From Candidatus Avisuccinivibrio pullicola (GTDB lineage Bacteria > Pseudomonadota > Gammaproteobacteria > Enterobacterales > Succinivibrionaceae): a DNA stretch of 64,000 bases. Shown here piece after piece: positions 1 to 64,000 of the stretch. The notes below the pieces were generated by a model, which saw only the letters and a program-made list of their open reading frames with translations, was not told the origin of the DNA and made no database searches. Location: positions 1,386-65,385 of the forward strand of contig DVOQ01000047.1 of NCBI GenBank assembly GCA_018713485.1. Reading direction: 5' to 3'. The number at the start of each line of letters is the position of its first letter. Positions within the stretch are counted from its first letter, which is position 1. The position numbers and the translations under genes are program-made.

Positions 1-517
1 GCCTTTCAAGGACTGATGACGGGGGCAGGGCGCAGGGCCGTTCTCCGCCGTAGCGCTCCTTAAAAGCTTTAGGAGAAACATGCAGTTCCTCAAAAAGCGT
101 AAGGCAGGACGCACTTAACGAGGAGAGATCAAGCGTCAGTGAGAAAGCCCTGCAGTGATGGAGCGGCATCAGAAAGCGCGATCGGGCACAGAGGGCGCGG
201 TGATGTACCGTAAGGGAACCCTCTCCTAAAAAGACATTCTCACCTCCCGCCATCTCCCAGCCAACGCGCCCTTCTGCGAGGTAGAAGATCCCGAGGCTTT
301 CGTGGGCTGCGGGGTGCTCAAAGTCAAGGCTGTCCCCGTAAAGCTCAATATAAGTCGCGACGGCACAGGCAGAGACGCGGTAGCTTGTGAGATGGCCTTC
401 TCCCGTGCCGCTGATGCTAAGCTCAGGAGGCGTTCCGTCAGGAGACTCGTGCAGGAAGGCGCCCTTCCGCGTCTCAGGCAGAGACAGGCGCGGCTTATCA
501 GAGATCGTCACGGTCAT
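1..517 (-). CDS. Partial CDS (N-terminal part; continues past the window start): tentative AraC-family-like regulator sensor domain
   Basis: The minus-strand frame has no stops from the ATG at 515-517 (GGGAG upstream) down to position 2, checked codon by codon. It is absent from the ORF track because there is no stop inside the window. The translation MTVTISDKPRLSLPE...GIFYLAEGRVGWEM...HHCRAFSLTLDLS resembles cupin-type effector domains of AraC regulators (recognition only). Confidence 0.35.
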   Translation of the reverse strand, partial: MTVTISDKPRLSLPETRKGAFLHESPDGTPPELSISGTGEGHLTSYRVSACAVATYIELYGDSLDFEHPAAHESLGIFYLAEGRVGWEMAGGENVFLGEGSLTVHHRALCARSRFLMPLHHCRAFSLTLDLSSLSASCLTLFEELHVSPKAFKERYGGERPCALPPSSVLER

Positions 518-890
518 GCTTTACTCCCTGTGAGGCGGGGCAGGTGAGCTTAAAGAGCCATTCTATGATGTGATGGAATTTATGGGCCTGCTCGGTGGCG
601 GCGGCCGTATAGTAAACCTCCTTGCCTTCGCGGCGGCTGACGATAAGCCCCGCGGCCTTAAGCTGCCTTAAATGATGGGAGATGGCAGGCGAGGTCATGT
701 TAAGCAGGGATGCTAAATTTATCACGCACTCCTCGCTGTGGCAGAGCAGAAAGAAGAGCCGGAGGCGGCTGCCGTCTCCTAACTGCTTAAACACATCCGC
801 CACGGCGGCACAGTCCTTAACGGAAGGAAGGGCCTGCAGCGCCCTGTTCTCAAGGGTGCCATGTGCGTGGGGCAGCGTTATTTCCGTCAT
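498..890 (-). CDS. ArsR/SmtB-family metal-responsive transcriptional repressor
   Basis: Winged-HTH signature ECVINLASLLNMTSPAISHHLRQLKAAGLIVSRREGKEVYY and a His-rich C-terminus (AHKFHH). I moved the start to ATG 888-890 (MTEITL, GAGGA upstream) from the track start at 1013. The gene is divergent from the metal-efflux genes. Confidence 0.85.
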   Translation of the reverse strand: MTEITLPHAHGTLENRALQALPSVKDCAAVADVFKQLGDGSRLRLFFLLCHSEECVINLASLLNMTSPAISHHLRQLKAAGLIVSRREGKEVYYTAAATEQAHKFHHIIEWLFKLTCPASQGVKHDRDDL

Positions 891-1014
891 GGTTGTCCTC
901 GGTATTTCAGGGGGGACTTTGTCCCGAAAAGGCATTTTTTTAGCCCGTTTGGCAGGATCTGCGCCTCCGCTCTTGCACGGGCAGGGCTGACTGCCTATCC
1001 TTAAACCAATCAAT

Positions 1015-1036
1015 TAAATGATTGTTTAATCATTTA
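1015..1036. promoter_or_regulatory. Candidate ArsR/SmtB operator: inverted repeat TAAATGATT-GTTT-AATCATTTA
   Basis: Perfect 9-bp arms with a 4-bp spacer, in the divergent promoter region between the repressor gene and the HMA/ATPase genes. Confidence 0.5.
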
Positions 1037-1065
1037 CATTATAGGCATGAATGAGGATGTTTACC

Positions 1066-1284
1066 ATGAAAAAGACTTACAAAATCGATGTGGACTGCGC
1101 TAACTGTGCCAATTTAATGGAAGAGGCCGCGCGTAAGACCCCCGGTGTGAAGTCCGCCACCGTGAACTTCATGACCTTAAAGATGAACGTGGAGTTTGAG
1201 GAGGGTCAGGAGCCTAAGGCCGTGATGCAGGAAGTGCTTAAGGCCTGCAGGAAAGTCGAGCCTGACTGCGAGATTTTCCTTTAG
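1066..1284 (+). CDS. Small heavy-metal-associated (HMA) domain protein, metallochaperone-like
   Basis: MKKTYKIDVDCANCAN...ATVNFMTLKMNVEFEE shows a CxxC motif in an HMA-type pattern. The start is set at ATG 1066 with GAGGA 8 nt upstream (track start 1051). Confidence 0.8.
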   Translation: MKKTYKIDVDCANCANLMEEAARKTPGVKSATVNFMTLKMNVEFEEGQEPKAVMQEVLKACRKVEPDCEIFL

Positions 1285-1290
1285 GACAGA

Positions 1291-1321
1291 GCCCCGCGGC
1301 AGCGCGCGGGGCTTTATTTTT
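1291..1321 (+). terminator. Rho-independent terminator or attenuator after the HMA gene
   Basis: Stem GCCCCGCG / CGCGGGGC with loop GCAGCG, followed by TTTATTTTT. Confidence 0.7.
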
Positions 1322-1363
1322 GATATACGATTAAACAAATAAGCAATTGTTAAGAGGTTTCAG

Positions 1364-3364
1364 ATGCAGGAATATATCGTAAACGGCCTTTTGGTGACGG
1401 TTGCGTTACTGGCCGTGATTCTGCTTCTCATCGGCAGGCGGCCGCAGGCGATGATGGTGCGCCGTCAGAAGGTGATGCTGTGGCGCATTTTAGCAGCGTC
1501 TGGGCTGCTTTTAGGCCTGCAGGTGGCGGGAGCGGAGGCTTTTGAGGTCTTCGGCCCTGCAGGTCGCTATGTCCGCCTTGGCGTGTATCTCATTGATTAC
1601 GGCATTATCGGTTATGACATCCTGAATAAGGCTCTGAAGGGCATTAGTAACCGGCAGATGTTTGACGAGAACTTCCTGATGGCAGTAGCCACCTTAGGAG
1701 CCCTCGCTCTTGCCGTATATGAAAACGGTGATTATCTTGAGGCCATCGCCGTGATGCTCTTCTATCAGGTCGGTGAGTGGTTCCAGTCCTACGCCGTGGG
1801 CAGGAGCCGCCGCAACATCAGCGCGCTCATGGACATCCGCCCCGATTACGCCCATCTCGAGCGGAACGGTCAGTTAGTTAAGGTTGATCCAGGCGAGGTG
1901 GGTATTGGCACCATCATCGTGGTGCAGCCGGGTGAAAAGGTACCTCTGGACGGTATCGTGGTGCAGGGAGCGTCCTCGCTCAATACCTCCGCCCTGACCG
2001 GAGAGAGTCTCCCCCGCGAGGTGAAGACGGGTGATGAAATCATTTCAGGATGCATCAACCTTACGGGCCTGCTGCACATTCAGACCACGAAGGATTTCGG
2101 TGAGTCCACAGTCTCCAGAATCCTCGATCTGGTGGAGAACGCGTCCTCGCGCAAATCCCGCTCCGAAGCCTTTATTTCGCGCTTTGCCAGAGTCTATACG
2201 CCTGTCGTGTGCTATGCCGCGCTGGCACTGGCCTTTTTTCCGCCTCTCATCCGTTCCTTTGGCATGGGACTTGACGCGCAGTGGGAAACATGGGTGTACC
2301 GTGCCCTGACCTTCCTCGTGGCCAGCTGCCCCTGCGCTCTCGTGATCTCCATTCCGCTGTCGTTCTTTGCCGGTATCGGTGGAGCGAGCCGTGAGGGCGT
2401 CCTGGTCAAGGGTTCCAATTATCTGGAGACCCTCGCTAAGGTCAGGACCGTGGTGTTTGACAAGACCGGTACCCTAACCCGCGGCGTGTTTGAGGTTAAC
2501 GCCGTACACCACAATACTCTTCCGGAACAGAAGCTACTCGAGTATGCCGCCCTGGCCGAGAGCTCCTCCACTCATCCCATATCCAGAAGCCTGCAGCGCG
2601 CTTATGGCGGGGAGATTGACCGCGAGCGGGTAAGTGCGGTGCAGGAGCTGAGCGGCAAGGGTATCGTGGCTGCCGTGGACGGGCATAAGGTGGCCGCGGG
2701 CAATGCTAAGCTCATGGCGCATCTAGGGCTTAAGGCCATTCCCTGCCACAGCATCGGTACCATTATTCACGTTGCCATTGACGGTAAATACGCAGGGCAT
2801 ATCGTGATTTCCGACATCGTAAAGCCTCACGCGGCCGAGGCTATCCGCGCCTTAAAGAGCGCAGGGGTGACGAAGACCGTGATGCTTACGGGAGATGCGA
2901 AACAGGTGGCCGATAAGGTGGCATCTTCCCTTGGCATAGATGAGGTTTACAGCGAGCTTTTACCTGCTGACAAGGTGGAGAAGGTGGAGGCTCTGCTGCG
3001 TCTGGAGCCGGAGAAGCACCGTCTGGCCTTCGTCGGTGACGGTATCAATGACGCTCCGGTCTTAAGCCGCGCCGATATCGGTATTGCCATGGGAGCCATG
3101 GGCTCGGACGCGGCCATTGAGGCGGCAGACGTGGTGCTTATGGATGACGATCCGCTCAAGATCTCCAAGTCCATCAAGATTAGCCGCAAGTGCCTTGCCA
3201 TCGTCTATCAGAACATAGTGATGGCGATCGGTATCAAGGTGGCCTGCCTCTTCTTAGTGGCCATCGGTATTGCCAGTATGTGGCTCGCCGTCTTCGCCGA
3301 CGTGGGCGTGATGATTATCGCGGTCCTTAACGCTATCCGTGCCCTGTTCGTGAGACGCCTGTAA
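1364..3364 (+). CDS. Heavy-metal translocating P1B-type ATPase (Cd/Zn/Co-type) lacking an N-terminal metal-binding domain
   Basis: DKTGTLT phosphorylation site, CPC in a TM helix (ASCPCALVIS), TGES (LTGESLP) and the GDGINDAP hinge. The N-terminus goes straight into TM segments. Confidence 0.9.
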   Translation: MQEYIVNGLLVTVALLAVILLLIGRRPQAMMVRRQKVMLWRILAASGLLLGLQVAGAEAFEVFGPAGRYVRLGVYLIDYGIIGYDILNKALKGISNRQMFDENFLMAVATLGALALAVYENGDYLEAIAVMLFYQVGEWFQSYAVGRSRRNISALMDIRPDYAHLERNGQLVKVDPGEVGIGTIIVVQPGEKVPLDGIVVQGASSLNTSALTGESLPREVKTGDEIISGCINLTGLLHIQTTKDFGESTVSRILDLVENASSRKSRSEAFISRFARVYTPVVCYAALALAFFPPLIRSFGMGLDAQWETWVYRALTFLVASCPCALVISIPLSFFAGIGGASREGVLVKGSNYLETLAKVRTVVFDKTGTLTRGVFEVNAVHHNTLPEQKLLEYAALAESSSTHPISRSLQRAYGGEIDRERVSAVQELSGKGIVAAVDGHKVAAGNAKLMAHLGLKAIPCHSIGTIIHVAIDGKYAGHIVISDIVKPHAAEAIRALKSAGVTKTVMLTGDAKQVADKVASSLGIDEVYSELLPADKVEKVEALLRLEPEKHRLAFVGDGINDAPVLSRADIGIAMGAMGSDAAIEAADVVLMDDDPLKISKSIKISRKCLAIVYQNIVMAIGIKVACLFLVAIGIASMWLAVFADVGVMIIAVLNAIRALFVRRL

Positions 3365-3396
3365 CTTAGGAAGACGCGGCCCTTATAGGCCTTAAT

Positions 3397-3425
3397 GCCC
3401 TCTTTGCCATAAGGAGGGCTTTTTT
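3397..3425 (+). terminator. Rho-independent terminator after the ATPase gene
   Basis: GCCCTC...GAGGGC stem followed by TTTTTT. Confidence 0.6.
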
Positions 3426-3538
3426 GCCTGATGCTCTCTCATGTAAGCTATTTCCCTCAGGCCGTGAGCTTACTCGCATCCGGCACCGGTTCCTTTTGCT
3501 ACACTGTCTGTAAATCTGTCTGTAAATAAGGAAGGACT

Positions 3539-5074
3539 ATGGACTGGACCGGTGGCTACGTAACCGACATTCTCTACACTTACGGTTACTACTCTGAATT
3601 AAATCCCCTGAACGCACGCTTTCTGTGCCTTGTCAACGGTATCGCCTGCAGGAAAGAGTTTAAAAACGCCTGTGAGCTGGGCTTCGGTCAGGGCATGAGC
3701 ATCAACGTTCACGCCTGTTCCTCGAAGACGCACTGGTATGGCACGGACTTTAATCCCTCGCAGGTGGATTTTGCCAGGAGCCTTGCCCTGGACGCAGAGT
3801 TTACGGTTCATCTTTACGATGATTCCTTTGAGGATTTCGTCAATAATTCCGAGTTGCCGCAGTTTGACTTTATCGCCCTGCACGGGATCTGGTCCTGGGT
3901 TAACGACGCCGCGCGTGAGGCAATTCTCACCTTTATCCGCAAAAAGCTGACTGTAGGCGGCGTGCTCTACATTTCCTATAACGTAAACCCGGGCTTCCTG
4001 TCGCTGTTGCCCCTGCGCCATCTCGTCAAGCGCCATGCAGATCTGAACGGAGCCCCTCAGGGCAAGGAGCAGGCGGTGAAGGACAGCCTGACCTTCATTG
4101 ACCGTCTCTTTGCCTGCAATCCGCGCTACCTGACGCAAAATCCTCTCGTACAGGCGCAGTTCAGTAAGCTTGCCGGCAACGATCCCCATTACATCGCCCA
4201 TGAGTTCTTAAACGAACACTGGGATTTATGGCACTTTGACGAGCTTGCCGCCACGCTTGAGCAGGCCAAGGTGCAGTTTGCGGTCAGCGCGACGGTCAGT
4301 GAGAACATTGACAGCATCCATTTAAGCAAGGAGCAGCGTGCGGAACTTGCCGCCATTAAGGACCGTGATTTCCGTGAGACGGTGCGCGATTTCTTCTTAA
4401 ACACGCGCTTCAGACGCGATTACTTCATCAAGGGCGTGCGTCAGCTGACGCAGGATGAGCAGCGTGAGCAGCTGCTCTCCTTCCCCGTCATTCTGTTAGA
4501 GCCCCTGTCGCTCTTTAAGTATGAAACGCAGGGAACTCTGGGGCAGATTAAACTGGTAGGCGAGCTCTATGAGCCCATTCTCAAGGTACTCTCCGACTAC
4601 GCTCCACATACCCTGGGCGAAATTCTCGAGCGTACCGCTTCCGCGGGAGTGAACTACGGCTCCCTGGTGTCTGCCATCCTCATTCTCATGGGCAAGGGCT
4701 CGGTACGCGCCGCACAGAGTTATGACGAGGCGCTCGTCAGACAGTGTCAGCGCCTTAACGGCCGCATCCTAAGCCGCGCCACGGGGAGGGACGCATTAGA
4801 CGTCCTGGCCTCTCCCGTCATCGGCGGCGGTATCGGGGTCTCGCAGATGCAGCAGCTGTTAATCCTCGGCGCGGATTCAGGCACCATTCCCCTTGAAACC
4901 GATCCTTTAGCCCGGTATCTTGTGACCGTCCTGACGCAGATCGGTGCTACTGTCACGGTTAAGGACCGATCTCTTCCCTCTGACTCTCCCGAGGGCATGA
5001 AGGAGGCCCTGCTGCAGGCTGAGCGCTTCCTTGGCATGTTGCCTGTCTACCGTGCCTTGAAGTTATTGGAGTAA
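3539..5074 (+). CDS. Class I SAM-dependent methyltransferase with a long C-terminal regulatory-type domain
   Basis: Motif I ELGFGQG and the N-terminus WTGGYVTDILYTYGYYSELNP, typical of the methyltransferase plus methyltransferase-regulatory-domain family (recognition only). The substrate is unknown. Confidence 0.7.
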   Translation: MDWTGGYVTDILYTYGYYSELNPLNARFLCLVNGIACRKEFKNACELGFGQGMSINVHACSSKTHWYGTDFNPSQVDFARSLALDAEFTVHLYDDSFEDFVNNSELPQFDFIALHGIWSWVNDAAREAILTFIRKKLTVGGVLYISYNVNPGFLSLLPLRHLVKRHADLNGAPQGKEQAVKDSLTFIDRLFACNPRYLTQNPLVQAQFSKLAGNDPHYIAHEFLNEHWDLWHFDELAATLEQAKVQFAVSATVSENIDSIHLSKEQRAELAAIKDRDFRETVRDFFLNTRFRRDYFIKGVRQLTQDEQREQLLSFPVILLEPLSLFKYETQGTLGQIKLVGELYEPILKVLSDYAPHTLGEILERTASAGVNYGSLVSAILILMGKGSVRAAQSYDEALVRQCQRLNGRILSRATGRDALDVLASPVIGGGIGVSQMQQLLILGADSGTIPLETDPLARYLVTVLTQIGATVTVKDRSLPSDSPEGMKEALLQAERFLGMLPVYRALKLLE

Positions 5075-5647
5075 AGCAAGAGTTAGCTCTGGGATCCGCC
5101 CCGTTCCTCTAACAATGATTCATGTGTTAATGGTGCAGGTTAGTGATTTTTGCGAGTTTTTAGGCTTCTCTTTTATACAACTCGCAGGTGTTTATCCGAT
5201 TATCATAAATCCTGCACTTCTAATGGCATTAATTCTCCTTTCTTGCCTACGTTAAGGTATGCTTGATACGTTATGCGTAATTTTATCAAGAGTTAAAAAC
5301 CGCTTACTTTTGACATTGCTTGCGTTATGTGACATGACCATAAAAATGCACTTAGGTGAAAGTAACTGATACCATATGGTTTTTGTATTAACAGAACCAA
5401 AATATACAGGATTGATTCAAAAGATGAAAATCAAAGAGCGCTCTGGATTGCATTAGTAAGGTAATTTTAATAACATCGCACTTGGTACGGTATAATGAGA
5501 TTAGAGGGTCGGAGGAATAAGAAACTAATTTCGGCTCTTTAATTGTGCAGAACGAGATGCATCAGAACTCACTCCCATTCTGCAATGCAATTCTTCTGAA
5601 ATCCATCTGAGGAAGTGCTTTAGCCAAAAGTCTTTCTCGATGTGTGA

Positions 5648-6655
5648 ATGAAGAGATTGGTTCAAAAACATCTCTACTGGAGCAAGCCGGATATGCCATT
5701 TCTGGAAAAACTGGATGTACTGGAAGAAGGAATCTTAAAGTACAATGCGGCTTTGCTTAATATTCTCCTTAAAGATAGAACCACTGAAAAAAATATTATC
5801 TGGGCAACCTCTGACTACAGCTATCTGGGGGAACGCTTTGCGCCTACAGATCAAATCCTTCCTAGTGTCATCACCGGCAGACACTCCAAGGTAATTCAGC
5901 CCCGATCTGCTAAGGCATTAGAGAAGCAGATTTTGCGCACCAGGGAAAAGGCAGAGGTTTTTACCCCTTCATGGATTTGCAATGCACAGAATAATCTTAT
6001 CGACGACGAATGGTTTGGTCACAGTGGATCTTTCAATACAGAGCTCTCAAACAGCTGGACAGTTAATCCGAAGAAGATTAGCTTCCCGAAAGATAAAAGG
6101 CGCGACTGGAAAAACTATGTGGATGCGCGCAGGTTGGAAATAGCCTGTGGTGAGGCTCCTTATCTGGTGAGCCGATACGATACGGTGACGGCAGAGATCA
6201 TCGATCTCCCATCTAGAATTGGCTTGCTGGATCGCAAACTGCGTGTAGTCAATGAGAATGCCTCCGATGAAAAGGAATGGCTGAAATGGGCTTTTCGCGC
6301 CTTTGAGAGTATTTACGGTTTTGAGTATCAGGGAGATAACCTTCTCATTGCCAGAGAGAATTTGCTCTATACCTTTATTGATAATCTAAGATATGTATTA
6401 AAACGCGACCCTACCATTAATGAACTGCAAAAGATAGCGACCATCATCTCATGGAATTTGTGGCAAATGGATGGAACCACCTATAGGCCACCGCTTTATG
6501 CACTGCAAAGACAAGGTTATCAAGCCTCAATTTTTGATTCGTATGAAGAAACTGAGATGAAGATTCTTTGCTTAGAGAGCACTCCGTGTAAAATTAAAGA
6601 CTGGCGCACCAAAGAGATCGTGCAATATTATTCTCTGATCAAAGGGTATAAGTAA
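5648..6655 (+). CDS. MTase-like protein carrying only N-terminal-half (SAM-binding side) motifs; partner of the 1332-aa fusion
   Basis: KAEVFTPSWICNAQNN (motif X-like FTP at 5960-5968), RRLEIACGEAPYLVSRYD (motif I-like at 6143-6166) and YGFEYQGDNLLIARENL (motif II/III-like). No (D/N)PP(Y/F/W) motif; the expected position reads IISWNLWQMDG. The stop overlaps the next start (TAATG at 6653-6657). Confidence 0.6.
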   Translation: MKRLVQKHLYWSKPDMPFLEKLDVLEEGILKYNAALLNILLKDRTTEKNIIWATSDYSYLGERFAPTDQILPSVITGRHSKVIQPRSAKALEKQILRTREKAEVFTPSWICNAQNNLIDDEWFGHSGSFNTELSNSWTVNPKKISFPKDKRRDWKNYVDARRLEIACGEAPYLVSRYDTVTAEIIDLPSRIGLLDRKLRVVNENASDEKEWLKWAFRAFESIYGFEYQGDNLLIARENLLYTFIDNLRYVLKRDPTINELQKIATIISWNLWQMDGTTYRPPLYALQRQGYQASIFDSYEETEMKILCLESTPCKIKDWRTKEIVQYYSLIKGYK

Positions 6656-9600
6656 TGAAATCCCGATTTGGTAATGCTTTTGAGTATAAGCTGATTTACG
6701 TTTTTGCTATCCATGATGATGCCCATCAGGGTCTTCTGAAGATTGGTGAAACGACCATCAGACCGGAGACTTCTATTGATTCCCTGAGTCCCAACAGCGA
6801 AGAACTAAAAGATGCGGCACTTAAACGCATCCGGCAGTACACCTCTACCGCCGGAATTGCGGTAGAGCTTTTGTATACGGAACTTGCAACTCGTACGGTT
6901 AAAAATGAAAAAGGCCAGATCGTAATCGAAGCTTTTCACGATCATGATGTCCACCGTGTTCTCTTAAATTCCAATATTGAGCGCAAAAAACCTCATGGGG
7001 TCGGTGACAAGGGCGGGATCGAATGGTTTGAGGTGGATTTAGACACCGTCATAAGAGCCATTGAGGCAGTTAAGAAAAGTCAGACTAATCTGTCAGGTAT
7101 AGCCCTTCCTAAAGACCAGAAGCCTGTTCCTATAGTCTTCCGCCCTGAACAACAAGAAGCCATTGATAAAACCTTCAAGCATTTTAAAACCGGAGATCGC
7201 ATGCTCTGGAATGCCAAGATGCGTTTTGGCAAGACACTTACAGCACTGCAGTTGATCAAGAAATCCGGCTTTAAAAAGACCATAATCGTCACTCACAGGC
7301 CAGTAGTGGATGATGGCTGGTACAAAGATTTCAATAAAATTTTCACAGATAAGGAAATAATTTACGGTTCAAGAGGTCACGGAAATGATGATGTTGAAAA
7401 GCTGATCGACAGCGGCAAGGATTTCATTTACTTTGCATCACTGCAGGATCTCAGGGGGTCCTCAGCTGTAGGCGGCAAATTTGATAAGAACGATGCGGTG
7501 TTTCAAGAACACTGGGATCTGGTGATCGTTGACGAAGCCCATGAAGGAACTACCACTGACCTAGGTGATGAGGTCATCAAAAATATCGTTAAGGAAGGTG
7601 ATGGTTACCACACCAAATTGCTTGCTCTTTCTGGTACGCCTTTCAATATTGCCAGAGACTATGATGAAGAAAGCACCTTTGTCTGGGACTATGTCATGGA
7701 GCAGAGGAGCAAAGCACAATGGTATGAAGAGCACTTTGGTGATTCAAACCCTTATGATGAACTGCCTGAGCTTAATATCTATACCTACGACCTAGGAAAA
7801 ATTCTTACGGATAAAAGCTATGTGGAGCTTGAGGATAAGGCCTTTAATTTCCGCGAGTTCTTCAGAGTATGGACTGGAGACATCCGTTATGACCATAAGG
7901 AGATGCCTCTTGGGGCGCAGACAGGGGATTTTGTACACGAAGTAGATGTTAAGAGTTTTCTTAATCTGATAACAAGGGATGATCCTGACAGCTATTATCC
8001 GTATGCCAACGATGAATACCGTGCTCTGTTCCGTCATGCACTGTGGGTGGTACCGGGGGTAAAAGAGGCTCGGGCCTTAAGTCGGCTTCTTAAACAACAT
8101 CCTGTTTTTGGAATGTTTGATATCGTCAATGTAGCCGGTGATGGTGATGAAGAGGAAAGTTCCGATGATGCTCTTAAGAAGGTACGCGATGCCATTGATT
8201 TCGCTGGTAGTGACGGCTATACCATTACTCTGTCCTGCGGCAGGTTAACCACCGGAGTCACGGTTCCAGAATGGACTGCTGTATTTATGCTCGCAGGCTC
8301 ATACTCCACCTCGGCTGCCAATTACCTGCAGACCATTTTCCGTGTCCAGTCACCCTGTAACAAGGATGGAAGAGTTAAGCGCGGTTGTTACGCGTTCGAT
8401 TTTGCCCCTGACCGTACGCTGAAGATGGTGGCTGAAGCAGCGGCTCTGTCTTCCAAGACTAAGGCTGGTAAAACCAAGCCATCTGATCGCGCCATCATGA
8501 GCGAGTTTTTGAACTACTGTTCTGTTATTGCGGTAAGCGGTACGAAGATGAAACCCTACGACACTAGCCGCTTGCTGCAGCAATTAAAGAGAGCTTACGC
8601 AGAGCGCGCAGTATTGAGCGGTTTTGATGACAACAATCTGTATAACGATGAACTGCTGCAGCTAGATAACTTAGAGTATGAGCGTTTTAAAAAACTTGGA
8701 AAGATAGTAGGCTCGTCTAGGCCTACTCAGAGAATTGATGAAATCGATATCAATGATCAGGGCTTTACGGATGAAAAGCACGAGCATAACGCCAAGGATG
8801 ATAAAAAACCGCCACGCAACCTGTCCGAAGAAGAAAAAAAGCTCCGACAGGAGCAAAAGGAAAGGCAAAAGAAGAGAAAAGAAGCCATTTCCATCTTGCG
8901 CGGGATATCCATCCGCATGCCGCTTATGATTTATGGTGCCAACATCCCCATGGATGAAGATATCACCATGGAAAGTTTGATAAAGATTGTGGATGATACC
9001 TCCTGGGACGAGTTCATGCCTAATGGTGTCACAAAGGAGATGTTCCGAGATTTTATCAGGTATTATGACCCTGATGTCTTTGTGGCCGCCAGTCGCAGGA
9101 TCCGTGCTATTGCAGAGAACGCCGACTCCTATTCACCTTTGGAACGGGTCAAGAAGATCACGGAGCTTTTCTCCTACTTCAAAAATCCGGATAAAGAAAC
9201 TGTCCTGACTCCGTGGCGTGTGGTCAATATGCACCTTAGCGACTGTCTGGGTGGTTACGACTTTTTTGATGACCACCACGAAAAAGTCTTGAGTGAACCC
9301 CGCTTTGTCGATCGCGGTAAGGAAACCGCGGATACCTTTGCCAATCCTAAGGCCCGCATTCTTGAGATTAATTCCAAGACAGGACTTTATCCCCTGTACG
9401 TAACGTACAGTATATTCCGCAGTCGCTGTGCTTTTTGCACCGAAGAACTGACTGATGACAAACAACGGGAACTTTGGGATAGCACAGTAAAGGAAAACGT
9501 CTTCGTGCTCTGTAAGACCCCCATGGCGCGACAGATTACCATTCGCACACTTATCGGATATAGAAATGTAACTGTAAATGCTGTTTACTTCAACCATCTG

Positions 9601-10653
9601 ATCGACACTATTAAGAATGACTTACAGCACTTTACCGCTAAGCTTCACAAATCTAGCTTCTGGAACAAAGGAGACAGTCCAATCATGCAGTTTAACGCAG
9701 TAGTGGGTAATCCACCTTATCAGATCCCTGATGGGGGAAGCAAAGCCAGTGCCACGCCCGTCTACAATCATTTTGTTGATTTGGCGCGCAACCTTAAACC
9801 TGACTATGTTTCGATGATCATCCCTGCACGCTGGTACAGTGCCGGTCGTGGCTTAGAAAAGTTTCGCGAAAGCATGCTGCAGGATCCCCGCATTCAGAAG
9901 CTGTTTGACTTCTCTGACTCTAATGACTGCTTCAAAGGCGTAGATATTGCTGGCGGGATCTGTTATTTCTTATGGAACAGGCTTTACGATGGTACTGGCG
10001 GTTGCCGTGTGCTTACCAATCACAATGGCTCAATTCAGCAAACGCTACGCAAACTCAATGAGAACAGCATTTTTGTCCGTCATCCTCAGGCGCTGACCAT
10101 TCTCAATAAGGTAAAACAGCATACTAAAGAGTTTTATGCATCCAGAGTAAGCCCAAGAAAGCCGTTTGGCCTAACAACCAATGTAGTTCCAACTAAGGAT
10201 GGAGATCTGATACTGCGCTGCAATAAAGGAACTGGTCCGTTTAGAAGAGAATTGGTAACGGGGTCTTTAGAGTGGGTCGACAAATGGAAAGTTATCATTT
10301 CGTACTTATCCTACGACCATGCTGGTCGGGCAGATAAAAACGGTCAACGGCGAATCTTATCTACTATCGAAATACTGCCTCCTCATGCTGTGTGCACTGA
10401 GACTTATCTTGTGGTTGATGTGTTTGATGATGAAACCAGTGCAAGGAATCTTCTTCAGTATCTTAAGACTAAGTTTGTGCGCTTCATGTTGTCACTGTTG
10501 GTAACAACGCAACATATTACCAAATCAAGTTTTGCTGATGTACCAATTTTGGACATGTCTAAGGTTTGGACGGATGATGAGCTGTATACCAGATATAAAC
10601 TTACAGATGAAGAGATTAGTTTTATTGAGAGCATGATAAAACCGATGTTGTAA
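6655..10653 (+). CDS. 1332-aa fusion: T5orf172/GIY-YIG-like domain + DEAH SF2 helicase + charged coiled coil + gamma-class N6-adenine MTase-like module + C-terminal domain
   Basis: N-terminus LIYVFAI..LLKIGETT..HDVHRVL..IEWFEVD. Helicase motifs MRFGKT (7225-7236), VDEAHEG (DEAH 7531-7542), LSGTP, GRLTTGVTVPEW and QTIFRVQSP. K/E-rich stretch at 8752-8889. MTase-like motifs ETVLTPWRVVNMH, ILEINSKTGLYPLY and VVGNPPYQ (NPPY 9709-9720), followed by IIPARWYSAGRGLEKFR..GGICYFLW. The protein ends LTDEEISFIESMIKPML. Confidence 0.75.
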   Translation: MKSRFGNAFEYKLIYVFAIHDDAHQGLLKIGETTIRPETSIDSLSPNSEELKDAALKRIRQYTSTAGIAVELLYTELATRTVKNEKGQIVIEAFHDHDVHRVLLNSNIERKKPHGVGDKGGIEWFEVDLDTVIRAIEAVKKSQTNLSGIALPKDQKPVPIVFRPEQQEAIDKTFKHFKTGDRMLWNAKMRFGKTLTALQLIKKSGFKKTIIVTHRPVVDDGWYKDFNKIFTDKEIIYGSRGHGNDDVEKLIDSGKDFIYFASLQDLRGSSAVGGKFDKNDAVFQEHWDLVIVDEAHEGTTTDLGDEVIKNIVKEGDGYHTKLLALSGTPFNIARDYDEESTFVWDYVMEQRSKAQWYEEHFGDSNPYDELPELNIYTYDLGKILTDKSYVELEDKAFNFREFFRVWTGDIRYDHKEMPLGAQTGDFVHEVDVKSFLNLITRDDPDSYYPYANDEYRALFRHALWVVPGVKEARALSRLLKQHPVFGMFDIVNVAGDGDEEESSDDALKKVRDAIDFAGSDGYTITLSCGRLTTGVTVPEWTAVFMLAGSYSTSAANYLQTIFRVQSPCNKDGRVKRGCYAFDFAPDRTLKMVAEAAALSSKTKAGKTKPSDRAIMSEFLNYCSVIAVSGTKMKPYDTSRLLQQLKRAYAERAVLSGFDDNNLYNDELLQLDNLEYERFKKLGKIVGSSRPTQRIDEIDINDQGFTDEKHEHNAKDDKKPPRNLSEEEKKLRQEQKERQKKRKEAISILRGISIRMPLMIYGANIPMDEDITMESLIKIVDDTSWDEFMPNGVTKEMFRDFIRYYDPDVFVAASRRIRAIAENADSYSPLERVKKITELFSYFKNPDKETVLTPWRVVNMHLSDCLGGYDFFDDHHEKVLSEPRFVDRGKETADTFANPKARILEINSKTGLYPLYVTYSIFRSRCAFCTEELTDDKQRELWDSTVKENVFVLCKTPMARQITIRTLIGYRNVTVNAVYFNHLIDTIKNDLQHFTAKLHKSSFWNKGDSPIMQFNAVVGNPPYQIPDGGSKASATPVYNHFVDLARNLKPDYVSMIIPARWYSAGRGLEKFRESMLQDPRIQKLFDFSDSNDCFKGVDIAGGICYFLWNRLYDGTGGCRVLTNHNGSIQQTLRKLNENSIFVRHPQALTILNKVKQHTKEFYASRVSPRKPFGLTTNVVPTKDGDLILRCNKGTGPFRRELVTGSLEWVDKWKVIISYLSYDHAGRADKNGQRRILSTIEILPPHAVCTETYLVVDVFDDETSARNLLQYLKTKFVRFMLSLLVTTQHITKSSFADVPILDMSKVWTDDELYTRYKLTDEEISFIESMIKPML

Positions 10654-10999
10654 GGTCTGCGGAAATGTTGCCGGATTTACTCTTGAGAGACGTTGTAGAA
10701 AGCGCTTCAAAGGACTGGATACATGTATCTTTGTATGTGCAGATGACTGACCCAGGAGAACGTCTCGTGTAGCTACGATAAAAAAGTAGAGCTTGAAGAC
10801 CGGCAATAGTTACTCGGTAAAGTATGTGCCTCTGAAATCGCGTAAGATTTCTTGAAATACGGTGGGGGATATAAGAGGGAGAGGCTAAAGAGAGAGTCAC
10901 GTATGCGATTTTCCTTCATCCACTTTCTTTTTGCAGCGGTTATAATGGCTCACGTTTTTACGTGTTTTATACCGTGTTTATGAGTTAAAGAGGACAGCG

Positions 11000-12187
11000 A
11001 TGACCGACGTTAATGCGGCATTACGTGAGATCTCAAGAGGTGTCTCTGAGATCATCCCCGTTGAGGAATTAAAGGCCAAGCTCGAAAGCGGCCGTCAGCT
11101 TATCGTCAAGTTAGGCATGGATCCCACCGCCCCTGATATCCACCTCGGGCATACCGTGATCCTGAACAAGCTGCGCACCTTCCAGGAATTAGGCCACAAG
11201 GTGGTGCTGCTTATCGGTGACTTTACCGCCGCAGTGGGCGATCCCTCAGGTAAGAACGCCACCCGCCCGCAGTTATCCCGTGAGCAGATCATGCACAATG
11301 CTGAGACCTACGCGCAGCAGGCCTTCAAGGTGCTTGACCGCAGCAAGACCGAGATCCGCTATAACTCCGAGTGGTTATCGAAGTTAGGGGCCGAAGGCAC
11401 CATCCGCCTCGCCTCCAAGTTAACCGTGGCGCGAATGTTAGAGCGTGATGATTTCACCAAGCGCTATCAGTCAGGGCAGCCGATTGCCATTCACGAGTTC
11501 CTGTATCCGCTCTTCCAGGGTTACGACAGCGTGGCGCTGCACGCGGATATCGAGTTAGGCGGCACCGATCAGAAATTTAACCTGCTCATGGGCCGTGAAC
11601 TGCAGAAGGACGCGGGCATGGAGCCGCAGTGTGTGCTCATGATGCCGCTGTTAGTGGGTCTTGACGGCGTCAAGAAGATGTCCAAGTCGGCCGGTAATTA
11701 CATTGGCGTCCACGATGAGCCTCAGGATATGTTCGGCAAGATCATGTCCTTAAGCGATGAGCTGATGTGGAATTACTACGATCTGCTGTCCTTCAGGGCC
11801 GTGGACGAGATTGAGGATCTAAAGCGTCGCTGTGCCTCGGGCGAAATGAACCCGCGCGACGCCAAGCTGGAGTTGGGCCGCGAGATCGTCGCCCGCTATC
11901 ACGGGCAGGAAGCCGGCGATGCCGCCGTGACAGCCTTCTTAAATCAGTTTGCCAAGGGCGCTCTGCCTGAGGACATGCCGGAGGTGACGCTGGAGCGCCT
12001 GCCGCTTGCCAATCTCTTAAAGGAAGCCGGTCTGTGCGAGACCACTTCCGAGGCCCTGCGCATGATTAGGCAGCACGCGGTGCGTGTTGATGGCGAGGCC
12101 GTTGAGAGCAAGGAGGCTCAAATTGCCGATGGCACTCACGTTTTTCAGGTCGGAAAACGCCGCTTTGCCAGGATCACCGTAAAATAG
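11000..12187 (+). CDS. tyrS: Tyrosine--tRNA ligase
   Basis: HIGH-type motif (PDIHLGH), KMSKS motif and a C-terminal S4-like domain. The length is 395 aa. Confidence 0.95.
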
Positions 12188-12216
12188 CTCCATTCAGGAC
12201 AAAAGGAGATCTCTTC

Positions 12217-12876
12217 ATGACACAGGATGAACTCAAGGAGATGGTGGCGAAAGCGGCCCTCGATTACATTCCTAAGGATGGAATTCTGGGCGTGGGCTCC
12301 GGTTCCACCGTGGTCAAGTTCATTGAGGCTATTGCACGCTATAAAGTGAAGGTGGATGCCGCGGTTTCAAGCTCCAATAAAACCACCGAACTCTTAAAGG
12401 GTATCGGGGTGCGGGTGCTTGATCCCAATGAGTGCGAGCCTTACGGCTGCTACATTGACGGGGCGGACGAGGTCAATCCCGCCTTTGAGATGATCAAGGG
12501 CGGCGGTGCCTGCCTGACGCGCGAGAAGATCTTAGCCTCCATGGCCGAGAAGTTCATCTGCATCGTGGATAAGTCGAAGTTAGTTGAGCAATTAGGCCGC
12601 TTCCCCCTGCCCGTGGAGGTCATTCCCATGGCTATAGGTCAGGTGTCGCGCACCCTGACGGCCCTGGGGGCCCGTCCCGTGCTGCGCGCAGGCTGCATCA
12701 CCGACAACGGCTGCAATATTCTTGACTGTCATGACTTCATGATCCCCGATGCCGGAAAGACCGAGGATCTTATTAACGCCATCCCAGGCGTGGTGACGGT
12801 GGGCCTTTTTGCTCACCGCAAGGCCAATGTGGTGCTCTATGCCACGGAAGAGGGCGTCCAGACCCGCTCATGGTAA
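12217..12876 (+). CDS. rpiA: Ribose-5-phosphate isomerase A
   Basis: GVGSGST, DGADEV and KGGGACLTREK motifs; 219 aa. Confidence 0.93.
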   Translation: MTQDELKEMVAKAALDYIPKDGILGVGSGSTVVKFIEAIARYKVKVDAAVSSSNKTTELLKGIGVRVLDPNECEPYGCYIDGADEVNPAFEMIKGGGACLTREKILASMAEKFICIVDKSKLVEQLGRFPLPVEVIPMAIGQVSRTLTALGARPVLRAGCITDNGCNILDCHDFMIPDAGKTEDLINAIPGVVTVGLFAHRKANVVLYATEEGVQTRSW

Positions 12877-12905
12877 CGCCACTCACGGCTATGTAAACAA
12901 TGGAG

Positions 12906-12931
12906 ACGGATCCCTCAGGGGATCCGTTTTT
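12906..12931 (+). terminator. Rho-independent terminator after rpiA
   Basis: ACGGATCCC-TCAG-GGGATCCGT followed by TTTTT. Confidence 0.75.
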
Positions 12932-13048
12932 CCAGGGCGGAGATGCAGCCTTAAAGTCTGTACTGAGGGATGGCTGATTTCTTCCCTGACTATGCTATTC
13001 TGGTTGTGGTTAAGAGGCGTGGGCTTTTCCTGAGTTGCAGAGGTAGGT

Positions 13049-14710
13049 ATGAGGGGTGTTGCATATGAGTTGCCGTTAGGAGAAACCTGCTTCAGGCGTC
13101 TGAGGCAGTCAGGAACCAGGATCTATGTCGATAAGACCGCTCTGATTTACAGACTGGTGAACGAAGACCGGTTCTGTCTGTTAACGAGGCCGCGCCGCTT
13201 TGGTAAAAGCTTACTGCTCTCTACAATAGAAAGTCTCTTTCGTGATGGACTTAGGTATTTTACGGATCTGGAAATTGCAAAACTCTGGAAAGAGGAATTA
13301 TGTTGCGTACTGTATCTCGATCTAAGCGGGATTAATCTAAGCTCAGTGCAGTCCCTTAACCGTTCCCTGGTATCCCTGTTAAGACAGGCTGCAGAACAGA
13401 ATGGACTAAATACCGCAACTTTGCCGGATGAAGATCCGATTACGGCTCTGAACGAATTTGTGCGTCTGTCGCTTAGCCGCGACGTGGTGATTTTAGTGGA
13501 TGAGTATGACTGTCCTGTGCGGGCCCAGTTTGCGGATCCGGCACTGCGTGCTGACGTACTCAATGTCATGAAAGCTTTTTTCACAACGGTTAAAAGCCTG
13601 GCTAAGTACTGCCGTTTCATGATGTTCAGCGGTATTACACGCAATACCCTAAGCGATGAGTATTCATGTCTGAATTTCCTTACCGATGTAAGCCTCGATC
13701 CTAAATACAGCACTCTCCTCGGTTACACGGAAGAGGAACTGCAGCAGTATTTTGCTCCGTACCTCAGGCATATTCAGGAAATCTATCAGCTCAGCGATAA
13801 TGAGGTCATCAGTAAAATCCGCTTCTTTTATGATGGGTACTCGTTTGACTGTTTTGGAAAGCAGAAGGTTTACAACAACTGGTCTATTTTAAGGCTCTTT
13901 AGAGATCCGCTGTGCTCGTTTGGTGAGTACTGGTATGAAAGCGGGGATCTGAGTGAGTATCTAAAAGATTATTTTCTTGAGAAAAGTCTTTCCAGTGAGG
14001 GGCCGCTGCTCTCTAAAATGCTCGACAGTCTGCATCAGGATACCTACATCAGTATCTCCTCGCTTAAGTTTGTTCCCGAGTTTAACGAGGTGAATGCCCC
14101 GGCTCTTTTGTTTTATCTCGGCTATCTGACCATAAAGGACGCGTTCGACAGAAAATATCCGCAGCGTCTGGTACTGACCTTGCCTAATCACGAAATCGAG
14201 TCCTCCTTAGCTAAACTTTACACGAGGGTGATGTATCGCAGAGATCCTGAGGAGGTGGCAGGCTTTTTTGATGCACTGCTGGGAACGCTGCACGACTACG
14301 CTCATCTGTCAGAACTTGCCTCCAGACTGGAGCTGCTCTACAACACCTATTCGTATGATTCTCAGATTTACCGTAAGGAAGCCCTGTTAAGGGACGCCCT
14401 GTATGTGGGATGCTGTATGCACCTTATTCCGGTATGCAGAGAAAAGGTCAATGCTAAGGGACGCTCGGATCTGGAAATCAGCCTCAACGGGGAGAGAGTG
14501 GTCTTTGAGTTTAAGGTAGCATCTACGCCAGACAGGGTCGCAGCTAAACTTTCTGAGGCTTCGCAGCAGATGGAGGAGCGCTCTTACGGAGAGGAGCTTC
14601 CTGAGGCCAGACTTACCCGCTATTCCATAGTGGTGTGCTCGGCAACCCGTAAAGTGGCTGCGATTACAGCCCGTCAGGGGGGCGAAGTTTTAGGCCGCTA
14701 TCTGGCCTGA
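13049..14710 (+). CDS. Predicted AAA-ATPase-like N-terminal domain fused to a PD-(D/E)xK nuclease-like C-terminal domain
   Basis: IYVDKTALIYRLV..LLTRPRRFGKSLLLSTIESLF is the signature of the 'predicted AAA-ATPase' family. The C-terminal GRSDLEISLNGERVVFEFK fits a PD-(D/E)xK core. The gene is lower in GC than its neighbours. Confidence 0.75.
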   Translation: MRGVAYELPLGETCFRRLRQSGTRIYVDKTALIYRLVNEDRFCLLTRPRRFGKSLLLSTIESLFRDGLRYFTDLEIAKLWKEELCCVLYLDLSGINLSSVQSLNRSLVSLLRQAAEQNGLNTATLPDEDPITALNEFVRLSLSRDVVILVDEYDCPVRAQFADPALRADVLNVMKAFFTTVKSLAKYCRFMMFSGITRNTLSDEYSCLNFLTDVSLDPKYSTLLGYTEEELQQYFAPYLRHIQEIYQLSDNEVISKIRFFYDGYSFDCFGKQKVYNNWSILRLFRDPLCSFGEYWYESGDLSEYLKDYFLEKSLSSEGPLLSKMLDSLHQDTYISISSLKFVPEFNEVNAPALLFYLGYLTIKDAFDRKYPQRLVLTLPNHEIESSLAKLYTRVMYRRDPEEVAGFFDALLGTLHDYAHLSELASRLELLYNTYSYDSQIYRKEALLRDALYVGCCMHLIPVCREKVNAKGRSDLEISLNGERVVFEFKVASTPDRVAAKLSEASQQMEERSYGEELPEARLTRYSIVVCSATRKVAAITARQGGEVLGRYLA

Positions 14711-14843
14711 TGAATGCCGCACTTCTCAGGGGTATGAGACAGCTGTGCAGTATCCTGAGTGCGAAAGCGTAAAGAGCATGGGCAGTGACTTCCTGCCCTG
14801 CTAGAATAGGGTAAGAGGAAAAAAACTCCTTCTGCGTAACACC

Positions 14844-14858
14844 TGGCACGTTTTTTGA
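14844..14858 (+). promoter_or_regulatory. Candidate sigma54 (-24/-12) promoter for fliE-fliI
   Basis: TGGCACG-TTTT-TTGA compared with the consensus TGGCACG-N4-TTGC(A/T). It lies about 50 nt upstream of the fliE ATG. Confidence 0.5.
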
Positions 14859-14880
14859 GTAGTAAGGGTTAGGAACCCTA

Positions 14881-14901
14881 AATTACGTCAAAATTACGTC
14901 A
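14881..14901 (+). repeat. Tandem direct repeat AATTACGTCA-A-AATTACGTCA in the fliE leader
   Basis: An exact 10-mer occurs twice with a 1-nt spacer, ending at the fliE Shine-Dalgarno (AGAGG). Confidence 0.6.
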
Positions 14902-14910
14902 GAGGTGTTT

Positions 14911-15348
14911 ATGTTAGCGGGTATTGGCAGTTCTCTTTCCGGCGCGTCGATGGTGCAGGCCCTTTCGCAGATGCAAAAGCAGATGCAGAGCCTGCAGGTA
15001 AGCACTCCGGATCCGGCTAAGGCTCAGGAAGAGATGCTCTCTTCGGCAGGTCTTTCCGTGCAGGGCACTACTCCTGCCGTACAGGACAACGGCCTCATTG
15101 AGGGGCCGACGGCTAACGACAGCGTAGGCGAGTTCGCCGCGATGCTGTCCAGGGCCTTTGAGAACGTCAATATTCTGCAAAACGAGAGCTCCTCAATGCA
15201 GTCACGCTTTGACGTGGGCGATCGCTCGGTGTCGCTCGCAGACGTGATGTTAGCCTCGCAGAAATCGAGTATTTCCTTTGAGGCAACGCTGCAGGTACGT
15301 AATAAAATGGTGGATGCGTATAAGACCATCATGCAGATGCAGATTTAA
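14911..15348 (+). CDS. fliE: Flagellar hook-basal body complex protein FliE
   Basis: C-terminus VSLADVMLASQKSSISFEATLQVRNKMVDAYKTIMQMQI, with synteny to fliF. Start taken at ATG 14911 (AGAGG upstream); the track starts at GTG 14905. Confidence 0.85.
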   Translation: MLAGIGSSLSGASMVQALSQMQKQMQSLQVSTPDPAKAQEEMLSSAGLSVQGTTPAVQDNGLIEGPTANDSVGEFAAMLSRAFENVNILQNESSSMQSRFDVGDRSVSLADVMLASQKSSISFEATLQVRNKMVDAYKTIMQMQI

Positions 15349-15364
15349 GTAATAGGAAAAAGAC

Positions 15365-17242
15365 ATGTCTGAGCAGGAATTTCCACTCGCGAGGGGTGCC
15401 GCTACCTCCGCTACGCCGCCGGCACTGCCTGAGCAGGAGAACGGAGGCTCCGCGCAGGGTTTAGCTGAAATGGAGGGGGATAACGCCTCCACGGCTCCCG
15501 CCGTCCCCGAGGGTTCTGCCACTGCGGAAAAACGCCGTTCCCGCTTCGGCGATTTCTTCCGTAACGGGGAAATTCTGCGCCGTATTGTCATCTTAGGCCT
15601 GCTGGTACTTTTCCTTGCCGGAGCGATTTTCGGCATGATAAGCCTGCAGTCGGGCGGTAGCAGTTCCGAGCCCGCCTACCGTGAGTTAGGACGTTATACG
15701 CCCACCGAGATAGGTCCCATTCTCGATTTTCTGGATACGGAGGGTTTTGACTACCGTTTAAACGGTGCGGAGAGCATTACCGTGCCGGTGGAGGATTATG
15801 CGCAGATCCGTGAGCTGATGCTGCGCCGCGGGATCGCGGTGCCCGAGGAGGTGACGGACGAGGGCGACTCCATCATCATGACGGACTCGGGTTTTGGTGT
15901 CTCACAGCGCCTTGAGGGCGAGAGAATCAAGCACGGGCGCGAGGTGCAGTTAGCCCGTGCCATTGAGCGTATTGACGGAGTGGAGCACGCGACGGTGCTG
16001 TTAGCCATTCCTAAGGAAAACGTCTTCGCGCGTGCCGAGAGACGTCCGTCAGCGGCCGTGGTTGTGACCCTGCGCAACGGCGCCTATCTTTCGCCGGAAT
16101 CCGTGAACTCCATCCGCTTTATGGTGGCCTCATCGGTGCACAATCTCCTCTCCAAGGACGTGACGGTGACCGATCAGACGGGACGGCTTTTAAGCAATCA
16201 GGCCACGAACGCAGCCGGCGAGGATAAGCTGCAGAAGGAATTTGAGCTCAGAACCCTGCGTGAGGCGCAGTACCGCGACAAGTTAGATTCCATCCTCGCA
16301 CCGATGCTGGGACTTGGCAATTACTCCGCCGAGGTGGACGTGACGCTCGATACCACCGTTGAGGAGGAGACACGGCAGATTTTCAATCCCGACAATCAGG
16401 CGGTGCGCTCGGAGACCTTACGCGAGGAAAGCGGCGCGCAGCCGGAGACCAATCCTTACGGGGTGCCGGGTTCTCTGTCCAATCAGCCGCCGGCTAATGC
16501 CGTCATTCCGCAGCAGTTTAGGGACGGAACGGCGACGGGAGCTACCGGCGCTGACAGTCAGAATCAGGAAAGCCGCGAGGCGGTGCGCAATTACGAGGTG
16601 GATACCACTATCCGTCACACGACGCGCCCGACCAATACCGTGTCGCGCCTTACCGTGTCCGTGGCGGTGGATTACCTGCGTCAGGTGGGGCCTGACGGGG
16701 TAGTGACGTGGGTGCCGCGGCCGCAGGAGGATCTCGACAAAATCGCTGATCTGGTACGCGGCGGCTTAGGCCTTGACGAGCGGCGCGGAGATATCGTCAA
16801 CGTGGAGACGCTGTCCTTCCCGCACGCGGAGGAAAAGCCGGTACTGCCGTGGTGGCAGCAGGAGAGCTTCTACCGCATCGTGCGCATCGTGGGCGCGGTC
16901 ATCGTGGTGCTCATCCTCGTCATTTTCGTGATCCGTCCCATGATCAACCGTCTTATCAAGGGTAAGAGCGAGGAGGATCAGGCTCTCGACGAGGCCGATC
17001 TTGACAATGAGAGCGCGCTGGAGGGCAATGACGATCTCAATCTCATTGCCGAGCGCTCGGATATGGCCGATCAGGTGTACTCCATTAACCGTGACGGCGG
17101 TATCGAGCTGCCCAATTTAAGACGCAACGAGGATCTGCTGAAGGCCGTGCGTACCTTAGTGTCTAATGAGCCGCAGTTATCCACTGAGGTGATCCGCGAC
17201 TGGATTAACTCCGATCTCGCTGACAGCAAGAAAAAGGCTTAA
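15365..17242 (+). CDS. fliF: Flagellar M-ring protein FliF (with a low-complexity N-terminal extension)
   Basis: Typical FliF core (RELMLRRGI, ELARAIERIDGVEHATVLLAIPKE, YRDKLDSILAPMLG), two TM segments, and synteny. Confidence 0.92.
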   Translation: MSEQEFPLARGAATSATPPALPEQENGGSAQGLAEMEGDNASTAPAVPEGSATAEKRRSRFGDFFRNGEILRRIVILGLLVLFLAGAIFGMISLQSGGSSSEPAYRELGRYTPTEIGPILDFLDTEGFDYRLNGAESITVPVEDYAQIRELMLRRGIAVPEEVTDEGDSIIMTDSGFGVSQRLEGERIKHGREVQLARAIERIDGVEHATVLLAIPKENVFARAERRPSAAVVVTLRNGAYLSPESVNSIRFMVASSVHNLLSKDVTVTDQTGRLLSNQATNAAGEDKLQKEFELRTLREAQYRDKLDSILAPMLGLGNYSAEVDVTLDTTVEEETRQIFNPDNQAVRSETLREESGAQPETNPYGVPGSLSNQPPANAVIPQQFRDGTATGATGADSQNQESREAVRNYEVDTTIRHTTRPTNTVSRLTVSVAVDYLRQVGPDGVVTWVPRPQEDLDKIADLVRGGLGLDERRGDIVNVETLSFPHAEEKPVLPWWQQESFYRIVRIVGAVIVVLILVIFVIRPMINRLIKGKSEEDQALDEADLDNESALEGNDDLNLIAERSDMADQVYSINRDGGIELPNLRRNEDLLKAVRTLVSNEPQLSTEVIRDWINSDLADSKKKA

Positions 17243-17252
17243 GGAGTAAGTC

Positions 17253-18392
17253 ATGACCGATAATGTCAAAAATCCGCCGGCCCCTGCCCGTCAGAACGGA
17301 CAGAATTTAGCGCCTGCAACGGCGACGCCCGGTTTCATGCCCGCCCCCTCGGGAGCGACGGGTCTGGAGCTGTCCGATGATGAAAAGGCGGCCTTAGAAC
17401 AGTTAAGCGGTCTTGATAAGGCCGCCATCCTGATGCTGTCGCTTTCGGAGGAGGACGCGGCGCAGATCTTCCGCAATCTGCAGCCCAAGCAGGTGCAGAA
17501 ACTCGGTATCCGCATGGCGGAGATCTCCGATTTTGATCTTGATACCGTGAATGCGGTGCATAAATCCTTTTTAACCTCGATTACGCGTCACTCCAATATC
17601 GGCCTTGGCAGCTCCGACTTCGTGAAGAACGCCCTCATCGCGGCCTTAGGTGAGGACAGGGCCAATAACCTTGTCGATCAGATTGAGATGGGTACCGGGT
17701 CGCAGGGCCTCGATGCCCTCAAGTGGATGGATGCCCGTCAGGTGGCGACCATCATTCAGAATGAGCACCCGCAGATCCAGACCATTGTGCTTTCTTACCT
17801 CGAGCCCGAGCAGAGCGCGCAGATTTTAAGTCAGTTCCCCGAGCAGGTGCGTCTTGATCTCATTATGCGCATTGCCACCCTTGAGGAAGTGCAGCCGGCG
17901 GCCTTACAGGAATTAAACGAGATCATGGAAAAGCAGTTTGCAGGTTCCGCCGGTGCCCAGACGGCCAAGATTGGCGGCTTAAAGAGTGCGGCCAATATCA
18001 TGAACTTCCTCGATACCACTACCGAGACGGCTCTCATGGAAGCCATTCAGGGACAGGACAAGGAGATGGGACAGCAGATCCAGGATCTCATGTTCGTGTT
18101 CGAGAATCTTGCCGATGTGGACGACCGCTCCATTCAGACCCTGCTGCGCGATGTGCCCAACGAGGTGCTCGAAAAGGCCCTCAAGGGCGCGGACGAGGAG
18201 CTGCGCGAGAAGTTCTATACCAATATGTCCTCGCGTGCCTCGGCTGCCCTCAAGGAAGATCTGGCCTCGATGGGACCGGTCAAACTCTCGGATGTGGAGG
18301 CGGCGCAGAAGGAGATCCTCACCATTGCGCACCGTCTGGCCGATCAGGGTACCATCATGCTGACGCGTGGCGGTGGAGAGGACTTCGTGTAG
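17253..18392 (+). CDS. fliG: Flagellar motor switch protein FliG
   Basis: LSGLDKAAILMLSL, the EHPQ motif (NEHPQIQT) and MFVFENL..DDRSIQTLLRDV. Confidence 0.93.
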   Translation: MTDNVKNPPAPARQNGQNLAPATATPGFMPAPSGATGLELSDDEKAALEQLSGLDKAAILMLSLSEEDAAQIFRNLQPKQVQKLGIRMAEISDFDLDTVNAVHKSFLTSITRHSNIGLGSSDFVKNALIAALGEDRANNLVDQIEMGTGSQGLDALKWMDARQVATIIQNEHPQIQTIVLSYLEPEQSAQILSQFPEQVRLDLIMRIATLEEVQPAALQELNEIMEKQFAGSAGAQTAKIGGLKSAANIMNFLDTTTETALMEAIQGQDKEMGQQIQDLMFVFENLADVDDRSIQTLLRDVPNEVLEKALKGADEELREKFYTNMSSRASAALKEDLASMGPVKLSDVEAAQKEILTIAHRLADQGTIMLTRGGGEDFV

Positions 18393-18399
18393 GTGAGCT

Positions 18400-19704
18400 A
18401 TGAGCGATAACGCAAAGCGGCCCAATGATCTCAATCCGCAGATCATCACCGACGTGGATGAGGAGGATATCTTTCACTCCTTTGAGGAGCGTACCGACGA
18501 ACGCTATTCAAAAAAGCGCGCCGCGCTGTTAGAGCCTAAGGAAGCCTCGGCCTTCACGCCTCTGCACTGGCCGATGATGGATGACGGGAAGGAAGTGTCC
18601 ACGAATGCCATCGGCTATCCCACGGGCGGGTGGTTTGCGCTGCAGAAAAAGAAGCAGGCCGAGGAAGAGGCCCGTAAGGAGGCCGAGCGGCTGGCCGCCG
18701 AGGAAGAGGCGCGCCGTCAGGCCGAGGAAGAGGCGCAGGAGCACAGGCTTACGGCGGAGGAAGTGGAGGAAATACGTAAGGCCGCCTATGAAGAAGGTCT
18801 TAGTGAGGGGCATGCGGAAGGCCTGAAGCAGGGCTATGACGCGGGCTTTGCCAAAGGAGAGCAGGAAGGGCGGGCACAGGGACTGGCCCAGGGCCTTGAA
18901 GAGGGACAGGCGCAGGGTGAGCTTCAGGGACGCGAGGAAGGCTTTGCCAGGGGCAAGGCCGAGGGCCTTGAAAATTCCCGTGATCTCGTGGAAAGTCAGG
19001 TAAGCCGTCTGGCGCACCTTGGGGATATGCTCGCCAATCCCTTAAGGGAGATTAACGCAGCGGTAACCTCGCAGATCATGGATATGGTAACGCGCCTCGT
19101 GCGTGTCATCACGCATACGGAATTAAAGAGCAATCCCGAGCACCTTCAGTATGCCATCGGGGAATGCCTCAAATTACTGCCCGACGCCGTTAAGGGCGCG
19201 ACGCTCTATCTGCATCCTGATGATGAAGCGCTGCTCCTGGCCACGCTGGGGCGCGATTATCTTAACGCGCAGCACTGGGAGGTAAAGACCCGCGAGGATC
19301 TGACGCCAGGTGACGTCGAGGTGGAAAACCGTTTAAGTCTCGTGGATTTTAAGGTGGATGCACGTCTGGACGCTTTAGTGGAGAAGTTTTTAACCAATGC
19401 CCAGGGCGTGGTGGAGCGCACGCGCCGCGAGAGTATCGAGGGCGCACCCGAGTATGACGAGCTGCCGCAAAAGCCCCTCGCGCCGCCGCCTGATCTGAGC
19501 GCCCTCGAAGGCGTGATACGACAGCGTCTCGGTGAGGAGGAGAGCGCACCGGTGCCGCCTGCTGAGGCTCCTCAGGATACGCCTCCTGCTCCGGACGGCT
19601 CCATCGCCGTGCCCGATGATCCCTTCGCCGCCGCAGCCATGGCGGAGAGTGCTCCGGCCCGTCCCGTACCCAAAGGGGGCTTTATTCCGGGGCGAAAAGC
19701 ATGA
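18400..19704 (+). CDS. fliH: Flagellar assembly protein FliH, expanded to 434 aa
   Basis: Position between fliG and fliI, an E/A/R-rich coiled coil followed by a long GxxxG repeat run, and an ATGA overlap with fliI. Confidence 0.8.
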
Positions 19705-21146
19705 ACGCGCTGTTAAACCGTCTTGAGTCCGTGGAGCTTCCCGGGGAGGACGTCCCGCCGCGCCTTAACGGCAGGCTCACGCGCGTGGTGGGACTGACCC
19801 TTGAGGCCACGGGACTTAAGGTGGCGGTCGGGGAGCTCTGTGAAATCGACACCGCCTACGGGGTGTTAGACGCCGAGGTAGTGGGCTTTGCGGGCGATCT
19901 CATCTACCTTATGCCCACGGGAGATATGCAGGGGATACTGCCCGGAGCCCGCGTGCGGCCCAAGACCCGCGTCAACGCCTTTCCCTATGGCGATCATCTC
20001 CTCGGGCGCGTCATCGATCCCCTGGGAGAGCCCTTAGACGGTCTTGGTTCTCTGCACACGGAACAGGCGCATACCCATTTTCATCCCCACAAGGTCAATC
20101 CCATGGCCCGCACTCCCATCCGCGAGCCCTTAGATGTCGGCGTGCGCGCAATTAACGCCCTGCTCACCTTAGGCAAGGGACAGCGTATGGGCCTCTTCGC
20201 AGGCTCGGGCGTGGGCAAGTCGGTGCTCCTTGGCATGATGACCCGCGGTACCACCGCCGATATCGTGGTGGTGGGGCTGATTGGCGAGCGCGGCCGTGAG
20301 GTGCGTGAGTTTATTGAGGATATCTTAGGCGAGGAGGGCAGGGCCCGCTCGGTGGTCGTTGCCGCCCCCGCGGATGCCTCGCCTTTAATGCGTCTTAAAG
20401 GCTGCGAAACCACGCTGGCGATTGCCGAGTACTTTCGCGATCAGGGACGCAATGTCCTGCTGTTAATCGATTCCCTAACCCGCTACGCCATGGCGCAGCG
20501 CGAAATCGCGCTTTCGGTGGGAGAGCCGCCGGCCACCCGCGGCTATCCGCCCTCAGTCTTCGCCAAGCTGCCGGCGCTTGTGGAGAGAGCCGGTAACGGC
20601 GGGGCGGGGCAGGGTTCCATTACCGCTATCTTCACGGTGCTGGTGGAAGGTGATGATCTGCAGGATCCCATCGCCGACTCGGCCCGTGCCATCCTTGACG
20701 GACATATCGTGCTCTCGCGTGAGTTAGCCGACTCCGGCCATTTCCCCGCCATTGACGTCGAGAAATCCATTTCCCGTGTCATGCCGGCCATCGTCTCGGA
20801 AGAACAGATGGTGATGGCGCGCACCATACGGCAATGTATGTCGCAGTACACGCAAAACCGTGAGCTTATCTCCATCGGTGCCTATCATCAGGGAACGGAC
20901 GCGCGCATTGATCAGGCCATCATGATTAAGCCGCATTTAGACACCTTCCTGCAGCAGGGCATGAAGGAGATCATCCCCTTTGCCGCTTCGCTTGAGGAGC
21001 TGCGCCGTCTGTCGCTGATTCTCATCAATGACGCCAAGGCCCGTGTTGCCGCTCTGCAGGGAGGACAGGGCCAGGCTGACGCGCAGGCCCTGCCGTCTGC
21101 GCAAAAGCCGCCCGTGGCCCGCATGTCCTTTAAGAAAAAGGCCTGA
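19701..21146 (+). CDS. fliI: Flagellum-specific ATP synthase FliI
   Basis: Walker A GSGVGKS, Walker [10 protein letters not shown] and an F1/T3SS ATPase core, plus a C-terminal tail of about 40 aa. Confidence 0.95.
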
Positions 21147-21166
21147 GGACAGGGTAAAGGAGGAGC

Positions 21167-21192
21167 CTTACGGGGAAAGCACTCCCCGTAAG
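21167..21192. terminator. Hairpin between the convergent fliI and folD genes
   Basis: CTTACGGGG...CCCCGTAAG forms a 9-bp stem. There is no clear U-tract. Confidence 0.45.
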
Positions 21193-21204
21193 TGCAGAGA
21201 AGGT

Positions 21205-22056
21205 TTAGCCTAAGTGCCGCTCCCAGGCCTCGACGGTGTTTTCCATTAAAGTCGCCACGGTCATGGGACCGACGCCACCGGGGACGGGCGTGATATACGC
21301 GGCGCGCTCTTTTGCCACGTCAAAGTCCACATCGCCGCACAGACCCTCGGGAGTGCGGTTAATGCCCACGTCGATGACCACCGCGCCTTCCTTAATCCAG
21401 CTGCCGTTGAGGAATTTAGGCTTGCCCACGGCCACGATTACCAGATCGGCGCTCTCCACGAAGGGACGCAGCTCTTTGGTAAAGCGGTGAGTTACCGTGA
21501 CGGTGGCACCGCGCAGCAGCAGCTCGAGGGCCATGGGACGGCCCACGATATTGGAGGCTCCGATGACGAGGGCGTTAATCCCGAGGAGATCGATCCCCGT
21601 CTTGTCCAGCATGGTGATGATCCCCTTGGGGGTGCAGGCGCGCAGTAAGGGCACGCGCTGCGTGAGACGGCCCACGTTATAGGGGTGGAAGCCGTCCACG
21701 TCCTTCATGGGATCGATGCATTCGATGACGCGGCTCTCGCTTAAGTGCTCAGGGAGCGGGAACTGCACCAGAATACCGTCAATGGCGGGATTCTGATTGC
21801 ACTCGCAGATGATCTTCTCAAGTTCCTCCTGCGTGGTGGTAGCCGGCAGATCATAAGGGAAGGAGACGATCCCCACGGCCTCGCAGGCGCGGCGCTTGTT
21901 GCGCACGTAGACCTCGGAGGCGGGATCGGCGCCGACGAGGATTACGGCAAGCCCTGGGGCTCGGTTTCCCGCGGCGGTCTTCTGTGCCACCTTGTCGTGT
22001 AAGGAGGCCTTGAGTTCTGCGGCAATGGCCTTGCCGTCGATAAGCTTAGCGGTCAT
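21205..22056 (-). CDS. folD: Bifunctional methylenetetrahydrofolate dehydrogenase/cyclohydrolase
   Basis: Begins [12 protein letters not shown], with [27 protein letters not shown] and [10 protein letters not shown]. Confidence 0.95.
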
Positions 22057-22065
22057 GAGTCACTC

Positions 22066-22902
22066 CTACATAAGACCTAAACCTGAGATGAGCATTCTCA
22101 CGCTGATGATAAAGAGGGCAATGGCGAAGATCCGCTTTAGGGTCACGGGACTTACCTTTTTGCCCACCCTGACGCCAAAGGGGGCGCAGAGGACGGAGAG
22201 GGGAATGATGCAGGCCGCGCCCAGCAGGTTGACGTGTCCGAAAGTGCCGATGGGGGCGAGGGCGGGCGTTGCCGCCGTGGCAATGAGAATGATGGCCCCC
22301 GGAATGCACACGAAGAGCGAGACGGCCGAGGAGGTACCCACCGAGCGGTGCGGTTCCACCGAGCAGGCGTTCAGAATGGGGACGGTGAGGGTACCGCCGC
22401 CTACGCCTAGCATCACCGAAAAACAGGCGATGCCAAAGCCGATGCATTTCTGGAAGAAAGGACGGGGCAGGGAGGGGAAGGCCGGTTTGGCCCTGGCGCG
22501 GAACAGGGTATTGATGGAATTGACGATCATCACCGAGCCAAAGAGGATGGCGAGCCAGCCGCCGCCGTAATTGACGGAGATGAGGGTGCCCACAATTACG
22601 CCTATGATCATCGCCACCGACCAGCGTTTAATCACGGAGAGATCAGTATTGCCCCGCCGGTACTGCGAGAGCGCCGCCACGATGGAGGTGGGGATCATGC
22701 AGGCCAGCGAGGTGCCGGTAGCCAGGATGATCGCCAGATCGTCGCTGATCTTAAAGGCGTGAATGAAGATAAAGTACAGAGCGGGGACAAAGACCACGCC
22801 GCCGCCAATTCCCAACAGACCTGCCAGAAATCCCGCGAGAGCGCCGCACACGGCGAGCACGGCCACGGAATACAGCACTTCGGATAGCTCCAGACCGAAC
22901 AT
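22066..22902 (-). CDS. TSUP (TauE/SafE) family anion exporter-like membrane protein
   Basis: Multi-TM protein with paired GIGGG/GVGGG motifs. The start is set at ATG 22900-22902 (AAGGAG 6 nt upstream) rather than the track start at 22980. Confidence 0.8.
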   Translation of the reverse strand: MFGLELSEVLYSVAVLAVCGALAGFLAGLLGIGGGVVFVPALYFIFIHAFKISDDLAIILATGTSLACMIPTSIVAALSQYRRGNTDLSVIKRWSVAMIIGVIVGTLISVNYGGGWLAILFGSVMIVNSINTLFRARAKPAFPSLPRPFFQKCIGFGIACFSVMLGVGGGTLTVPILNACSVEPHRSVGTSSAVSLFVCIPGAIILIATAATPALAPIGTFGHVNLLGAACIIPLSVLCAPFGVRVGKKVSPVTLKRIFAIALFIISVRMLISGLGLM

Positions 22903-23008
22903 GCAAGGCTCCTTGAAGAAGTACATAAAATCGCGCCTTATTATCCTGCAAAAAAGCGGATTCTGATCATCTATGCGCAATTTTTGGGCAGGGTTCAGCC
23001 ACCATAGA

Positions 23009-23040
23009 GGGGAGACGGCAGGGGAGAGGGGGCAGGGGGG
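23009..23040 (+). other. G-quadruplex-type motif GGGG-N8-GGGG-N3-GGGGG-N2-GGGGGG
   Basis: Read directly: four G-runs of at least 4 G with short loops, in the intergenic region upstream of the TSUP gene. Confidence 0.5.
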
Positions 23041-23048
23041 CAGAAACA

Positions 23049-23074
23049 GAAAAACCCGGCTGTTGCCGGGTTTT
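23049..23074 (-). terminator. Rho-independent terminator after the sugar-binding protein gene
   Basis: CCCGGC-TGTT-GCCGGG stem. The minus strand reads stem followed by TTTTTCTG. Confidence 0.7.
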
Positions 23075-23091
23075 CCTTAAGCGCTCGCGGC

Positions 23092-24216
23092 TTACTTGGC
23101 GGCGCGGGCAGCGGCGTCCTCAATGGAGAGTTTGTTGGCGGCAGCCTTTAACTCATCCACGGACATGTTGGACAGAGCCACGATCTCCTCGGCATTGTAG
23201 GGGAGAGCCTGCTCGAAGTACTTGTCGTAATCGCCGTAATCCTCAGGCGAAGACACGTAGAGGTAGGGGAAGGTCAGGTCAATGAACTGACCGGAGTAAT
23301 CACCCTGGCTCTTGACGGCATTGTAGGTGAGGAAGAAGGCGTACAGCGGATCGCAGTAGTGACCGCCGGACTGACCGGCCATGGAGCCGTTGGCTAATCT
23401 CTCGCCTAAGTCAGGCAGGAAGTCGGTGGAAACCACGGCGATATCCTTCACCTTGCCGGCACGCTCCACAGCGGCCACTGCACCTAACAGAGGATCACCG
23501 CCGCCACCGGCAGGAATTAAGGCGTCTAAGGTCGGATCAGCGGCCATTAAAGCCTCAGCAGCCTTGGAACCGCCCTCGGAAGAGGTACCGGCGTACTGCG
23601 GCTCGGAGAGCTTGGCCTGATCATCGGGATGAGCGGCGTTCCACTCCTCGACACCGGCACGGTAGCCTTCCCAGCGGCCTAACCAGGTGGCGTCACCCTG
23701 CTCCCAGCCGATGAGGCCGATGTTGCGGCAGCCCTTGTTTAAGAGGATGTTGACGAGAGCCTTACCATTGGCAGGCTCATCCTCGTGCACGGCACCGACG
23801 TAGTACTTGGAGGCCTTGGCCATCTCGTAAATGTCGGGATTGGCGGACTCGGAGATGATACGGTAGAACTGGGTTAAGTACACCTCGTTATCATTGCAGG
23901 TCTTGATGGCGGACACCATTTCGGTATCGGAAGAGTTGCAGATGATAATACCCTGGCAGCCGGCGGCGACTAACTGCTCGACGGAAGCGGTCACACGCTC
24001 GGAAACGTGGCCCTGGTCAACGTACTGAATGTCCACGCCTAAAGCTTCGGCGGCGGCATCGAGCATACGCTTGGAGTCAGAACCTAAGACGTCGGTGGAC
24101 GACCAGATGGAAACACCGATCTTGATATCAGCGGCACTGGCGCTGACGGAATAGGAGGCCATGGAGGCGGCAAGTAAGGTACCGGCCACAGTCAGAGCAA
24201 GCTTATTTAATTTCAT
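23092..24216 (-). CDS. Periplasmic sugar-binding protein (PBP1 type) of the arabinose-linked CUT2 ABC transporter
   Basis: Signal peptide MKLNKLALTVAGTLLAASMASYSVSASA and a PBP1-like body. The start is set at ATG 24214-24216 instead of the track start at 24255. Confidence 0.8.
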   Translation of the reverse strand: MKLNKLALTVAGTLLAASMASYSVSASAADIKIGVSIWSSTDVLGSDSKRMLDAAAEALGVDIQYVDQGHVSERVTASVEQLVAAGCQGIIICNSSDTEMVSAIKTCNDNEVYLTQFYRIISESANPDIYEMAKASKYYVGAVHEDEPANGKALVNILLNKGCRNIGLIGWEQGDATWLGRWEGYRAGVEEWNAAHPDDQAKLSEPQYAGTSSEGGSKAAEALMAADPTLDALIPAGGGGDPLLGAVAAVERAGKVKDIAVVSTDFLPDLGERLANGSMAGQSGGHYCDPLYAFFLTYNAVKSQGDYSGQFIDLTFPYLYVSSPEDYGDYDKYFEQALPYNAEEIVALSNMSVDELKAAANKLSIEDAAARAAK

Positions 24217-24404
24217 GCGTTCTACATCCTCATGCTGAAGTGTCTTTAAAGTCACGGCTCAAGCCGTATCTTTAACCTGAATCTCATCTTAAAGAAAAAC
24301 TTTTCCGTAAACGTTAGCATTGATCACAGTTTTTACAATCATTCCGTCTGAACGGTACTTAAAGCCTAAAAATGGAAGCTGGATCACTAAAAAACGCAAG
24401 TTTC

Positions 24405-24418
24405 CGTAAACGTTAACG
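24405..24418. promoter_or_regulatory. LacI-type operator-like palindrome CGTAAACGTTAACG
   Basis: A 14-bp near-palindrome with 1 mismatch, about 190 nt upstream of the binding-protein gene. It is the same motif seen at the other arabinose loci. Confidence 0.4.
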
Positions 24419-24932
24419 GGAAACTTTCACCAGCTTGCGCCGCATGTAGGGCCGGACTTCACTCACGGCATCCTGCAGCTCATAGAGCAGGCGGCTGACG
24501 TGAAAGCCGTCCACGGGAGCATAGAGACGCAGAAGCTGTTAGCATGGAGATCCGGTTTTCCGAGGATCCCTTCGGTCTTTCCGTAAAGGGCAGGATCCCG
24601 CTCATAGGCGGCGATGAAATCCTCATGGCAGGCGGCAGGTTCCGTCCACAGCGTGGAAAAGGTCTCGCTGTCCTCGTGAAAGACCGTGTACGCAGGCAGC
24701 AGGTAGCTGTAGATCCCGGGGCTCGCGGCGCTCATTAAAGCAGGTGCGGAACTCCCCGTGACGGTTAACCGCGTCCGTTATGTAGTAAAGCAACGCGGGG
24801 CAGAGCCTTAAGCGGCATGCTCTTAAGGCCGTGATGTCGGGGTTTACGGTCAGGCTGCAGGAAAGGGCAGGGGGTGCAGATAGTGCTCAAAAAAGGGCCG
24901 CCTGGGCCTGCTTTCAAGGTGGATTTTCTCAT
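24413..24932 (-). pseudogene. Decayed type-A chloramphenicol acetyltransferase (CAT) gene, with frameshifts and an internal deletion
   Basis: Pieces lie in three minus-strand frames. RRPFFEHY matches HRKEHFEAF. VNPDITAL..LCPALLYYITDAVNRHGEFR matches [53 protein letters not shown] matches HPCYTVFHEQTETFSSLW..PWVSFTS. The sequence then jumps to GFHVSRLLYELQ (GFHVGRMLNELQ), so the block containing the catalytic HHAVCDG is missing. Confidence 0.75.
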
Positions 24933-25027
24933 AACGTCGGATTTAAAAGGACTTACACCGGGGGCCTTAAATAAGAGAAGGGCCCCTGAGGACCCTTCCT
25001 GAAAGAGATTTAGCTGTGAAAGCCTGC

Positions 25028-26470
25028 TTATTCGCCGCGGGCTAACTTCTCGAGGCACTCCTCGGTGGTGTCGTCGCCGATGGCGATGAACTCGCTGCCG
25101 GTGAGCTTGGCGAACATGGCGATATCCTCACGCTTTAAGGCGGTGGAAACCACGGAGTGGTGAGCGCCGCCGGCATAGCACCAGGCCGCGGTACCAATCT
25201 GGAAGTTGGGCTTGTGACGGTACATGATGCGGGCCACGGGGAGCTTGGGCATGGGCTTGGGCTGCTTCACTAACTCGATGTCAGCGCAGATGATGCGGAA
25301 GTGGGTACCCATATCCACTAAGGTCACCTGCACGCCGTCGCCTTCCACTCCGTCGAAAATGAGACGGGCGGGATCGGCCTTGCCGCCGATACCTAAGGGC
25401 AGCACGTCAATCTCGGGTTTGGTGGCGGCGAAGTTCACGGGCACCTCTAACATGTGGGAGGCTAACTCGAGTTCCTGACCCGGGGTGAGATCGTAGGTGT
25501 AGTCCTCAATAAAGCCGGTGGCACCCGCACGGCCCTCGGCCATCTTCATTAAGACAGCGGACAGGGCGGAGATCTTGTAGTCACCCTCGGGGCCAAAGCC
25601 GATACCCTTGCCCATCAGGTTCTGGCAGGCGATACCGGGCAGCTGCTTTAAGCCGTGTAAATCCTGGAAGGTGTCGGTAAAGGCACCTAAGCCGTTTTTG
25701 GCGAGGAACTTCTCAAGACCCACCTCGTATTTGGCCTGCTCGCGCACGGCTTCGATATTGGTGGTCTTCATGGTGTACTTCGAGGTGTACTCGTTCATCT
25801 TGGCGTCCACCTCGGCGTCGGTGACGGCGTTGATGACGGCGACTAAATCACCTAAGGCAAAGTAATTGCACTCCCAGCCGTAACGGATCTGGGACTCCAC
25901 GCGATCACCGTCGGTCACGGCCACTTCGCGCATGTTGTTGCCGAAAGCGGCGATCTTAAGGTGACGGGAGAAGTTAATGGCGCGGGCCACGTCCACAAAC
26001 TTGCCGATCTTCTCCACGACGTCGTCATGACGGTAGAAACCGGCCACGACCTGATGGGCGATGCGCATACGGGCTAAGATGAAGCCATACTCGCGATCAC
26101 CGTGGGCGGCCTGGTTTAAGTTCATGAAGTCCATGTCGATGTCGTCATAGGGGAGCTTCTCGTTGGCCTGGGTGTGCAGGTGCAGGAGGGGCTTTCTTAA
26201 TTCCTGCAGACCCTTGATCCACATCTTGGCCGGGGAGAAGGTGTGCATCCAGGTCATGACGCCGATGCACTCGTCATCGCAGGACACCTTGCGCATGTCG
26301 GCGATGCAGGTCTCGGAATTGACCACGGTGGGCAGGAGCTCGACTTTAACTTTGGCGCCTAACTTCTCGTTGAAGAAGTCGGCCATCACCTTAGCGTCAG
26401 CGGCTACCTGCCTTAAGCACTCATCACCGTACAGATCCTGAGAGCCCACCACGAAATATAACTTATCCAT
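25028..26470 (-). CDS. araA: L-arabinose isomerase
   Basis: FVVGSQDLYG at the N-terminus, MTWMHTFSPAKMW and the FIEDYTY region; 480 aa. Confidence 0.93.
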   Translation of the reverse strand: MDKLYFVVGSQDLYGDECLRQVAADAKVMADFFNEKLGAKVKVELLPTVVNSETCIADMRKVSCDDECIGVMTWMHTFSPAKMWIKGLQELRKPLLHLHTQANEKLPYDDIDMDFMNLNQAAHGDREYGFILARMRIAHQVVAGFYRHDDVVEKIGKFVDVARAINFSRHLKIAAFGNNMREVAVTDGDRVESQIRYGWECNYFALGDLVAVINAVTDAEVDAKMNEYTSKYTMKTTNIEAVREQAKYEVGLEKFLAKNGLGAFTDTFQDLHGLKQLPGIACQNLMGKGIGFGPEGDYKISALSAVLMKMAEGRAGATGFIEDYTYDLTPGQELELASHMLEVPVNFAATKPEIDVLPLGIGGKADPARLIFDGVEGDGVQVTLVDMGTHFRIICADIELVKQPKPMPKLPVARIMYRHKPNFQIGTAAWCYAGGAHHSVVSTALKREDIAMFAKLTGSEFIAIGDDTTEECLEKLARGE

Positions 26471-26608
26471 CTCTGTATGTCCTTTGCCCGAGGGGCGGTT
26501 AGTTGGTAAGGAGCCCTTGCGGGCCGCCTTCAGTGTATAAAATCTTTCTGAGACTAAGTCGCAGTTGCGAAAGTCTCTTAGCTTCCCCCGCCTTCGCGGG
26601 GGAGAGAC

Positions 26609-27571
26609 TTACTTAATCACGGTCAGGGACTGGCGATCGGCGAAGATGGCGACGAACGCGAGGAAGACCACGCCCTGAATTAACTGCATCATCTGCGTGC
26701 TAAGGCCCATCATGGTTAAGCCGGAGGTTAAGACCACGAAGAGCAGGGAACCTACGATGACGTTATAGAAACGGCACATCGCACCGCCGGAGATGGGCAT
26801 ACCGCCTAACACCAGCGCGATGAGGATCTGCGTCTCTAACTGATTGCCGCCGTTCGAGGTCACGGAGCCGATCTTGATGGCCGAGATAAAGGCGGCAAAA
26901 CCGGTGATGGCACCTGACAGCACGAAGACGAGGAACTTCACGAGATCGGTACGGATACCGGCGAACATGGCGGCCTTCTCACCGGCGCCGATGGCACGCA
27001 GGTAAGTACCGAACTTGGTGTAGTTAAAGCAGAAGAAGCCAATGCCCACCACAATCACGGTGCAGGTGACCTTGAAGGCGGTGGAGTCCCACATGACGAG
27101 CATCGGAGTGCCGGCCACCGGTGAATTGGTGGTCAGGAACTTGATGAGGCCACGGAACAGGAACATGGTACAGATGGTCACGATGAAGGATTTGATTTTC
27201 CGGTTCACCGAGAAGTAGCCGTTGACCGCGCCGATTAAGGCACCGGTGCAGATACCGGCGAGGATCGAGAGCTCAATACTCGTCTTGGAGACCATACACA
27301 CCACGATGGCCGAGAGGCCCAGGATCGAGCCCTGGGAGAAGTCGAGGCCGCCCATGGTCATGATGAAGAACACGCCCATGGAGGCAATCATGATGACGTA
27401 AACGGTACTCATCGCAAGCGGCAGACGGCTGATTAAGCGGCCGTTAGTGAGGATGCTGAAGAGCACGAACACGAAGATAAGACCCGCGATAGGGAGCAGG
27501 GCGCGGATCATGCGCATGGTGCGCTGCTTCTTAAGCGCCAGCTCCTTGGCGCTGACAGTTGATTCAGTCAT
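26609..27571 (-). CDS. Monosaccharide ABC transporter permease (CUT2 family)
   Basis: Polytopic membrane protein with the typical RAIGAGEKAA and GGMPISGG motifs. Confidence 0.85.
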   Translation of the reverse strand: MTESTVSAKELALKKQRTMRMIRALLPIAGLIFVFVLFSILTNGRLISRLPLAMSTVYVIMIASMGVFFIMTMGGLDFSQGSILGLSAIVVCMVSKTSIELSILAGICTGALIGAVNGYFSVNRKIKSFIVTICTMFLFRGLIKFLTTNSPVAGTPMLVMWDSTAFKVTCTVIVVGIGFFCFNYTKFGTYLRAIGAGEKAAMFAGIRTDLVKFLVFVLSGAITGFAAFISAIKIGSVTSNGGNQLETQILIALVLGGMPISGGAMCRFYNVIVGSLLFVVLTSGLTMMGLSTQMMQLIQGVVFLAFVAIFADRQSLTVIK

Positions 27572-27582
27572 GTTTATTCTCC

Positions 27583-29085
27583 TTACACCATCATGGCAAT
27601 CAGTTTCTGCTCATTGAGATCGGGGCTGCGCAGCACTTCACCGCTTACGGCACCGTCCTTCATGATGATGATGCGATCGCACATACCGATAAGTTCCATC
27701 AGCTCTTCCGAGATCATGATGATGGACTTGCCGTTCTTGCGCATATGGTTCATTAACTGATAAATGTCCTGCTTGACGCCGATGTCGATACCGCGGGTCG
27801 GACTGTCGAGGACCACGATGTTCGATCCCTTGCCGATCCAGCGGGCTAACACCACCTTCTGCTTGTTACCGCCGGAGAGCTCGGAGACGAACTGATCGGT
27901 GCTCTGCATCTTGACCGACATCTCCTTTGCGTACTCGTTGGCAAACTCACGGGCGCGCTTCCAGTTGATAAACGGGGTGTGTCCGTAAGAGAGGTAGTTG
28001 AGCGAGGGCATGATGATGTTGTCACCGATGGACTGATTAAGCACCACCGATTCGTTGTCACGATCCTTGGAGGTATAGGCGATGGACTTGCGGATGGCGG
28101 TAGGAATGTCGTTGATGTGCGTGCCGTCGGCTAACACCACCTCGCCTTCGCGGTCGTAGGAGGCACCGAAAATGGCCTTGCCGATTTCGTGCATGCCGGA
28201 CTCGGACAGACCGCCGAAACCGAGAATTTCGCCCTGATGGAGATCGAAGGACACGTCGTGGATGATGCCCGGTACCGTGACGTTGCGCACCGAGAGCACC
28301 ACCTCATCGGAGATCTTCTCGCCGTAGTCGGAGCGGTAGTAGTCACCGGTGACCTCACGGCCCACCATGAGCTTCTTTAACTTATCCTGATCAAGGTCTT
28401 TGGCCTTGAGGGTGTCGATGTAGATACCGTCACGCAGAATGGTCACGGTGTCGGACTTGGCGAGAATTTCCGAGAGATCATGGGAAATGAAGATAATGGT
28501 ATTACCCTCATTGCGGATCCTCTCCATGTGCTTGTAGAGCTCCTCACGGCCTTCCTGGGAGAGGGCGGTGGTGGTCTCGTCGATAACCACGATCTTGGGG
28601 TGGAAATAGGTGGCCTTCACAATCTCGATTAACTTTCTGTCCTCGAAATTGTAATCGTCCACCATGGCACCGGCCTTGATGTGGTCAAAACCGTATTCCT
28701 TTAACAGACGGTTGGCCTCGGCGTTCATGGCGATAGTATTGCGGAAGCCGTGCTTGATGAAGCGATCTTCGTGACCTAAGAAGATGTTCTCGGCTACGGT
28801 GAGTCCCGACAGGGTACCTAATTCCTGCACGATGATGGAAATGCCTAAATCATTGGCCTCCACCTGATTGTGGGGATGGATCTCCACGCCGTCGAGCGTG
28901 AAGGTGCCGGTTTCCATGGGGTAAATGCCGGTCAGCATGTTAGTGAGAGTGGACTTGCCGGAGCCGTTCTCACCGATGAGGGCGTGAACCTCGCCCTTGT
29001 TCACGTCAAAGGAGACATTCTGCAGAGCCTTGGTGATACCGAAGTTCTTGCTGATGTTCCTGACCTGTAATCTTACTTCGCTCAT
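27583..29085 (-). CDS. Sugar ABC transporter ATP-binding protein (tandem ABC domains)
   Basis: Walker A GENGSGKST, signature LSGGNKQK and a duplicated NBD architecture; 500 aa. Confidence 0.9.
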   Translation of the reverse strand: MSEVRLQVRNISKNFGITKALQNVSFDVNKGEVHALIGENGSGKSTLTNMLTGIYPMETGTFTLDGVEIHPHNQVEANDLGISIIVQELGTLSGLTVAENIFLGHEDRFIKHGFRNTIAMNAEANRLLKEYGFDHIKAGAMVDDYNFEDRKLIEIVKATYFHPKIVVIDETTTALSQEGREELYKHMERIRNEGNTIIFISHDLSEILAKSDTVTILRDGIYIDTLKAKDLDQDKLKKLMVGREVTGDYYRSDYGEKISDEVVLSVRNVTVPGIIHDVSFDLHQGEILGFGGLSESGMHEIGKAIFGASYDREGEVVLADGTHINDIPTAIRKSIAYTSKDRDNESVVLNQSIGDNIIMPSLNYLSYGHTPFINWKRAREFANEYAKEMSVKMQSTDQFVSELSGGNKQKVVLARWIGKGSNIVVLDSPTRGIDIGVKQDIYQLMNHMRKNGKSIIMISEELMELIGMCDRIIIMKDGAVSGEVLRSPDLNEQKLIAMMV

Positions 29086-29094
29086 AAATACCCC

Positions 29095-30045
29095 TTACTT
29101 CACGATTTCGCCCTTGTTCACCTTGGTGGTGAGGGTAATGATGATGAGCAGCGCCAGACCGGAGATCATGTCCTGAATGGCGGTAGGAGCGCCTAAGGAA
29201 ATGAAGCCGAAGAAAATGATATTCACGATGAACTCACCGAGAATAATGGCCTGCAGCGGGATCCCGTAGCGCATGAAGGCAAGGCCGAAGAAGCAGCCCA
29301 TGGTGGGGATGAAGTTACGGCTCATCGACTGCATGCCGGTCACGGCCACGATGGAGGAACCGTAGGAAATGGTCAGAATGGCCATGGCGCCGAAGAAGGC
29401 ACCGCTTAAGATGAAGGCGTAAACCTTGTAACGGTCCACGTTGATGCCCATGTTCTTAGCTACGAACTCATTGGAGCCGATGGCGTAGGTGTAGGTGCCG
29501 AACTTGGTGTAGTTAAGCATCAGGTAGGCGATGACGAAGGTGATAACGGCAAGGATGATGTTGCCGGGCATCTGGCCTAAGCCACGCAGATCGGAGGGCA
29601 GGGTCTGGCCGATACCGCCGGCGATATAGTTGGCGACGGACTCGTAAATGAGGGCGAGACCTGCGGTGACGATCATCGAGGGAATGCGCAGCTTGACGTA
29701 GAAGTAGCCGTTGCACAGGCCGACGAGACCGCCTGTTACGATGCAGCCCACGACAAGACCCACATAGCCCATGTCAAGGGAGTTGGCTAACTGACAGCCG
29801 ACCACGGCCGAGAGAATGATGTTGGCGCCGATCGAGAAATCGAAGAGGCCCATGTCCATCACGAAGTAGAAACCGATGGCTCCCACGGTGGCGATGAGAC
29901 TTGCCTGGAAGTAGGCGAGGAGGTTTTCGGGCGAACCGAAATTGTCGGGTGTCAGGATCTTAAAGATAAGCCATGACAGGAAGACCAGCGAGATTAGGAC
30001 TATATAGCCCTTGGTCGCGCCGGACAGGTTTTTAAATCCATTCAT
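29095..30045 (-). CDS. Monosaccharide ABC transporter permease (CUT2 family), second subunit
   Basis: Polytopic, with YAIGSNEFVAKNMGINV; first gene of the minus-strand operon. Confidence 0.85.
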   Translation of the reverse strand: MNGFKNLSGATKGYIVLISLVFLSWLIFKILTPDNFGSPENLLAYFQASLIATVGAIGFYFVMDMGLFDFSIGANIILSAVVGCQLANSLDMGYVGLVVGCIVTGGLVGLCNGYFYVKLRIPSMIVTAGLALIYESVANYIAGGIGQTLPSDLRGLGQMPGNIILAVITFVIAYLMLNYTKFGTYTYAIGSNEFVAKNMGINVDRYKVYAFILSGAFFGAMAILTISYGSSIVAVTGMQSMSRNFIPTMGCFFGLAFMRYGIPLQAIILGEFIVNIIFFGFISLGAPTAIQDMISGLALLIIITLTTKVNKGEIVK

Positions 30046-30198
30046 ATTGCTTCTAACCTTACCTTGTGCATGCCGCTAACGGCGTGGCGTTTAACACACG
30101 GGAAGACTCAGGGTGAGTGTGAGAGCCTGAGACGGATCCCGCCCCCTCCCGGAGCACCTTACCTTAGCGCAGGATAGATGGAGCGGTCATGCATGTCA

Positions 30199-30212
30199 CG
30201 CAAACGTTTACG
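30199..30212. promoter_or_regulatory. LacI-type operator-like palindrome CGCAAACGTTTACG
   Basis: A 14-bp palindrome with 1 mismatch, about 155 nt upstream of the ABC operon start. Confidence 0.45.
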
Positions 30213-30346
30213 AGAATTGAACCTGACGCACGTTTTTGACCTCCCCGGCGTGGAAAAACATGAGCTTCATCACAAAATTTAAAACGGTGACGCTGAACGC
30301 CAGAGCGCATAAAATAAGGCTTTATAGGCTGTAGTCAGATTATGTG

Positions 30347-30360
30347 TGTAAACGTTTTCA
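30347..30360. promoter_or_regulatory. LacI-type operator-like palindrome TGTAAACGTTTTCA
   Basis: A 14-bp palindrome with 1 mismatch. It matches the generic LacI/GalR operator pattern TGNAAACGTTTNCA. Confidence 0.45.
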
Positions 30361-30615
30361 GAAGAAAAAAACAGAGGAACAGGCGGAGGAGATAACTGGC
30401 CGGAACACCTCTTCCGTAACAATTTTACGGAAAAGAGCACAGCCTTAGGGAAAGCTTTTAAGGCTCTTAAAAGTCTCTTAATAGGATAAGGGATAGAGTG
30501 CGGGCGTTCTTTGTTGTGCCTCACATTTTTAAAAGGGGCTCAGGCGCCTTAAATGCGCGCCTGAGGGATGACAGGGGAAAAAAGAGAGGCCGTTTAGGTA
30601 CCGTTTAGGTATAAG

Positions 30616-31527
30616 TCAGCTTACGGGCAGATCCCGGTACTCAGTTTTCTTTTGCGGCCACTGTGCCATGAGTACGGCGATGAACATAAGGACACAGCCC
30701 ATGAGCTCGCGGAGGGTGAGGGACTCATTGAGGATGAGGATCCCGAAGATAGTCGCCATTACGGATTCAAGGGAGAGAATGATGGTGGCGACGGCGGGAT
30801 TCATGCCGCGCTGTCCCACGATCTGCAGGGTGTAGGCGACGCCGTTGGACATGATACCCACGTACAGCAGAGCGGGGGCGGCACCTCTGAGGCCCTCCCA
30901 GGTGACGGTGTCATGGACGAGCATGAGGATAAGGCCGATAAAGGAGGCGGCAAAGAACTGTCCGCAGGAGAGCAGGATTCCATCCACCTTATCCACGAAG
31001 TAGGCGATGACGAGGATATGCACGGCAAAGACGATGGCGCAGATAAAGACCATGAGATCGCCTCTCTCAAAGGAAAGCTCTCCCTTGATGCACAGAAGGT
31101 ACAGCCCCGCGACGGAGAGGGCGACGGCCAGCCAGATGAGGGGGCGGATCCGGCGGCCCGTAAATAAGGTGAGGAGGGGCACGAAGATGATGTACATCGA
31201 GGTGATGAAGCCGGCCTTGCCCGCGTCGGTGCCGAATTTCAGGCCAAACTGCTGAAAGGACTCGGCGGCGATGAGACAGGCGCCGCAGGCAAGAGAACCG
31301 AGGAGCAGGGCCTTTTTATCGGTATGGGGGAGGCGGCGGCCACCGCGCTGTCTGATTTTGCGCATGAAGGCGATGACGGGCAAAAGCACGATGCCCCCAA
31401 TCAGGGTGCGGAAAAAGGTAAAGGTAAAGGGCTCGACATGATCCATACCGATACTCTGACCGATAAAGCCCGAACCCCAGATGGTGGCGGTGATGAATAA
31501 AAACAGGGACTGACGCAGTTCAAACAT
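30616..31527 (-). CDS. DMT-superfamily transporter (two EamA domains)
   Basis: A 10-TM pattern, with WGSGFIGQ near the N-terminus and duplicated halves. Confidence 0.8.
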   Translation of the reverse strand: MFELRQSLFLFITATIWGSGFIGQSIGMDHVEPFTFTFFRTLIGGIVLLPVIAFMRKIRQRGGRRLPHTDKKALLLGSLACGACLIAAESFQQFGLKFGTDAGKAGFITSMYIIFVPLLTLFTGRRIRPLIWLAVALSVAGLYLLCIKGELSFERGDLMVFICAIVFAVHILVIAYFVDKVDGILLSCGQFFAASFIGLILMLVHDTVTWEGLRGAAPALLYVGIMSNGVAYTLQIVGQRGMNPAVATIILSLESVMATIFGILILNESLTLRELMGCVLMFIAVLMAQWPQKKTEYRDLPVS

Positions 31528-31738
31528 GCTAAAACCTCGGTTACAGGGCGCAGATTATAGACACACGGGAGCTTTAGCGAAAGAAAAGCCTGTTCAGAGA
31601 TGAGAATGCACTTTTTGGGTGCGTTGTGGCGGGCAGGGACTCGTAAATTAAGGAGAGAAAAGGCGGTCAGAGGCCTAATCCGCGGCACGGAATGCCGTAT
31701 AATGTGCGCTAGATCAGGTTTTAGTCATAAGGGTTTGC

Positions 31739-32647
31739 ATGGCCTTGCGTTTACCGGCTTTTGTCTTAGCTCTCTGTCTTGCAGGCAGTGCTGCTGCTCA
31801 CACTTATCCCGTGGATGAAACGACCGCTCTCGTGGGCGCTGAGGATACCTATCTTATCGGAGAGGGCACCACGACGCTTGAATACGTGGCGGCGCACTAT
31901 CAGTTAGGCCTCTCCAATATGATTGAGGCCAATCCCAAGGCCGATCCCATCGTGCCCTTAAGCGGCACGCGCCTTATCATCCCCAACCGTCTCATTCTGC
32001 CTGATGCCAGACGTGAGGGGATCGTCGTCAACTCCCCCGAGATGCGTCTTTATTACTATCATGACGGGGTAGTGGACGTGCTGCCCATCGGTATCGGCGA
32101 GGCCGGTAAGGATACGCCGCTGAACTGGACCACCAAGGTGGAGCGCAAGCGCGCCAATCCCACGTGGACGCCCACGGCCAAGATGCACGCCGAGTACCGG
32201 GCGCGCGGGGAATATTTACCTGCGGTGTGGCCGGCAGGTCCTGACAACCCCATGGGACTTTTCGCCCTCTACGTGGGACGTCTTTTCGCCATTCACGGCA
32301 CCAATGCCGATTTCGGTATCGGACTTAGGGTAAGCCACGGCTGCGTGAGGCTGAGAAACGCGGACATCGAATATCTCTTTAATGCCGTGCCGGTAGGCAC
32401 GCGGGTGCAGTTTATCAATCAGCCCGTAAAATACGCGCGCGATACGCTCGGTAATATCTACATCGAGGTGCATCAGCCGCTCTCGGCCAATGAAAGCGAG
32501 TTTGAGTCCGATGCGGTGCTGCCCCTGAATCTGTCTGAGGAGGCTGAGGAATTTTTAAGCGCTCCCGAGATTGACAGGGAGATCCTCGCCCGTGCCTTAA
32601 GTGAGCGCTCGGGGCGTCCCGTGCTCTTAAATCCGCCGCGTCTTTAG
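31739..32647 (+). CDS. L,D-transpeptidase (YkuD domain; ErfK/YbiS/YcfS-like)
   Basis: Signal peptide, [23 protein letters not shown] and the catalytic [25 protein letters not shown]. Confidence 0.85.
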
Positions 32648-32650
32648 ACT

Positions 32651-35356
32651 ATGCTCCGCTCCGGCCGTCTTATTCTTCTCCTGAGTACTGCCCTGTGCTT
32701 AAGTGCAGCGCAGGCCGTCCCGGCTCAGGAGATGGCAGTTAAAGGGGCAGAAGGCCCCGTTTCCGAGAGGAATATCGCCGCTAAGGCCACAGAGAGCCTG
32801 CATGGGGAGGGGCTGCTTCTTGCGCAGAACGATGCCGAGTCGCATCTTGCCTACACCACCTCGGCGCGTGAGAGCCTGGGCAGGGCGCGCCTGGCCATGG
32901 AAGCACTGCATCAGTACACGGGTAAAAGCGCCTCCTTAAAGGGTTACCGCCTCTTTGATTTCAGCATCCTTGACGATGCGGCCACGGTGAAGGCGCGCTA
33001 TAAGGCGGCGGGCTGGCAGATGCCGGAACTTGCCAGCTACAGCGATCTTCCCTGGGGGATCAATGTGCGCCGCGCCTTCTTTAACGATTACGTGGGCTTT
33101 CTGCTGCGCCATAACCTGCGCGTGCCGCGCACTTTCGCCGTGCCAGTGGTGTACAGAAAAGGAGGACCGTACCGCTCACGGGTCTATAACGTTTCCTTAC
33201 CTTCGGGACTGTGCGCCGGACAGGGCATTATCGCCGCCTACGTGCGCGAGCAGTGCCACGGCGAGAGCGCGTGGTATTCGCTTATCGAAAATCCCATGCC
33301 GCCTGAGCCCGTGGCGCGCCAGGGGGTATATCAGGGGCTTCCCGGGCAGGTGGCCCGCAACGGGCTGCAGCAGGAGGCAGGCTCCTTATCCATCATTACC
33401 ATGGCAAGGCTTCTGGGGTTCCTGTCGCGCGCCACGGATACGGCCTTCAGGGAGCCGCCCTCGCTTTTTGACCGTCATCTCTATGCCAGAGGGCTTTCCT
33501 CCTTTGTCGGCACCGAGTCCTTTGCCTCTCTGGGACCTGGCTGCTCGGTAAAGGCGCCCGCCTTCTGTAATCTCTCTTTCGTAGGACCTAACGTGGCGAA
33601 GGCCCTGGAGGGCAGTACCAATCCGCTCTTTATCCTCCCTGACGGGGGCTACGGACTTCCCGTGAACATCGATCACAGCGGCAATTTCTGGCTGCAGGCC
33701 GGACCTACGCTCTTCTCCGGGGAAAGTTACAAAAATCATCCCGCCTTAACCGCCATGGAACTCTATATGCTTAAGGATCTGGGCTATAAGGTGGATGTGG
33801 GGGAATTTTTCGGCTCTGCGCACTATGCAGTGGGAACTGCGGAACAGCCCTTAAAGATCACGGTCAATGAGGGCTTTGGCGCCTACGATGCCGCTAAGGG
33901 CGTAAGCCGTAAGGGCGTGCCTTCCCACCTGCCTTTAGGGGTGGGACTGCATGTCATGAGCGATTACAGCGAGGTCCTCGTCAATGCCGATCTGCTGACG
34001 GTAGGGGCGGGAGCCCTGGGCGTGCGCCTTGAGGGCGAGCACAATACGCTTAACGTGCCGTTTCGCACCGATATCGTAAGTAACGGTGAGAAAGGTGCGG
34101 GCATTGCCGTGACCTATGGCCGTGACATGCAGTTAAATGTGGACGGCAGCGTGGTGGCCTCAGGACCCGGCGGCGTGGCGGTGCTCGCGGATTTCGGCTC
34201 GAATCTCTATTCCGATTTAGTCGAGTACCGCGGCTCATGGCAGGCTTCCTCTACTCTCGAAAACCGCGAGCTGCCTCTGCCGGATAAGGTGCGCGGACCG
34301 CTTATATCAAGGCTTAACATCACAGGTCAGCTCTCGGGGAGCAAGGCTGCGCTCTTTATCGCCCCCTCCGCCCTGGTGCGGGAGGTCAATTTCGCGGGCG
34401 ATGCCTACGTGGAAGGACGGATCGTCTCGCTCTTTACACCCGAGATCACCTCCGATGGACGGATCATCGTGCATCCTCACGTGGATCCCGAGTTCAGAGC
34501 TCCCACGGTGCAGATCCCCGGTTTCCCGGCCGCTGGCAGCTTAAGGGAGCAGGAGCGCTTTGTGCGCAGGCAGCTCAACACCGTGCTGCATTTCGGTGCC
34601 GAGCGGGAGCAGATCATGGAGCCTTATGCGGCGGACGTGGAGCTTAAGGGAGATCCGGAAAGCGAGATCACCGTGGACGGCGATATCATCGGCCGCAGTT
34701 TTATCCTGCGCGTTCTTGACGGCATTACGCGCGTCAACGGCACGCTGCAGGTACGCCGTCTCTACCTTGACGGCGGACAGCTGTCCCTCGACGCGGGAGG
34801 ACGCTCCCATCAGCTCAACCGCCTCGTGATGGACCGTGGGACCGCTCTTGATCTGGTCAACGGAGAGCCTGACCGCGTGGAGGTGGTCAACGGTATCGCG
34901 GTGGGCCATCAGGCTGCGATCCGCGTGGATGCCGGCAGTGACGGCCGCATGCTGGATACCCTGGAGGTGAAGGGCGATTTCCGCGTCCGCGATCCGCAGT
35001 TAAGTCTGGAGCCAGGGCTAAGCTACGATGCCTTAAAGCGTCTGGCCGCCTCTCCCATGGACTTACTGCGCTTTGTCACCACCTTCGTAGACAGCGCTAA
35101 TGAATCCTTAAAGGCCTATAACGTTTCGGTGCGCTTTCCTGAGCATCTCTGGGACAGCACCGGCGCATACGGCCGTGAGCTGCGCTGTACCGCCCGTGGC
35201 TGCCGCATTGGCCGCTTTGTCAAAAACTGCGCCGCTGAAGAAGAGGAACTGTCCACGCAAAACTATCTTTTAAGTATCGGCGGTCTGCTCATTCTCGTGG
35301 CCGGTACCCTCCTGTACTTCAATATGTACCGCTTAAGAAACCGCCTGCGCCGCTAG
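32651..35356 (+). CDS. Large exported protein of unknown function with a C-terminal TM anchor and basic tail
   Basis: Signal peptide MLRSGRLILLLSTALCLSAAQA. The centre is Gly/Val-rich and repetitive (GAGALGVRLEGEHNTLNV..GAGIAVTYG..GPGGVAVLADFG). The C-terminus reads LLSIGGLLILVAGTLLYFNMYRLRNRLRR. It starts 4 nt after the L,D-transpeptidase stop. Confidence 0.6.
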   Translation: MLRSGRLILLLSTALCLSAAQAVPAQEMAVKGAEGPVSERNIAAKATESLHGEGLLLAQNDAESHLAYTTSARESLGRARLAMEALHQYTGKSASLKGYRLFDFSILDDAATVKARYKAAGWQMPELASYSDLPWGINVRRAFFNDYVGFLLRHNLRVPRTFAVPVVYRKGGPYRSRVYNVSLPSGLCAGQGIIAAYVREQCHGESAWYSLIENPMPPEPVARQGVYQGLPGQVARNGLQQEAGSLSIITMARLLGFLSRATDTAFREPPSLFDRHLYARGLSSFVGTESFASLGPGCSVKAPAFCNLSFVGPNVAKALEGSTNPLFILPDGGYGLPVNIDHSGNFWLQAGPTLFSGESYKNHPALTAMELYMLKDLGYKVDVGEFFGSAHYAVGTAEQPLKITVNEGFGAYDAAKGVSRKGVPSHLPLGVGLHVMSDYSEVLVNADLLTVGAGALGVRLEGEHNTLNVPFRTDIVSNGEKGAGIAVTYGRDMQLNVDGSVVASGPGGVAVLADFGSNLYSDLVEYRGSWQASSTLENRELPLPDKVRGPLISRLNITGQLSGSKAALFIAPSALVREVNFAGDAYVEGRIVSLFTPEITSDGRIIVHPHVDPEFRAPTVQIPGFPAAGSLREQERFVRRQLNTVLHFGAEREQIMEPYAADVELKGDPESEITVDGDIIGRSFILRVLDGITRVNGTLQVRRLYLDGGQLSLDAGGRSHQLNRLVMDRGTALDLVNGEPDRVEVVNGIAVGHQAAIRVDAGSDGRMLDTLEVKGDFRVRDPQLSLEPGLSYDALKRLAASPMDLLRFVTTFVDSANESLKAYNVSVRFPEHLWDSTGAYGRELRCTARGCRIGRFVKNCAAEEEELSTQNYLLSIGGLLILVAGTLLYFNMYRLRNRLRR

Positions 35357-35473
35357 AGCTCTAAGGCTTAGAGCAGGGGGATCTGCTTTCTGCATGCTTT
35401 TCCCCTGCGGCGCATTTCATCAACATGCGGCAAGGAGAGGGGGTGATCCTTTTTATCCTGGGTTGACTCAGAC

Positions 35474-37072
35474 TTAGGGGCGCAGCAGCTTTAAGAGGGC
35501 CTGCTGCGTGGGATTAAGGCCATGCTTCAGGGAGTAAGCGCCCCACAGGGCGTTGAGGATGAGGAGAAGCAGGAGCGGCAGAAACGAAAAGCGCGCGTAG
35601 GGCGTCTGCCCCGTATAGGGGGTGAAGTCCACGTTAAGTACCGCAGGTACGTCGCGCTTTAATTCCTGACTTACCCTGCCTGCGGCATCAATTAAGGCGG
35701 TGACGCCTGAATTGGTGACGCGGATTAAGGGTTTTTGCATTTCCATGGCGCGCAGACGGGCGATGTTCAGATGCTCTAAAGGTCCGCGGGTGGGGCCAAA
35801 CCATGAATCATTGGAGAGCATGAGAATACCGTTGACCTCAGGACTGTCGAGGGACAGCATGAGTTCAGGGAATACCGTCTCGTAGCAGATCGCGGGATTG
35901 AGAGTGAGAGAGCCTACGTGCAGAGAGCTCTGATCGGACGGGCCTTCCGCGAAGGCGGACATGGGGAAATTAAAGATGGAGCCTAAGGGGCGCAGGGTCT
36001 TTTCCAGAGGCACGTACTCGCCAAAGGGCACGAGGTGGCGCTTGTCATAGCGCTTTTGCGTGGCCGCCTCCAGGTCACTGCCGTCAAGGACAAGGATGGA
36101 ATTGGTGGCGCGGCGCGTTCCGTTCTCCGTGAAACGGTGCTGAATGCCGCTTACAAGACAGGAGTCATGTTCCCTTACTACCGCGTTTAAATCCTCAAGG
36201 AGAGGGAAGGCGTCCTCAATATAGAGGGGAATGGCCGACTCGGGCCAGATCACCGTGCGTCCCTGATGCAGGGCCTCCTCACTTAACTCCCAGTAGGTGG
36301 CCAGGGTCGGGCCTACCATGTCGGAACGCCATTTGACGGACTGAGCGATATTGCCCTGCACGAGGGTGAGGGGAATACGTTCCTCACTAGGCTCCGTGTA
36401 GCGGATCCCCATGGTGAGCACGCCTGCGATGACGATAAAGCCGGCCACGGGCAGATAGATAAACTGCCGCATGATGGTAAGGGAGACCGCTCCGGCCGTG
36501 ATGTAGATGAGAAAGTTCATGCCGCGGACGCCGATGAGGGGAGCGAAGGCGGCAAAGGGACTGTCGGTAAAGCCGTAGCCTGCAAAGGTCCACGGAAAGC
36601 CGCTTAACAGATAGCCTATAAGAAAGTCAGAGAGCGTAAAGGTAAGGGGCAGGAAGGAGAGATTAAAGGCGATGGTGTGATGGCCTGCGATCCTGAAGGC
36701 AAGGAGCGTTAACAGCGCGTAGGGCAGGGAGAGATAGACCGAAAAGAGGAGCACCACGCTGATACTTAAGGCCGCGGGCAGGGCACCAAAGCCTTCCATG
36801 ACGAAATTAAGCCACCACAGGGTGAGGGCGTTATAGGCGGTAAAGAAGGACAGCGTTACGGTAAAGAGCTGCCTTTTCAGGCTTAAAAGCGAGAGAATGA
36901 AAAAGAGGAAGATAAGAGCGGCCAGGGTCAGAGGCCACTTTAAATAGGGAGCCTGCCCGATGGAGGCGATGGCGCCTAAGAGCGCCGGTATGAGCACTAA
37001 ACCCAGGGGATGGGTGAGCACGGCGCGCAGAAAGGCGCTCTCTCCTGATTTCTCTAACAGCCTGCGTAACAC
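35474..37072 (-). CDS. lnt: Apolipoprotein N-acyltransferase
   Basis: N-terminal polytopic region plus a CN-hydrolase domain (VIWPESAIP, ICYETVFPE), with synteny to corC. Confidence 0.9.
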   Translation of the reverse strand: MLRRLLEKSGESAFLRAVLTHPLGLVLIPALLGAIASIGQAPYLKWPLTLAALIFLFFILSLLSLKRQLFTVTLSFFTAYNALTLWWLNFVMEGFGALPAALSISVVLLFSVYLSLPYALLTLLAFRIAGHHTIAFNLSFLPLTFTLSDFLIGYLLSGFPWTFAGYGFTDSPFAAFAPLIGVRGMNFLIYITAGAVSLTIMRQFIYLPVAGFIVIAGVLTMGIRYTEPSEERIPLTLVQGNIAQSVKWRSDMVGPTLATYWELSEEALHQGRTVIWPESAIPLYIEDAFPLLEDLNAVVREHDSCLVSGIQHRFTENGTRRATNSILVLDGSDLEAATQKRYDKRHLVPFGEYVPLEKTLRPLGSIFNFPMSAFAEGPSDQSSLHVGSLTLNPAICYETVFPELMLSLDSPEVNGILMLSNDSWFGPTRGPLEHLNIARLRAMEMQKPLIRVTNSGVTALIDAAGRVSQELKRDVPAVLNVDFTPYTGQTPYARFSFLPLLLLLILNALWGAYSLKHGLNPTQQALLKLLRP

Positions 37073-37149
37073 TTAATTTCCCCCAAATCCGCCCCAGCAG
37101 GGGGAAAGCGCGCCCCCGGCCGTCTGTTTAAGCCTGTTTTGCGGACGGC

Positions 37150-38016
37150 CTACGAGGCGCTGTCCTTGATGTCCTTTACCTGCGTCAGGGACAGGCGCGT
37201 GACCTGATGGTGACTGGCCTCTAAGACCTTGAAGATGAACCTGCCGATCCGCGCTTCTTCATTGACCGCGGGAATATGCCCGATACAGTGAATGACGAGA
37301 CCTGCCACGGTATCCACGTCGGGACTGGGTAAATCGGCTTTGAAGTAGTCGTTGAAGTCGGAGATGAGGGTCACGCCTTCCATCTCCCACGTGTTCTCGC
37401 CCACCTTGACGATGGGAGGAGCGTCCTCTTCCTCGGTGTCGTATTCATCGGCGATGTCGCCTACGATGAGTTCCAGGATGTCTTCAATGGTGATAAGGCC
37501 GCACACGCCGCCGAACTCATCGACCACCACCGCGATGTGGAGGTGATTTTCCTGGAAATGCTTGAGCATCGCGTCCACGCGCAACGTCTCGGGCACCACG
37601 GTGCAGGGACGGACGATGTCGGCTATCGACTTTAAGGGCTCCTTTAAGGCACAGGCGTAAGGCAGCAGATCCTTGGCGTTGAGAATGCCGATGATGTGAT
37701 CGCGATCTTCCTCGCTTACCGGATAGCGCGAGTGTCCTGAGGAGGCGATGACCTCCACGGCCTCTTTGACGCCCAACTCGGAATCGAGCGTCACCATCTC
37801 CGAGCGCGGGATCATGATGTCGCTTACTCTGAGACGCGAAATGTCGAAGACACCCTTTAACATGTCCTCGGTATCCTCGTCGATGACATCGCGCGAGCCG
37901 GCCTCGGCAATGACGTCGGCTAATTCCTTGCGCGTGGAGGGACGTAATCCGCGGAGCATGCGCTTTATCAGACTGTCTTTATTCTCTTCTTCCCTGACGT
38001 TAACCGTATCGTTCAT
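37150..38016 (-). CDS. corC: CorC/HlyC-family Mg/Co efflux-associated protein (CBS pair + CorC_HlyC domain)
   Basis: MIPRSEMV, CBS repeats, GLITIEDILE, and synteny ybeY-corC-lnt. Confidence 0.9.
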   Translation of the reverse strand: MNDTVNVREEENKDSLIKRMLRGLRPSTRKELADVIAEAGSRDVIDEDTEDMLKGVFDISRLRVSDIMIPRSEMVTLDSELGVKEAVEVIASSGHSRYPVSEEDRDHIIGILNAKDLLPYACALKEPLKSIADIVRPCTVVPETLRVDAMLKHFQENHLHIAVVVDEFGGVCGLITIEDILELIVGDIADEYDTEEEDAPPIVKVGENTWEMEGVTLISDFNDYFKADLPSPDVDTVAGLVIHCIGHIPAVNEEARIGRFIFKVLEASHHQVTRLSLTQVKDIKDSAS

Positions 38017-38050
38017 AGTTAGGTTTCATCCTGATGCTGTTGACTGAGCC

Positions 38051-38521
38051 TTAGTCTTTTTCCGAGGCATAGGGATCGGCAAAACCGAGGGACATGACCA
38101 CACGGCTTTCCAGACTTTCCATAACGAGTGCCTCGTCATCCTCGATATGATCATAACCTAAAAGATGCAGCGTGCCGTGCACGATAAGATGCGCGAAATG
38201 CTCTTCAACGCTCTTGCCCTGCTCCCCGGCCTCGCGCTTTAAGACCTCCGTGCAGACGATGAGATCGCCTAAAAGCGGCAGCTTCACCTCCGGCGGGCAC
38301 TCAAAGGGGAAGGAGAGGATATTGGTGGGCTTATCCATATGCCGGTAGTCACGGTTAAGCTCACGGATTTCCTGACTGTCCGTCATGCGCACCGTAAGTT
38401 CGGCATCCTCATGATAGTCAGCGCCCTCAAGGGCCGCGGTAACGTAACGCTTTAAGGCCGCGGGTTCGGGAGTGAAGTCCGGATCCTCGTGGGCTAACTG
38501 TAAATCAATACTAAGTTCCAT
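38051..38521 (-). CDS. ybeY: rRNA maturation endoribonuclease YbeY
   Basis: HGTLHLLGYDH zinc-binding motif; 156 aa. Confidence 0.93.
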   Translation of the reverse strand: MELSIDLQLAHEDPDFTPEPAALKRYVTAALEGADYHEDAELTVRMTDSQEIRELNRDYRHMDKPTNILSFPFECPPEVKLPLLGDLIVCTEVLKREAGEQGKSVEEHFAHLIVHGTLHLLGYDHIEDDEALVMESLESRVVMSLGFADPYASEKD

Positions 38522-38535
38522 GGTTATTCTCTGTT

Positions 38536-39747
38536 CTAAGCGTCGGAGCTGTCAGTCTCAGCGGTATGAGCGGCGTCCCCGGGGGAGTCATCCTTCCCCT
38601 TAAGGGGCTCAGGTTCCTTACCGTCCTCACGTCTGTACCCCGTGGGACCGTAGACGGGGCGGGGATCGGCTGAGTAGCGGCGGCGCTCTTCAAGACGCTC
38701 GCGGCGTTTCTGCTCGCGTGCAGCCTCTTCCTGCTCCTCAAAGGCGGCGTAGGCGCTGACGATGGCGGCGACCACGGGGTGACGCACCACGTCCGAGGCG
38801 TCAAGATAGGTGATGGCGATACTCTCAATGCCCTCTAATACCGTGAGAGCGTGCCTAAGTCCCGAGCGCACGTTGTGGGGCAGATCGATCTGACTCGGAT
38901 CACCCGTGATGACGGCGCGGGAGTTAAAACCGATACGGGTCAGAAACATCTTCATCTGCTCGATGGTGGTGTTCTGCGACTCATCGAGGATGATGAAGGA
39001 ATCGTTAAGAGTGCGGCCGCGCATATAGGCTAAGGGAGCGATCTCGATGATCTGGCGCTCGATGAATTTCTGCACCTTCTCAAAACCTAACATCTCATAG
39101 AGAGCGTCATAAAGCGGGCGTAAATAGGGATCGACTTTCTGCGTGAGATCGCCTGGCAGGAAGCCTAACTTTTCACCGGCCTCGATGGCGGGACGGGTAA
39201 GGATGATGCGGCGGATCTCGTTGCGGTTTAAGGCATCCACGGCGGCGGCTACGGCTAAATAGGTTTTACCGGTGCCGGCAGGTCCCACGCCAAAAGTCAC
39301 GTCATGGGAGGCGATGGCCTGCAGGTATTCGCTCTGATGGGCGGTGCGGGCGCGCACCGTGCCGCGGTTGGTGTGCAGCTCGGCGGATTTGGCGTACAGA
39401 CCGTCAAGTTCGCGCGAAAGACGCATCGCGGTCTTGTCCTCGCCCTTTTCCCTGTCAAGGACGTGGCTTTCCACTAAGGCAAGGTGCACCATCTCGGGGG
39501 TGACCTCGCGGGCCTTGCTTTTGCCGGCCGGCGCGGTTTCTAAATACAGCGAGCGCAGCAGGCGTTTGCAGACGGTAAGCGCGTGATCGCTCTCCCCTTC
39601 AAGGTGAAAATGGGCCCCTGAATAAGCGATGGTGAGATTCAGTCTTTCTTCTAACAGTCTCAGGTTCTCATCCTCAGGTCCGATGAGATAGGCCAGCCGG
39701 TTCTTATCCACCGGCTCCAGGAGAAAGTCGAGACTCTTAATCTTCAT
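38536..39747 (-). CDS. ybeZ: PhoH-like ATPase (YbeZ) with a charged C-terminal extension of about 65 aa
   Basis: Walker A GPAGTGKTY, ILDESQNTT, and an overlap with the miaB stop. Confidence 0.9.
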   Translation of the reverse strand: MKIKSLDFLLEPVDKNRLAYLIGPEDENLRLLEERLNLTIAYSGAHFHLEGESDHALTVCKRLLRSLYLETAPAGKSKAREVTPEMVHLALVESHVLDREKGEDKTAMRLSRELDGLYAKSAELHTNRGTVRARTAHQSEYLQAIASHDVTFGVGPAGTGKTYLAVAAAVDALNRNEIRRIILTRPAIEAGEKLGFLPGDLTQKVDPYLRPLYDALYEMLGFEKVQKFIERQIIEIAPLAYMRGRTLNDSFIILDESQNTTIEQMKMFLTRIGFNSRAVITGDPSQIDLPHNVRSGLRHALTVLEGIESIAITYLDASDVVRHPVVAAIVSAYAAFEEQEEAAREQKRRERLEERRRYSADPRPVYGPTGYRREDGKEPEPLKGKDDSPGDAAHTAETDSSDA

Positions 39748-41089
39748 ACACAGCCTCTCCTCTTAAGGTATGCGCGATACTCTCCGTGATCCTGACTTTG
39801 ACCATGGTGCCGATAAGCTCCGGAGAGCCTTCAAAGACCACCACGTGATTGTTGGAGGCGCGGGCCTTCAGTTCGCCTGCGTCCTTGCGTGAGATCCCCT
39901 CCACTAAACAGTGCTGCACGCTGCCCACTAAGGCCTCCGTGCACTCGCGGGCGCTCGTGTCTAAAAGCTCCTGCAGCCGGTAGAGACGCTCTTTCTTGAC
40001 TTCTAAGGGCGTCTCATCGGGCAATGCGGCCGCCGGAGTACCGGGGCGCTTTGAATAGATGAAGGAGAAACTCTGATCAAAGTGCACGCGCCTGACGATA
40101 TCGAGCGTGTCCTCAAAGTCCTGCTCATTCTCCCCCGGAAAGCCCACGATAAAGTCGGAGCTTAACGAGATACCGTCACGGGCGGCGTAGAGTCTGTCAG
40201 TGAGGCGTAAGTAGGCGTCGCGGGTATAGCGGCGGTGCATGAGCTCCAAAATGCGGTTGGAACCTGACTGAATGGGGACATGCACGTGATCGGCGATGAC
40301 CTCCAGGTCACGGATGGCGGTTACGATATCGTCTGTAAAGTCCATGGGATTGGAGGTGGTGAAGCGCAGACGCTCGATCCCGGGCAGCGCGGCCACCTCG
40401 TAGAGCAGGGAGGCAAAGGAGGCGGTTGTGCCGTCCGTGTCCTCTCCGCAGAAGGAATTGACGTTCTGACCTAAAAGGTGAATTTCCCTGGCGCCATGCT
40501 CAAGGCAGTGCCTTGCCTCGGTGAGTATGTCCTTTACGGGACGGGAAATCTCGGGGCCGCGCGTATAGGGCACGATACAGTATGTGCACTTATTGGAGCA
40601 GCCTTCCATGATGGTGACAAAGGAGGACAGAGCGGGCGCGCTCTCAAGGGGCAGGAAGTCGAACTTTTCAAGGCCCTGTGCCTCCACGTCCACAAGATTG
40701 CGTCCTGTGGCCTTAAATTTTTCGATAAGTGCCGGCAGACGGTGGGCGGTACGCGGGCTGAAGACGATGTTCAGGCGCGGGTTTTCCTTAATGAGTGCCT
40801 GACCTAACTCCGCTCCCACGCAGCCTCCGAGGGCGATGAGCGTGTCGTCGCGCACGATCCCTGCGTGCTGCCAGCTTAAAATCTGATTGAAGACCTTATC
40901 CTCGGCCTTGGCGCGCACGGCGCAGGTAATCAGAATGATGACCGAGGCGTTTTCGGGGGAACTTTCCACGTAACCGTGACTTACCATGAGATCGGAAAGG
41001 CGCATGGCATCGTAGACGTTCATCTGACAGCCCCAGTGGGCGATGTGGAAAGTGCCTTTTTGTAAAGTGGGAATAGCTGGTTTAAACAT
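39737..41089 (-). CDS. miaB: tRNA-2-methylthio-N6-dimethylallyladenosine synthase
   Basis: WGCQMNVYD at the N-terminus, radical-SAM CSNKCTYC and a TRAM C-terminus. Confidence 0.93.
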   Translation of the reverse strand: MFKPAIPTLQKGTFHIAHWGCQMNVYDAMRLSDLMVSHGYVESSPENASVIILITCAVRAKAEDKVFNQILSWQHAGIVRDDTLIALGGCVGAELGQALIKENPRLNIVFSPRTAHRLPALIEKFKATGRNLVDVEAQGLEKFDFLPLESAPALSSFVTIMEGCSNKCTYCIVPYTRGPEISRPVKDILTEARHCLEHGAREIHLLGQNVNSFCGEDTDGTTASFASLLYEVAALPGIERLRFTTSNPMDFTDDIVTAIRDLEVIADHVHVPIQSGSNRILELMHRRYTRDAYLRLTDRLYAARDGISLSSDFIVGFPGENEQDFEDTLDIVRRVHFDQSFSFIYSKRPGTPAAALPDETPLEVKKERLYRLQELLDTSARECTEALVGSVQHCLVEGISRKDAGELKARASNNHVVVFEGSPELIGTMVKVRITESIAHTLRGEAVYED

Positions 41090-41106
41090 CGTTTCTATAG
41101 TGAGTC

Positions 41107-41730
41107 TTAGTGCTGATTGACGGGAGTGCCCTCAAGATAGCTTAAATTGAGACACTCCCGGAAAAGGACGATTAACGGCCGGTCATCGCCTTTAAAGGAC
41201 GCCACGCTGGCCTCGAACATGGCCTCGGGCGGTACCTTGGTGAAATCGAGGTTCAGTCCGCGCTTGACTAAAAGCAGCTCGCGCATGAACTCGCGCTGTG
41301 CCCGCCCGTTGCCGTCGCGGAAAGGATGCAGGGCATTGATTTCGCCTAAATAATAAGCGCAGCGCAGGGCCAGTTCATGCAGCGGGGTGTCGGCAAGATA
41401 GCCTTCTTCCTTAAGTTCCCGGAAAATGCGTTTGGCCTCGTCCTCGATATAGGCGTAATGACAGAAAAACAGGCCTTTGGCGATATCCACCGTCCGTACC
41501 TCGCCTGCGAAGGGATAGATATCCTGGAAAAGGTGGGCGTGGATGGCCTTGAGGTGGGCAAAATCAAAACGCCCCTTCAGGGGTTTGCGGTAGAGATCGA
41601 CAAGCCTTGCGCCGCTTAACACTCTTTCTAACTGGCGGAGTCTTTCTGCGTCGCGGACATTGAAATGATTGATAAGCACGTCGCTTCTGGGATAGCAGTA
41701 GCGATCATCGTGCTCGGACAGATCGGGCAT
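41107..41730 (-). CDS. fic: Fic-domain protein (class I Fic toxin, E. coli Fic-like)
   Basis: Canonical Fic motif HPFRDGNGRAQREF, with overall collinearity to E. coli Fic (FCHYAYIEDEA, EEGYL). Confidence 0.88.
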   Translation of the reverse strand: MPDLSEHDDRYCYPRSDVLINHFNVRDAERLRQLERVLSGARLVDLYRKPLKGRFDFAHLKAIHAHLFQDIYPFAGEVRTVDIAKGLFFCHYAYIEDEAKRIFRELKEEGYLADTPLHELALRCAYYLGEINALHPFRDGNGRAQREFMRELLLVKRGLNLDFTKVPPEAMFEASVASFKGDDRPLIVLFRECLNLSYLEGTPVNQH

Positions 41731-41736
41731 TGAGGT

Positions 41737-41943
41737 TCAGGCGGCCTGCTGCGCGGGGGATGTGGCCAGCACGCGCTTTAACACCTGCTCAAAACTGAGC
41801 TCTCCGGCAGCATAGGCGGTGAGGAGCTCCAGTTCAGAGGAACTCAGCGTCAGCTTTTCCATGGCTAAGGTGGCCTGTACCTGAGAGAGCAGCGGCATGG
41901 GATTTACCATACGGGGTGCAACAAAATTTTCCAGATTTTCCAT
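41737..41943 (-). CDS. Putative Fic antitoxin (VbhA/YhfG-like small protein)
   Basis: A 68-aa ORF 6 nt upstream of fic. It contains TLAMEK, which resembles the inhibitory (S/T)xxxE(G/N) motif but has K at the last position. Confidence 0.6.
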   Translation of the reverse strand: MENLENFVAPRMVNPMPLLSQVQATLAMEKLTLSSSELELLTAYAAGELSFEQVLKRVLATSPAQQAA

Positions 41944-42144
41944 GGGCTAAATTGTACTCTGAAAAGACGATTTTTTCAAGGCAGATCACATTTTTAGACA
42001 AAGTGTAAGAGGGTGTGCATGGCCTAAAAAATCTCCGTGGATGGCAGTTAAGTGGGGGCTTTCTATGTCTTTCCTAAGTCTTGACGGCTATGCTTAGGAA
42101 AAAGACTCAGAACTGCCGTTTATAAGTGCCTTAAGAGGTGAGCC

Positions 42145-42531
42145 ATGTTGAAAAAGACTCTATCCGTATGCGCCCTGATGCTGGCTGTGACACTCTCCGG
42201 CACTGCCCTTGCCGGAGATCATCACCGCAATGGACCCGGCGGCTTTGGTTTTGGCAGCTACCATCATCAGGGAGTCAACTGCGTCAATGACGTGCACCGC
42301 TACTGCGGCGACGATGATTACGTGCTCTTAAGAGGCAGCCTTACCCGCTATTTCGGGGATGATGACTACGAGTTTACCGATGAGCGCGGTGACACCATTG
42401 CCGTGGAACTGGACGATGATGAGAACTGGTCGCATATCTCCAAGGATCAGCTGATTGAGATTTATGGCGAGGTCGAGCGGGATGATTTCCGTGTCAAGCT
42501 GGAGGTCAAGTCCGCCCGCCCCGTGCGTTAG
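42145..42531 (+). CDS. YgiW/YdeI-family periplasmic OB-fold (BOF) stress protein
   Basis: Signal peptide, then VLLRGSLTRYFGDDDYEFTDERGDTIAVELDDD..IEIYGEVERD, collinear with E. coli YgiW. Confidence 0.75.
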   Translation: MLKKTLSVCALMLAVTLSGTALAGDHHRNGPGGFGFGSYHHQGVNCVNDVHRYCGDDDYVLLRGSLTRYFGDDDYEFTDERGDTIAVELDDDENWSHISKDQLIEIYGEVERDDFRVKLEVKSARPVR

Positions 42532-42552
42532 GATCCCTTTCTTAACCTCAGC

Positions 42553-42574
42553 TGAGGGCCGCCCGCGGCCCTCA
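42553..42574. terminator. Bidirectional terminator hairpin between convergent genes
   Basis: TGAGGGCCG-CCCG-CGGCCCTCA, a perfect 9-bp stem. Confidence 0.5.
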
Positions 42575-42600
42575 TCCTTTACCTGATGCCTGACTCTCTT

Positions 42601-42921
42601 CTAGAACGACCACACCGAACCTACCCCCACGTTGCCCGCCCCGCCGTTATTGTTCATCATGGGGATCACGCCGCGGTGGCGCACCTGACTGTCAGGGCGC
42701 TCTGAGGGCGTGCCCGATGGCAGATCGAGCGGGGAGATCTGCGCTTCAGGGCGCGGGGTGGGGGCCTGGCGCGGCGCTGGGGTGGAACGGCCCTCCTTCA
42801 CGGGGGTGCTCTCCGGCACGGCCTCAGTTACGGGATCAGCTGCCGGAGGCATCTTTTCGGGAGGCGCCGCGGTGCAGGCGCTTAACAGCGCCAGCGCGGC
42901 AATGGTCAGCAGGGGGCGCAT
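42601..42921 (-). CDS. Pro-rich small lipoprotein
   Basis: Lipobox LLSAC after a signal peptide; low-complexity P/A/T-rich body. Confidence 0.6.
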   Translation of the reverse strand: MRPLLTIAALALLSACTAAPPEKMPPAADPVTEAVPESTPVKEGRSTPAPRQAPTPRPEAQISPLDLPSGTPSERPDSQVRHRGVIPMMNNNGGAGNVGVGSVWSF

Positions 42922-42934
42922 CGTTCCTTTTTCC

Positions 42935-43057
42935 TTAGCCTATGACGTTTTCGAGGGCGGCAGAGCCGCAGTGAAAATTGCCGTGTCCGTGATGACAGCC
43001 CACAGTAAGGGTAAGACTGAGCGCGGAGAGAAAACCTAAAAGCAGCAGCGTGCGCAT
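42935..43057 (-). CDS. Unannotated 40-aa lipoprotein-like ORF with a His/Cys cluster
   Basis: ATG at 43055-43057 preceded by CAGGAGG. The translation is MRTLLLLGFLSALSLTLTVGCHHGHGNFHCGSAALENVIG (lipobox LTVGC). The stop lies 13 nt before the next lipoprotein gene. It falls below the ORF-track length cut-off. Confidence 0.45.
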   Translation of the reverse strand: MRTLLLLGFLSALSLTLTVGCHHGHGNFHCGSAALENVIG

Positions 43058-43257
43058 GGGGCCTCCTGAAGATAGGGTTTAGCATTATTGTACTCAAAAG
43101 TGCCGCGGACGTTGCACACCTAAAGTCCCCGGGCCTTCACGGATACGTGGCGTGCAGTCAGGGAGTGCCCTATGTGCAGGTCTTACCCCTAAAAGGGGTA
43201 AAAACTTCCTGAGGCAGGATCTGTAAACGGCTTCCTTAAAAAATCTGTAAATTTTTG

Positions 43258-43285
43258 TTGACAGGCTCAAAGTTTCCTGTAAAAT
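43258..43285 (+). promoter_or_regulatory. Sigma70 promoter of the tRNA operon
   Basis: TTGACA (43258-43263), a 16-nt spacer and TAAAAT (43280-43285). A GC-rich discriminator GCGCTCC follows and an A/T-rich UP-like tract lies upstream. Confidence 0.6.
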
Positions 43286-43320
43286 GCGCTCCGTTGTTTA
43301 GGCAACCACTCCTTAGTAAA

Positions 43321-43395
43321 AGGGGTATAGCCAAGTGGTAAGGCAACGGGTTTTGATCCCGTCATACCCTGGTTCGATCCCAGGTACCCCTGCCA
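43321..43395 (+). tRNA. tRNA-Gln (anticodon UUG)
   Basis: Cloverleaf collinear with E. coli tRNA-Gln. The acceptor is AGGGGTA/TACCCCT, the anticodon loop is TTTTGAT, and CCA is encoded. Confidence 0.9.
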
Positions 43396-43408
43396 CTAAG
43401 CGATGTCT

Positions 43409-43484
43409 TGGGGTATAGCCAAGCGGTAAGGCAGCGGATTCTGATTCCGCCATTTCCAAGGTTCGAATCCTTGTACCCCAGCCA
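43409..43484 (+). tRNA. tRNA-Gln (anticodon CUG)
   Basis: Acceptor TGGGGTA/TACCCCA, anticodon loop TTCTGAT, and CCA encoded. Confidence 0.9.
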
Positions 43485-43507
43485 TAAGGTTTTCTGAACA
43501 ATAGCGT

Positions 43508-43584
43508 GGCTATGTAGCTCAGTCGGTTAGAGCGCGGCACTCATAATGCTGAGGTCACTGGTTCGATTCCAGTCATAGCTACCA
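43508..43584 (+). tRNA. tRNA-Met (CAU), elongator type
   Basis: GGCTATGTAGCTCAGTCGGTTAGAGC... with anticodon loop CTCATAA; collinear with the E. coli elongator tRNA-Met. Confidence 0.88.
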
Positions 43585-43596
43585 GCTCTCTTCTCT

Positions 43597-43672
43597 TGGG
43601 GTATAGCCAAGCGGTAAGGCAGCGGATTCTGATTCCGCCATTTCCAAGGTTCGAATCCTTGTACCCCAGCCA
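43597..43672 (+). tRNA. tRNA-Gln (anticodon CUG), second copy
   Basis: Sequence identical to 43409-43484 as read. Confidence 0.9.
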
Positions 43673-43688
43673 ATCCTTTTTATGATGT

Positions 43689-43765
43689 GGCTATGTAGCT
43701 CAGTCGGTTAGAGCGCGGCACTCATAATGCTGAGGTCACTGGTTCGATTCCAGTCATAGCTACCA
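43689..43765 (+). tRNA. tRNA-Met (CAU), second copy
   Basis: Sequence identical to 43508-43584 as read. Confidence 0.88.
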
Positions 43766-44181
43766 CGCACCGTTTTCTCCGCAGTAAAGGTGACTTCCCC
43801 CTACGCCGTCAGCGTCTTAAAAGTAAAACCACAGCGCGCAGGAATTTTGACTGACATTTTGTCTGCCTCTGTTAAAAAATCCGCAAAACCTGCAACAGCT
43901 ATCGCAAAAAGGGAATTAAAAAGTGGCGGCTTTCCCGTATTTAGGGCACATTAGGGCAGAACCCCGGGCAGCATGCCCCTGAAAAACGCTTTTTTTTCAG
44001 CGCGTAAACGCGCTGCAGACCCTGCGTGCAGGGACTGCTTCTCCGCAACACCCGTAAACGGTTGCGTAAATTAGACCGGCTTTGGGACCTAAACCTTAAA
44101 GAAAGACTTTTTAAGGTGCTTTCTTATTGAAATTTAATAGTATTTTTGTAAAAGACGCTTTAGAGAGCATGGCCTGCGGTT

Positions 44182-44197
44182 TGTGATGAAGTTCAAA
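44182..44197. promoter_or_regulatory. CRP-like site TGTGA-TGAAGT-TCAAA
   Basis: Matches TGTGA-N6-TCACA at 9 of 10 core positions, about 160 nt upstream of ytfQ. Confidence 0.3.
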
Positions 44198-44293
44198 GAT
44201 TTACGGGGCGCAGGGCTTATTTTTTCTAGCTTCGTCACAATTTTAATGCTTAGTGCTTTTATCGACACGGCGGGTGCGCTTTAATAGCCTTAA

Positions 44294-44307
44294 CGCAAAC
44301 GTTTGTA
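44294..44307. promoter_or_regulatory. LacI-type operator-like site CGCAAACGTTTGTA
   Basis: Same AAACGTTT core as the arabinose-operon sites, 47 nt upstream of the ytfQ ATG. Confidence 0.35.
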
Positions 44308-44353
44308 ACGCTTTTGCTAGTTTCTTAAGGTAGGTAAAGGTAAGGAGTAGATA

Positions 44354-45343
44354 ATGAGAGTTTCTAAGACCTTGATTGCTGTTGGTTTAGGTGCCGCAAT
44401 TGCCGCCACTTCTTTTGCTCAGGCTGCAGACAAGGTGACCATCGGCTTCTCGCAGATTGGTGCTGAGTCCGAGTGGCGTACCGCCAACACCAATGACGTC
44501 AAGGCTGCCGCCGAGGCTTTAGGCATTGACCTGAAGTTCTCCGATGCTCAGCAGAAGCAGGAGAATCAGATTAAGGCCATTCGTACCTTCATCGCCCAGA
44601 AGGTTGACTTAATCGGCTTCGTGCCGATCGTCGAGACCGGCTGGGACAACATCCTGCGTGAGGCCAAGAGAGCCGGTATTCCGGTGATGATCATGGACCG
44701 TGATCTGAAGGTCTCCGACGACTCTCTGTATGTCGCCAAGATCGGCACCGACTCCGTTGCCGAAGGCCGCAAGCAGTTTGCCTGGATGGACGAGTACATC
44801 ACCAAGATTGACCGTAAGCCCCGTAACGGCGGTGACAAGATCAACGTCGTGATCCTTGAGGGCACTGTGGGCGCTTCCGCTGCTGTGGGCCGTTCCAAGG
44901 GCTTCAACGAGGCTCTCGAGGCTTCTCCTAACAAGGACAGATACAACATCCTCGCTTCCCAGACCGGTGACTTCACCCGTGCTAAGGGCAAGGAAGTTAT
45001 GGAGTCCTTCTTAAAGTCCTACGGCAATGACATCGACGTGCTGATTTCCCAGAACGACGATATGGCCTTAGGTGCCATTCAGGCTATCGAGGCTGCCGGC
45101 CTCAAGCCCGCTCAGGACATCATCATCATCGGTGCTGACGCTGTGAAGGGCATGTTCCAGGCCATGATCGACGGTAAGGCCAACGCCACCATCGAGTGCA
45201 ACCCGCTGCAGGGCAAGCTCTTCTTCGAGACCGCTTTAAAGATCATCAACGGTGGCCAGCCGGATCAGAAGGTGGTGTACGTGGATGAGGGCGTGTTCTC
45301 AGCTGAGGATGCCGCCGAGGTGTTCCCGACCCGCAAGTACTAA
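44354..45343 (+). CDS. ytfQ: Furanose-binding periplasmic protein YtfQ
   Basis: Long collinear matches to E. coli YtfQ: GFSQ.G.ES.WR, QQKQENQIKA.R.F, EGTVGAS, QTGDFTRAKGKEVMESF. Confidence 0.9.
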   Translation: MRVSKTLIAVGLGAAIAATSFAQAADKVTIGFSQIGAESEWRTANTNDVKAAAEALGIDLKFSDAQQKQENQIKAIRTFIAQKVDLIGFVPIVETGWDNILREAKRAGIPVMIMDRDLKVSDDSLYVAKIGTDSVAEGRKQFAWMDEYITKIDRKPRNGGDKINVVILEGTVGASAAVGRSKGFNEALEASPNKDRYNILASQTGDFTRAKGKEVMESFLKSYGNDIDVLISQNDDMALGAIQAIEAAGLKPAQDIIIIGADAVKGMFQAMIDGKANATIECNPLQGKLFFETALKIINGGQPDQKVVYVDEGVFSAEDAAEVFPTRKY

Positions 45344-45417
45344 TCAGTAACGTATCCCTCACGGAACCTAAAAGAGGGACTGATGATTGAGGGGGTGCCG
45401 TAAGGCACCCTGAAAAG

Positions 45418-45451
45418 GCCACCGCGCATAAGGATACAAGGTGGCTTTTTT
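45418..45451 (+). terminator. Intercistronic terminator or attenuator after ytfQ
   Basis: GCCACC...GGTGGC stem followed by TTTTTT. A second hairpin GGGTGCC-GTAA-GGCACCC lies just upstream. Confidence 0.5.
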
Positions 45452-45495
45452 ATTCCCGCGCGGGAAGCTCAGATACCTAGACTTAGGGAGATCAC

Positions 45496-47028
45496 ATGGA
45501 TAACACTGAGAGTGATTTAATCCTGGAGATGAAGAACATCGACATGTTCTTCCCCGGGGTCAAAGCCCTCAAGGATGTGACTTTTAACCTCAAAAAAGGT
45601 GAAATCCATTCGCTGATGGGTGAAAACGGCGCAGGTAAGTCCACTTTGGTAAAAGTGCTGACCGGCGTGTATCAGAAAACTAACGGCACGATTAAGTACG
45701 ACGGTAACATCATTGAGCCTAAGACTCCGCTTGAGAGTCAGCAGATGGGTATTTCCACCGTGTACCAGGAGGTTAACCTCTGCGCTAACCTGACTGTGGC
45801 CGAAAACATCTACATCGGACGCGAGCCGCGTGGCAAGTGGCATCAGATTGACTGGATGACCATGAACCGTAACGCCCGTGAACTCTTAAACCGCGAACTG
45901 GGCCTCGATATTGACGTCACCAAGGTGCTCAATTATTACCCCGTCGCCATGCAGCAGATGATCGCTATTGCCCGTGCCATCGACACGCAGTGCAAGATCC
46001 TGATCCTTGACGAGCCTACTTCCTCCCTCTCGGACCGTGAGGTGGAGAGACTGTTTGCCATTATGCGCAAGCTCAAGGAGCAGGGGATCGCCATCATCTT
46101 CATTTCCCACTTCCTCGAGCAGATTTACACCATCTGTGACAGAGTTACCATCCTGCGTGACGGTACGTATGTGGGTGCCTATGATTTAAAGGATCTGCCG
46201 CGCATTCAGCTCATCTCCAAGATGATGGGTAAGGAAATCCGCGAGGATGCCATCGAGACCAACGTCGATAAGTCAGTGCCTAAGGATGAGTTCGTGGTGG
46301 AAACCGAGAACGTCACGGTGCCGGGCAAGGTCAAGGATCTCTCCATGAACATTAAGAAAGGCGAGGTCGTGGGCTTTGGTGGCCTCCTTGGTTCGGGACG
46401 CACCGAGATTGCCGAGATGCTGTTTGGCATCACGCAGAAGACCGAGGGTACCATCAAGGTCGATGGCGTCGAGGTCACCGTGAAGACCCCCATGGATCAG
46501 ATGAAAAACCGCATCGCCTTCTGCCCTGAGGACCGTAAGGTTGCGGGTATCATCGGCGATCTGTCGGTGCGCGAGAACATCATTCTCGCCATGCAGGCCA
46601 AGGACGGTATGTTCAAGCACATGCCGCGCGCCAGGCAGAACGAGCTTGCCGACTACTATATCGATCTGCTGCGCATCAAGGTTTCGGATCGCGAACAGCT
46701 CATCAAGAACCTTTCGGGCGGCAATCAGCAGAAGGTGATTATCGCCCGCTGGCTCGCCACGGAACCGAATCTGCTCATCCTCGATGAGCCGACCCGCGGT
46801 ATTGACGTGGGCACCAAGACCGAAATTGAGGGTCTTGCCGTACAGCTGGCCAAGGAAAAGGGTATGTCAGTGGTCTTCATCTCAGGTGAGATGGCGGAAA
46901 TGGTGCGTACCTGCTCGCGCGTGTTCGTCATCCGTGACCATGAGAAGATCACCGAGTTAAACGGTGATGAGATTTCCACTGCGCACATCATGCAGGCCAT
47001 TGCGGGAGATTACCATGGACATGCTTAA
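45496..47028 (+). CDS. ytfR: Galactofuranose/arabinofuranose ABC transporter ATP-binding protein
   Basis: Tandem NBDs, Walker A GENGAGKST and signature LSGGNQQK. Confidence 0.9.
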   Translation: MDNTESDLILEMKNIDMFFPGVKALKDVTFNLKKGEIHSLMGENGAGKSTLVKVLTGVYQKTNGTIKYDGNIIEPKTPLESQQMGISTVYQEVNLCANLTVAENIYIGREPRGKWHQIDWMTMNRNARELLNRELGLDIDVTKVLNYYPVAMQQMIAIARAIDTQCKILILDEPTSSLSDREVERLFAIMRKLKEQGIAIIFISHFLEQIYTICDRVTILRDGTYVGAYDLKDLPRIQLISKMMGKEIREDAIETNVDKSVPKDEFVVETENVTVPGKVKDLSMNIKKGEVVGFGGLLGSGRTEIAEMLFGITQKTEGTIKVDGVEVTVKTPMDQMKNRIAFCPEDRKVAGIIGDLSVRENIILAMQAKDGMFKHMPRARQNELADYYIDLLRIKVSDREQLIKNLSGGNQQKVIIARWLATEPNLLILDEPTRGIDVGTKTEIEGLAVQLAKEKGMSVVFISGEMAEMVRTCSRVFVIRDHEKITELNGDEISTAHIMQAIAGDYHGHA

Positions 47029-48052
47029 GAAATTTACCGGAAGCTCGCTGATGCTGCCTTTGTGCGCATTAGCGCTGCTCTTACTCTTTAACGCCGTGTT
47101 CGTTGACGACTTCTTCAAGATTTCGGTGATGGATAACGGTAACCTGTACGGCCGTCCCATTGACATTCTGTACCGTGCCTCCTCCTTAATCATCCTCGCT
47201 CTCGGCATGACCTTCGTCATCGCCACCGGCGGCGTGGATATTTCGGTGGGCGCCGTGGTCGCCATCTCGGCTGCCACCTGCTGCCTGATGCTGGGCGGCG
47301 ATGTTTCTGGCGTGCCGGAGCACCCCTTTATCCTCGCCATTCTCGCAGCCTTAGCGATGGGTATCATCGCCGGTATCTGGAACGGTATTCTCGTCGCCAA
47401 ACTGAAGATTCAGGCCATGGTGGCGACCCTCATCCTGATGACGGCCGGCCGCGGTATCGCGCAGCTCCTGACTGACGGTCAGATCATCACCGTGTATTAC
47501 ACGCCCTTTAGCTATATCGGCGGTAATATCCCCGGCGTGATGATCCCCACGGCCATGATTATCGCCTTCCTCATGGTGTGCTTAGTGCTCTTCCTCGATA
47601 AGAAGACCTCGCTCGGCCTCATGATTCAGTCTGTGGGCATTAATCCCACGGCCTCGCATTATGCCGGTGTCAAGGTGACCGCGGTGCTCTTTGCCGTGTA
47701 CATCTTCTCCGGTTTCTGCGCCGGTACCGCGGGCTTAATCGAAAGTTCGCTCATCCGTGCCGCGGACGCCAATAACTGCGGTCTTAACATGGAAATGGAC
47801 GCCATTCTGTCAGTGACCTTAGGCGGTACCCTGATGGTGGGCGGCCGTTACTTCATCGGCGGTACCATCTTAGGCGCCATCACCATTCAGACCCTGACCA
47901 CGACCATGTACGCCGTGGGTGTGCCCGCTGACGCTCTGCCGGCCGTGAAGGCCGTGGTGATCTTAATCATCATCACCATTCAGTCCGAGCGTTTCAAGCA
48001 GATGTACCGTAACTGGAAGTTAAAGAGAAGCGGGGAGGCTGCAAATGTCTAA
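47015..48052 (+). CDS. ytfT: ABC transporter permease YtfT
   Basis: Polytopic CUT2 permease. The start is set at MDMLKKF (ATG 47015), overlapping the ytfR stop by 14 nt; the track start at 46964 lies inside ytfR. Confidence 0.88.
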   Translation: MDMLKKFTGSSLMLPLCALALLLLFNAVFVDDFFKISVMDNGNLYGRPIDILYRASSLIILALGMTFVIATGGVDISVGAVVAISAATCCLMLGGDVSGVPEHPFILAILAALAMGIIAGIWNGILVAKLKIQAMVATLILMTAGRGIAQLLTDGQIITVYYTPFSYIGGNIPGVMIPTAMIIAFLMVCLVLFLDKKTSLGLMIQSVGINPTASHYAGVKVTAVLFAVYIFSGFCAGTAGLIESSLIRAADANNCGLNMEMDAILSVTLGGTLMVGGRYFIGGTILGAITIQTLTTTMYAVGVPADALPAVKAVVILIIITIQSERFKQMYRNWKLKRSGEAANV

Positions 48053-49073
48053 GTTCCTTGGAAATCTCGTTGCATCGCCGCGTTTCTCGTTCTACGTCAC
48101 GGGCGTGCTCTTCATCATCCTCTTTGGCGTGGGTTCCGTGTCCTTTGAGGGTTTCTTCAGCCCGCAGGTATTTTTAAACCTGTTCATTGATAACGCCCCG
48201 CTCATCATCGTGACGGTAGGTATCACCTTCGCCATTATTTCCGGCGGCGGCGGTATCGATCTGTCGGTGGGCTCGGTGGTTGCCTTAACCTGCATGAGCC
48301 TTGCGTACCTGATGCGCGAGACCACGATGAGCATCTATCTGTGCATGTTCCTCGTGCTCTTCATCGGTATCGCGGTGGGCTGGTTAAACGGCTTCCTCAT
48401 TACCTACTTTAAGTTACAGCCGTTTATCGTTACCTTAGGCACCATGTTCCTCTGCCGCGGTCTTACCGCCATCATCTCGCGTGACTCGGTGGCTATCGAC
48501 AATCCCGAGTACGGAGAACTGGCGTTCGTGGCCGTGCCCATTGGCGACTGCTTCCTCTCCATCGGTGCCGTGGTGGCTCTCATCGTGGTGGTGATCGCCA
48601 CCATCGTGCTGCGCTACACCTCCTTTGGCCGCGCCGTGTACGCAATCGGCGGTAACGAGCAGTCCGCCCGCCTCATGGGCTTAAAGGTGGATCGCGTGCG
48701 CACCATGGTGTACGTGATCTCCGGCTTCTGCTCGGCCTTAGGCGGTATCGCCTATTCGCTCATCATGCTTTCAGGCTACGCTCAGCATGGTCTTGGCATG
48801 GAGATGGACGCCATCGCCTCCTCGGTGATCGGCGGCACGCAGCTGATGGGCGGCGTGGGCTTTATCCCTGGCGCTCTCCTGGGCGTGATGATTCAGGGCA
48901 CCATCCTGACCATCATCTCCTTCCAGGGTACCTTATCGGCCTGGTGGACCAAGATCGTGGTCGGTATTCTGCTCTGCCTCTTCATTGTGATGCAGGCTCT
49001 CGTCAATGAGAACAGAAACCGCATCATGCGCCTCAAGGCTGAGCGTATGGGCAAGAAAGGCAAGGCCGCGTAG
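48045..49073 (+). CDS. yjfF: ABC transporter permease YjfF
   Basis: Second CUT2 permease; overlaps the ytfT stop by 8 nt. Confidence 0.88.
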   Translation: MSKFLGNLVASPRFSFYVTGVLFIILFGVGSVSFEGFFSPQVFLNLFIDNAPLIIVTVGITFAIISGGGGIDLSVGSVVALTCMSLAYLMRETTMSIYLCMFLVLFIGIAVGWLNGFLITYFKLQPFIVTLGTMFLCRGLTAIISRDSVAIDNPEYGELAFVAVPIGDCFLSIGAVVALIVVVIATIVLRYTSFGRAVYAIGGNEQSARLMGLKVDRVRTMVYVISGFCSALGGIAYSLIMLSGYAQHGLGMEMDAIASSVIGGTQLMGGVGFIPGALLGVMIQGTILTIISFQGTLSAWWTKIVVGILLCLFIVMQALVNENRNRIMRLKAERMGKKGKAA

Positions 49074-49158
49074 GCTTTTAAAGGTAGTGACTTTACGCAA
49101 GCTCCCTGGGGACTCCCCGGGGATCCTCTTTAACTGAAGGTTTTTAAAAGGTAATTTC

Positions 49159-50736
49159 ATGACCATTAATTTAGAGAAAGCCAGCATTGGCATCGAGTTC
49201 GGCTCTACCCGTATCAAGGCCGTGCTGATTGATGAGAATCACTTACCGGTAGCCCAGGGCAATCATGACTGGGAAAACCGTCTCGAAAACGGCCTCTGGA
49301 CGTATTCTCTGGAGGATATCTGGGGCGGTCTGCAGCACTGCTACGCTGAGCTCTGCAAGGATGTGAAGGAAAAGTTCGGCCTCGAGATCCGCAAGGTAGC
49401 CGGCATTGGCTTCTCGGCCATGATGCACGGCTATATGGCCTTTGATAAGGACGACAACCTGCTCGTGCCCTTCCGCACGTGGCGTAACACCAATACCCGT
49501 GCCGCTTCCGAGGAGTTAACTGAGCTGTTAGGTTTCAACATCCCCGAGCGCTGGTCCATCTCCCATTACTATCAGTGCATCATCGGCAAGGAGCCGCATG
49601 TGCCGTCCGTGGCTTTCTTCACCACGCTCGCAGGCTACATCCATTACTCCTTAACCGGTGAAAAGGTCTTAGGCGTGGGCGATGCCGCGGGTATGTTCCC
49701 CATTGACTCCGTGACCCACGATTACGACGCTGCCATGCTCGCCAAGTTCAACGCGCATGTGAAGAAGTACGGCATTGACGGTGACGTCAAGACCTTAATG
49801 CCGAAGGTCTTATGCGCGGGGCAGCACGCCGGTACCTTAACCGCAAAGGGCGCAAAGCTTCTCGATCCCACCGGCACCTTAGAGGCCGGCATTCCGCTGT
49901 GCCCGCCTGAGGGTGACGCCGGTACCGGTATGGTCGCGACTAATGCCGTGCGCGTGCGCACCGGTAACGTCTCGGCCGGCACTTCGATCTTCGCCATGGT
50001 GGTGTTAGAGAAGGCCCTGGCTCATCTGCACCGTGAGATCGACATGGTCACCACGCCGGACGGCTACCCGGTCGCCATGGTGCACGCTAACAACTGCACC
50101 TCCGATCTCAACGCGTGGGTGGGACTTTTCAACGAGTTCCAGAAGGCCGCCGGTCTTAACATGGACATGAACGCGCTCTTTGGCCTCCTGTATAACAAGG
50201 CCCTGGAGGGTGACGCCGACTGCGGCGGCTTAATGTCCTACGGCTATTTCTCGGGCGAGTTCATCACCGGTATGGCCGAGGGCCGTCCGCTCTTCATGCG
50301 TCTGCCCAACGCTAAGTTCACTCTGGCCAACTTCATGCGCACGCACCTGTATACCGCTTTAGGTGCCGTGAAGATCGGCATGGATATCCTCACCAAGGAA
50401 GAGCAGGTTAAGATCGATCGTCTCTTAGGTCACGGTGGTCTCTTCAAGACTAAGGGCGTGGGTCAGAAGATCATGGCCGATGCCTTAAATGCTCCTGTAT
50501 CGGTCATGGAGACGGCCGGTGAGGGCGGCGCGTGGGGTATCGCGGTGTTAGCTGCCTACAACGCCAACAGCGAAGGTCTTGCTCTGCCCGATTACCTCGA
50601 CAAGAAGGTCTTCGCCACGGCTAAGGGCTCGACCATCGCTCCTACCGCCGCAGACGTCGAGGGTTACGAGCGCTTTATCGAGGGCTATAAGTCCGGCATC
50701 AAGGCCGAGGCTGCTGCTGTCGAGAGCTTTAAGTAA
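49159..50736 (+). CDS. FGGY-family carbohydrate kinase, probably L-ribulokinase (non-AraB type)
   Basis: N-terminal [18 protein letters not shown] (actin-like ATPase phosphate-1), a C-terminal GHGGLF and GEGGAWG, and context with araA/araD and an arabinofuranose-type importer. Confidence 0.75.
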
Positions 50737-50765
50737 GTTCTGATTTTCCTCCTACACAAGGTGAA

Positions 50766-50790
50766 GCCTCCGCCTTACGCGGGGGCTTTT
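50766..50790 (+). terminator. Rho-independent terminator after the kinase gene
   Basis: GCCTCCGC-CTTAC-GCGGGGGC followed by TTTT. Confidence 0.65.
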
Positions 50791-51051
50791 CTGTCTCTGT
50801 CTCCCCGCTTTGGTCCGTGGCCGTGGCGGAACGCTTTTTCCATGCCGCCTCAGGTGCGGTCCGTGAAAACCGCACTTGTATACTGCTTACCTGTTCTTCT
50901 GTAAACAGATTGTAAAATGACTGTCAAGCTGATTTTTTCAAAAATGTGAGCTAAGCTAGAAATTTTTTTAAAAATTTTGATCGCTATCGCAGAAAAAATG
51001 CGATAATGATCACAGTTCTAAATCAGTGGAGGCAGAAATATCTGTTAGAGC

Positions 51052-51162
51052 ATGCGTAAACTTAAGAGCACTCTGGCTTACATCAAGACCGTGGTGGTAA
51101 ACAACTGCCCTGCCGCCTGCTATGGCGAGGGGATCATAAAATTACTGGCCCTGTGGCTCTAG
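51052..51162 (+). CDS. Short ORF A (36 aa) with a signal-peptide-like N-terminus paralogous to the downstream binding-protein start
   Basis: MRKLKSTLAYIKTVVVNNCPAACYGEGIIKLLALWL, read by hand. GGAGG lies about 20 nt upstream, which is loose spacing. Confidence 0.3.
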   Translation: MRKLKSTLAYIKTVVVNNCPAACYGEGIIKLLALWL

Positions 51163-51196
51163 TTTAATCAGGCTAAATCGCAAGGAGGTTTAAGCC

Positions 51197-51298
51197 ATGC
51201 GCAAGTTCAGAAATACCCTGGCTTCAGTGCTGTCCGTCTTAATGGTCCGTGACGAACAGACGGCCCTGGCCCTGAAGCTTCCCGCTCTCTTTCTTTAA
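51197..51298 (+). CDS. Short ORF B (33 aa), paralogous to ORF A and to the MglB-like start
   Basis: MRKFRNTLASVLSVLMVRDEQTALALKLPALFL, preceded by AATCGCAAGGAGG. That mirrors AATCGCTAAAGGAGG in front of the 51414 gene. Confidence 0.4.
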   Translation: MRKFRNTLASVLSVLMVRDEQTALALKLPALFL

Positions 51299-51413
51299 AA
51301 CACAGAGAGCCGCGGTTGCGGAACAGTTTATCGTGCGGGCACTGAGTGACGAACAGACTCAGGAGAAGGTCCCGCCGTCAGGTTTTAATCGCTAAAGGAG
51401 GCATCAGTCATCC

Positions 51414-52463
51414 ATGCGTAATCTGTATAAAACCGCCTTAGTGGCCGTCGTGGCCGTGTTAGGCTTCAGAATGGCGGCCACCGCCGATGCCGTGACGGCT
51501 ACGGAGGTAACTCCTGCGGTCAATAAGGCGGGAGTCTTTTACTACAGCCTCAATGATCTCTTCGTAAACTCCTTATCCGCGCAGATCCGCTCTGAGGCAC
51601 AGGCACAGGAACTGGAGCTTGCCGAGTATGACGCCGAGAACGATTTACTCCGGCAGCTCTCGCAGGTACGTAACTTCCTGACCGTGTACCGCGGCCAGGC
51701 TCTGATGGTCAATCCCGTTGACGCCCAGAACGGCGAAGCGGTGTTAAGAGCGGCCCGTAAAGCTAACGTTCCGGTGATCTTCTTTAACCGCCGTCCCTCA
51801 CAGGGAGCCCTCGACACGTATAACAAGGCCTGGTACGTGGGCAGCAATCCTGAGCTCTCGGGACTTTATCAGGCACAGATCCTCACCGATTATCTCGAAA
51901 ACAACATCAACTGGGATAAAAACGGCAACGGTAAGCTCGATTATCTGCTCATTAAGGGCGAGCGCAATCACGCTGATACTCAGGGACGCTCGGCGGCCTT
52001 CCGCGAGGGCATGCGCGCGGCAGGCTATGAGCTTAACGCCCTTGATGTCGCCTACGCCGATTTCAGCTATGCGAGGGCTGTCAGATACCTGCAGAACTAT
52101 CTTGCCGGACATGACATCGGAGAGATTGAGGCGGTGGTCTGCAATAACGACGCCATGGCTTTAGGTATCATCGACGAGCTGCAGCACCGCGGCTATAACG
52201 AAGGAGACGGCTCGCGCTACATCCCCGTGGTCGGCATTGATGCCACGGAAAAGGCTCTTAACGCGGTTAAGGACGGTTCCATGGTCGGTACGGTGTATAA
52301 CAACGCTCCCGCCGTCGCCCGCACCGTCGTCAGACTCACCTCGCTGTTAACGCGCGGAGAAGAGGTTAACGTGAAAAGCTTAGGCATGCCGGTTTCAGGG
52401 CGTCAGGTGATGGTGCCTTACGTGAAGGTGACCCTCGCTAACGTGGGCAGCCTGAGACGCTGA
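51414..52463 (+). CDS. MglB-like galactose/glucose-binding periplasmic protein (orphan; no mglAC adjacent)
   Basis: Collinear with E. coli MglB: VPV.FFN..PS..AL..Y.KA.YVG, W D.N.NG...Y.L.KGE..H.D, NNDAMA.G. Confidence 0.85.
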   Translation: MRNLYKTALVAVVAVLGFRMAATADAVTATEVTPAVNKAGVFYYSLNDLFVNSLSAQIRSEAQAQELELAEYDAENDLLRQLSQVRNFLTVYRGQALMVNPVDAQNGEAVLRAARKANVPVIFFNRRPSQGALDTYNKAWYVGSNPELSGLYQAQILTDYLENNINWDKNGNGKLDYLLIKGERNHADTQGRSAAFREGMRAAGYELNALDVAYADFSYARAVRYLQNYLAGHDIGEIEAVVCNNDAMALGIIDELQHRGYNEGDGSRYIPVVGIDATEKALNAVKDGSMVGTVYNNAPAVARTVVRLTSLLTRGEEVNVKSLGMPVSGRQVMVPYVKVTLANVGSLRR

Positions 52464-52502
52464 AGAATTAATCCTCATGTTGTAAAGTAACTAACCTTGT
52501 CC

Positions 52503-52534
52503 AAGGCCTCCTTCGGGGGGCCTTAATTTTTTTT
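52503..52534 (+). terminator. Rho-independent terminator after the MglB-like gene
   Basis: AAGGCCTCC-TTCG-GGGGGCCTT followed by AATTTTTTTT. Confidence 0.7.
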
Positions 52535-52614
52535 GAGGCAGGGCAGGAAAGAACCCTAAAAGATGAGGGCGGCAAAAGCCGCCCCCGTGTTCAAACAGCG
52601 GTTACTCAAAAAGC

Positions 52615-53325
52615 TTAGCGCTTGACGGCCTGGCCGTAGTAGGCGTTCTTGCCGTGCTTTCTTAAATAGTGCTTGTCTAAAAGCGTCTGCTGCATGGGAT
52701 CGATCTTGCCGCCGCGGAGCATGAGGCTGTGGAAGGCCATAAAGGCTAATTCCTCTAAGACCACGGCGTTGTGGACGGCGTTGTCAGGAGAAGTACCCCA
52801 GGTGAAGGGACCGTGAGAGTGAACGATCACGGCGGGAACATCCTTCATGGGGACATTGCGGTTCTTAAAGGTCTCCACGATCACCTTGCCGGTCTCGGCC
52901 TCGTAGGAGCCGTTGATCTCGTCATCAGTCATCATGCGGGTGCAGGGTACAGGACCGTAGAAGTAATCGGCACCGGTGGTACCTAAGGCGGGGATATCCA
53001 TACCGGCCTGAGCCCAGGAAGCGGCGTAGCGGCTGTGGGTGTGCACCACGCCCATGATGTCCTCGCAGGCACGGTACAGCTCAAGGTGCGTGTCAGTGTC
53101 GGTGGAGGGATTGAGATCGCCTTCCACTTTCTTGCCGGTCTCCAGATCCACCACGACCATGTCGCTGGCCTTCATGGTGTCATACTCCACTCCGGAGGGT
53201 TTGATGACCATGAGGCCTTCCTTGCGATCGATACCCGAGACATTACCCCAGGTGAAGGTGACCAGGTTGTACTTGGGCAGGAGCAGGTTGGCTCTGAAAA
53301 CTTCTTCCTTAAGTGCTTCTAACAT
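52615..53325 (-). CDS. araD: L-ribulose-5-phosphate 4-epimerase
   Basis: [25 protein letters not shown] and HGPFTWG. Confidence 0.93.
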
Positions 53326-53351
53326 GACAAAAACCTCTTTGCAAAAAGTGC

Positions 53352-53367
53352 CGTAAACGGTTTCGGA
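53352..53367. promoter_or_regulatory. Operator-like site CCGTAAACGGTTTCGG upstream of araD
   Basis: CGTAAAC / GTTTCGG arms with one extra central base, 27 nt upstream of the araD ATG. This is weaker than the other sites. Confidence 0.3.
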
Positions 53368-53476
53368 ACAGGGTTATGATAAAGCCTAAACAGGGCGTCT
53401 TTAAGCACTTTTTGGCAAGAATTAGACCTGCAACACATTTTGCGATGATTTGTGGGAAAGGATTGCGGAAATCCCT

Positions 53477-54220
53477 TTAGCCATTTAAAAGCAGTGCGCC
53501 GCGCAGATCGCCCGTCCGCAGAAGAAAGAGGGGCAGAGGCAGTTTAAAGCGGTGTTCCCCCTGCAGGCGTGCCGTGAGGGCGTTGAGGGTGAGGGGCGGG
53601 GTGCTCTCAAGTGTCAGTGCCTCAGGGAGCTGAGAGTCAGGGACCGCGGCGTTACGGGCCAGAGCGCACAGCGCCGTGACCGCGTCCTCAAGGGTCACGT
53701 AGGGCACGTGATGCGTCCCCGGGATAAAGGTAAGGGGCGGGAGCTTTCTGAAAATACGGGTGATGGCGGCATCCTCAGAAAGGATGATGCCGGGGCGCAG
53801 GGCGGTAACGGGGACCGGTCCCATGAGGGCGCGGCATTGCGTCTCTAATGTCAGGGCAAAGCGCTTCAGGGGAGAGTCCGTACTTAAAAGGGCACTGTAG
53901 CCTGAACCCTGCACGAGGGCGACGGGCGCGGGGCAGAGCGCTTTTAGGTGCCGTACACAGTCAAGACGGGATTGAAGACACTTATCAAGGCGCTTTAAGG
54001 TAAGGCGGCGCGCCCCGAGGCTTTCCCCCGCGAAATTAAAGATAAGCGCTCCCCCGGGCAGCGGGCCTGCGTAATCCTGAATCAGAACGTCCGTTCCCTT
54101 AAAGAGCGACGTGGCCCGCCTGACATCACGCGAGAGCACATAGACTCTAAATTCACTTACCAGGCGCAGAGCGAGGGCCTGGCCCAGAAGTCCGGTACCG
54201 CCGGCGATCACGATATCCAT
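53477..54220 (-). CDS. Divergent NAD(P)-binding epimerase-family protein (YfcH/TIGR01777-like)
   Basis: N-terminal Rossmann motif VIAGGTGLLG and loose collinearity with E. coli YfcH; short at 247 aa. Confidence 0.5.
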   Translation of the reverse strand: MDIVIAGGTGLLGQALALRLVSEFRVYVLSRDVRRATSLFKGTDVLIQDYAGPLPGGALIFNFAGESLGARRLTLKRLDKCLQSRLDCVRHLKALCPAPVALVQGSGYSALLSTDSPLKRFALTLETQCRALMGPVPVTALRPGIILSEDAAITRIFRKLPPLTFIPGTHHVPYVTLEDAVTALCALARNAAVPDSQLPEALTLESTPPLTLNALTARLQGEHRFKLPLPLFLLRTGDLRGALLLNG

Positions 54221-54235
54221 AGTTTCTCCGGGTAC

Positions 54236-54259
54236 AAAAAACCCGCCTTACGGCGGGTT
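54236..54259 (-). terminator. Rho-independent terminator after pta
   Basis: The minus strand reads AACCCGCC-GTAA-GGCGGGTT followed by TTTTTG. Confidence 0.75.
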
Positions 54260-54275
54260 ATTGAGCTTTAAGCCA

Positions 54276-56255
54276 TTAAGCCTGGGTGGCCTGAATGGCG
54301 GTAATGGCGATGGTGTAGATGATGTCATCGACCAGCGCGCCGCGGGAGAGATCGTTCACCGGCTTTCTCATGCCCTGGAGCATGGGGCCGATGGAAACGA
54401 GGTTGGCGGAACGCTGCACGGCTTTGTACACGGTGTTGCCGGTCTCAAGGCTCGGGAAGATGAACACGGTGGCCTTACCGGCGACCGGTGAGTTCGGGGC
54501 CTTCTGGGCTGCGACATCGGGCATTACGGCGGCGTCATACTGTAACGGACCGTCGATGTTGAGATCAGGACGCTTCTCTTTGGCGATGCGGGTGGCCTCG
54601 ACCACGGCGTCTACGTCCGGACCCTTGCCTGACGTGCCGGTGGAGTAGGTAACCATGGCCACGCGCGGATCAATGCCGAAGGTTTTGGCGGTATCGGCGG
54701 ACTGAATGGCGATCTCGGCTAACTCCTCAGGTTTGGGGTTAGGATTGATGGCGCAGTCACCGAAGACATAGACCTGCTCGGGCATGAGCATGAAGAACAC
54801 CGAGGACACTAAGGAAGCGCCGGGGGCGGTCTTGATGATCTGTAAGGGCGGACGGATGGTGTTGGCGGTGGTGTGCACGGCGCCGGACACTAAGCCGTCA
54901 ACTTCGTTGCGCTCGATCATCATGGTGGCGAGCACCACGTTGTCCTGCAGCATGTCGCGGGCCTGCTCGGGGGTAAGACCCTTCTTCTTGCGCAGCTCCA
55001 CTAAGCGGTCAACGTAGTTTTCACGCACCGCCTCGGGATCGACGAACTCGACGCCCTCACCTAAGGTGACACCCTTCTCGGCGGCGACCTTTAAGATCTC
55101 GTCCTTCTTACCGAAGAGCACCGGCACAGCGATACCCTGAGCGGCTACCTCAGCGGCGGCGCACACGGTACGCGGCTCATCACCCTCCGGAAGGGCAATG
55201 CGCTTGTGGGCGGCGCGGGCTAACTCGGTTAACTTGTAACGGAAGGAGGCGGGGCTCATTAAGGGGATGCGATCCTCCTCATGGGAGAGCTCGTCAAGTA
55301 AGGCGGCATCAAAGCAGGGAGCGGCGTGCTCGGCGGCTTTGGCGGCGCGCTTCTCGTCATCGGGAGCTAAGAGCGCGGGAATGGCGTTTAAGGCCTCTAA
55401 GGTGCCTAAGACGCACTTGTCGGTGGTGATCACGGACTTGCCGGAGAGATCAGCGGTGGCACCCTTGGTCAGCACCACGACGGAAGCGGCGGTCTCGGCG
55501 GCCTCGCGGGCGATGAGCAGATCATGCTCGCCGGCGCACCTGGGGCATAAGGCGATGCCGGTGACGCGGGCGTCGGGATCACCCTTGACCTCAGCGCCTA
55601 ACACGTAGGCAATGTCTTTGGCGCGCAGCTCGTAGCAGCACGGGCAGTAGGGAATGGTGGCGATGATCTTCTCTAAGGCGGGCTTAACATCCTTCTTCTG
55701 GCAGGCGCAGCTTCCCTCTTCGCAACCGCAGTCGCCTTCACCGGCTAACACTAACTTGCGCTGATGCTTGGCGCTGCGCGGAGCGTCGGCGTTTAAGACG
55801 ATGTTGCCTAAGAAACGGGTCTTAGCGGCATTACCAAAGTAGCCTAAGGTGATTTCGTTCTGGGCCTTGGCGTTGGGGCAGCAACCGGCATTGACCACGA
55901 CGAGATTGGCATCCAGGGCGTGGCAGATGGCGGCATTGACTTCGTCCTGGCTGAAACGGTCAGTCACGACGCCTTCCACGACCACCACGGCCGGATCCTG
56001 GGCCTTCTTTAAGGCGTAGAAATTGGCTAACACCTTCTCCACTAACTCGGTCTTCTTACCCTGAGCTAACAGCTTCACCGCTTTCTGCTCAGGAATGCTG
56101 AAAGTGGAGCAGCCGCCCTCGCAGGGGCAGGTGGAGATGGGGGTAAAGAGGATGGCTTTGACGCCCTTGTCGCAAAGAGCTTTGACAAGGCCTCTGGAGG
56201 CCGGGAAGATACCGACAGAAGCAGCTGTCGGAGCAAGCATTACTGAGCGGGTCAC
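54276..56255 (-). CDS. pta: Phosphate acetyltransferase (long form with an N-terminal regulatory domain)
   Basis: C-terminal PTA_PTB core (RIALPEGDEPR, LVSGAVHTTANTIRP, GDCAINPNP, SLETGNTVYK). Confidence 0.9.
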   Translation of the reverse strand: MTRSVMLAPTAASVGIFPASRGLVKALCDKGVKAILFTPISTCPCEGGCSTFSIPEQKAVKLLAQGKKTELVEKVLANFYALKKAQDPAVVVVEGVVTDRFSQDEVNAAICHALDANLVVVNAGCCPNAKAQNEITLGYFGNAAKTRFLGNIVLNADAPRSAKHQRKLVLAGEGDCGCEEGSCACQKKDVKPALEKIIATIPYCPCCYELRAKDIAYVLGAEVKGDPDARVTGIALCPRCAGEHDLLIAREAAETAASVVVLTKGATADLSGKSVITTDKCVLGTLEALNAIPALLAPDDEKRAAKAAEHAAPCFDAALLDELSHEEDRIPLMSPASFRYKLTELARAAHKRIALPEGDEPRTVCAAAEVAAQGIAVPVLFGKKDEILKVAAEKGVTLGEGVEFVDPEAVRENYVDRLVELRKKKGLTPEQARDMLQDNVVLATMMIERNEVDGLVSGAVHTTANTIRPPLQIIKTAPGASLVSSVFFMLMPEQVYVFGDCAINPNPKPEELAEIAIQSADTAKTFGIDPRVAMVTYSTGTSGKGPDVDAVVEATRIAKEKRPDLNIDGPLQYDAAVMPDVAAQKAPNSPVAGKATVFIFPSLETGNTVYKAVQRSANLVSIGPMLQGMRKPVNDLSRGALVDDIIYTIAITAIQATQA

Positions 56256-56547
56256 TGTGCTCTCCCTTGTTGTTTAACTTTAAATCCTGGTTGTGGCAGA
56301 TCTCTCTCTCTGCCTTCGTGCAAAATTTTACTCCATAAAAAGGTCCCGTGCAGGGATCGCGTTAGCGTAACGCGCAAAAATTTCTCAATAAGGTGGAGTA
56401 AAACTCCAAAACAGTCCGCCGGAGCTGGTTTTCTGGGAAGCAGGGCTCCTTGAGGCTTAGCTGAAGGAGGCTGTGCAGAGGCTGACTTTCGGGTACAATG
56501 CGCAAAAAAAGCGCTAAGTTTGTGGAGTGATGATAAGGACTTGCGAC

Positions 56548-56922
56548 ATGATGAGCGTGACACGCGGAATACTTACAGCTTTAGGCGCGGCGGTGCTTAC
56601 TGCCTGCAGCTCGCTGCCCGATGACACAGTGGTGGGTACCTGGCTTACGGACTCCGGGCTGGAAAGCGTGGGGCCGCAGGGCATTATCCTCAACCGCATG
56701 GGCAGAGCAGGTTCCGTGAACATGGCGACGCTGGAGTATCAGAGCTATAGCCTTAACGGCAATATCCTGACCCTGAGGGGGATAAGCCACGGTAACGGTC
56801 AGGATATACCCTTTGAGGAGAGCTGGACGGTCGTGGAGGCGGGGACTGATACCCTGACTTTAAGGAAAGACGGCTTCACTGAGACTTTCCACCGCGTGCC
56901 GGCCTCGGCCGACTATGAATAG
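56548..56922 (+). CDS. Small lipoprotein (lipocalin-like GTW motif)
   Basis: Lipobox LTAC followed by VVGTWLTD. Start chosen at ATG 56548 (AAGGA upstream); the track starts at GTG 56527. Confidence 0.6.
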   Translation: MMSVTRGILTALGAAVLTACSSLPDDTVVGTWLTDSGLESVGPQGIILNRMGRAGSVNMATLEYQSYSLNGNILTLRGISHGNGQDIPFEESWTVVEAGTDTLTLRKDGFTETFHRVPASADYE

Positions 56923-57066
56923 GGCTTTTTCCTCAAAGTAAGCCTCCCTTTCTCAGGCGGGAGGGAGTTCCCTTCCGCTGCCTTTTGGCGGTGCTATCCT
57001 CAAGGCGGCGTAAAGAGCGCGTCAAATCTGTTAAAATGCAGGCACTTTCAGACTAATCCGTTTAAC

Positions 57067-57834
57067 ATGAGGATGAGAAAGATTATGGTCAAAAAGTTAC
57101 ATCTTCTGTGCGCCTGCTCTCTGGCCGCAGCCATGTGCTTCTCGTCTGCTTACGCCGATAATGTGATCCGCGTGGGCACCGAAGCCACTTATGCTCCTTT
57201 TGAGTTTATGGATGACGAGGCCAAGCCCCAGGGCTATGACATTGACATCATCACTGCCATCGGTGAAGCGATGGGTTATGAGGTTCAGGTACAGAATATG
57301 CCTTTTGACGGCCTGATCCCCGCCCTCATGACCTCGCAGATTGACGCCGTGATCGCCGCCATGACGATTACTCCCGAAAGAGCGCAGCGCGTTGATTTCT
57401 CCGAGCCGTACTACAAGTCCGGTCTTTCGGTCTTAATCCGTGAGGCCGATAAGGACAAGTACACCTCGTTAGAGTCCTTAAAGGGTCAGCCCTTATGCGC
57501 CCAGATCGGCACTACCGGTGCCATGAAGGCCGATGAGCTGTCAGGCGGTAACGCCAAGTCCTTTAACACCGAGCCTGAGGCTTTCATGGAGCTTAAGGCC
57601 GGCGGTTGCGAAGGCGTGGTCAATGACCGTCCCGTGAACCTTTACTATCTCGCCACCGCCGCCTCCGAGGGCGTGGTGGAAATGAGTGAGATGATCACCG
57701 CCGAGGATTACGGTATCGCCGTGGCCAAGGGCAATACCGAGATGAAGCAGGTTATCGACGAGGGCTTAAAGAAGATCCGTGAGAACGGAACTTTCGCCAA
57801 GATCCACCAGAAGTGGTTCAGCGTGGCTGAGTAA
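57067..57834 (+). CDS. Polar amino-acid ABC transporter substrate-binding protein (GlnH-like)
   Basis: IRVGTEATYAPFEF, DIDI and the PBP2 fold pattern. ATG 57085 (MVKKLHLL) is a plausible alternative start. Confidence 0.85.
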   Translation: MRMRKIMVKKLHLLCACSLAAAMCFSSAYADNVIRVGTEATYAPFEFMDDEAKPQGYDIDIITAIGEAMGYEVQVQNMPFDGLIPALMTSQIDAVIAAMTITPERAQRVDFSEPYYKSGLSVLIREADKDKYTSLESLKGQPLCAQIGTTGAMKADELSGGNAKSFNTEPEAFMELKAGGCEGVVNDRPVNLYYLATAASEGVVEMSEMITAEDYGIAVAKGNTEMKQVIDEGLKKIRENGTFAKIHQKWFSVAE

Positions 57835-57847
57835 GCCCGCACTCACC

Positions 57848-57867
57848 GGGGACGGGGAACCGTCCCC
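57848..57867 (+). other. Intercistronic hairpin GGGGACGG-GGAA-CCGTCCCC
   Basis: Perfect 8-bp stem directly after the binding-protein gene, with no U-tract. Hairpins in this position often stabilise the mRNA or cause partial termination in ABC operons. Confidence 0.4.
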
Positions 57868-57893
57868 CTGTGTCTCACTTAAAGTTAAACACC

Positions 57894-58550
57894 ATGTCCA
57901 TTCCTTTTGATTTTAATCTCATCATCGAGTCCCTGCCGCTTCTGGGTATCGGTGCTTTAGTTACCATCGAAATCACCGCCGTGGCCGTTGCCATCGGTGT
58001 CATGATCGGCCTGTTCGTCGGTATCGCCGAGCTCTCGCGTTACTGGTACTTACGCTATCCGGCCAAGGTGTACGTGGATTTCATCCGCGGTACCCCGCTT
58101 CTGGTGCAGATTTTCATTATCTACTTCGCCCTGCCTATCATTCTCGGGGTGAGAGTCGAACCCTTCGTGGCCGCCGTCGCAGCCTGCTCCATTAACTCCG
58201 GCGCTTACGTAGCCGAGATTTTCCGCGCCGGCATTCAGTCCATCGACAAGGGACAGTTCGAGGCCGGCCGCTCGCTCGGTATGAGCTGGGGCCAGACCAT
58301 GGTGCACATCGTCATTCCCCAGGCTTTCCGCCGCATCATCCCGCAGTTAGGTAACGAGTTCATCGCCATGTTAAAGGACTCTTCCCTCGTGTCGGTGATC
58401 GGTTTTGAGGAACTCACCCGCAAGGGTCAGCTCATCATCGCCTCCACCTACGGCTCGCTGGAGATCTGGTCGGCAGTGGCTGTCATCTACCTTATCATGA
58501 CGCTGTCCATCACCCGCTTCGTGGCTTACCTCGAGAGGAGATTCAAGTAA
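57894..58550 (+). CDS. Polar amino-acid ABC transporter permease (GlnP/HisM-like)
   Basis: [12 protein letters not shown] and the EAA-type loop [15 protein letters not shown] prefer ATG 57894 to the GTG track start at 57870, which lies just after the hairpin. Confidence 0.85.
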
Positions 58551-59281
58551 TGGCCCATCCCATGATTCAGATCCGCGATCTGCATAAGTCCTTTGGCGAT
58601 CTGCACATCCTCAAGGGTATCGATCTTGACGTGCAGAAGAGCGAGGTGGTAGTGGTTATCGGCCCCTCGGGCTCGGGAAAGTCCACCTTGCTGCGCTGCG
58701 TCAATTACCTCGAGGTGCCCACCTCCGGTACCGTCACCATTGACGGCCAGACCATCGATCCCGAGGTCAATATCAACACGGTGCGCGCCGAGGTCGGCAT
58801 GGTGTTCCAGCACTTCAATCTCTTCCCGCACATGTCGGTGCTGCACAATATCACCCTGGCTCCCATCAAGGTGCGCGGCATGTCGCGCTTTGAGGCCGAG
58901 AAAATCGCCATGGAGCTTTTAAAGCGCGTGGGGCTTTCCGAGAAGGCCAATGCCTTCCCCGCCGAGCTCTCGGGCGGTCAGCAGCAGCGTGTGGCCATCG
59001 CCCGAGCCCTCGCCATGAACCCCAAGATCATGCTCTTTGACGAGCCTACCTCCGCGCTCGATCCCGAGATGGTCAATGAGGTGTTAGAGGTGATGAAGAG
59101 CCTCGCCGAAAGCGGCATGACCATGATGATCGTCACCCACGAGATGGGCTTTGCCCGTCAGGTGGCCGATCGCGTGCTCTTCGTCGATGGCGGTCACATC
59201 ATTGAGCAGGGGAAGCCCGCGGACGTGTTTGAGCACCCGCAGGAAAAGCGCACCCAGGACTTCTTAGCCAAGATCCTCTAG
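58550..59281 (+). CDS. Polar amino-acid ABC transporter ATP-binding protein (GlnQ-like)
   Basis: Walker [25 protein letters not shown] and [11 protein letters not shown]. Confidence 0.9.
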
Positions 59282-59296
59282 TAAGAAAGGAACGCC

Positions 59297-60352
59297 ATGC
59301 AAAAGGTTACGGAAAACGCATCCCGCTCTTTTGATCAGCGCTCATGGCGTTCCCTTGTAAAACTGCGCTACCTGCCTTCGTGGCTGAGTCTTGGCCTGCT
59401 GTGCCTCGTGGGGTTCCTGCCCGCGCGCCTTCGTGATCTCATCGCGCTGACGCTTTCCTTTATCGCTGCCCTGGTACCCTCTAAGCCGCGCCGTCTCGTG
59501 TATGACAATCTGCGTACCGCCCTGCCTGAATATTCGGCCCATGAGTGCCGCGTCCTCTTCAGGCGCTGCGTGGCGGTGGGACTGACCGTGCTTATGGCCT
59601 ACGCGCAGCCTTCCATTCTGCCGCGCCGCTGTCTGGAGAAGCGCTGGAAAGTGCACGGTCTTGAGCATTTGGAGAAAGCCCGTGCCGACGGGCGGGCGAT
59701 ACTCTTTATCGCTCCGCACTGCCTTGCCATCGATCGCTGCGGGCTCTATCTTTCCTTTGCGGGACTGCCTATGTGTACCATGGTGCACGAGCAACGCAAT
59801 CCCGTCTATGACTGGTTCTTAAACTCGCAGCGTCTGCGGTTTGGCGGCGCGGTCTACGAGCGCAGCGCCGGTCTGCGTACCATCATCCGTGAACTGCGGG
59901 CCGGTCACTCCTGTTTCTTTTTACCCGATCAGGACTTAGGTGAGGAAAACAGCCTCTTTGTCGATTTTCTGGGTGTCCCCAAGGCGACGCTGTCTTCGCT
60001 GCCCAAGCTTGCCCGTCTGGGTAACGCGCAGGTGATGCAGCTCTTTTCCACTTACTCCTTTAAGAGCGCCTGCTTTGAGGTGTATTTCTCCCCCGTCTAC
60101 GAGAACTATCCCACGGACGATCTGCACGCGGATTTAAAGCGCATGAACGATGACATCAGTCACATGATCCGCCGCTTCCCCGAGCAGTTCATGTGGTTTC
60201 TGCGTATCTTCAAGACGCGCCCCTCTCCCGAATACCCCAATATCTACGCCGATCTGCATTACTCGGTGTGGAAGAAGGGACCGCATATTGACTACGCGGC
60301 CCGCCGCCGGCCTTTTAATCCCGGCGCAAAGGATGTCTCCGAGGACGCTTAA
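59297..60352 (+). CDS. Lipid A biosynthesis lauroyl/myristoyl acyltransferase (LpxL/LpxM family)
   Basis: N-terminal TM segment after LRYLPSWL, an HX4D-type motif (APHCLAID), FLPDQD and PEQFMWF. Confidence 0.8.
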   Translation: MQKVTENASRSFDQRSWRSLVKLRYLPSWLSLGLLCLVGFLPARLRDLIALTLSFIAALVPSKPRRLVYDNLRTALPEYSAHECRVLFRRCVAVGLTVLMAYAQPSILPRRCLEKRWKVHGLEHLEKARADGRAILFIAPHCLAIDRCGLYLSFAGLPMCTMVHEQRNPVYDWFLNSQRLRFGGAVYERSAGLRTIIRELRAGHSCFFLPDQDLGEENSLFVDFLGVPKATLSSLPKLARLGNAQVMQLFSTYSFKSACFEVYFSPVYENYPTDDLHADLKRMNDDISHMIRRFPEQFMWFLRIFKTRPSPEYPNIYADLHYSVWKKGPHIDYAARRRPFNPGAKDVSEDA

Positions 60353-60621
60353 TCCCCGTCGTTTTCCACAGTGATTTCAAAGATATTGAGCGTGTCCACG
60401 TCGGGGCAGCTGAATTTAATTTTTCCGTCGCGGGCGGTGGGCGGCGTGCCTCCATAGCGCAGGATGTCAATATAGGGAAAGGCCACGTGCAGGGCCATGG
60501 GACAGAGCTGACCGCGTTCAGTGTCAAAATCAAAACATTCACCTACGCGGTGACCGCGATGACAGCCGCAGGGGCCCTTTCTTTCCACGAGCTTTAATGT
60601 AATGCGGGGTCGGCGGGACAT
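60349..60621 (-). CDS. TIGR04076-family small Cys-rich protein
   Basis: The pattern GPCGCHRGHRVGECFDF...CPMALH..FSCPD is typical of this family (recognition only). It is convergent with the acyltransferase gene and overlaps its end by 4 nt. Confidence 0.65.
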   Translation of the reverse strand: MSRRPRITLKLVERKGPCGCHRGHRVGECFDFDTERGQLCPMALHVAFPYIDILRYGGTPPTARDGKIKFSCPDVDTLNIFEITVENDGD

Positions 60622-60898
60622 AGACTCTCCTTTTTACTGCAACCGTTACTGACTTTAAGGCATGGGGAGTCTCCTGACAAGAGGGCAGGGGGCAGGTCAG
60701 AGATGTATAGAATACTGTATAATAGCGGTGCGGCGTGATTTGTGCCTCACGGTAGTGCGTCAGAGTGTGAGTCAGCTCGCAAAATCGGGGCGAAAGGTCG
60801 ATTTTGTGCTATATTCTCCCCGGTATCGCAGCGCGGTGGCATGAGGGCATGCGCCCTGCGGATTGTTCCACGGGAAAGTTCCAGAAAGGAAAAGCACC

Positions 60899-62095
60899 AT
60901 GTTTTTTGATCGTATCGAAGCGGCTCCGGCCGATCCTATCTTAGGTCTGACCGATGCCTTTAAGAAGGATACTCACCCCAACAAGATTAACTTAGGCGCG
61001 GGTGTGTACAAGAACGAGGCGGGCGTGACCCCCATCCTCAACTGCGTGAAGTCCGCTGAGAAAGTCATTCTGGACACTGAAACCTCCAAGGCTTACCTGC
61101 CCATCAACGGTTTACCGGAGTTCGGCGCTCTGACCCGCGAGCTCATCTTCGGTGCCGATCACGAGATCGTGACCTCGGGCCGCGCCGTGACCTGCCATTG
61201 CCCGGGCGGCACCGGTGCCTTACGTATCGGCTCGGATTTCATCCATCAGCAGAATGTCGCCACCACGGTGTGGATCTCCGATCCCACCTGGGCTAACCAC
61301 TATTCTATCGTCACCAACGCCGGTCTCAAGTTCGAGCGCTATCCTTACTATGACCGTGCCACTCACGGTCTCGCCTTTGACCGCATGATGGAAACCCTGG
61401 AGCAGGCTAACGAAGGAGATGTGGTCTTATTACACGCCTGCTGCCACAATCCCACCGGTATTGATCCCACCATTGAGCAGTGGGAGCAGATCGCCGACTT
61501 CCTCGCGCGTAAGAAGTTGCTGCCCTTCATCGACTTTGCCTATCAGGGCTTCGGCCACGGCATCGATGAAGACGCCCAGGGCGTGCGCATCATCGCCTCG
61601 CGCTGCAGGGAGATGCTCATCGCCAGCTCCTACTCCAAGAACTTAGGTCTCTACAACGAGCGCGTCGGTGCCCTGACCATCGTCTGCGAGGATGCCGCCG
61701 CTGCGGAGAAGATCCTCTCTCAGTTAAAGATCACCGTCCGTACCTCCATTTCCAATCCTCCCGCCCACGGCGAGAAGATCGTCACTACGGTCTTAGGTGA
61801 CAAGGATTTACGCGCCCAGTGGGAGAGCGAGCTTACCGCCATGCGTGAGCGTATCCGTGAGATGCGCGTGCTCTTAACCGAGAAGTTAGCCGAGTTCGGT
61901 GCCGGTGATTTCTCCTTTATCACCGAGCAGAACGGCATGTTCTCCTTCTCGGGCTTAAACAAGGAGCAGGTGGAGACCTTAAAGAAGGAACACGGTATCT
62001 ACATCGTCGGTTCCGGCCGTATCTGCGTGGCCTGCATCACCAAGGAGAACGTGGAGCCCTTAGCCCGCGCCATCGCCGCCGTGGTCAAGGCTTAA
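60899..62095 (+). CDS. aspC: Aspartate/aromatic amino-acid aminotransferase
   Basis: Collinear with E. coli AspC: MF..I.AAPADPILGL, HNPTGIDPT.EQW, SYSKN.GLYNERVG, SNPPAHG. The start is set at ATG 60899 (track start 60863 is TTG). Confidence 0.88.
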   Translation: MFFDRIEAAPADPILGLTDAFKKDTHPNKINLGAGVYKNEAGVTPILNCVKSAEKVILDTETSKAYLPINGLPEFGALTRELIFGADHEIVTSGRAVTCHCPGGTGALRIGSDFIHQQNVATTVWISDPTWANHYSIVTNAGLKFERYPYYDRATHGLAFDRMMETLEQANEGDVVLLHACCHNPTGIDPTIEQWEQIADFLARKKLLPFIDFAYQGFGHGIDEDAQGVRIIASRCREMLIASSYSKNLGLYNERVGALTIVCEDAAAAEKILSQLKITVRTSISNPPAHGEKIVTTVLGDKDLRAQWESELTAMRERIREMRVLLTEKLAEFGAGDFSFITEQNGMFSFSGLNKEQVETLKKEHGIYIVGSGRICVACITKENVEPLARAIAAVVKA

Positions 62096-62505
62096 ACACA
62101 AACTGTTTAAAGCAGGTTTTAAGACAGGGCCGTGCCTGCGGGTGCGGCCCTGCTGTATCTGAACCTTAAGGTATCTCCCCGTTCAGCTAAAAGCCATCCG
62201 CCTGCGGTAAAGAGCTCCCCTCCCCTTAGGACAGGGGGATGACAAAATGTCAGAATCCGCTTCCGATCATGAACTGCCCCATGCTCACCCATGGGAATTT
62301 TTGCGGCTTTCAGTTAAAGGCACGGCTCAGCCTGAAAATATAGCAGGTGAGTTCCCTGACTGGGGCCGGGTAAAGGAGACTTAATCAGTGTTTACCCTCA
62401 GAGCAATGAGGCCGCAGCGCATGGAGTTTGCAGTTCGTCATCGTGCCCGGTAACAAGAGATTCTTTTATAGTATAAAATTCAGTTGCTTCTTTTTGATAA
62501 CGGGG

Positions 62506-63423
62506 CTAGAAAATCACCTTTTGCCGCTGCGCTAAAACATCCTCCGCTCTTGCGATACCGATAGAAGTGGCGGTGGCGGCACCGGCGGCAACGGCCATGG
62601 CGGCGGCGCTTTTAAGATTGTGCGTGTCGAGATAGTCGTAGAGGAAACCTGCGATCATTGAGTCCCCCGCACCGGTCCGGTCGAGATTGGGGGCCTGATC
62701 CTCGACTTTAAGGAAGTGACGCGAGCCGTCCTCGGTCATGAACCACGTTCCGCGGCTGCCTAGCGATAACAGGACGTTGCGGGCGCCTTTGTCGTGGAAC
62801 AGGGTGAGCGCGTCCGCGACAGCGTTATCGTCATGGAGATCGAGATTTAAATACGCGGCCAGCTCGGTGGCACCGGGTTTGACTAAGAAGGGATGGAGCT
62901 CCAGAACCGAGAAAAGGTACTGCGGGGCGCTGTCCACGATGACCTCGACGCCTTTGCCTTCAAGGGCGTGGATAAAGGAAACGAAGATGTCCTGGGGGAG
63001 AGTCGGGGGGACAATGCCCGCTAAAACGAGGAAATCACCGGCACTTAACGTGTTGAGCTTGCGCAGCAGGTAGTCGAGATCGGCGGAGGTAACGGCGGGG
63101 CCTAAACCGTTGACGCGGGTTTCGGCACTCTGATCCTTGAGCCTCAGATTGACGCGGGTGCGGCCGCGGCGCACGCGGATAAAACCGGTGTGAATCCCCT
63201 CGGCGGCGGTAAGGCGCATCAGCTCGTCACCGGAGAAGACGGCGACAAAACCCAGGGCGGTGGAGGGGATCCCCAGATGGCGGAGCATGATGGAGATGTT
63301 AATACCTTTGCCGCCGGGGCGGATCTCCTCGTGGGAGGCGCGGTAGGTGCCACCCGAGACGAGGGTGTCCTTAAGATCGAGAATGAGATCAAGGGAGGGG
63401 CTGGTGGTAACAGTGTAAATCAT
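62506..63423 (-). CDS. PfkB-family hexose-phosphate kinase (1-phosphofructokinase/tagatose-6-P kinase type)
   Basis: Begins MIYTVTTSPSLD, with GGKGINIS and a C-terminal GAGDSMIAGF. Start at ATG 63421-63423 (GGAGAGGA upstream). Confidence 0.8.
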   Translation of the reverse strand: MIYTVTTSPSLDLILDLKDTLVSGGTYRASHEEIRPGGKGINISIMLRHLGIPSTALGFVAVFSGDELMRLTAAEGIHTGFIRVRRGRTRVNLRLKDQSAETRVNGLGPAVTSADLDYLLRKLNTLSAGDFLVLAGIVPPTLPQDIFVSFIHALEGKGVEVIVDSAPQYLFSVLELHPFLVKPGATELAAYLNLDLHDDNAVADALTLFHDKGARNVLLSLGSRGTWFMTEDGSRHFLKVEDQAPNLDRTGAGDSMIAGFLYDYLDTHNLKSAAAMAVAAGAATATSIGIARAEDVLAQRQKVIF

Positions 63424-63427
63424 AAGC

Positions 63428-64000
63428 TTAGTCCTCTCCGGCGTTGACGCGGACGTTATTCCAGACACGGGTTAAAATGCGCTCGACCTTAGGGGGCGGG
63501 ATGACGATGTGCATGCGCTCTAAAGTGTCCGCGGGATAGTAAATGCCGGGGTTGTCGCGGATCTCTGCGTCAACGAGGGGCGTGGCCTCAGCATTGGCGT
63601 TGGCGTAGCGGATGTAATTGGTGATTTCGGCGATGATCTCAGGTTCCATGAGGTAATTTAAAAAGAGGTGCGCATTCTCAGGATGCGGGGCGTCTTTGGG
63701 GATGGCGAGCATGTCATAGCCGGTAAGGGCGCCTTCTTTGGGAATGACGTAGGTGATGGGGTCAAGTCCGGCGCTCTTTGCCTTCTGCGAGGCCAGCTGC
63801 GCGTCCCCTGACCAGGCTACGGCGGCGCAGATCTCGCCTGCCGCCAGATCCTCGCCGTAGCGGGAGGAGTGGATGTAGGTGATATAGGGCATGACACTCT
63901 CTAAAAGCTTTCCCGCTTTAGTGTAATCCCCGCGGGCCGTGCTCTCGGGATTCAAATTAAGATAGATTAAGGCGGTGCAGAGCATGTCCGAGGGACTGTC
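63428..64000 (-). CDS. potF: Putrescine/spermidine-binding periplasmic protein, C-terminal part (gene start lies beyond the window end)
   Basis: Collinear with the E. coli PotF C-terminus: Y.HSS.Y..DLA.G.IC.A..W.GD, IPKEGA, FLNYL..P, YANAN..ATPLV.AE.R.NPGIY.PAD. Confidence 0.8.
   Translation of the reverse strand, partial: DSPSDMLCTALIYLNLNPESTARGDYTKAGKLLESVMPYITYIHSSRYGEDLAAGEICAAVAWSGDAQLASQKAKSAGLDPITYVIPKEGALTGYDMLAIPKDAPHPENAHLFLNYLMEPEIIAEITNYIRYANANAEATPLVDAEIRDNPGIYYPADTLERMHIVIPPPKVERILTRVWNNVRVNAGED

Follow-up and report, generated by a model that had tools for sequence, protein, structure and literature searches.

The window analysed here (a stretch of 64,000 nucleotides) contains an open reading frame for a protein of 1332 residues, which the original prediction had read as a single-chain fusion of a nuclease-like domain, a helicase motor and an adenine methylase, and had put forward as a candidate new restriction-modification (R-M)-like enzyme. 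The locus raises the questions of whether this protein has the predicted architecture and whether it acts on its own. The frame (gene 2 in Table 1) was found as predicted, and its product is identical to a protein in NCBI from a Candidatus Avisuccinivibrio MAG, which is named there 'Eco57I restriction-modification methylase domain-containing protein'. All motifs quoted in the prediction were located at or near the residues given for them, and the proposed order of domains (GIY-YIG-superfamily domain, SF2 motor, gamma-class methylase and target-recognition domain or TRD) is borne out by Pfam, AlphaFold2 and Foldseek. By its predicted domains gene 2 is a genuine fusion of a putative nuclease, a DNA motor and an adenine methylase. 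No NCBIfam model fits this protein or the product of the gene immediately upstream (gene 1), and searches of all PDB chains with both, by sequence and by family profile, returned nothing useful.

Table 1. Features of the two-gene locus, with positions in the window
Feature	Position	Strand	Basis
Promoter-like site TTAATA-18-TATAAT, 5' of gene 1	5467..5496	+	10/12 consensus positions; a match to consensus only, such sites being no more numerous in the region than in shuffled sequence
Gene 1, 'N-half' protein, SAM-binding subdomain only of an Eco57I-family gamma-MTase	5648..6655	+	PADLOC, motifs, colinearity
Gene 2, 1332-aa multidomain protein	6655..10653	+	ATG start, ORF confirmed
T5orf172 (GIY-YIG superfamily) domain, aa 13-139, predicted nuclease	6691..7071	+	Pfam PF10544, MUG113
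SF2 helicase-like ATPase, aa 161-600	7135..8454	+	Pfam ResIII, conserved motifs
Post-helicase region, K/E-rich linker (aa 700-745), helical region (aa 751-845)	8455..9189	+	composition, AlphaFold2 helices
N-half', second, variant SAM-binding-type subdomain (aa 846-1010)	9190..9684	+	AlphaFold2, hhalign, motifs
Catalytic half of MTase (aa 1011-1105), from beta4 with FNAVVGNPPYQ	9685..9969	+	Pfam Eco57I
Target-recognition domain and C-terminal helices (aa 1106-1332)	9970..10650	+	Foldseek, low conservation

Predicted domains of the large protein

The N-terminal domain, with the motifs LIYVFAI (13-19), LLKIGETT (27-34), HDVHRVL (97-103) and IEWFEVD (122-128), scores 23.6 bits against the Pfam T5orf172 model (cut-off 20) when the segment is scanned alone, and a sub-threshold 17.1 bits in the scan of the whole protein; MUG113 also matches the N-terminus in the segment scan, and no PD-(D/E)xK family was detected there by Pfam. 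Residues Y15, K29, G31, R58, Y62, H100, E123 and W124 of this domain are invariant in the family, and split homologues of this part bear the annotation 'GIY-YIG nuclease family protein'. Within T5orf172, itself part of the GIY-YIG superfamily, a single protein has been characterised biochemically, the counter-defence protein Odn of phage ICP1 (PMC9040626). A modest Pfam score and the many T5orf172 proteins still uncharacterised count against the reading of the locus that we favour below.

The domain is followed by an SF2 ATPase, of which aa 161-330 match Pfam ResIII with E = 3.6e-16, the matches to DEAD and SNF2 being weaker. Its RecA1 part contains MRFGKT (189-194), VDEAHEG (292-298) and LSGTP (325-329) and is succeeded by an insertion of about 120 residues; the RecA2 part contains TTGV and QTIFRVQ (within GRLTTGVTVPEW at 529-540 and QTIFRVQSP at 559-567). 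The claim of a complete SF2 core is upheld by these motifs and by ResIII for the first half, and by conserved motifs only for RecA2, as Pfam Helicase_C has no match in gene 2. The helicase found no sequence match among all PDB chains, either by sequence or by family profile. The catalytic-type motifs of the protein, namely RFGKT (Walker A), DEAHEG, SGTP, TTGV, QTIFRVQ and GNPPYQ together with the Y, R, H and E residues of T5orf172, are invariant among homologues down to 38% identity. Beyond the motor, the segment previously described as extremely K/E-rich indeed consists of K, E, R or D at 57% of its positions, against 28% in the whole protein, and the adjoining region comprises helices H13-H106 of the AlphaFold2 model for aa 760-1332. 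The entire stretch may serve as a coupler between motor and methylase.

The C-terminal part is an Eco57I-type methylase according to Pfam (aa 947-1093, E = 2.8e-27), and the model of aa 760-1332 (pLDDT 84.5, pTM 0.81) matched gamma-class MTase-plus-TRD structures over about 550 columns in Foldseek. The matches included CamA (E = 4e-15, TM 0.5), LlaBIII (4xqk, E = 2e-8), PglX/BrxX, M.BseCI, BpuSI, DrdV and M.TaqI, with the alignments to CamA, BseCI and TaqI covering the entire model. The structure prediction that had been suggested as a check on the methylase assignment thus recovers a gamma-class N6-adenine MTase fold. The proposal of a TRD at aa 1111-1332 agrees with these matches and with the low conservation of the region: of the whole protein, aa 1106-1290 are conserved least (mean identity 26%, range 16-50%, versus 44-59% in the other catalytic domains), and such rapid evolution is as expected for a TRD with diversifying specificity.

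The methylase begins with an unusual SAM-binding-type half. Its motif X is LTPW (in TPWRVVNMH, 852-860), its motif I is LEINSKTGLY (around ILEINSKTGLYPLY, 902-915), with a Lys in the glycine loop, its motif II is VLCKT, in which C/A-K-T stands where the acidic residue is missing, and its motif III is VNAVYFNHL. Neither the canonical glycine loop (here SKTG) nor the acid of motif II (here C-K-T) is present. The original prediction had drawn attention to this loop and had called it apparently degenerate; the lead was a good one, but homologues as distant as 38% identity keep LEINSK[ST]GLYPLY unchanged, and we accordingly rejected random decay as the explanation of the unusual motif I. The half after it, with VVGNPPYQ at 1016-1023, carries a GNPPY that is invariant in the family. 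In the AlphaFold2 model strands beta1-beta3 of the variant half pack with this C-terminal half; it is the variant half, and not that of gene 1, which is placed against the catalytic half, an arrangement that weighs against our main reading.

The upstream half-methylase and the permuted gene layouts

Gene 1 overlaps gene 2 by one base in TAATG, which holds the stop codon of the former and the start codon of the latter; both genes are intact and translationally coupled in the window. Its product has 335 residues from the ATG at 5648, or 320 from that at 5693 (the NCBI call), and bears the NCBI name 'restriction endonuclease subunit M'. It is matched by the PADLOC model MTase_II PDLC03390 with E = 7e-113 and by none of Pfam or NCBIfam. 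The conserved motifs X (EVFTPSW), I (LEIACGEAPYL), II (YGFE) and III (WNLWQMDG) are all present, the Glu of motif I being E164 and that of motif II E226 when the 335 residues are numbered, whereas motif IV (D/N-P-P-Y/F/W), motifs V-VIII and a TRD are lacking, the sequence stopping before beta4. The AlphaFold2 model (pLDDT 75.6, core 88-96) contains the Rossmann strands beta1-beta3 only, and in a Foldseek search against PDB it has no match with E < 1, those to HsdM, DrdV and BsaXI at E of 3-5 not being evidence. Homologues of 214-335 residues all end at the same point.

The partnership is a conserved one, with gene 1 directly 5' of gene 2 in 16/16 related full-length genome loci that have upstream sequence, and equivalent small genes also precede gene-2 homologues on Lactococcus and Lysinibacillus plasmids. 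The large protein is therefore probably not a self-sufficient single chain, given that an overlapping gene for half a methylase is its constant companion. In other genomes the gene-1-type half is joined to the homologue of aa 1011-1332 in a single Eco57I-family MTase of about 650 residues (649-670), each followed by a T5orf172-SF2 protein (1116-1124 residues where complete) whose C-terminus is the K[ST]G half. Gene 1 runs colinearly with the first 315 or so residues of these MTases and ends where their MKFDxVIGNPPYQ starts, and the catalytic half of gene 2 is 36% identical to the C-terminal part of one of 649 residues. The fused protein of the type C layout is matched completely by Pfam as an ordinary full-length Eco57I-family MTase. 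In Actinobacteria and Variovorax these three methylase pieces recur in a version made up of three genes; the split versions at loci L020 and L036 are three-gene ones. We thus found three permuted layouts, each of them with two SAM-binding-type halves and one catalytic half with TRD, and with the K[ST]G variant half common to all (TKSG and GIGIT in type A, MKSG and GLAPT in type C). The two SAM-binding-type halves can also be aligned with each other: hhalign matched the variant half to the gene-1 family, with motifs X and I aligned, at a modest E of 1.7e-4 that was reached only from subdomain alignments to which type A and type C sequences had been added, and found nothing between the gene-1 family and the full-length alignment of the large protein.

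Split and permuted DNA methylases are familiar from the two-subunit m5C enzymes M.AquI and M.EcoHK31I and from the permutations that define the alpha, beta and gamma classes, in which the SAM-binding subdomain (X, I-III) and the catalytic subdomain (IV-VIII) are separable modules. Unlike these, the present systems have two SAM-binding-type halves per catalytic half, which is fused to either of them in different genomes.

Distribution and relation to known systems

Full-length homologues of gene 2 fall into more than 8000 clusters across phyla (Bacillota, Bacteroidota, Verrucomicrobiota, Actinomycetota and Pseudomonadota), on plasmids, including those of Enterococcus and Lactococcus, and in phages. 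The family occurs in 88 plasmid records besides phage records, and integrases adjoin some copies; sequenced carriers include plasmids of E. faecium and L. cremoris as well as C. sporogenes; decayed copies (locus L016, and L037 with an IS256 interruption) are also seen, and none was found in 5426 complete genomes of E. coli. In the window the two genes lie in an island of low GC (0.44 versus 0.57) between zntA-like/MTase genes and tyrS, with no att-like repeats or tRNA genes flanking its borders. Together with the plasmid and phage records and the integrases, this island gives the system a mobile setting of the kind typical of defence genes, in line with the reading favoured below. A class-I MTase gene at 3539-5074 was considered as part of the system and rejected, because its GC resembles that of the host and related loci lack it. 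With so many homologues, NCBI names for both proteins and a matching PADLOC model, the enzyme is neither rare nor the new one that had been proposed. The PADLOC comparison recommended at that time gave a colinear match of gene 2 to REase_MTase_IIG (E = 1.5e-58; aa 161-309 and 1011-1331 on positions 157-305 and 1011-1359 of 1359), though the architecture differs from that of Type IIG. Nonetheless, the family appears to be among the more abundant predicted R-M-like families and to be as yet uncharacterised; our literature search located no methylation, ATPase, nuclease or phage-protection data for any member, and none of the lactococcal defence and methylome papers, a 2025 R-M review and the MANTIS preprint describes it.

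The closest parallel in organisation is with the Type ISP enzymes LlaGI and LlaBIII, as the original prediction rightly held in proposing the same logic with a different nuclease fold. Both have an N-terminal nuclease, an SF2 ATPase between it and the methylase, a linker or coupler, and a gamma-class N6A MTase followed by a C-terminal TRD in the same chain, and both are found on Lactococcus plasmids. They differ in that gene 2 has a T5orf172/GIY-YIG domain in place of the Mrr-type PD-(D/E)xK nuclease and non-canonical motifs I and II, and in that a Type ISP enzyme works as one polypeptide (PMC3874165) while the sequences here point to a second, half-methylase gene conserved in 16/16 loci. Type ISP enzymes are further marked by translocation driven by ATP, by cleavage that depends on collision at head-to-head sites and by hemimethylation of an asymmetric site. 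The likeness to LlaBIII is one of fold only, confined to the MTase-TRD part: phmmer and family-profile searches of all PDB chains, including 4xqk, found no homology to LlaGI/LlaBIII or to a solved helicase-nuclease with E <= 0.1.

The combination of domains itself is not novel, contrary to what had been suggested. Morgan et al. (2009) predicted that MTase, DEAD helicase and GIY-YIG nuclease make up an R-M type, which they described for YeeA/B/C (there as Type I-like) and for 'large single polypeptides' (PMC2731913), and such relatives are mentioned also by Sisakova et al. (2013; PMC3553950). DnmA(YeeA)-YeeB-YeeC likewise encodes an MTase with TRD, an SF2 helicase and a T5orf172/GIY-YIG part together, but as three separate proteins in another order and with an MmeI-like MTase that has a normal, single SAM-binding half, and no half-methylase partner is reported there; the likeness is one of parts, and the gene-2 methylase matches Pfam Eco57I and not MmeI_Mtase. 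The parts-equivalent yeeAB protects Vibrio crassostreae from phages (10.1101/2021.05.05.442762); the B. subtilis system gave neither restriction nor phage protection, and a selfish addiction or epigenetic role was proposed for it (PMC9973331). Type IIG enzymes (Eco57I, MmeI, BpuSI, DrdV) share an Eco57I-family gamma-MTase, a TRD and a nuclease in one chain, consistent with the Foldseek matches to BpuSI and DrdV and with the PADLOC class, but theirs is a PD-ExK nuclease that cuts at a fixed distance with no ATPase motor, and gene 2 has instead a 440-residue SF2 ATPase and a GIY-YIG-type domain. MANTIS/Gao_RL (MtsABCD) resembles the present system in methylation-based defence, in a methylase that needs accessory proteins and in helicase-nuclease restriction, but it is a four-gene system with an AAA+ loader and a PLD nuclease, its MtsB lacks an MTase-like fold, and nothing indicates homology (10.64898/2026.09.23.753747).

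Proposed mechanism and its alternatives

We propose that the two genes probably constitute a horizontally acquired, ATP-dependent, Type ISP-like R-M system with a GIY-YIG-type nuclease. The TRD and gamma-MTase module of gene 2 would recognise a short DNA site and would then either methylate host DNA at an adenine or, where the DNA is unmodified, switch on the SF2 motor, which would translocate on double-stranded DNA and bring the nuclease to a distant cut. The gene-1 protein, as the canonical SAM-binding half from the same lineage of MTases, would be an obligate subunit. Its role would most likely be to supply or control SAM-dependent methylation, since the corresponding half of gene 2 carries Lys in its glycine loop and lacks the acid of motif II; with so non-canonical a SAM pocket the large protein may not methylate. 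We infer these enzymatic activities, the site specificity, translocation and the assembly of the three methylase pieces from the observed domain folds and motifs, conserved gene pairing and permuted fusions.

The same features admit a reading in which the methylase-like module of gene 2 no longer binds SAM and acts purely as a DNA reader, which recognises its site and flips a base and thereby licenses the motor and nuclease. Gene 1 would on this view not contribute to a methylation site but would sense SAM or regulate the system, and protection of self would be either non-epigenetic or the work of a different MTase. The persistence of the Lys-containing, acid-less half next to the helicase in all three layouts speaks for this, as does the gene-1 protein, which with neither TRD nor NPPY cannot be an independent site-specific MTase. 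Yet the catalytic half is invariant throughout, GNPPYQ included, the type C layout covalently joins the gene-1-type half to NPPY and TRD in a full-length MTase, and in M.TaqI, too, another residue takes the place of the first Gly of motif I; on balance we regard such a sensor as unlikely. Similarly improbable, in our estimate, is an exchange of halves, in which one catalytic half with its TRD alternates between the two SAM-binding-type halves: joined to the canonical half of gene 1 it would be a SAM-loaded MTase that marks host DNA, and joined to the Lys-variant half, which is tethered to the motor and nuclease, it would read the same site without SAM and set off translocation and cleavage. 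Half-domain exchange as a switch between modification and restriction would explain why the catalytic half is found fused to either partner.

That the locus has no active defence function, and is instead an epigenetic or orphan MTase whose restriction partners have decayed, or else a selfish addiction cassette, is suggested by the lack of a restriction or phage phenotype in the parts-equivalent B. subtilis system (PMC9973331) and by the decayed copies; we think it quite improbable in view of the intact, coupled genes of the window, the strong purifying selection on ATPase, nuclease-type and MTase motifs across phyla and the spread of the family on plasmids and phages. A classical Eco57I-type arrangement, with a bifunctional R-M enzyme and a separate, complete companion MTase from the upstream gene, would fit the labels given to the upstream protein by PADLOC (MTase) and NCBI ('subunit M'), but the companion of Eco57I is a complete enzyme (PMC3874165). 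Gene 1 and its 214-335-residue homologues stop before beta4 and NPPY and have no TRD, and the three-stranded model of gene 1 has no significant MTase structure match; we rejected the complete companion, gene 1 being a half only, and consider this arrangement very improbable indeed.

If the two-gene R-M reading holds, the system would carry the Type ISP principle over to a nuclease of GIY-YIG type. It is also a natural case of '1.5 methylases', whose two SAM-binding halves, one catalytic half and three permuted fusion layouts pose a defined and directly testable problem of assembly. With a variable TRD on its conserved scaffold the family could be a source of new specificities, and members on plasmids of dairy starters and clinical enterococci may limit phage infection and gene transfer.

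Domain architecture of the two adjacent genes

The original prediction of a long ORF encoding a T5orf172/GIY-YIG-like domain, an SF2 motor and an N6A-MTase-like module was borne out by the intact reading frame, recovery of all the motifs quoted for it, the Pfam matches and superposition of a structural model. The T5orf172 match was obtained by scanning the N-terminal 160 residues alone (cut-off 20 bits). The charged stretch described at aa 700-745 is likewise real (57% charged residues vs 28% across the whole protein). An AlphaFold2 model of aa 760-1332 (input 32 homologues; pLDDT 84.5, pTM 0.81) superposes over ~550 columns on gamma-class adenine MTases with C-terminal target-recognition domains (TRDs), in agreement with the predicted fold and TRD. 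Its structural matches are CamA (E = 4e-15, TM 0.5), the Type ISP enzyme LlaBIII (E = 2e-8), BREX PglX/BrxX, M.BseCI, BpuSI, DrdV and M.TaqI.

Coordinates of the two genes and of the Pfam domains in the large protein
Feature	Position	Strand	Remarks
Gene 1 ORF	5648-6655	+	end TAATG overlaps gene 2 start
Gene 2 ORF	6655-10653	+	ATG start, uninterrupted, 1332 aa
T5orf172	aa 13-139 of gene 2 protein		Pfam 23.6 bits; MUG113 second match
ResIII	aa 161-330 of gene 2 protein		Pfam, E = 3.6e-16
Eco57I MTase	aa 947-1093 of gene 2 protein		Pfam, E = 2.8e-27

Among gene 2 homologues down to 38% overall identity, the ATPase motifs (RFGKT, DEAHEG, SGTP, TTGV, QTIFRVQ), the GIY-YIG-type residues of the T5orf172 domain (Y15, K29/G31, R58, H100, E123) and GNPPYQ are all invariant. 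By far the most variable region is aa 1106-1290 (mean 26% identity vs 44-59% for the catalytic domains), as would be expected of a specificity domain. The SAM-binding loop, earlier regarded as degenerate, is indeed unusual, but its motif I (LEINSK[ST]GLYPLY) is itself invariant among homologues and the acidic-residue position of motif II is always occupied by C/A-K-T. Both are selected variants and not products of decay.

The view that the large protein is a single-chain enzyme did not hold, as each of the 16 full-length genome loci with upstream sequence has gene 1 directly 5' of gene 2. Gene 1 is named 'restriction endonuclease subunit M' in NCBI and matches the PADLOC MTase_II model (E = 7e-113), with no model matching in Pfam and NCBIfam. 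Its protein displays a TaqI-like motif X (EVFTPSW), motif I (LEIACGEAPYL), motif II (YGFE) and motif III (WNLWQMDG), and lacks both NPPY and a TRD. In its AlphaFold2 model the confident core contains just three Rossmann strands, and no solved structure was matched. The start is ambiguous: ATG 5648 gives 335 aa, and ATG 5693, used in NCBI and by most homologues, gives 320 aa. Shorter versions (214-260 aa) with a fully canonical motif I (LEPACGSGNFL or LEPAAGDGNFL) are located upstream of the homologues in Actinobacteria and on plasmids of Lactococcus and Lysinibacillus. Past motif III, most of the small proteins examined carry a tail motif (consensus QLSLFD; QASIFD in the window, about 6450-6500), which in fused 650-aa MTases lies inside a linker before beta4 and could be a docking peptide.

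A duplicated and permutable SAM-binding half

When 1.84 billion representatives were searched with a profile, 2231 relatives of gene 1 were recovered. The best 150 include 87 short proteins (<=450 aa) without NPPY and 33 of ~650 aa (581-780) with NPPY ~175 residues past motif I; 9 of 10 longer relatives sampled match Pfam Eco57I. MAFFT alignment with the ~650-aa MTases of three loci (L031, L032, L034) showed gene 1 to be colinear with their residues 1 to about 315, its end being the exact point where MKFDxVIGNPPYQ starts, and their remainder to be colinear with gene 2 residues 1011-1332 (MQFNAVVGNPPYQ...; 36% identity by BLASTP). The next gene in these genomes encodes a T5orf172-SF2 protein homologous to gene 2 residues 24-810. 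The two complete examples (1116 and 1124 aa; the L031 copy ends at the contig edge) close, past motif III, with another half of the SAM-binding type that shares the Lys variant (IFTP..., DLYMKSGLY, YGLAPT, NLLDTL).

Designating the canonical SAM-binding half N-half and the helicase-linked variant N-half', three layouts are observed. Layout A (Actinobacteria, Variovorax) has N-half, then N-half'-catalytic half-TRD, then T5orf172-SF2; layout B (the window and most relatives) has N-half, then T5orf172-SF2-N-half'-catalytic half-TRD; layout C (L031-L035, and B. longum with IS256 at the junction) has N-half-catalytic half-TRD, then T5orf172-SF2-N-half'. Each complete system therefore has two SAM-binding-type halves for one catalytic half and TRD. 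The two halves are distant paralogues, which hhalign (E = 1.7e-4) aligns over motifs X and I, together with a comparable insert that separates these motifs; the motif II Glu is kept in the canonical half and never present in the helicase-linked one. A SAM-binding half both duplicated and permutable is the distinctive trait of this family.

In the B. longum plasmid p1 (L037, 1470-8285) an IS256 transposase separates the N-half of a layout C MTase (328 aa, named 'restriction endonuclease subunit M') from its NPPY+TRD part of 383 aa, close to the boundary of the natural splits. On the opposite strand beside a layout C system (L032 13509-17953 and L033 5825-8346) are genes for a 408-aa protein, a 746-aa HATPase_c_3 protein and an N6_N4 MTase, which may form another defence module.

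Proposed action and relation to known systems

The most economical reading of the domain composition is that the two genes encode the two components of an ATP-dependent, Type ISP-like R-M enzyme. The TRD and MTase would recognize a site, leading either to its methylation or to licensing of the SF2 translocase, with cutting by the GIY-YIG-type domain. The AlphaFold2 model of aa 760-1332 packs N-half' in cis against the catalytic half, whereas layout C covalently joins the canonical half to it. The small protein could complete the SAM site, regulate it, or alternate with N-half'. T5orf172 belongs to the GIY-YIG superfamily, with one biochemically characterised member, Odn, a counter-defence protein of phage ICP1 (PMC9040626).

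The Type ISP logic originally proposed stands in that the system is predicted to work like such an enzyme, but three features set it apart: Type ISP enzymes are lone polypeptides with an Mrr nuclease, whereas gene 2 is accompanied by gene 1, neither encodes an Mrr nuclease, and no sequence homology of gene 2 to LlaGI or LlaBIII was found. Nor is gene 2 a strict Type IIG enzyme, because a motor is present, although the PADLOC search suggested for the locus gave a colinear match to the REase_MTase_IIG model (1359 positions, E = 1.5e-58). YeeABC-type systems share the parts list, the likeness drawn here being one of composition. Morgan et al. 2009 (PMC2731913) predicted an R-M type with these parts for YeeA/B/C and for 'large single polypeptides', and Sisakova et al. 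2013 (PMC3553950) refer to relatives with GIY-YIG nucleases. Vibrio yeeAB confers phage resistance (10.1101/2021.05.05.442762); a YeeA/B/C-type cluster of B. subtilis gave none (PMC9973331).

Distribution and genomic setting

We found no report of activity for any family member in the searchable literature, and the family is apparently uncharacterised, with only generic annotation. It is nevertheless widespread and matched by the PADLOC model, and NCBI already lists an identical gene 2 protein, from a Candidatus Avisuccinivibrio MAG, under the name 'Eco57I restriction-modification methylase domain-containing protein'. A word-indexed search recovered at least 8000 full-length gene 2 relatives, the best 120 being 57-100% identical. 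Relatives of the locus are present in Akkermansia, Verrucomicrobia, Bacteroidales, Clostridia, Bacilli, Kiritimatiellae, Ignavibacteriae and Actinobacteria, in 88 plasmid records (chiefly Enterococcus, Lactococcus and lactobacilli) and in a few phage records. The Limosilactobacillus equigenerosi locus (L016, 6001-11600) is a decayed or rearranged copy, with the large gene in fragments and the N-half ORF downstream, not upstream, of it.

In the window the two genes lie in a 5.5-kb low-GC island (0.44 vs 0.57). To one side of it are a ZntA-like ATPase gene and a class-I MTase gene, to the other tyrS/rpiA. This 511-aa class-I SAM MTase (3539-5074, +; MethyTransf_Reg, PF10119; weak PADLOC mad2 match, E = 1e-5) probably lies outside the island, because its GC is host-like and it is missing from related loci. 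Directly past rpiA, a second low-GC patch (~0.46) encodes a 553-aa protein (13049-14710, +) with AAA-ATPase_like (PF09820, E = 2.9e-39) and PDDEXK_9 nuclease domains.

What the first reader, a model, noticed from the sequence alone, without database searches (positions are those of the whole stretch)
5648..6655. Translationally coupled partner that looks like half an MTase: SAM-binding-side motifs but no catalytic NPPY
The 335-aa protein has AEVFTPSWICNAQNN (motif X-like), LEIACGEAPYLVSRYD (motif I-like, closer to the canonical ACGxGxFL than the large protein's own ILEINSKTGLYPLY) and YGFEYQGDNLLIARENL (motif II/III-like). Where motif IV would follow it reads IISWNLWQMDG.

Its segment layout parallels aa 848-990 of the downstream giant protein (TP-W..N, then about 45 aa, then a motif I-like stretch), so the two look paralogous. 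The stop and start overlap (TAATG).

Inference: it is either a trans-acting SAM-binding or regulatory subunit that complements the degenerate motif I of the large protein, or a catalytically dead MTase paralogue acting as a DNA-recognition or self-immunity subunit.
Basis: partly seen in the sequence, partly recalled or inferred. Interest (0 to 1): 0.7.

Follow-up and report, generated by a model that had tools for sequence, protein, structure and literature searches.

The report
Stand-alone SAM-binding half of split methyltransferase
The small gene encodes only the cofactor-binding half of a DNA adenine methyltransferase; the matching catalytic and DNA-reading half sits at the end of the neighbouring nuclease-helicase protein, and relatives carry the same three parts fused in other combinations, so this is a widespread restriction-modification system built around a naturally split enzyme.

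Summary
ORF 5648-6655 (the real start is probably the ATG at 5693, giving 320 aa) carries motif X, I and II/III-like segments and no NPPY. Its stop overlaps the start of a 1332-aa protein (TAATG).

It is neither a dead full-length MTase nor a close paralogue of the neighbour; BLASTP and hhalign find no similarity. It is the N-terminal lobe ("S") of an Eco57I-like gamma-class adenine MTase.

In many relatives the same domain (47% identity) is fused to an NPPY+TRD half ("C"). C is homologous to aa 1011-1331 of the large protein here (31% identity, E 7e-46).

Three layouts recur:
- S + R-C, where R is the T5orf172 nuclease, SF2 helicase and a second, divergent N lobe. This is the window's layout and the majority.
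- S + C + R as three genes.
- S-C + R.

A jumbo phage and some other contigs carry S and C without R.

C (NPPY+TRD) is exchanged like a specificity cassette, while S co-varies with R.

Best reading: S is an obligate, constant SAM-binding subunit that works with the C module.

Unresolved: the large protein has its own N lobe, and AlphaFold packs it with C into a complete MTase. S may therefore be a second, regulatory SAM lobe.

This is a new variant of Type ISP/IIG-like R-M systems.

The parts
5075..5647 (+). AT-rich upstream intergenic region of the island. It holds a promoter-like site at 5467-5496 and no HTH controller gene.
   Evidence: GC is 37.7% against 56% in the flanks, and tblastn with three HTH_26 controllers from related loci finds nothing significant. 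Promoter-like TTAATA-18-TATAAT.
5648..6655 (+). S: stand-alone N-terminal (SAM-binding) lobe of an Eco57I-like gamma-class adenine MTase. 335 aa from 5648; the likely true start is 5693 (320 aa).
   Evidence: PADLOC PDLC03390 'MTase_II' matches over the full length, E 7e-113. No hit in Pfam, NCBIfam, PHROGs or PDB sequences. 47% identical to aa 7-319 of the 669-aa single-chain MTase P0251.
5951..5995 (+). Motif X-like AEVFTPSWICNAQNN (aa 102-116).
   Evidence: A102-P107, W109, C111, N112 and Q114-N116 are invariant in 32 homologues. A helix follows in the AF2 model.
6134..6181 (+). Motif I: LEIACGEAPYLVSRYD (aa 163-178), beta-1 plus loop.
   Evidence: E164, C167-Y172 and S175-D178 are invariant. 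Strand 164-167 in the AF2 model. Pattern LE.AC...P[FY]L as in M.TaqI motif I (from memory, not tested).
6314..6364 (+). Motif II: YGFEYQGDNLLIARENL (aa 223-239), beta-2 with the acidic residue E226 and the following helix.
   Evidence: Y223, E226, Q228-D230, A235, R236 and N238 are invariant. Strand 222-226.
6443..6475 (+). IISWNLWQMDG (aa 266-276): conserved helix end plus short strand with D275. One candidate for motif III; not a motif IV.
   Evidence: S268, W269, N270 and W272-D275 are invariant. The same segment lies about 75 aa before NPPY in fused relatives.
6587..6628 (+). C-terminal hairpin CKIKDWRTKEIVQY (aa 314-327). The second candidate for beta-3/motif III (D318-W319). In fused relatives it directly precedes MKFD..GNPPY.
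   Evidence: C314, I316, W319 and R320 are invariant. Strands 314-318 and 323-327. P0251 junction.
6653..6657 (+). TAATG stop/start overlap between S and L (translational coupling).
   Evidence: Of 16 related loci where the L start maps to an ATG, 13 overlap the S stop by 1-11 nt.
6655..10653 (+). L: 1332-aa fusion of R (nuclease, motor, second N lobe) and C (NPPY+TRD).
6694..7071 (+). T5orf172 (GIY-YIG-related) putative nuclease domain, aa 14-139.
   Evidence: Pfam PF10544 E 0.0083 here. Found in 21 of 23 full-length homologues, best E 1.3e-5; MUG113 in 8.
7135..8763 (+). SF2 helicase-like ATPase (ResIII, DEAH), aa 161-703.
   Evidence: PF04851 E 3.6e-16. PHROG 16 DNA helicase. 31% identical to the R protein of S-C + R systems over aa 24-703.
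8860..9678 (+). Helical linker plus N_b, the large protein's own divergent N lobe (aa 736-1008): TPWRVVNMH, ILEINSKTGLYPLY, VFVLCKTP, YFNHL.
   Evidence: AF2 strands b1-b3. Pfam Eco57I profile 1-66, E 0.0076. Homologous to the C-terminal tail of stand-alone R proteins. Conservation in 119 homologues.
9685..10653 (+). C module: catalytic lobe (NPPY at 9709-9720, aa 1019-1022) plus TRD, aa 1011-1332. This is the partner half of S in fused and split relatives.
   Evidence: 31% identical to P0251 aa 325-668. 39% identical to phage PTm1 gp277. PADLOC PDLC03375. hhalign E 2.7e-80 with a sharp boundary. Varies independently of the other modules.

Best explanation
The 320-335-aa protein (S) is the free-standing N-terminal lobe of a gamma-class, Eco57I-like N6-adenine DNA methyltransferase. 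It contains a small N-terminal region, motif X, and beta-1 to beta-3 with motifs I-III, which together form the S-adenosylmethionine pocket side. The chain stops just before beta-4/NPPY.

S is the constant subunit of a three-module, ATP-dependent restriction-modification system:
- S.
- R: a T5orf172 nuclease, an SF2 translocase and a second, divergent N lobe (N_b).
- C: the NPPY catalytic lobe plus the target-recognition domain.

In this genome C is fused to the end of R, giving the 1332-aa protein. S is made in step with it by translational coupling.

Proposed mechanism (inferred): S binds SAM and docks on the large protein, so that its motifs I-III and the NPPY loop of C form the methyl-transfer site. 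This gives site-specific adenine methylation of host DNA. Unmodified sites recognised by the TRD license the helicase-nuclease part to translocate and cut, as in Type ISP enzymes.

What is shown and what is inferred:
- Shown: the homology, the module boundaries, the alternative fusions, the co-occurrence, and the conservation of the SAM-side residues.
- Inferred: physical assembly, which N lobe closes the active site, adenine methylation, and restriction.
For: 1. S lacks any motif IV. Its motif X, I and II residues are invariant across phyla.
2. Among the 150 best representatives at 50% identity, 45 carry the S domain fused to a C half. These are typically about 630-710 aa with Pfam Eco57I directly after the S part.
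3. P0251 aa 7-319 matches S (47% identity, E 6e-93) and aa 325-668 matches L 1011-1331 (31% identity, E 7e-46). The join is ...CKIINW...KR|MKFDFVIGNPPYQ. PADLOC splits P0251 into the same two models that hit S and the L C-terminus.
4. In 9 of 80 GTDB loci and 13 of 80 IMG/VR loci, S and C are separate adjacent genes followed by R. A free C begins at beta-4 (Pfam Eco57I profile 73-171 from residue 1), so it cannot fold or bind SAM alone.
5. Tenacibaculum phage PTm1 carries C (gp277), an HTH gene and S (gp279) with no R. L104 and L165 carry fused S-C without R, and L041 carries S and C as separate genes without R. S plus C is therefore a self-sufficient unit.
6. S is upstream of an L-type gene in 58 of 80 GTDB loci, and 9 of 11 loci found with L as query have S upstream (one of the other two is cut by the contig end). 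The start/stop overlap is conserved.
7. Motif II of the large protein's own N lobe has invariant C-K-T where gamma-class MTases carry the ribose-binding acid, whereas S keeps E226. The window's N_b also lacks the motif III acid: FNHL against F[DE]DL in about 90% of 119 homologues.
8. hhalign of the fused family against the L family aligns only the C half, E 2.7e-80, and the alignment begins a few residues before the conserved Met.
Against: - AlphaFold2 folds L aa 736-1332 (pLDDT 85, pTM 0.81) with its own b1-b3 ahead of b4-NPPY. The model matches complete gamma-class MTases (CamA, BrxX/PglX, M.BseCI, M.TaqI) at E 1e-13 to 1e-8 over about 550 columns.
- Pfam Eco57I covers L 947-1093 as one continuous domain, profile 1-171. 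The large protein may therefore be a self-sufficient MTase, leaving S without a free C lobe to bind.
- N_b motif I (LEINSK[TS]GLYPLY) is invariant, and its motif III acid is kept in about 90% of homologues. That is as expected for a working SAM lobe.
- S identity co-varies with R (r = 0.71 with the helicase) and not with C (r = 0.05-0.16).
- The S model has no significant structural match in the PDB.
- No assembly, SAM binding or methylation was or could be tested here.
Confidence: 0.55

Rival explanations
1. The large protein is a self-contained Type ISP-like enzyme whose own N lobe (N_b) plus C form the active MTase. S is an accessory SAM-binding subunit. It could be a truncated MTase-like partner that stimulates or gates methylation or restriction (functionally like DNMT3L with DNMT3A), a SAM sensor, or the docking partner of N_b.
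For: - The AF2 model of L 736-1332 is a complete MTase fold with high confidence and has strong Foldseek matches to full gamma-class MTases.
- There is a continuous Pfam Eco57I hit.
- N_b motifs are strictly conserved in 119 homologues.
- N_b is also retained at the end of R in the layouts where C is fused to S or free. Both N lobes are therefore always present, and one of them must do something other than pair with C.
- S co-varies with R rather than with C.
Against: - S-C fusions and S + C pairs without R show that S is a competent partner of C.
- S keeps every canonical SAM-side residue, whereas N_b lacks the motif II acid in all members and, in this window, the motif III acid too.
- A purely regulatory role does not explain why a free C gene sits next to S in the three-gene layout.
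Confidence: 0.3
2. S is an evolutionary relic: the remnant of a companion full-length MTase (like M.Eco57I beside RM.Eco57I) that lost its NPPY+TRD half and has no function now.
For: Full-length S-C proteins exist in sister systems, so loss of the C half is a plausible origin.
Against: - At least 8000 clusters, with 54-67% identity among the 120 best hits, which include several phyla, and a mean column identity of 57%.
- Intact ORFs with a conserved overlapping start in dozens of species.
- Invariant SAM-side residues.
- Present in at least 567 GTDB species and 498 viral contigs.
Relics do not persist like this.
Confidence: 0.03
3. S is a complete MTase, or another enzyme such as the nuclease, with an unrecognised catalytic motif.
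For: - PADLOC labels the family 'MTase_II' and NCBI labels it 'restriction endonuclease subunit M'. Some plasmid records call it 'restriction endonuclease'.
- 4 of 120 homologues happen to have an NPPY-like tetrapeptide in the loop after WQMDG.
Against: - The chain ends at the position where fused relatives continue into b4-NPPY and motifs V-VIII.
- The loop tetrapeptide is not conserved; only P282 is invariant.
- There is no nuclease-family hit in Pfam, NCBIfam, PHROGs or PADLOC.
- The AF2 model has only three core strands plus hairpins.
Confidence: 0.02

Closest known systems
[quoted passage not shown]
   Same: The large protein has the same domain order: nuclease, SF2 helicase-like ATPase, helical linker, gamma-class adenine MTase, TRD (PMC4666363 abstract). 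An ATP-driven, translocating R-M enzyme with hemimethylation is the expected mode of action.
   Different: - The nuclease is T5orf172/GIY-YIG-like, not Mrr PD-(D/E)xK.
- No sequence match to any solved structure, LlaGI/LlaBIII included.
- A second gene product (S) always accompanies it.
- The NPPY+TRD part is a separable module found free or fused to S in relatives.
Type IIG systems of the Eco57I kind (RM fusion plus a separate M), which is how PADLOC/REBASE-derived models label these genes
   Same: Eco57I-family MTase domain with a C-terminal TRD in the large protein, and a second 'M' gene beside it.
   Different: - The large protein carries a helicase motor, which Type IIG enzymes lack.
- The companion 'M' is only half an MTase: it has no motif IV-VIII and no TRD.
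Natural two-polypeptide DNA MTases M.AquI and M.EcoHK31I
   Same: The methyltransferase motifs are distributed over two gene products (PMC3404938). In relatives of this locus, S and C are two adjacent genes that correspond colinearly to one single-chain enzyme.
   Different: - Those are C5-cytosine MTases split after motif VIII, or with only motif IX detached.
- Here an N6-adenine gamma-class enzyme is cut between motifs III and IV, inside the Rossmann sheet.
- The catalytic half is fused to a helicase-nuclease that brings a second N lobe.
Type I R-M (HsdM/HsdS/HsdR): a separate exchangeable specificity module
   Same: A constant SAM-binding/MTase part and a constant motor-nuclease, combined with a variable, recombining specificity module. 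Here the TRD median identity is 34%, against 49-57% for S, the nuclease, the helicase and N_b, and it varies independently of them.
   Different: The exchangeable module here includes the catalytic NPPY lobe itself, not only a TRD subunit. There is no HsdS-like two-TRD protein.
Catalytically incomplete MTase-like partners (DNMT3L with DNMT3A; METTL14 with METTL3)
   Same: A truncated or inactive MTase-fold protein acts as an obligate partner of an active one. This is the analogy for the rival reading. It comes from general knowledge and was not tested here.
   Different: Those partners have lost SAM binding. S keeps all SAM-side motifs and lacks the catalytic side instead.

Membership tests
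Gamma-class N6-adenine DNA MTase, Eco57I family (PF07669) | SAM-binding lobe with motifs X, I, II and III in that order | tested here: met
   AEVFTP (aa 102), LEIACGEAPY (163), YGFE (223), and WQMD (272) or KDW (317). The core residues are invariant. 47% identical to the N half of PF07669-bearing proteins.
Gamma-class N6-adenine DNA MTase, Eco57I family (PF07669) | Catalytic motif IV (D/N/S)PP(Y/F/W) on beta-4 | tested here: not met
   No such motif in S, and it is absent in 116 of 120 homologues. In the other 4 it occurs in a non-conserved loop. The chain ends before the position of NPPY in fused relatives.
Gamma-class N6-adenine DNA MTase, Eco57I family (PF07669) | C-terminal target recognition domain | tested here: not met
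   S ends at aa 335. The TRD homologue is L aa 1111-1332.
Gamma-class N6-adenine DNA MTase, Eco57I family (PF07669) | Match to the Pfam model above the gathering score | tested here: not met
   S gets no Pfam hit even at E <= 10. L scores 96 bits.
Gamma-class N6-adenine DNA MTase, Eco57I family (PF07669) | SAM binding and methyl transfer to adenine N6 | not testable with these tools
   Needs ITC/DSF and methylome sequencing.
Naturally split (two-polypeptide) DNA MTase | Two neighbouring genes carry complementary, non-overlapping motif sets that are colinear with a single-chain relative | tested here: inconclusive
   Met for S (motifs X, I-III) plus L aa 1011-1332 (motifs IV-VIII and TRD) against P0251. 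Met cleanly in three-gene relatives and in phage PTm1. In this window, however, the C half is preceded in the same chain by another N lobe.
Naturally split (two-polypeptide) DNA MTase | Activity requires both polypeptides | not testable with these tools
   Needs single-gene versus two-gene constructs.
Type ISP R-M enzyme | One polypeptide with nuclease, SF2 ATPase, coupler, gamma-class MTase and TRD | tested here: met
   T5orf172 at aa 14-139, ResIII at 161-330 (the helicase region extends to about 703), a helical region, Eco57I at 947-1093, and a TRD to 1332.
Type ISP R-M enzyme | Mrr-family PD-(D/E)xK nuclease | tested here: not met
   The N-terminal domain is T5orf172/MUG113-like.
Type ISP R-M enzyme | Single-polypeptide enzyme with no further subunit | tested here: not met
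   S is a conserved, translationally coupled upstream gene. Whether it is functionally required was not tested.
Type IIG R-M (the PADLOC label for L) | REase-MTase fusion without an NTP-dependent motor | tested here: not met
   ResIII/DEAD helicase domain with a DEAH box.

The most novel reading that the evidence does not exclude
The system always carries two alternative SAM-side lobes (S, and N_b at the end of the helicase-nuclease) but only one catalytic/TRD lobe, and nature fuses that lobe to either of them. The most novel reading is a lobe-swap switch. When the NPPY+TRD module pairs with S, which has full SAM-binding motifs, the complex methylates. When it pairs with N_b, which has no motif II acid, the same DNA-reading module is coupled to the motor-nuclease and signals restriction. 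An intra-fold exchange of half a Rossmann domain would then decide between self-modification and attack. The long disordered linker (aa 285-309) before the S hairpin would permit this even in fused S-C forms.
Probability: 0.12. Interest if true: 0.85.

Novelty: new variant of a known kind. Interest (0 to 1): 0.62.

Why it matters
If S really completes the active site in trans, this would be, as far as I know, the first natural N6-adenine MTase split inside its Rossmann fold. The known natural split MTases in the literature found here are C5 enzymes cut elsewhere.

It would also be abundant: at least 567 GTDB species in many phyla, 498 viral contigs, and plasmids of lactic acid bacteria and enterococci.

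The same three modules occur free, fused S-C, or fused R-C. That gives a living series of the fission/fusion intermediates postulated for the circular permutation of DNA MTases.

It also suggests a design principle: a constant SAM lobe and motor, plus an exchangeable catalytic/TRD cassette that changes specificity.

In practice, annotation pipelines call S a complete 'MTase' or 'restriction endonuclease', and R-M predictors would count it as a separate Type II methylase. Methylome-to-gene assignments for these loci are therefore likely to be wrong.

The unexplained surplus N lobe makes a long-standing question directly testable: how methylation and restriction are partitioned in single-complex R-M enzymes.

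Tried and rejected
Comparing S with the large protein:
- BLASTP of S against L found nothing (best E 0.52).
- hhalign of the S family against the L family found nothing (probability 0.05%).
- hhalign of the fused S-C family against the L family aligned only the C half.
- Recent paralogy of S and L aa 760-1010 is therefore rejected.

Searching known families and structures with S:
- Pfam, NCBIfam and PHROGs gave no hit, even at E <= 10 for Pfam.
- PDB sequence searches with S, with the S-C profile, with L 816-1332 and with the L profile gave nothing meaningful.
- Foldseek of the S model against the PDB gave nothing significant. The best E was about 1, with gamma-class MTases BsaXI, DrdV, PglX and LlaGI only at E 3-6.
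- Against BFVD, only fragments of the same family and weak adenine-MTase hits appeared.
- Structural proof that S is an MTase N lobe is therefore weak. The argument rests on sequence homology to fused relatives.

Other checks:
- An HTH controller gene upstream, as in Firmicutes relatives: none in the window.
- Flanking direct or inverted repeats, or a tRNA, as island borders: none convincing.
- MANTIS/Gao_RL is a different four-gene system.
- The idea that 'YRPPLY' after WQMDG is a degenerate motif IV is rejected, because only one proline is conserved and fused relatives have a true NPPY further on.
- A preprint on MTase classification notes 13 'MTase fragments' in the REBASE gold standard, but its tables were not available.

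Full report
**1. What is in the sequence**

ORF 5648-6655 (+) encodes 335 aa. All four quoted segments are there, at aa 102, 163, 223 and 266. No (D/N/S)PP(Y/F/W/H) motif exists in the protein. The TAA stop shares a base with the ATG of ORF 6655-10653, which encodes 1332 aa.

The first 15 codons are not conserved. Homologues and GenBank HIV15293.1 begin at M16, the ATG at 5693, which has a GGAG 10 nt upstream.

The two genes lie in a GC-poor island (38-45% against 56% in the flanks). The island sits between a SAM-MTase-like gene with a MethyTransf_Reg domain (3539-5074) and tyrS (11000-12187). The organism is the chicken-gut MAG Candidatus Avisuccinivibrio pullicola.

**2. The small protein (S) as a family**

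No Pfam, NCBIfam, PHROG or PDB-sequence match exists. The only library hit is PADLOC PDLC03390 'MTase_II', over the full length, E 7e-113.

The family is very large. A profile search of 1.84 billion representatives found 2237 proteins. At least 567 GTDB species in many phyla carry a relative, as do 498 IMG/VR contigs. The phyla include Bacillota, Bacteroidota, Actinomycetota, Pseudomonadota, Planctomycetota, Synergistota, Fusobacteriota, Spirochaetota, Mycoplasmatota and Melainabacteria.

In 32 homologues the mean column identity is 57%, and the core residues of all four quoted segments are invariant.

The AF2 model (pLDDT 74, pTM 0.76) shows, in order:
- a helix after AEVFTP;
- a small hairpin;
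- beta-1 at LEIA;
- helices;
- beta-2 at IYGFE;
- two helices;
- a short strand at LWQ;
- a disordered loop (aa 285-309);
- a terminal hairpin, CKIKDW...EIVQY.

The model has no significant PDB neighbour.

**3. The large protein (L)**

Pfam gives T5orf172 (weak here, but present in 21 of 23 homologues), ResIII/DEAD helicase, and Eco57I MTase at aa 947-1093 with NPPY at aa 1019.

AF2 of aa 736-1332 (pLDDT 85, pTM 0.81) shows:
- a helical region;
- a motif-X helix (TPWRVVNMH);
- a hairpin;
- beta-1 (ILEI);
- beta-2 (VFVLC);
- beta-3;
- beta-4 (AVVG-NPPY);
- the rest of the fold and a TRD.

Foldseek matches complete gamma-class MTases (CamA, BrxX/PglX, M.BseCI, M.TaqI) at E 1e-13 to 1e-8. L therefore has the Type ISP domain order with a different nuclease. 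It also has its own N lobe, which I call N_b.

**4. Is S a paralogue of L aa 760-1110?**

BLASTP finds nothing. hhalign of the two family profiles gives a probability of 0.05%. Anchoring on the shared C half does not extend the alignment into the N lobes.

Both are MTase N lobes. It is not detectable homology.

**5. The decisive observation: fused relatives**

Many representatives that hit the S profile are 630-710 aa long. Pfam places Eco57I, the profile half that contains NPPY, immediately after the S-like part.

For P0251 (669 aa):
- aa 7-319 match S aa 22-328 (47% identity, E 6e-93);
- aa 325-668 match L aa 1011-1331 (31% identity, E 7e-46);
- the junction is ...YCKIINWETKRSIKFFKGEKR|MKFDFVIGNPPYQ.

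PADLOC resolves P0251 into PDLC03390 (the S model) plus PDLC03375, a 348-aa 'MTase_II' model that also covers L 1011-1331.

S plus the last 320 residues of L (module C: NPPY lobe plus TRD) are therefore colinear with one complete MTase.

**6. Three layouts of the same modules**

The fused S-C genes are followed by a protein R of 1067-1121 aa with a ResIII domain. R is homologous to L aa 24-703 (31% identity, E 2e-78) and to L aa 736-923 (E 9e-5).

R ends with its own N lobe: QIFTPKKVVKEMVD, FIDLYMKSGLY, YGLAPTE, FDSL. It stops about 20 residues later, exactly where C begins in L. So L = R + C.

Census of the 80 best GTDB loci:
- 45 are S + R-C;
- 13 more have that layout but are cut by a contig end;
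- 9 are S + C + R as three genes;
- 3 are S + C only;
- 1 is S-C + R;
- 2 are S plus an R-like gene only;
- 5 have S at a contig end;
- 2 have S alone with room around it.

The best 80 viral contigs give 50, 13 and 5 for the three layouts. Among the top 150 representatives there are 103 S, 45 S-C, one S-N_b-C and one S-R fusion.

Starting from L instead, 9 of 11 loci have S directly upstream. One of the other two is cut, and one has none.

Where the L start could be placed on an ATG (16 loci), it overlaps the S stop by 1-11 nt in 13.

**7. S and C without R**

Tenacibaculum jumbo phage PTm1 carries three adjacent genes and no R:
- gp277, a C half of 344 aa that starts MKFDIIVGNPPYQ (39% identical to L 1011-1331, E 2e-72; Pfam Eco57I profile 73-171 from residue 1);
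- gp278, an HTH protein;
- gp279, an S homologue (48% identity).

L104 and L165 carry fused S-C with more than 4.5 kb downstream and no R. L041 carries S + C without R.

A C protein that starts at beta-4 cannot form a SAM pocket alone, and in these genomes the only N lobe available is S. This is the strongest comparative argument that S and C work together as a two-piece MTase.

**8. C is a cassette**

I compared 65 S + R-C loci with the window, module by module. Median identities are:
- S 49%;
- nuclease 48%;
- helicase 57%;
- N_b 56.5%;
- catalytic part of C 53.5%;
- TRD 34%.

S co-varies with the nuclease (r = 0.67), the helicase (r = 0.71) and N_b (r = 0.49), but not with C (r = 0.05 and 0.16). 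The two parts of C co-vary with each other (r = 0.69).

An example is L014 against L012. They have the same S, helicase and N_b identities to the window, but C is 79/68% in one and 52/31% in the other.

The NPPY+TRD module is therefore exchanged as a unit, at the same boundary where genes are fused or split. This also explains why S is so uniform: it carries no specificity.

**9. The open problem**

Every layout that includes R has two N lobes (S and N_b) and one C, and C is found covalently attached to either.

S keeps canonical SAM-side residues: E164, the CGEAPY loop, E226, and D275 or D318.

In 119 L homologues, N_b has an invariant LEINSK[TS]GLYPLY, an invariant C-K-T where the motif II acid should be, and F[DE]DL at motif III in about 90%. 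The window's own protein has the rare FNHL at motif III. The assignment of these residues to SAM contacts rests on my recollection of M.TaqI (E45, E71, D89) and was not tested here.

AF2 nevertheless packs N_b with C. Nothing I could run decides three questions: which N lobe closes the active site in this layout, whether the two alternate, or whether S and N_b pair with each other as the docking interface between M and R.

**10. Comparison with known systems**

- The domain order of L equals Type ISP (PMC4666363 abstract). The nuclease family differs. T5orf172 is listed among R-M nucleases in PMC4738411. There is also an extra subunit.
- PADLOC's 'Type IIG + Type II MTase' labels do not fit a helicase-bearing enzyme with a half-MTase partner.
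- The natural split MTases named in the literature I found are the C5 enzymes M.AquI and M.EcoHK31I, which are cut elsewhere (PMC3404938).
- A recent preprint notes 13 unexplained 'MTase fragments' in the REBASE gold standard.
- I found no description of this family's half nature or of its module permutations in six literature searches. That is not proof of absence.

**11. Verdict**

S is a trans-acting SAM-side half, not a dead paralogue and not a recognition subunit.
- It is a new variant of ATP-dependent R-M systems, built around a split, modular gamma-class MTase.
- Confidence: homology and modular architecture about 0.95; S as an obligate functional subunit about 0.9; S as the lobe that completes the catalytic site in this layout about 0.55.

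Noticed in passing
window 9589-9600 (L aa 979-982): The window's large protein has YFNHL at motif III of its own N lobe. Of 119 homologues, about 90% have F[DE]DL; N at the first position occurs in 2 and H at the second in 1. This particular copy may have a weakened second SAM site.
   Followed up: partly
window 9685-10653, and loci L012 and L014: The NPPY+TRD module varies independently of the rest of the system. L012 and L014 are alike in S, helicase and N_b, but their C modules are 52/31% and 79/68% identical to the window. This is recombinational exchange of a specificity cassette, flanked by the conserved GNPPYQ and the C-terminal LT..EI.FIESMIKPM.
   Followed up: partly
L093 (Tenacibaculum phage PTm1, NC_049340) 5567-7999: This jumbo phage carries the C half (gp277), an HTH gene (gp278) and the S half (gp279) but no helicase-nuclease. 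This looks like a phage-borne split orphan MTase, possibly self-protection against this kind of R-M system.
   Followed up: partly
L001/L005 7742-7970; protein P0076: Firmicutes versions have a 70-aa HTH_26 gene just upstream of S, resembling a C-protein controller, and in P0076 the HTH is fused to the N-terminus of S. The window has no such gene in its 573-bp upstream region.
   Followed up: partly
window 5075-10999: The two-gene cassette is a GC-poor island (38-45% against 56%) inserted between a MethyTransf_Reg-domain methyltransferase gene and tyrS. No tRNA, integrase or convincing flanking repeats were found.
   Followed up: partly
L145 (IMG/VR 3300029856_000001) 6001-8800: In this variant the helicase part of L is almost entirely missing: S is followed by a short N-terminal piece, N_b and C. 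P0247 (933 aa) similarly reads S-N_b-C in one chain, and P0274 reads S-R in one chain. Whether these are real deletions or fusions, or assembly artefacts, was not checked.
   Followed up: no
L092 (Pediococcus pentosaceus plasmid pSS1302) 7031-12105; plasmid hits H4-H15: More distant versions (39% identity) sit on plasmids of Enterococcus faecium, Pediococcus, Loigolactobacillus and Lactiplantibacillus. There S is annotated 'restriction endonuclease' and is followed by a 1410-aa Eco57I-domain protein. The Pediococcus plasmid has three matching places.
   Followed up: no
window 6482-6499 (S aa 279-284, YRPPLY); P0029 aa 266: The loop after WQMDG reads T-Y-x-x-P-[LY]. In 4 of 120 homologues it happens to spell an NPPY-like tetrapeptide (P0029: TYNPPYC). 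Only one proline is conserved, so this is probably coincidence.
   Followed up: partly
window 13049-14710: This ORF has a predicted AAA-ATPase_like domain (PF09820) and a PD-(D/E)XK_9 nuclease domain, 2.4 kb downstream of the island. It is unrelated to the finding as far as seen.
   Followed up: no
L059 and L066: These two GTDB loci have an intact S gene with about 7 kb on each side and no recognisable C or R. In L059 the neighbours include AAA_14/DUF4143 and HEPN_Apea proteins. These are either orphan S genes or partners too diverged to detect.
   Followed up: partly
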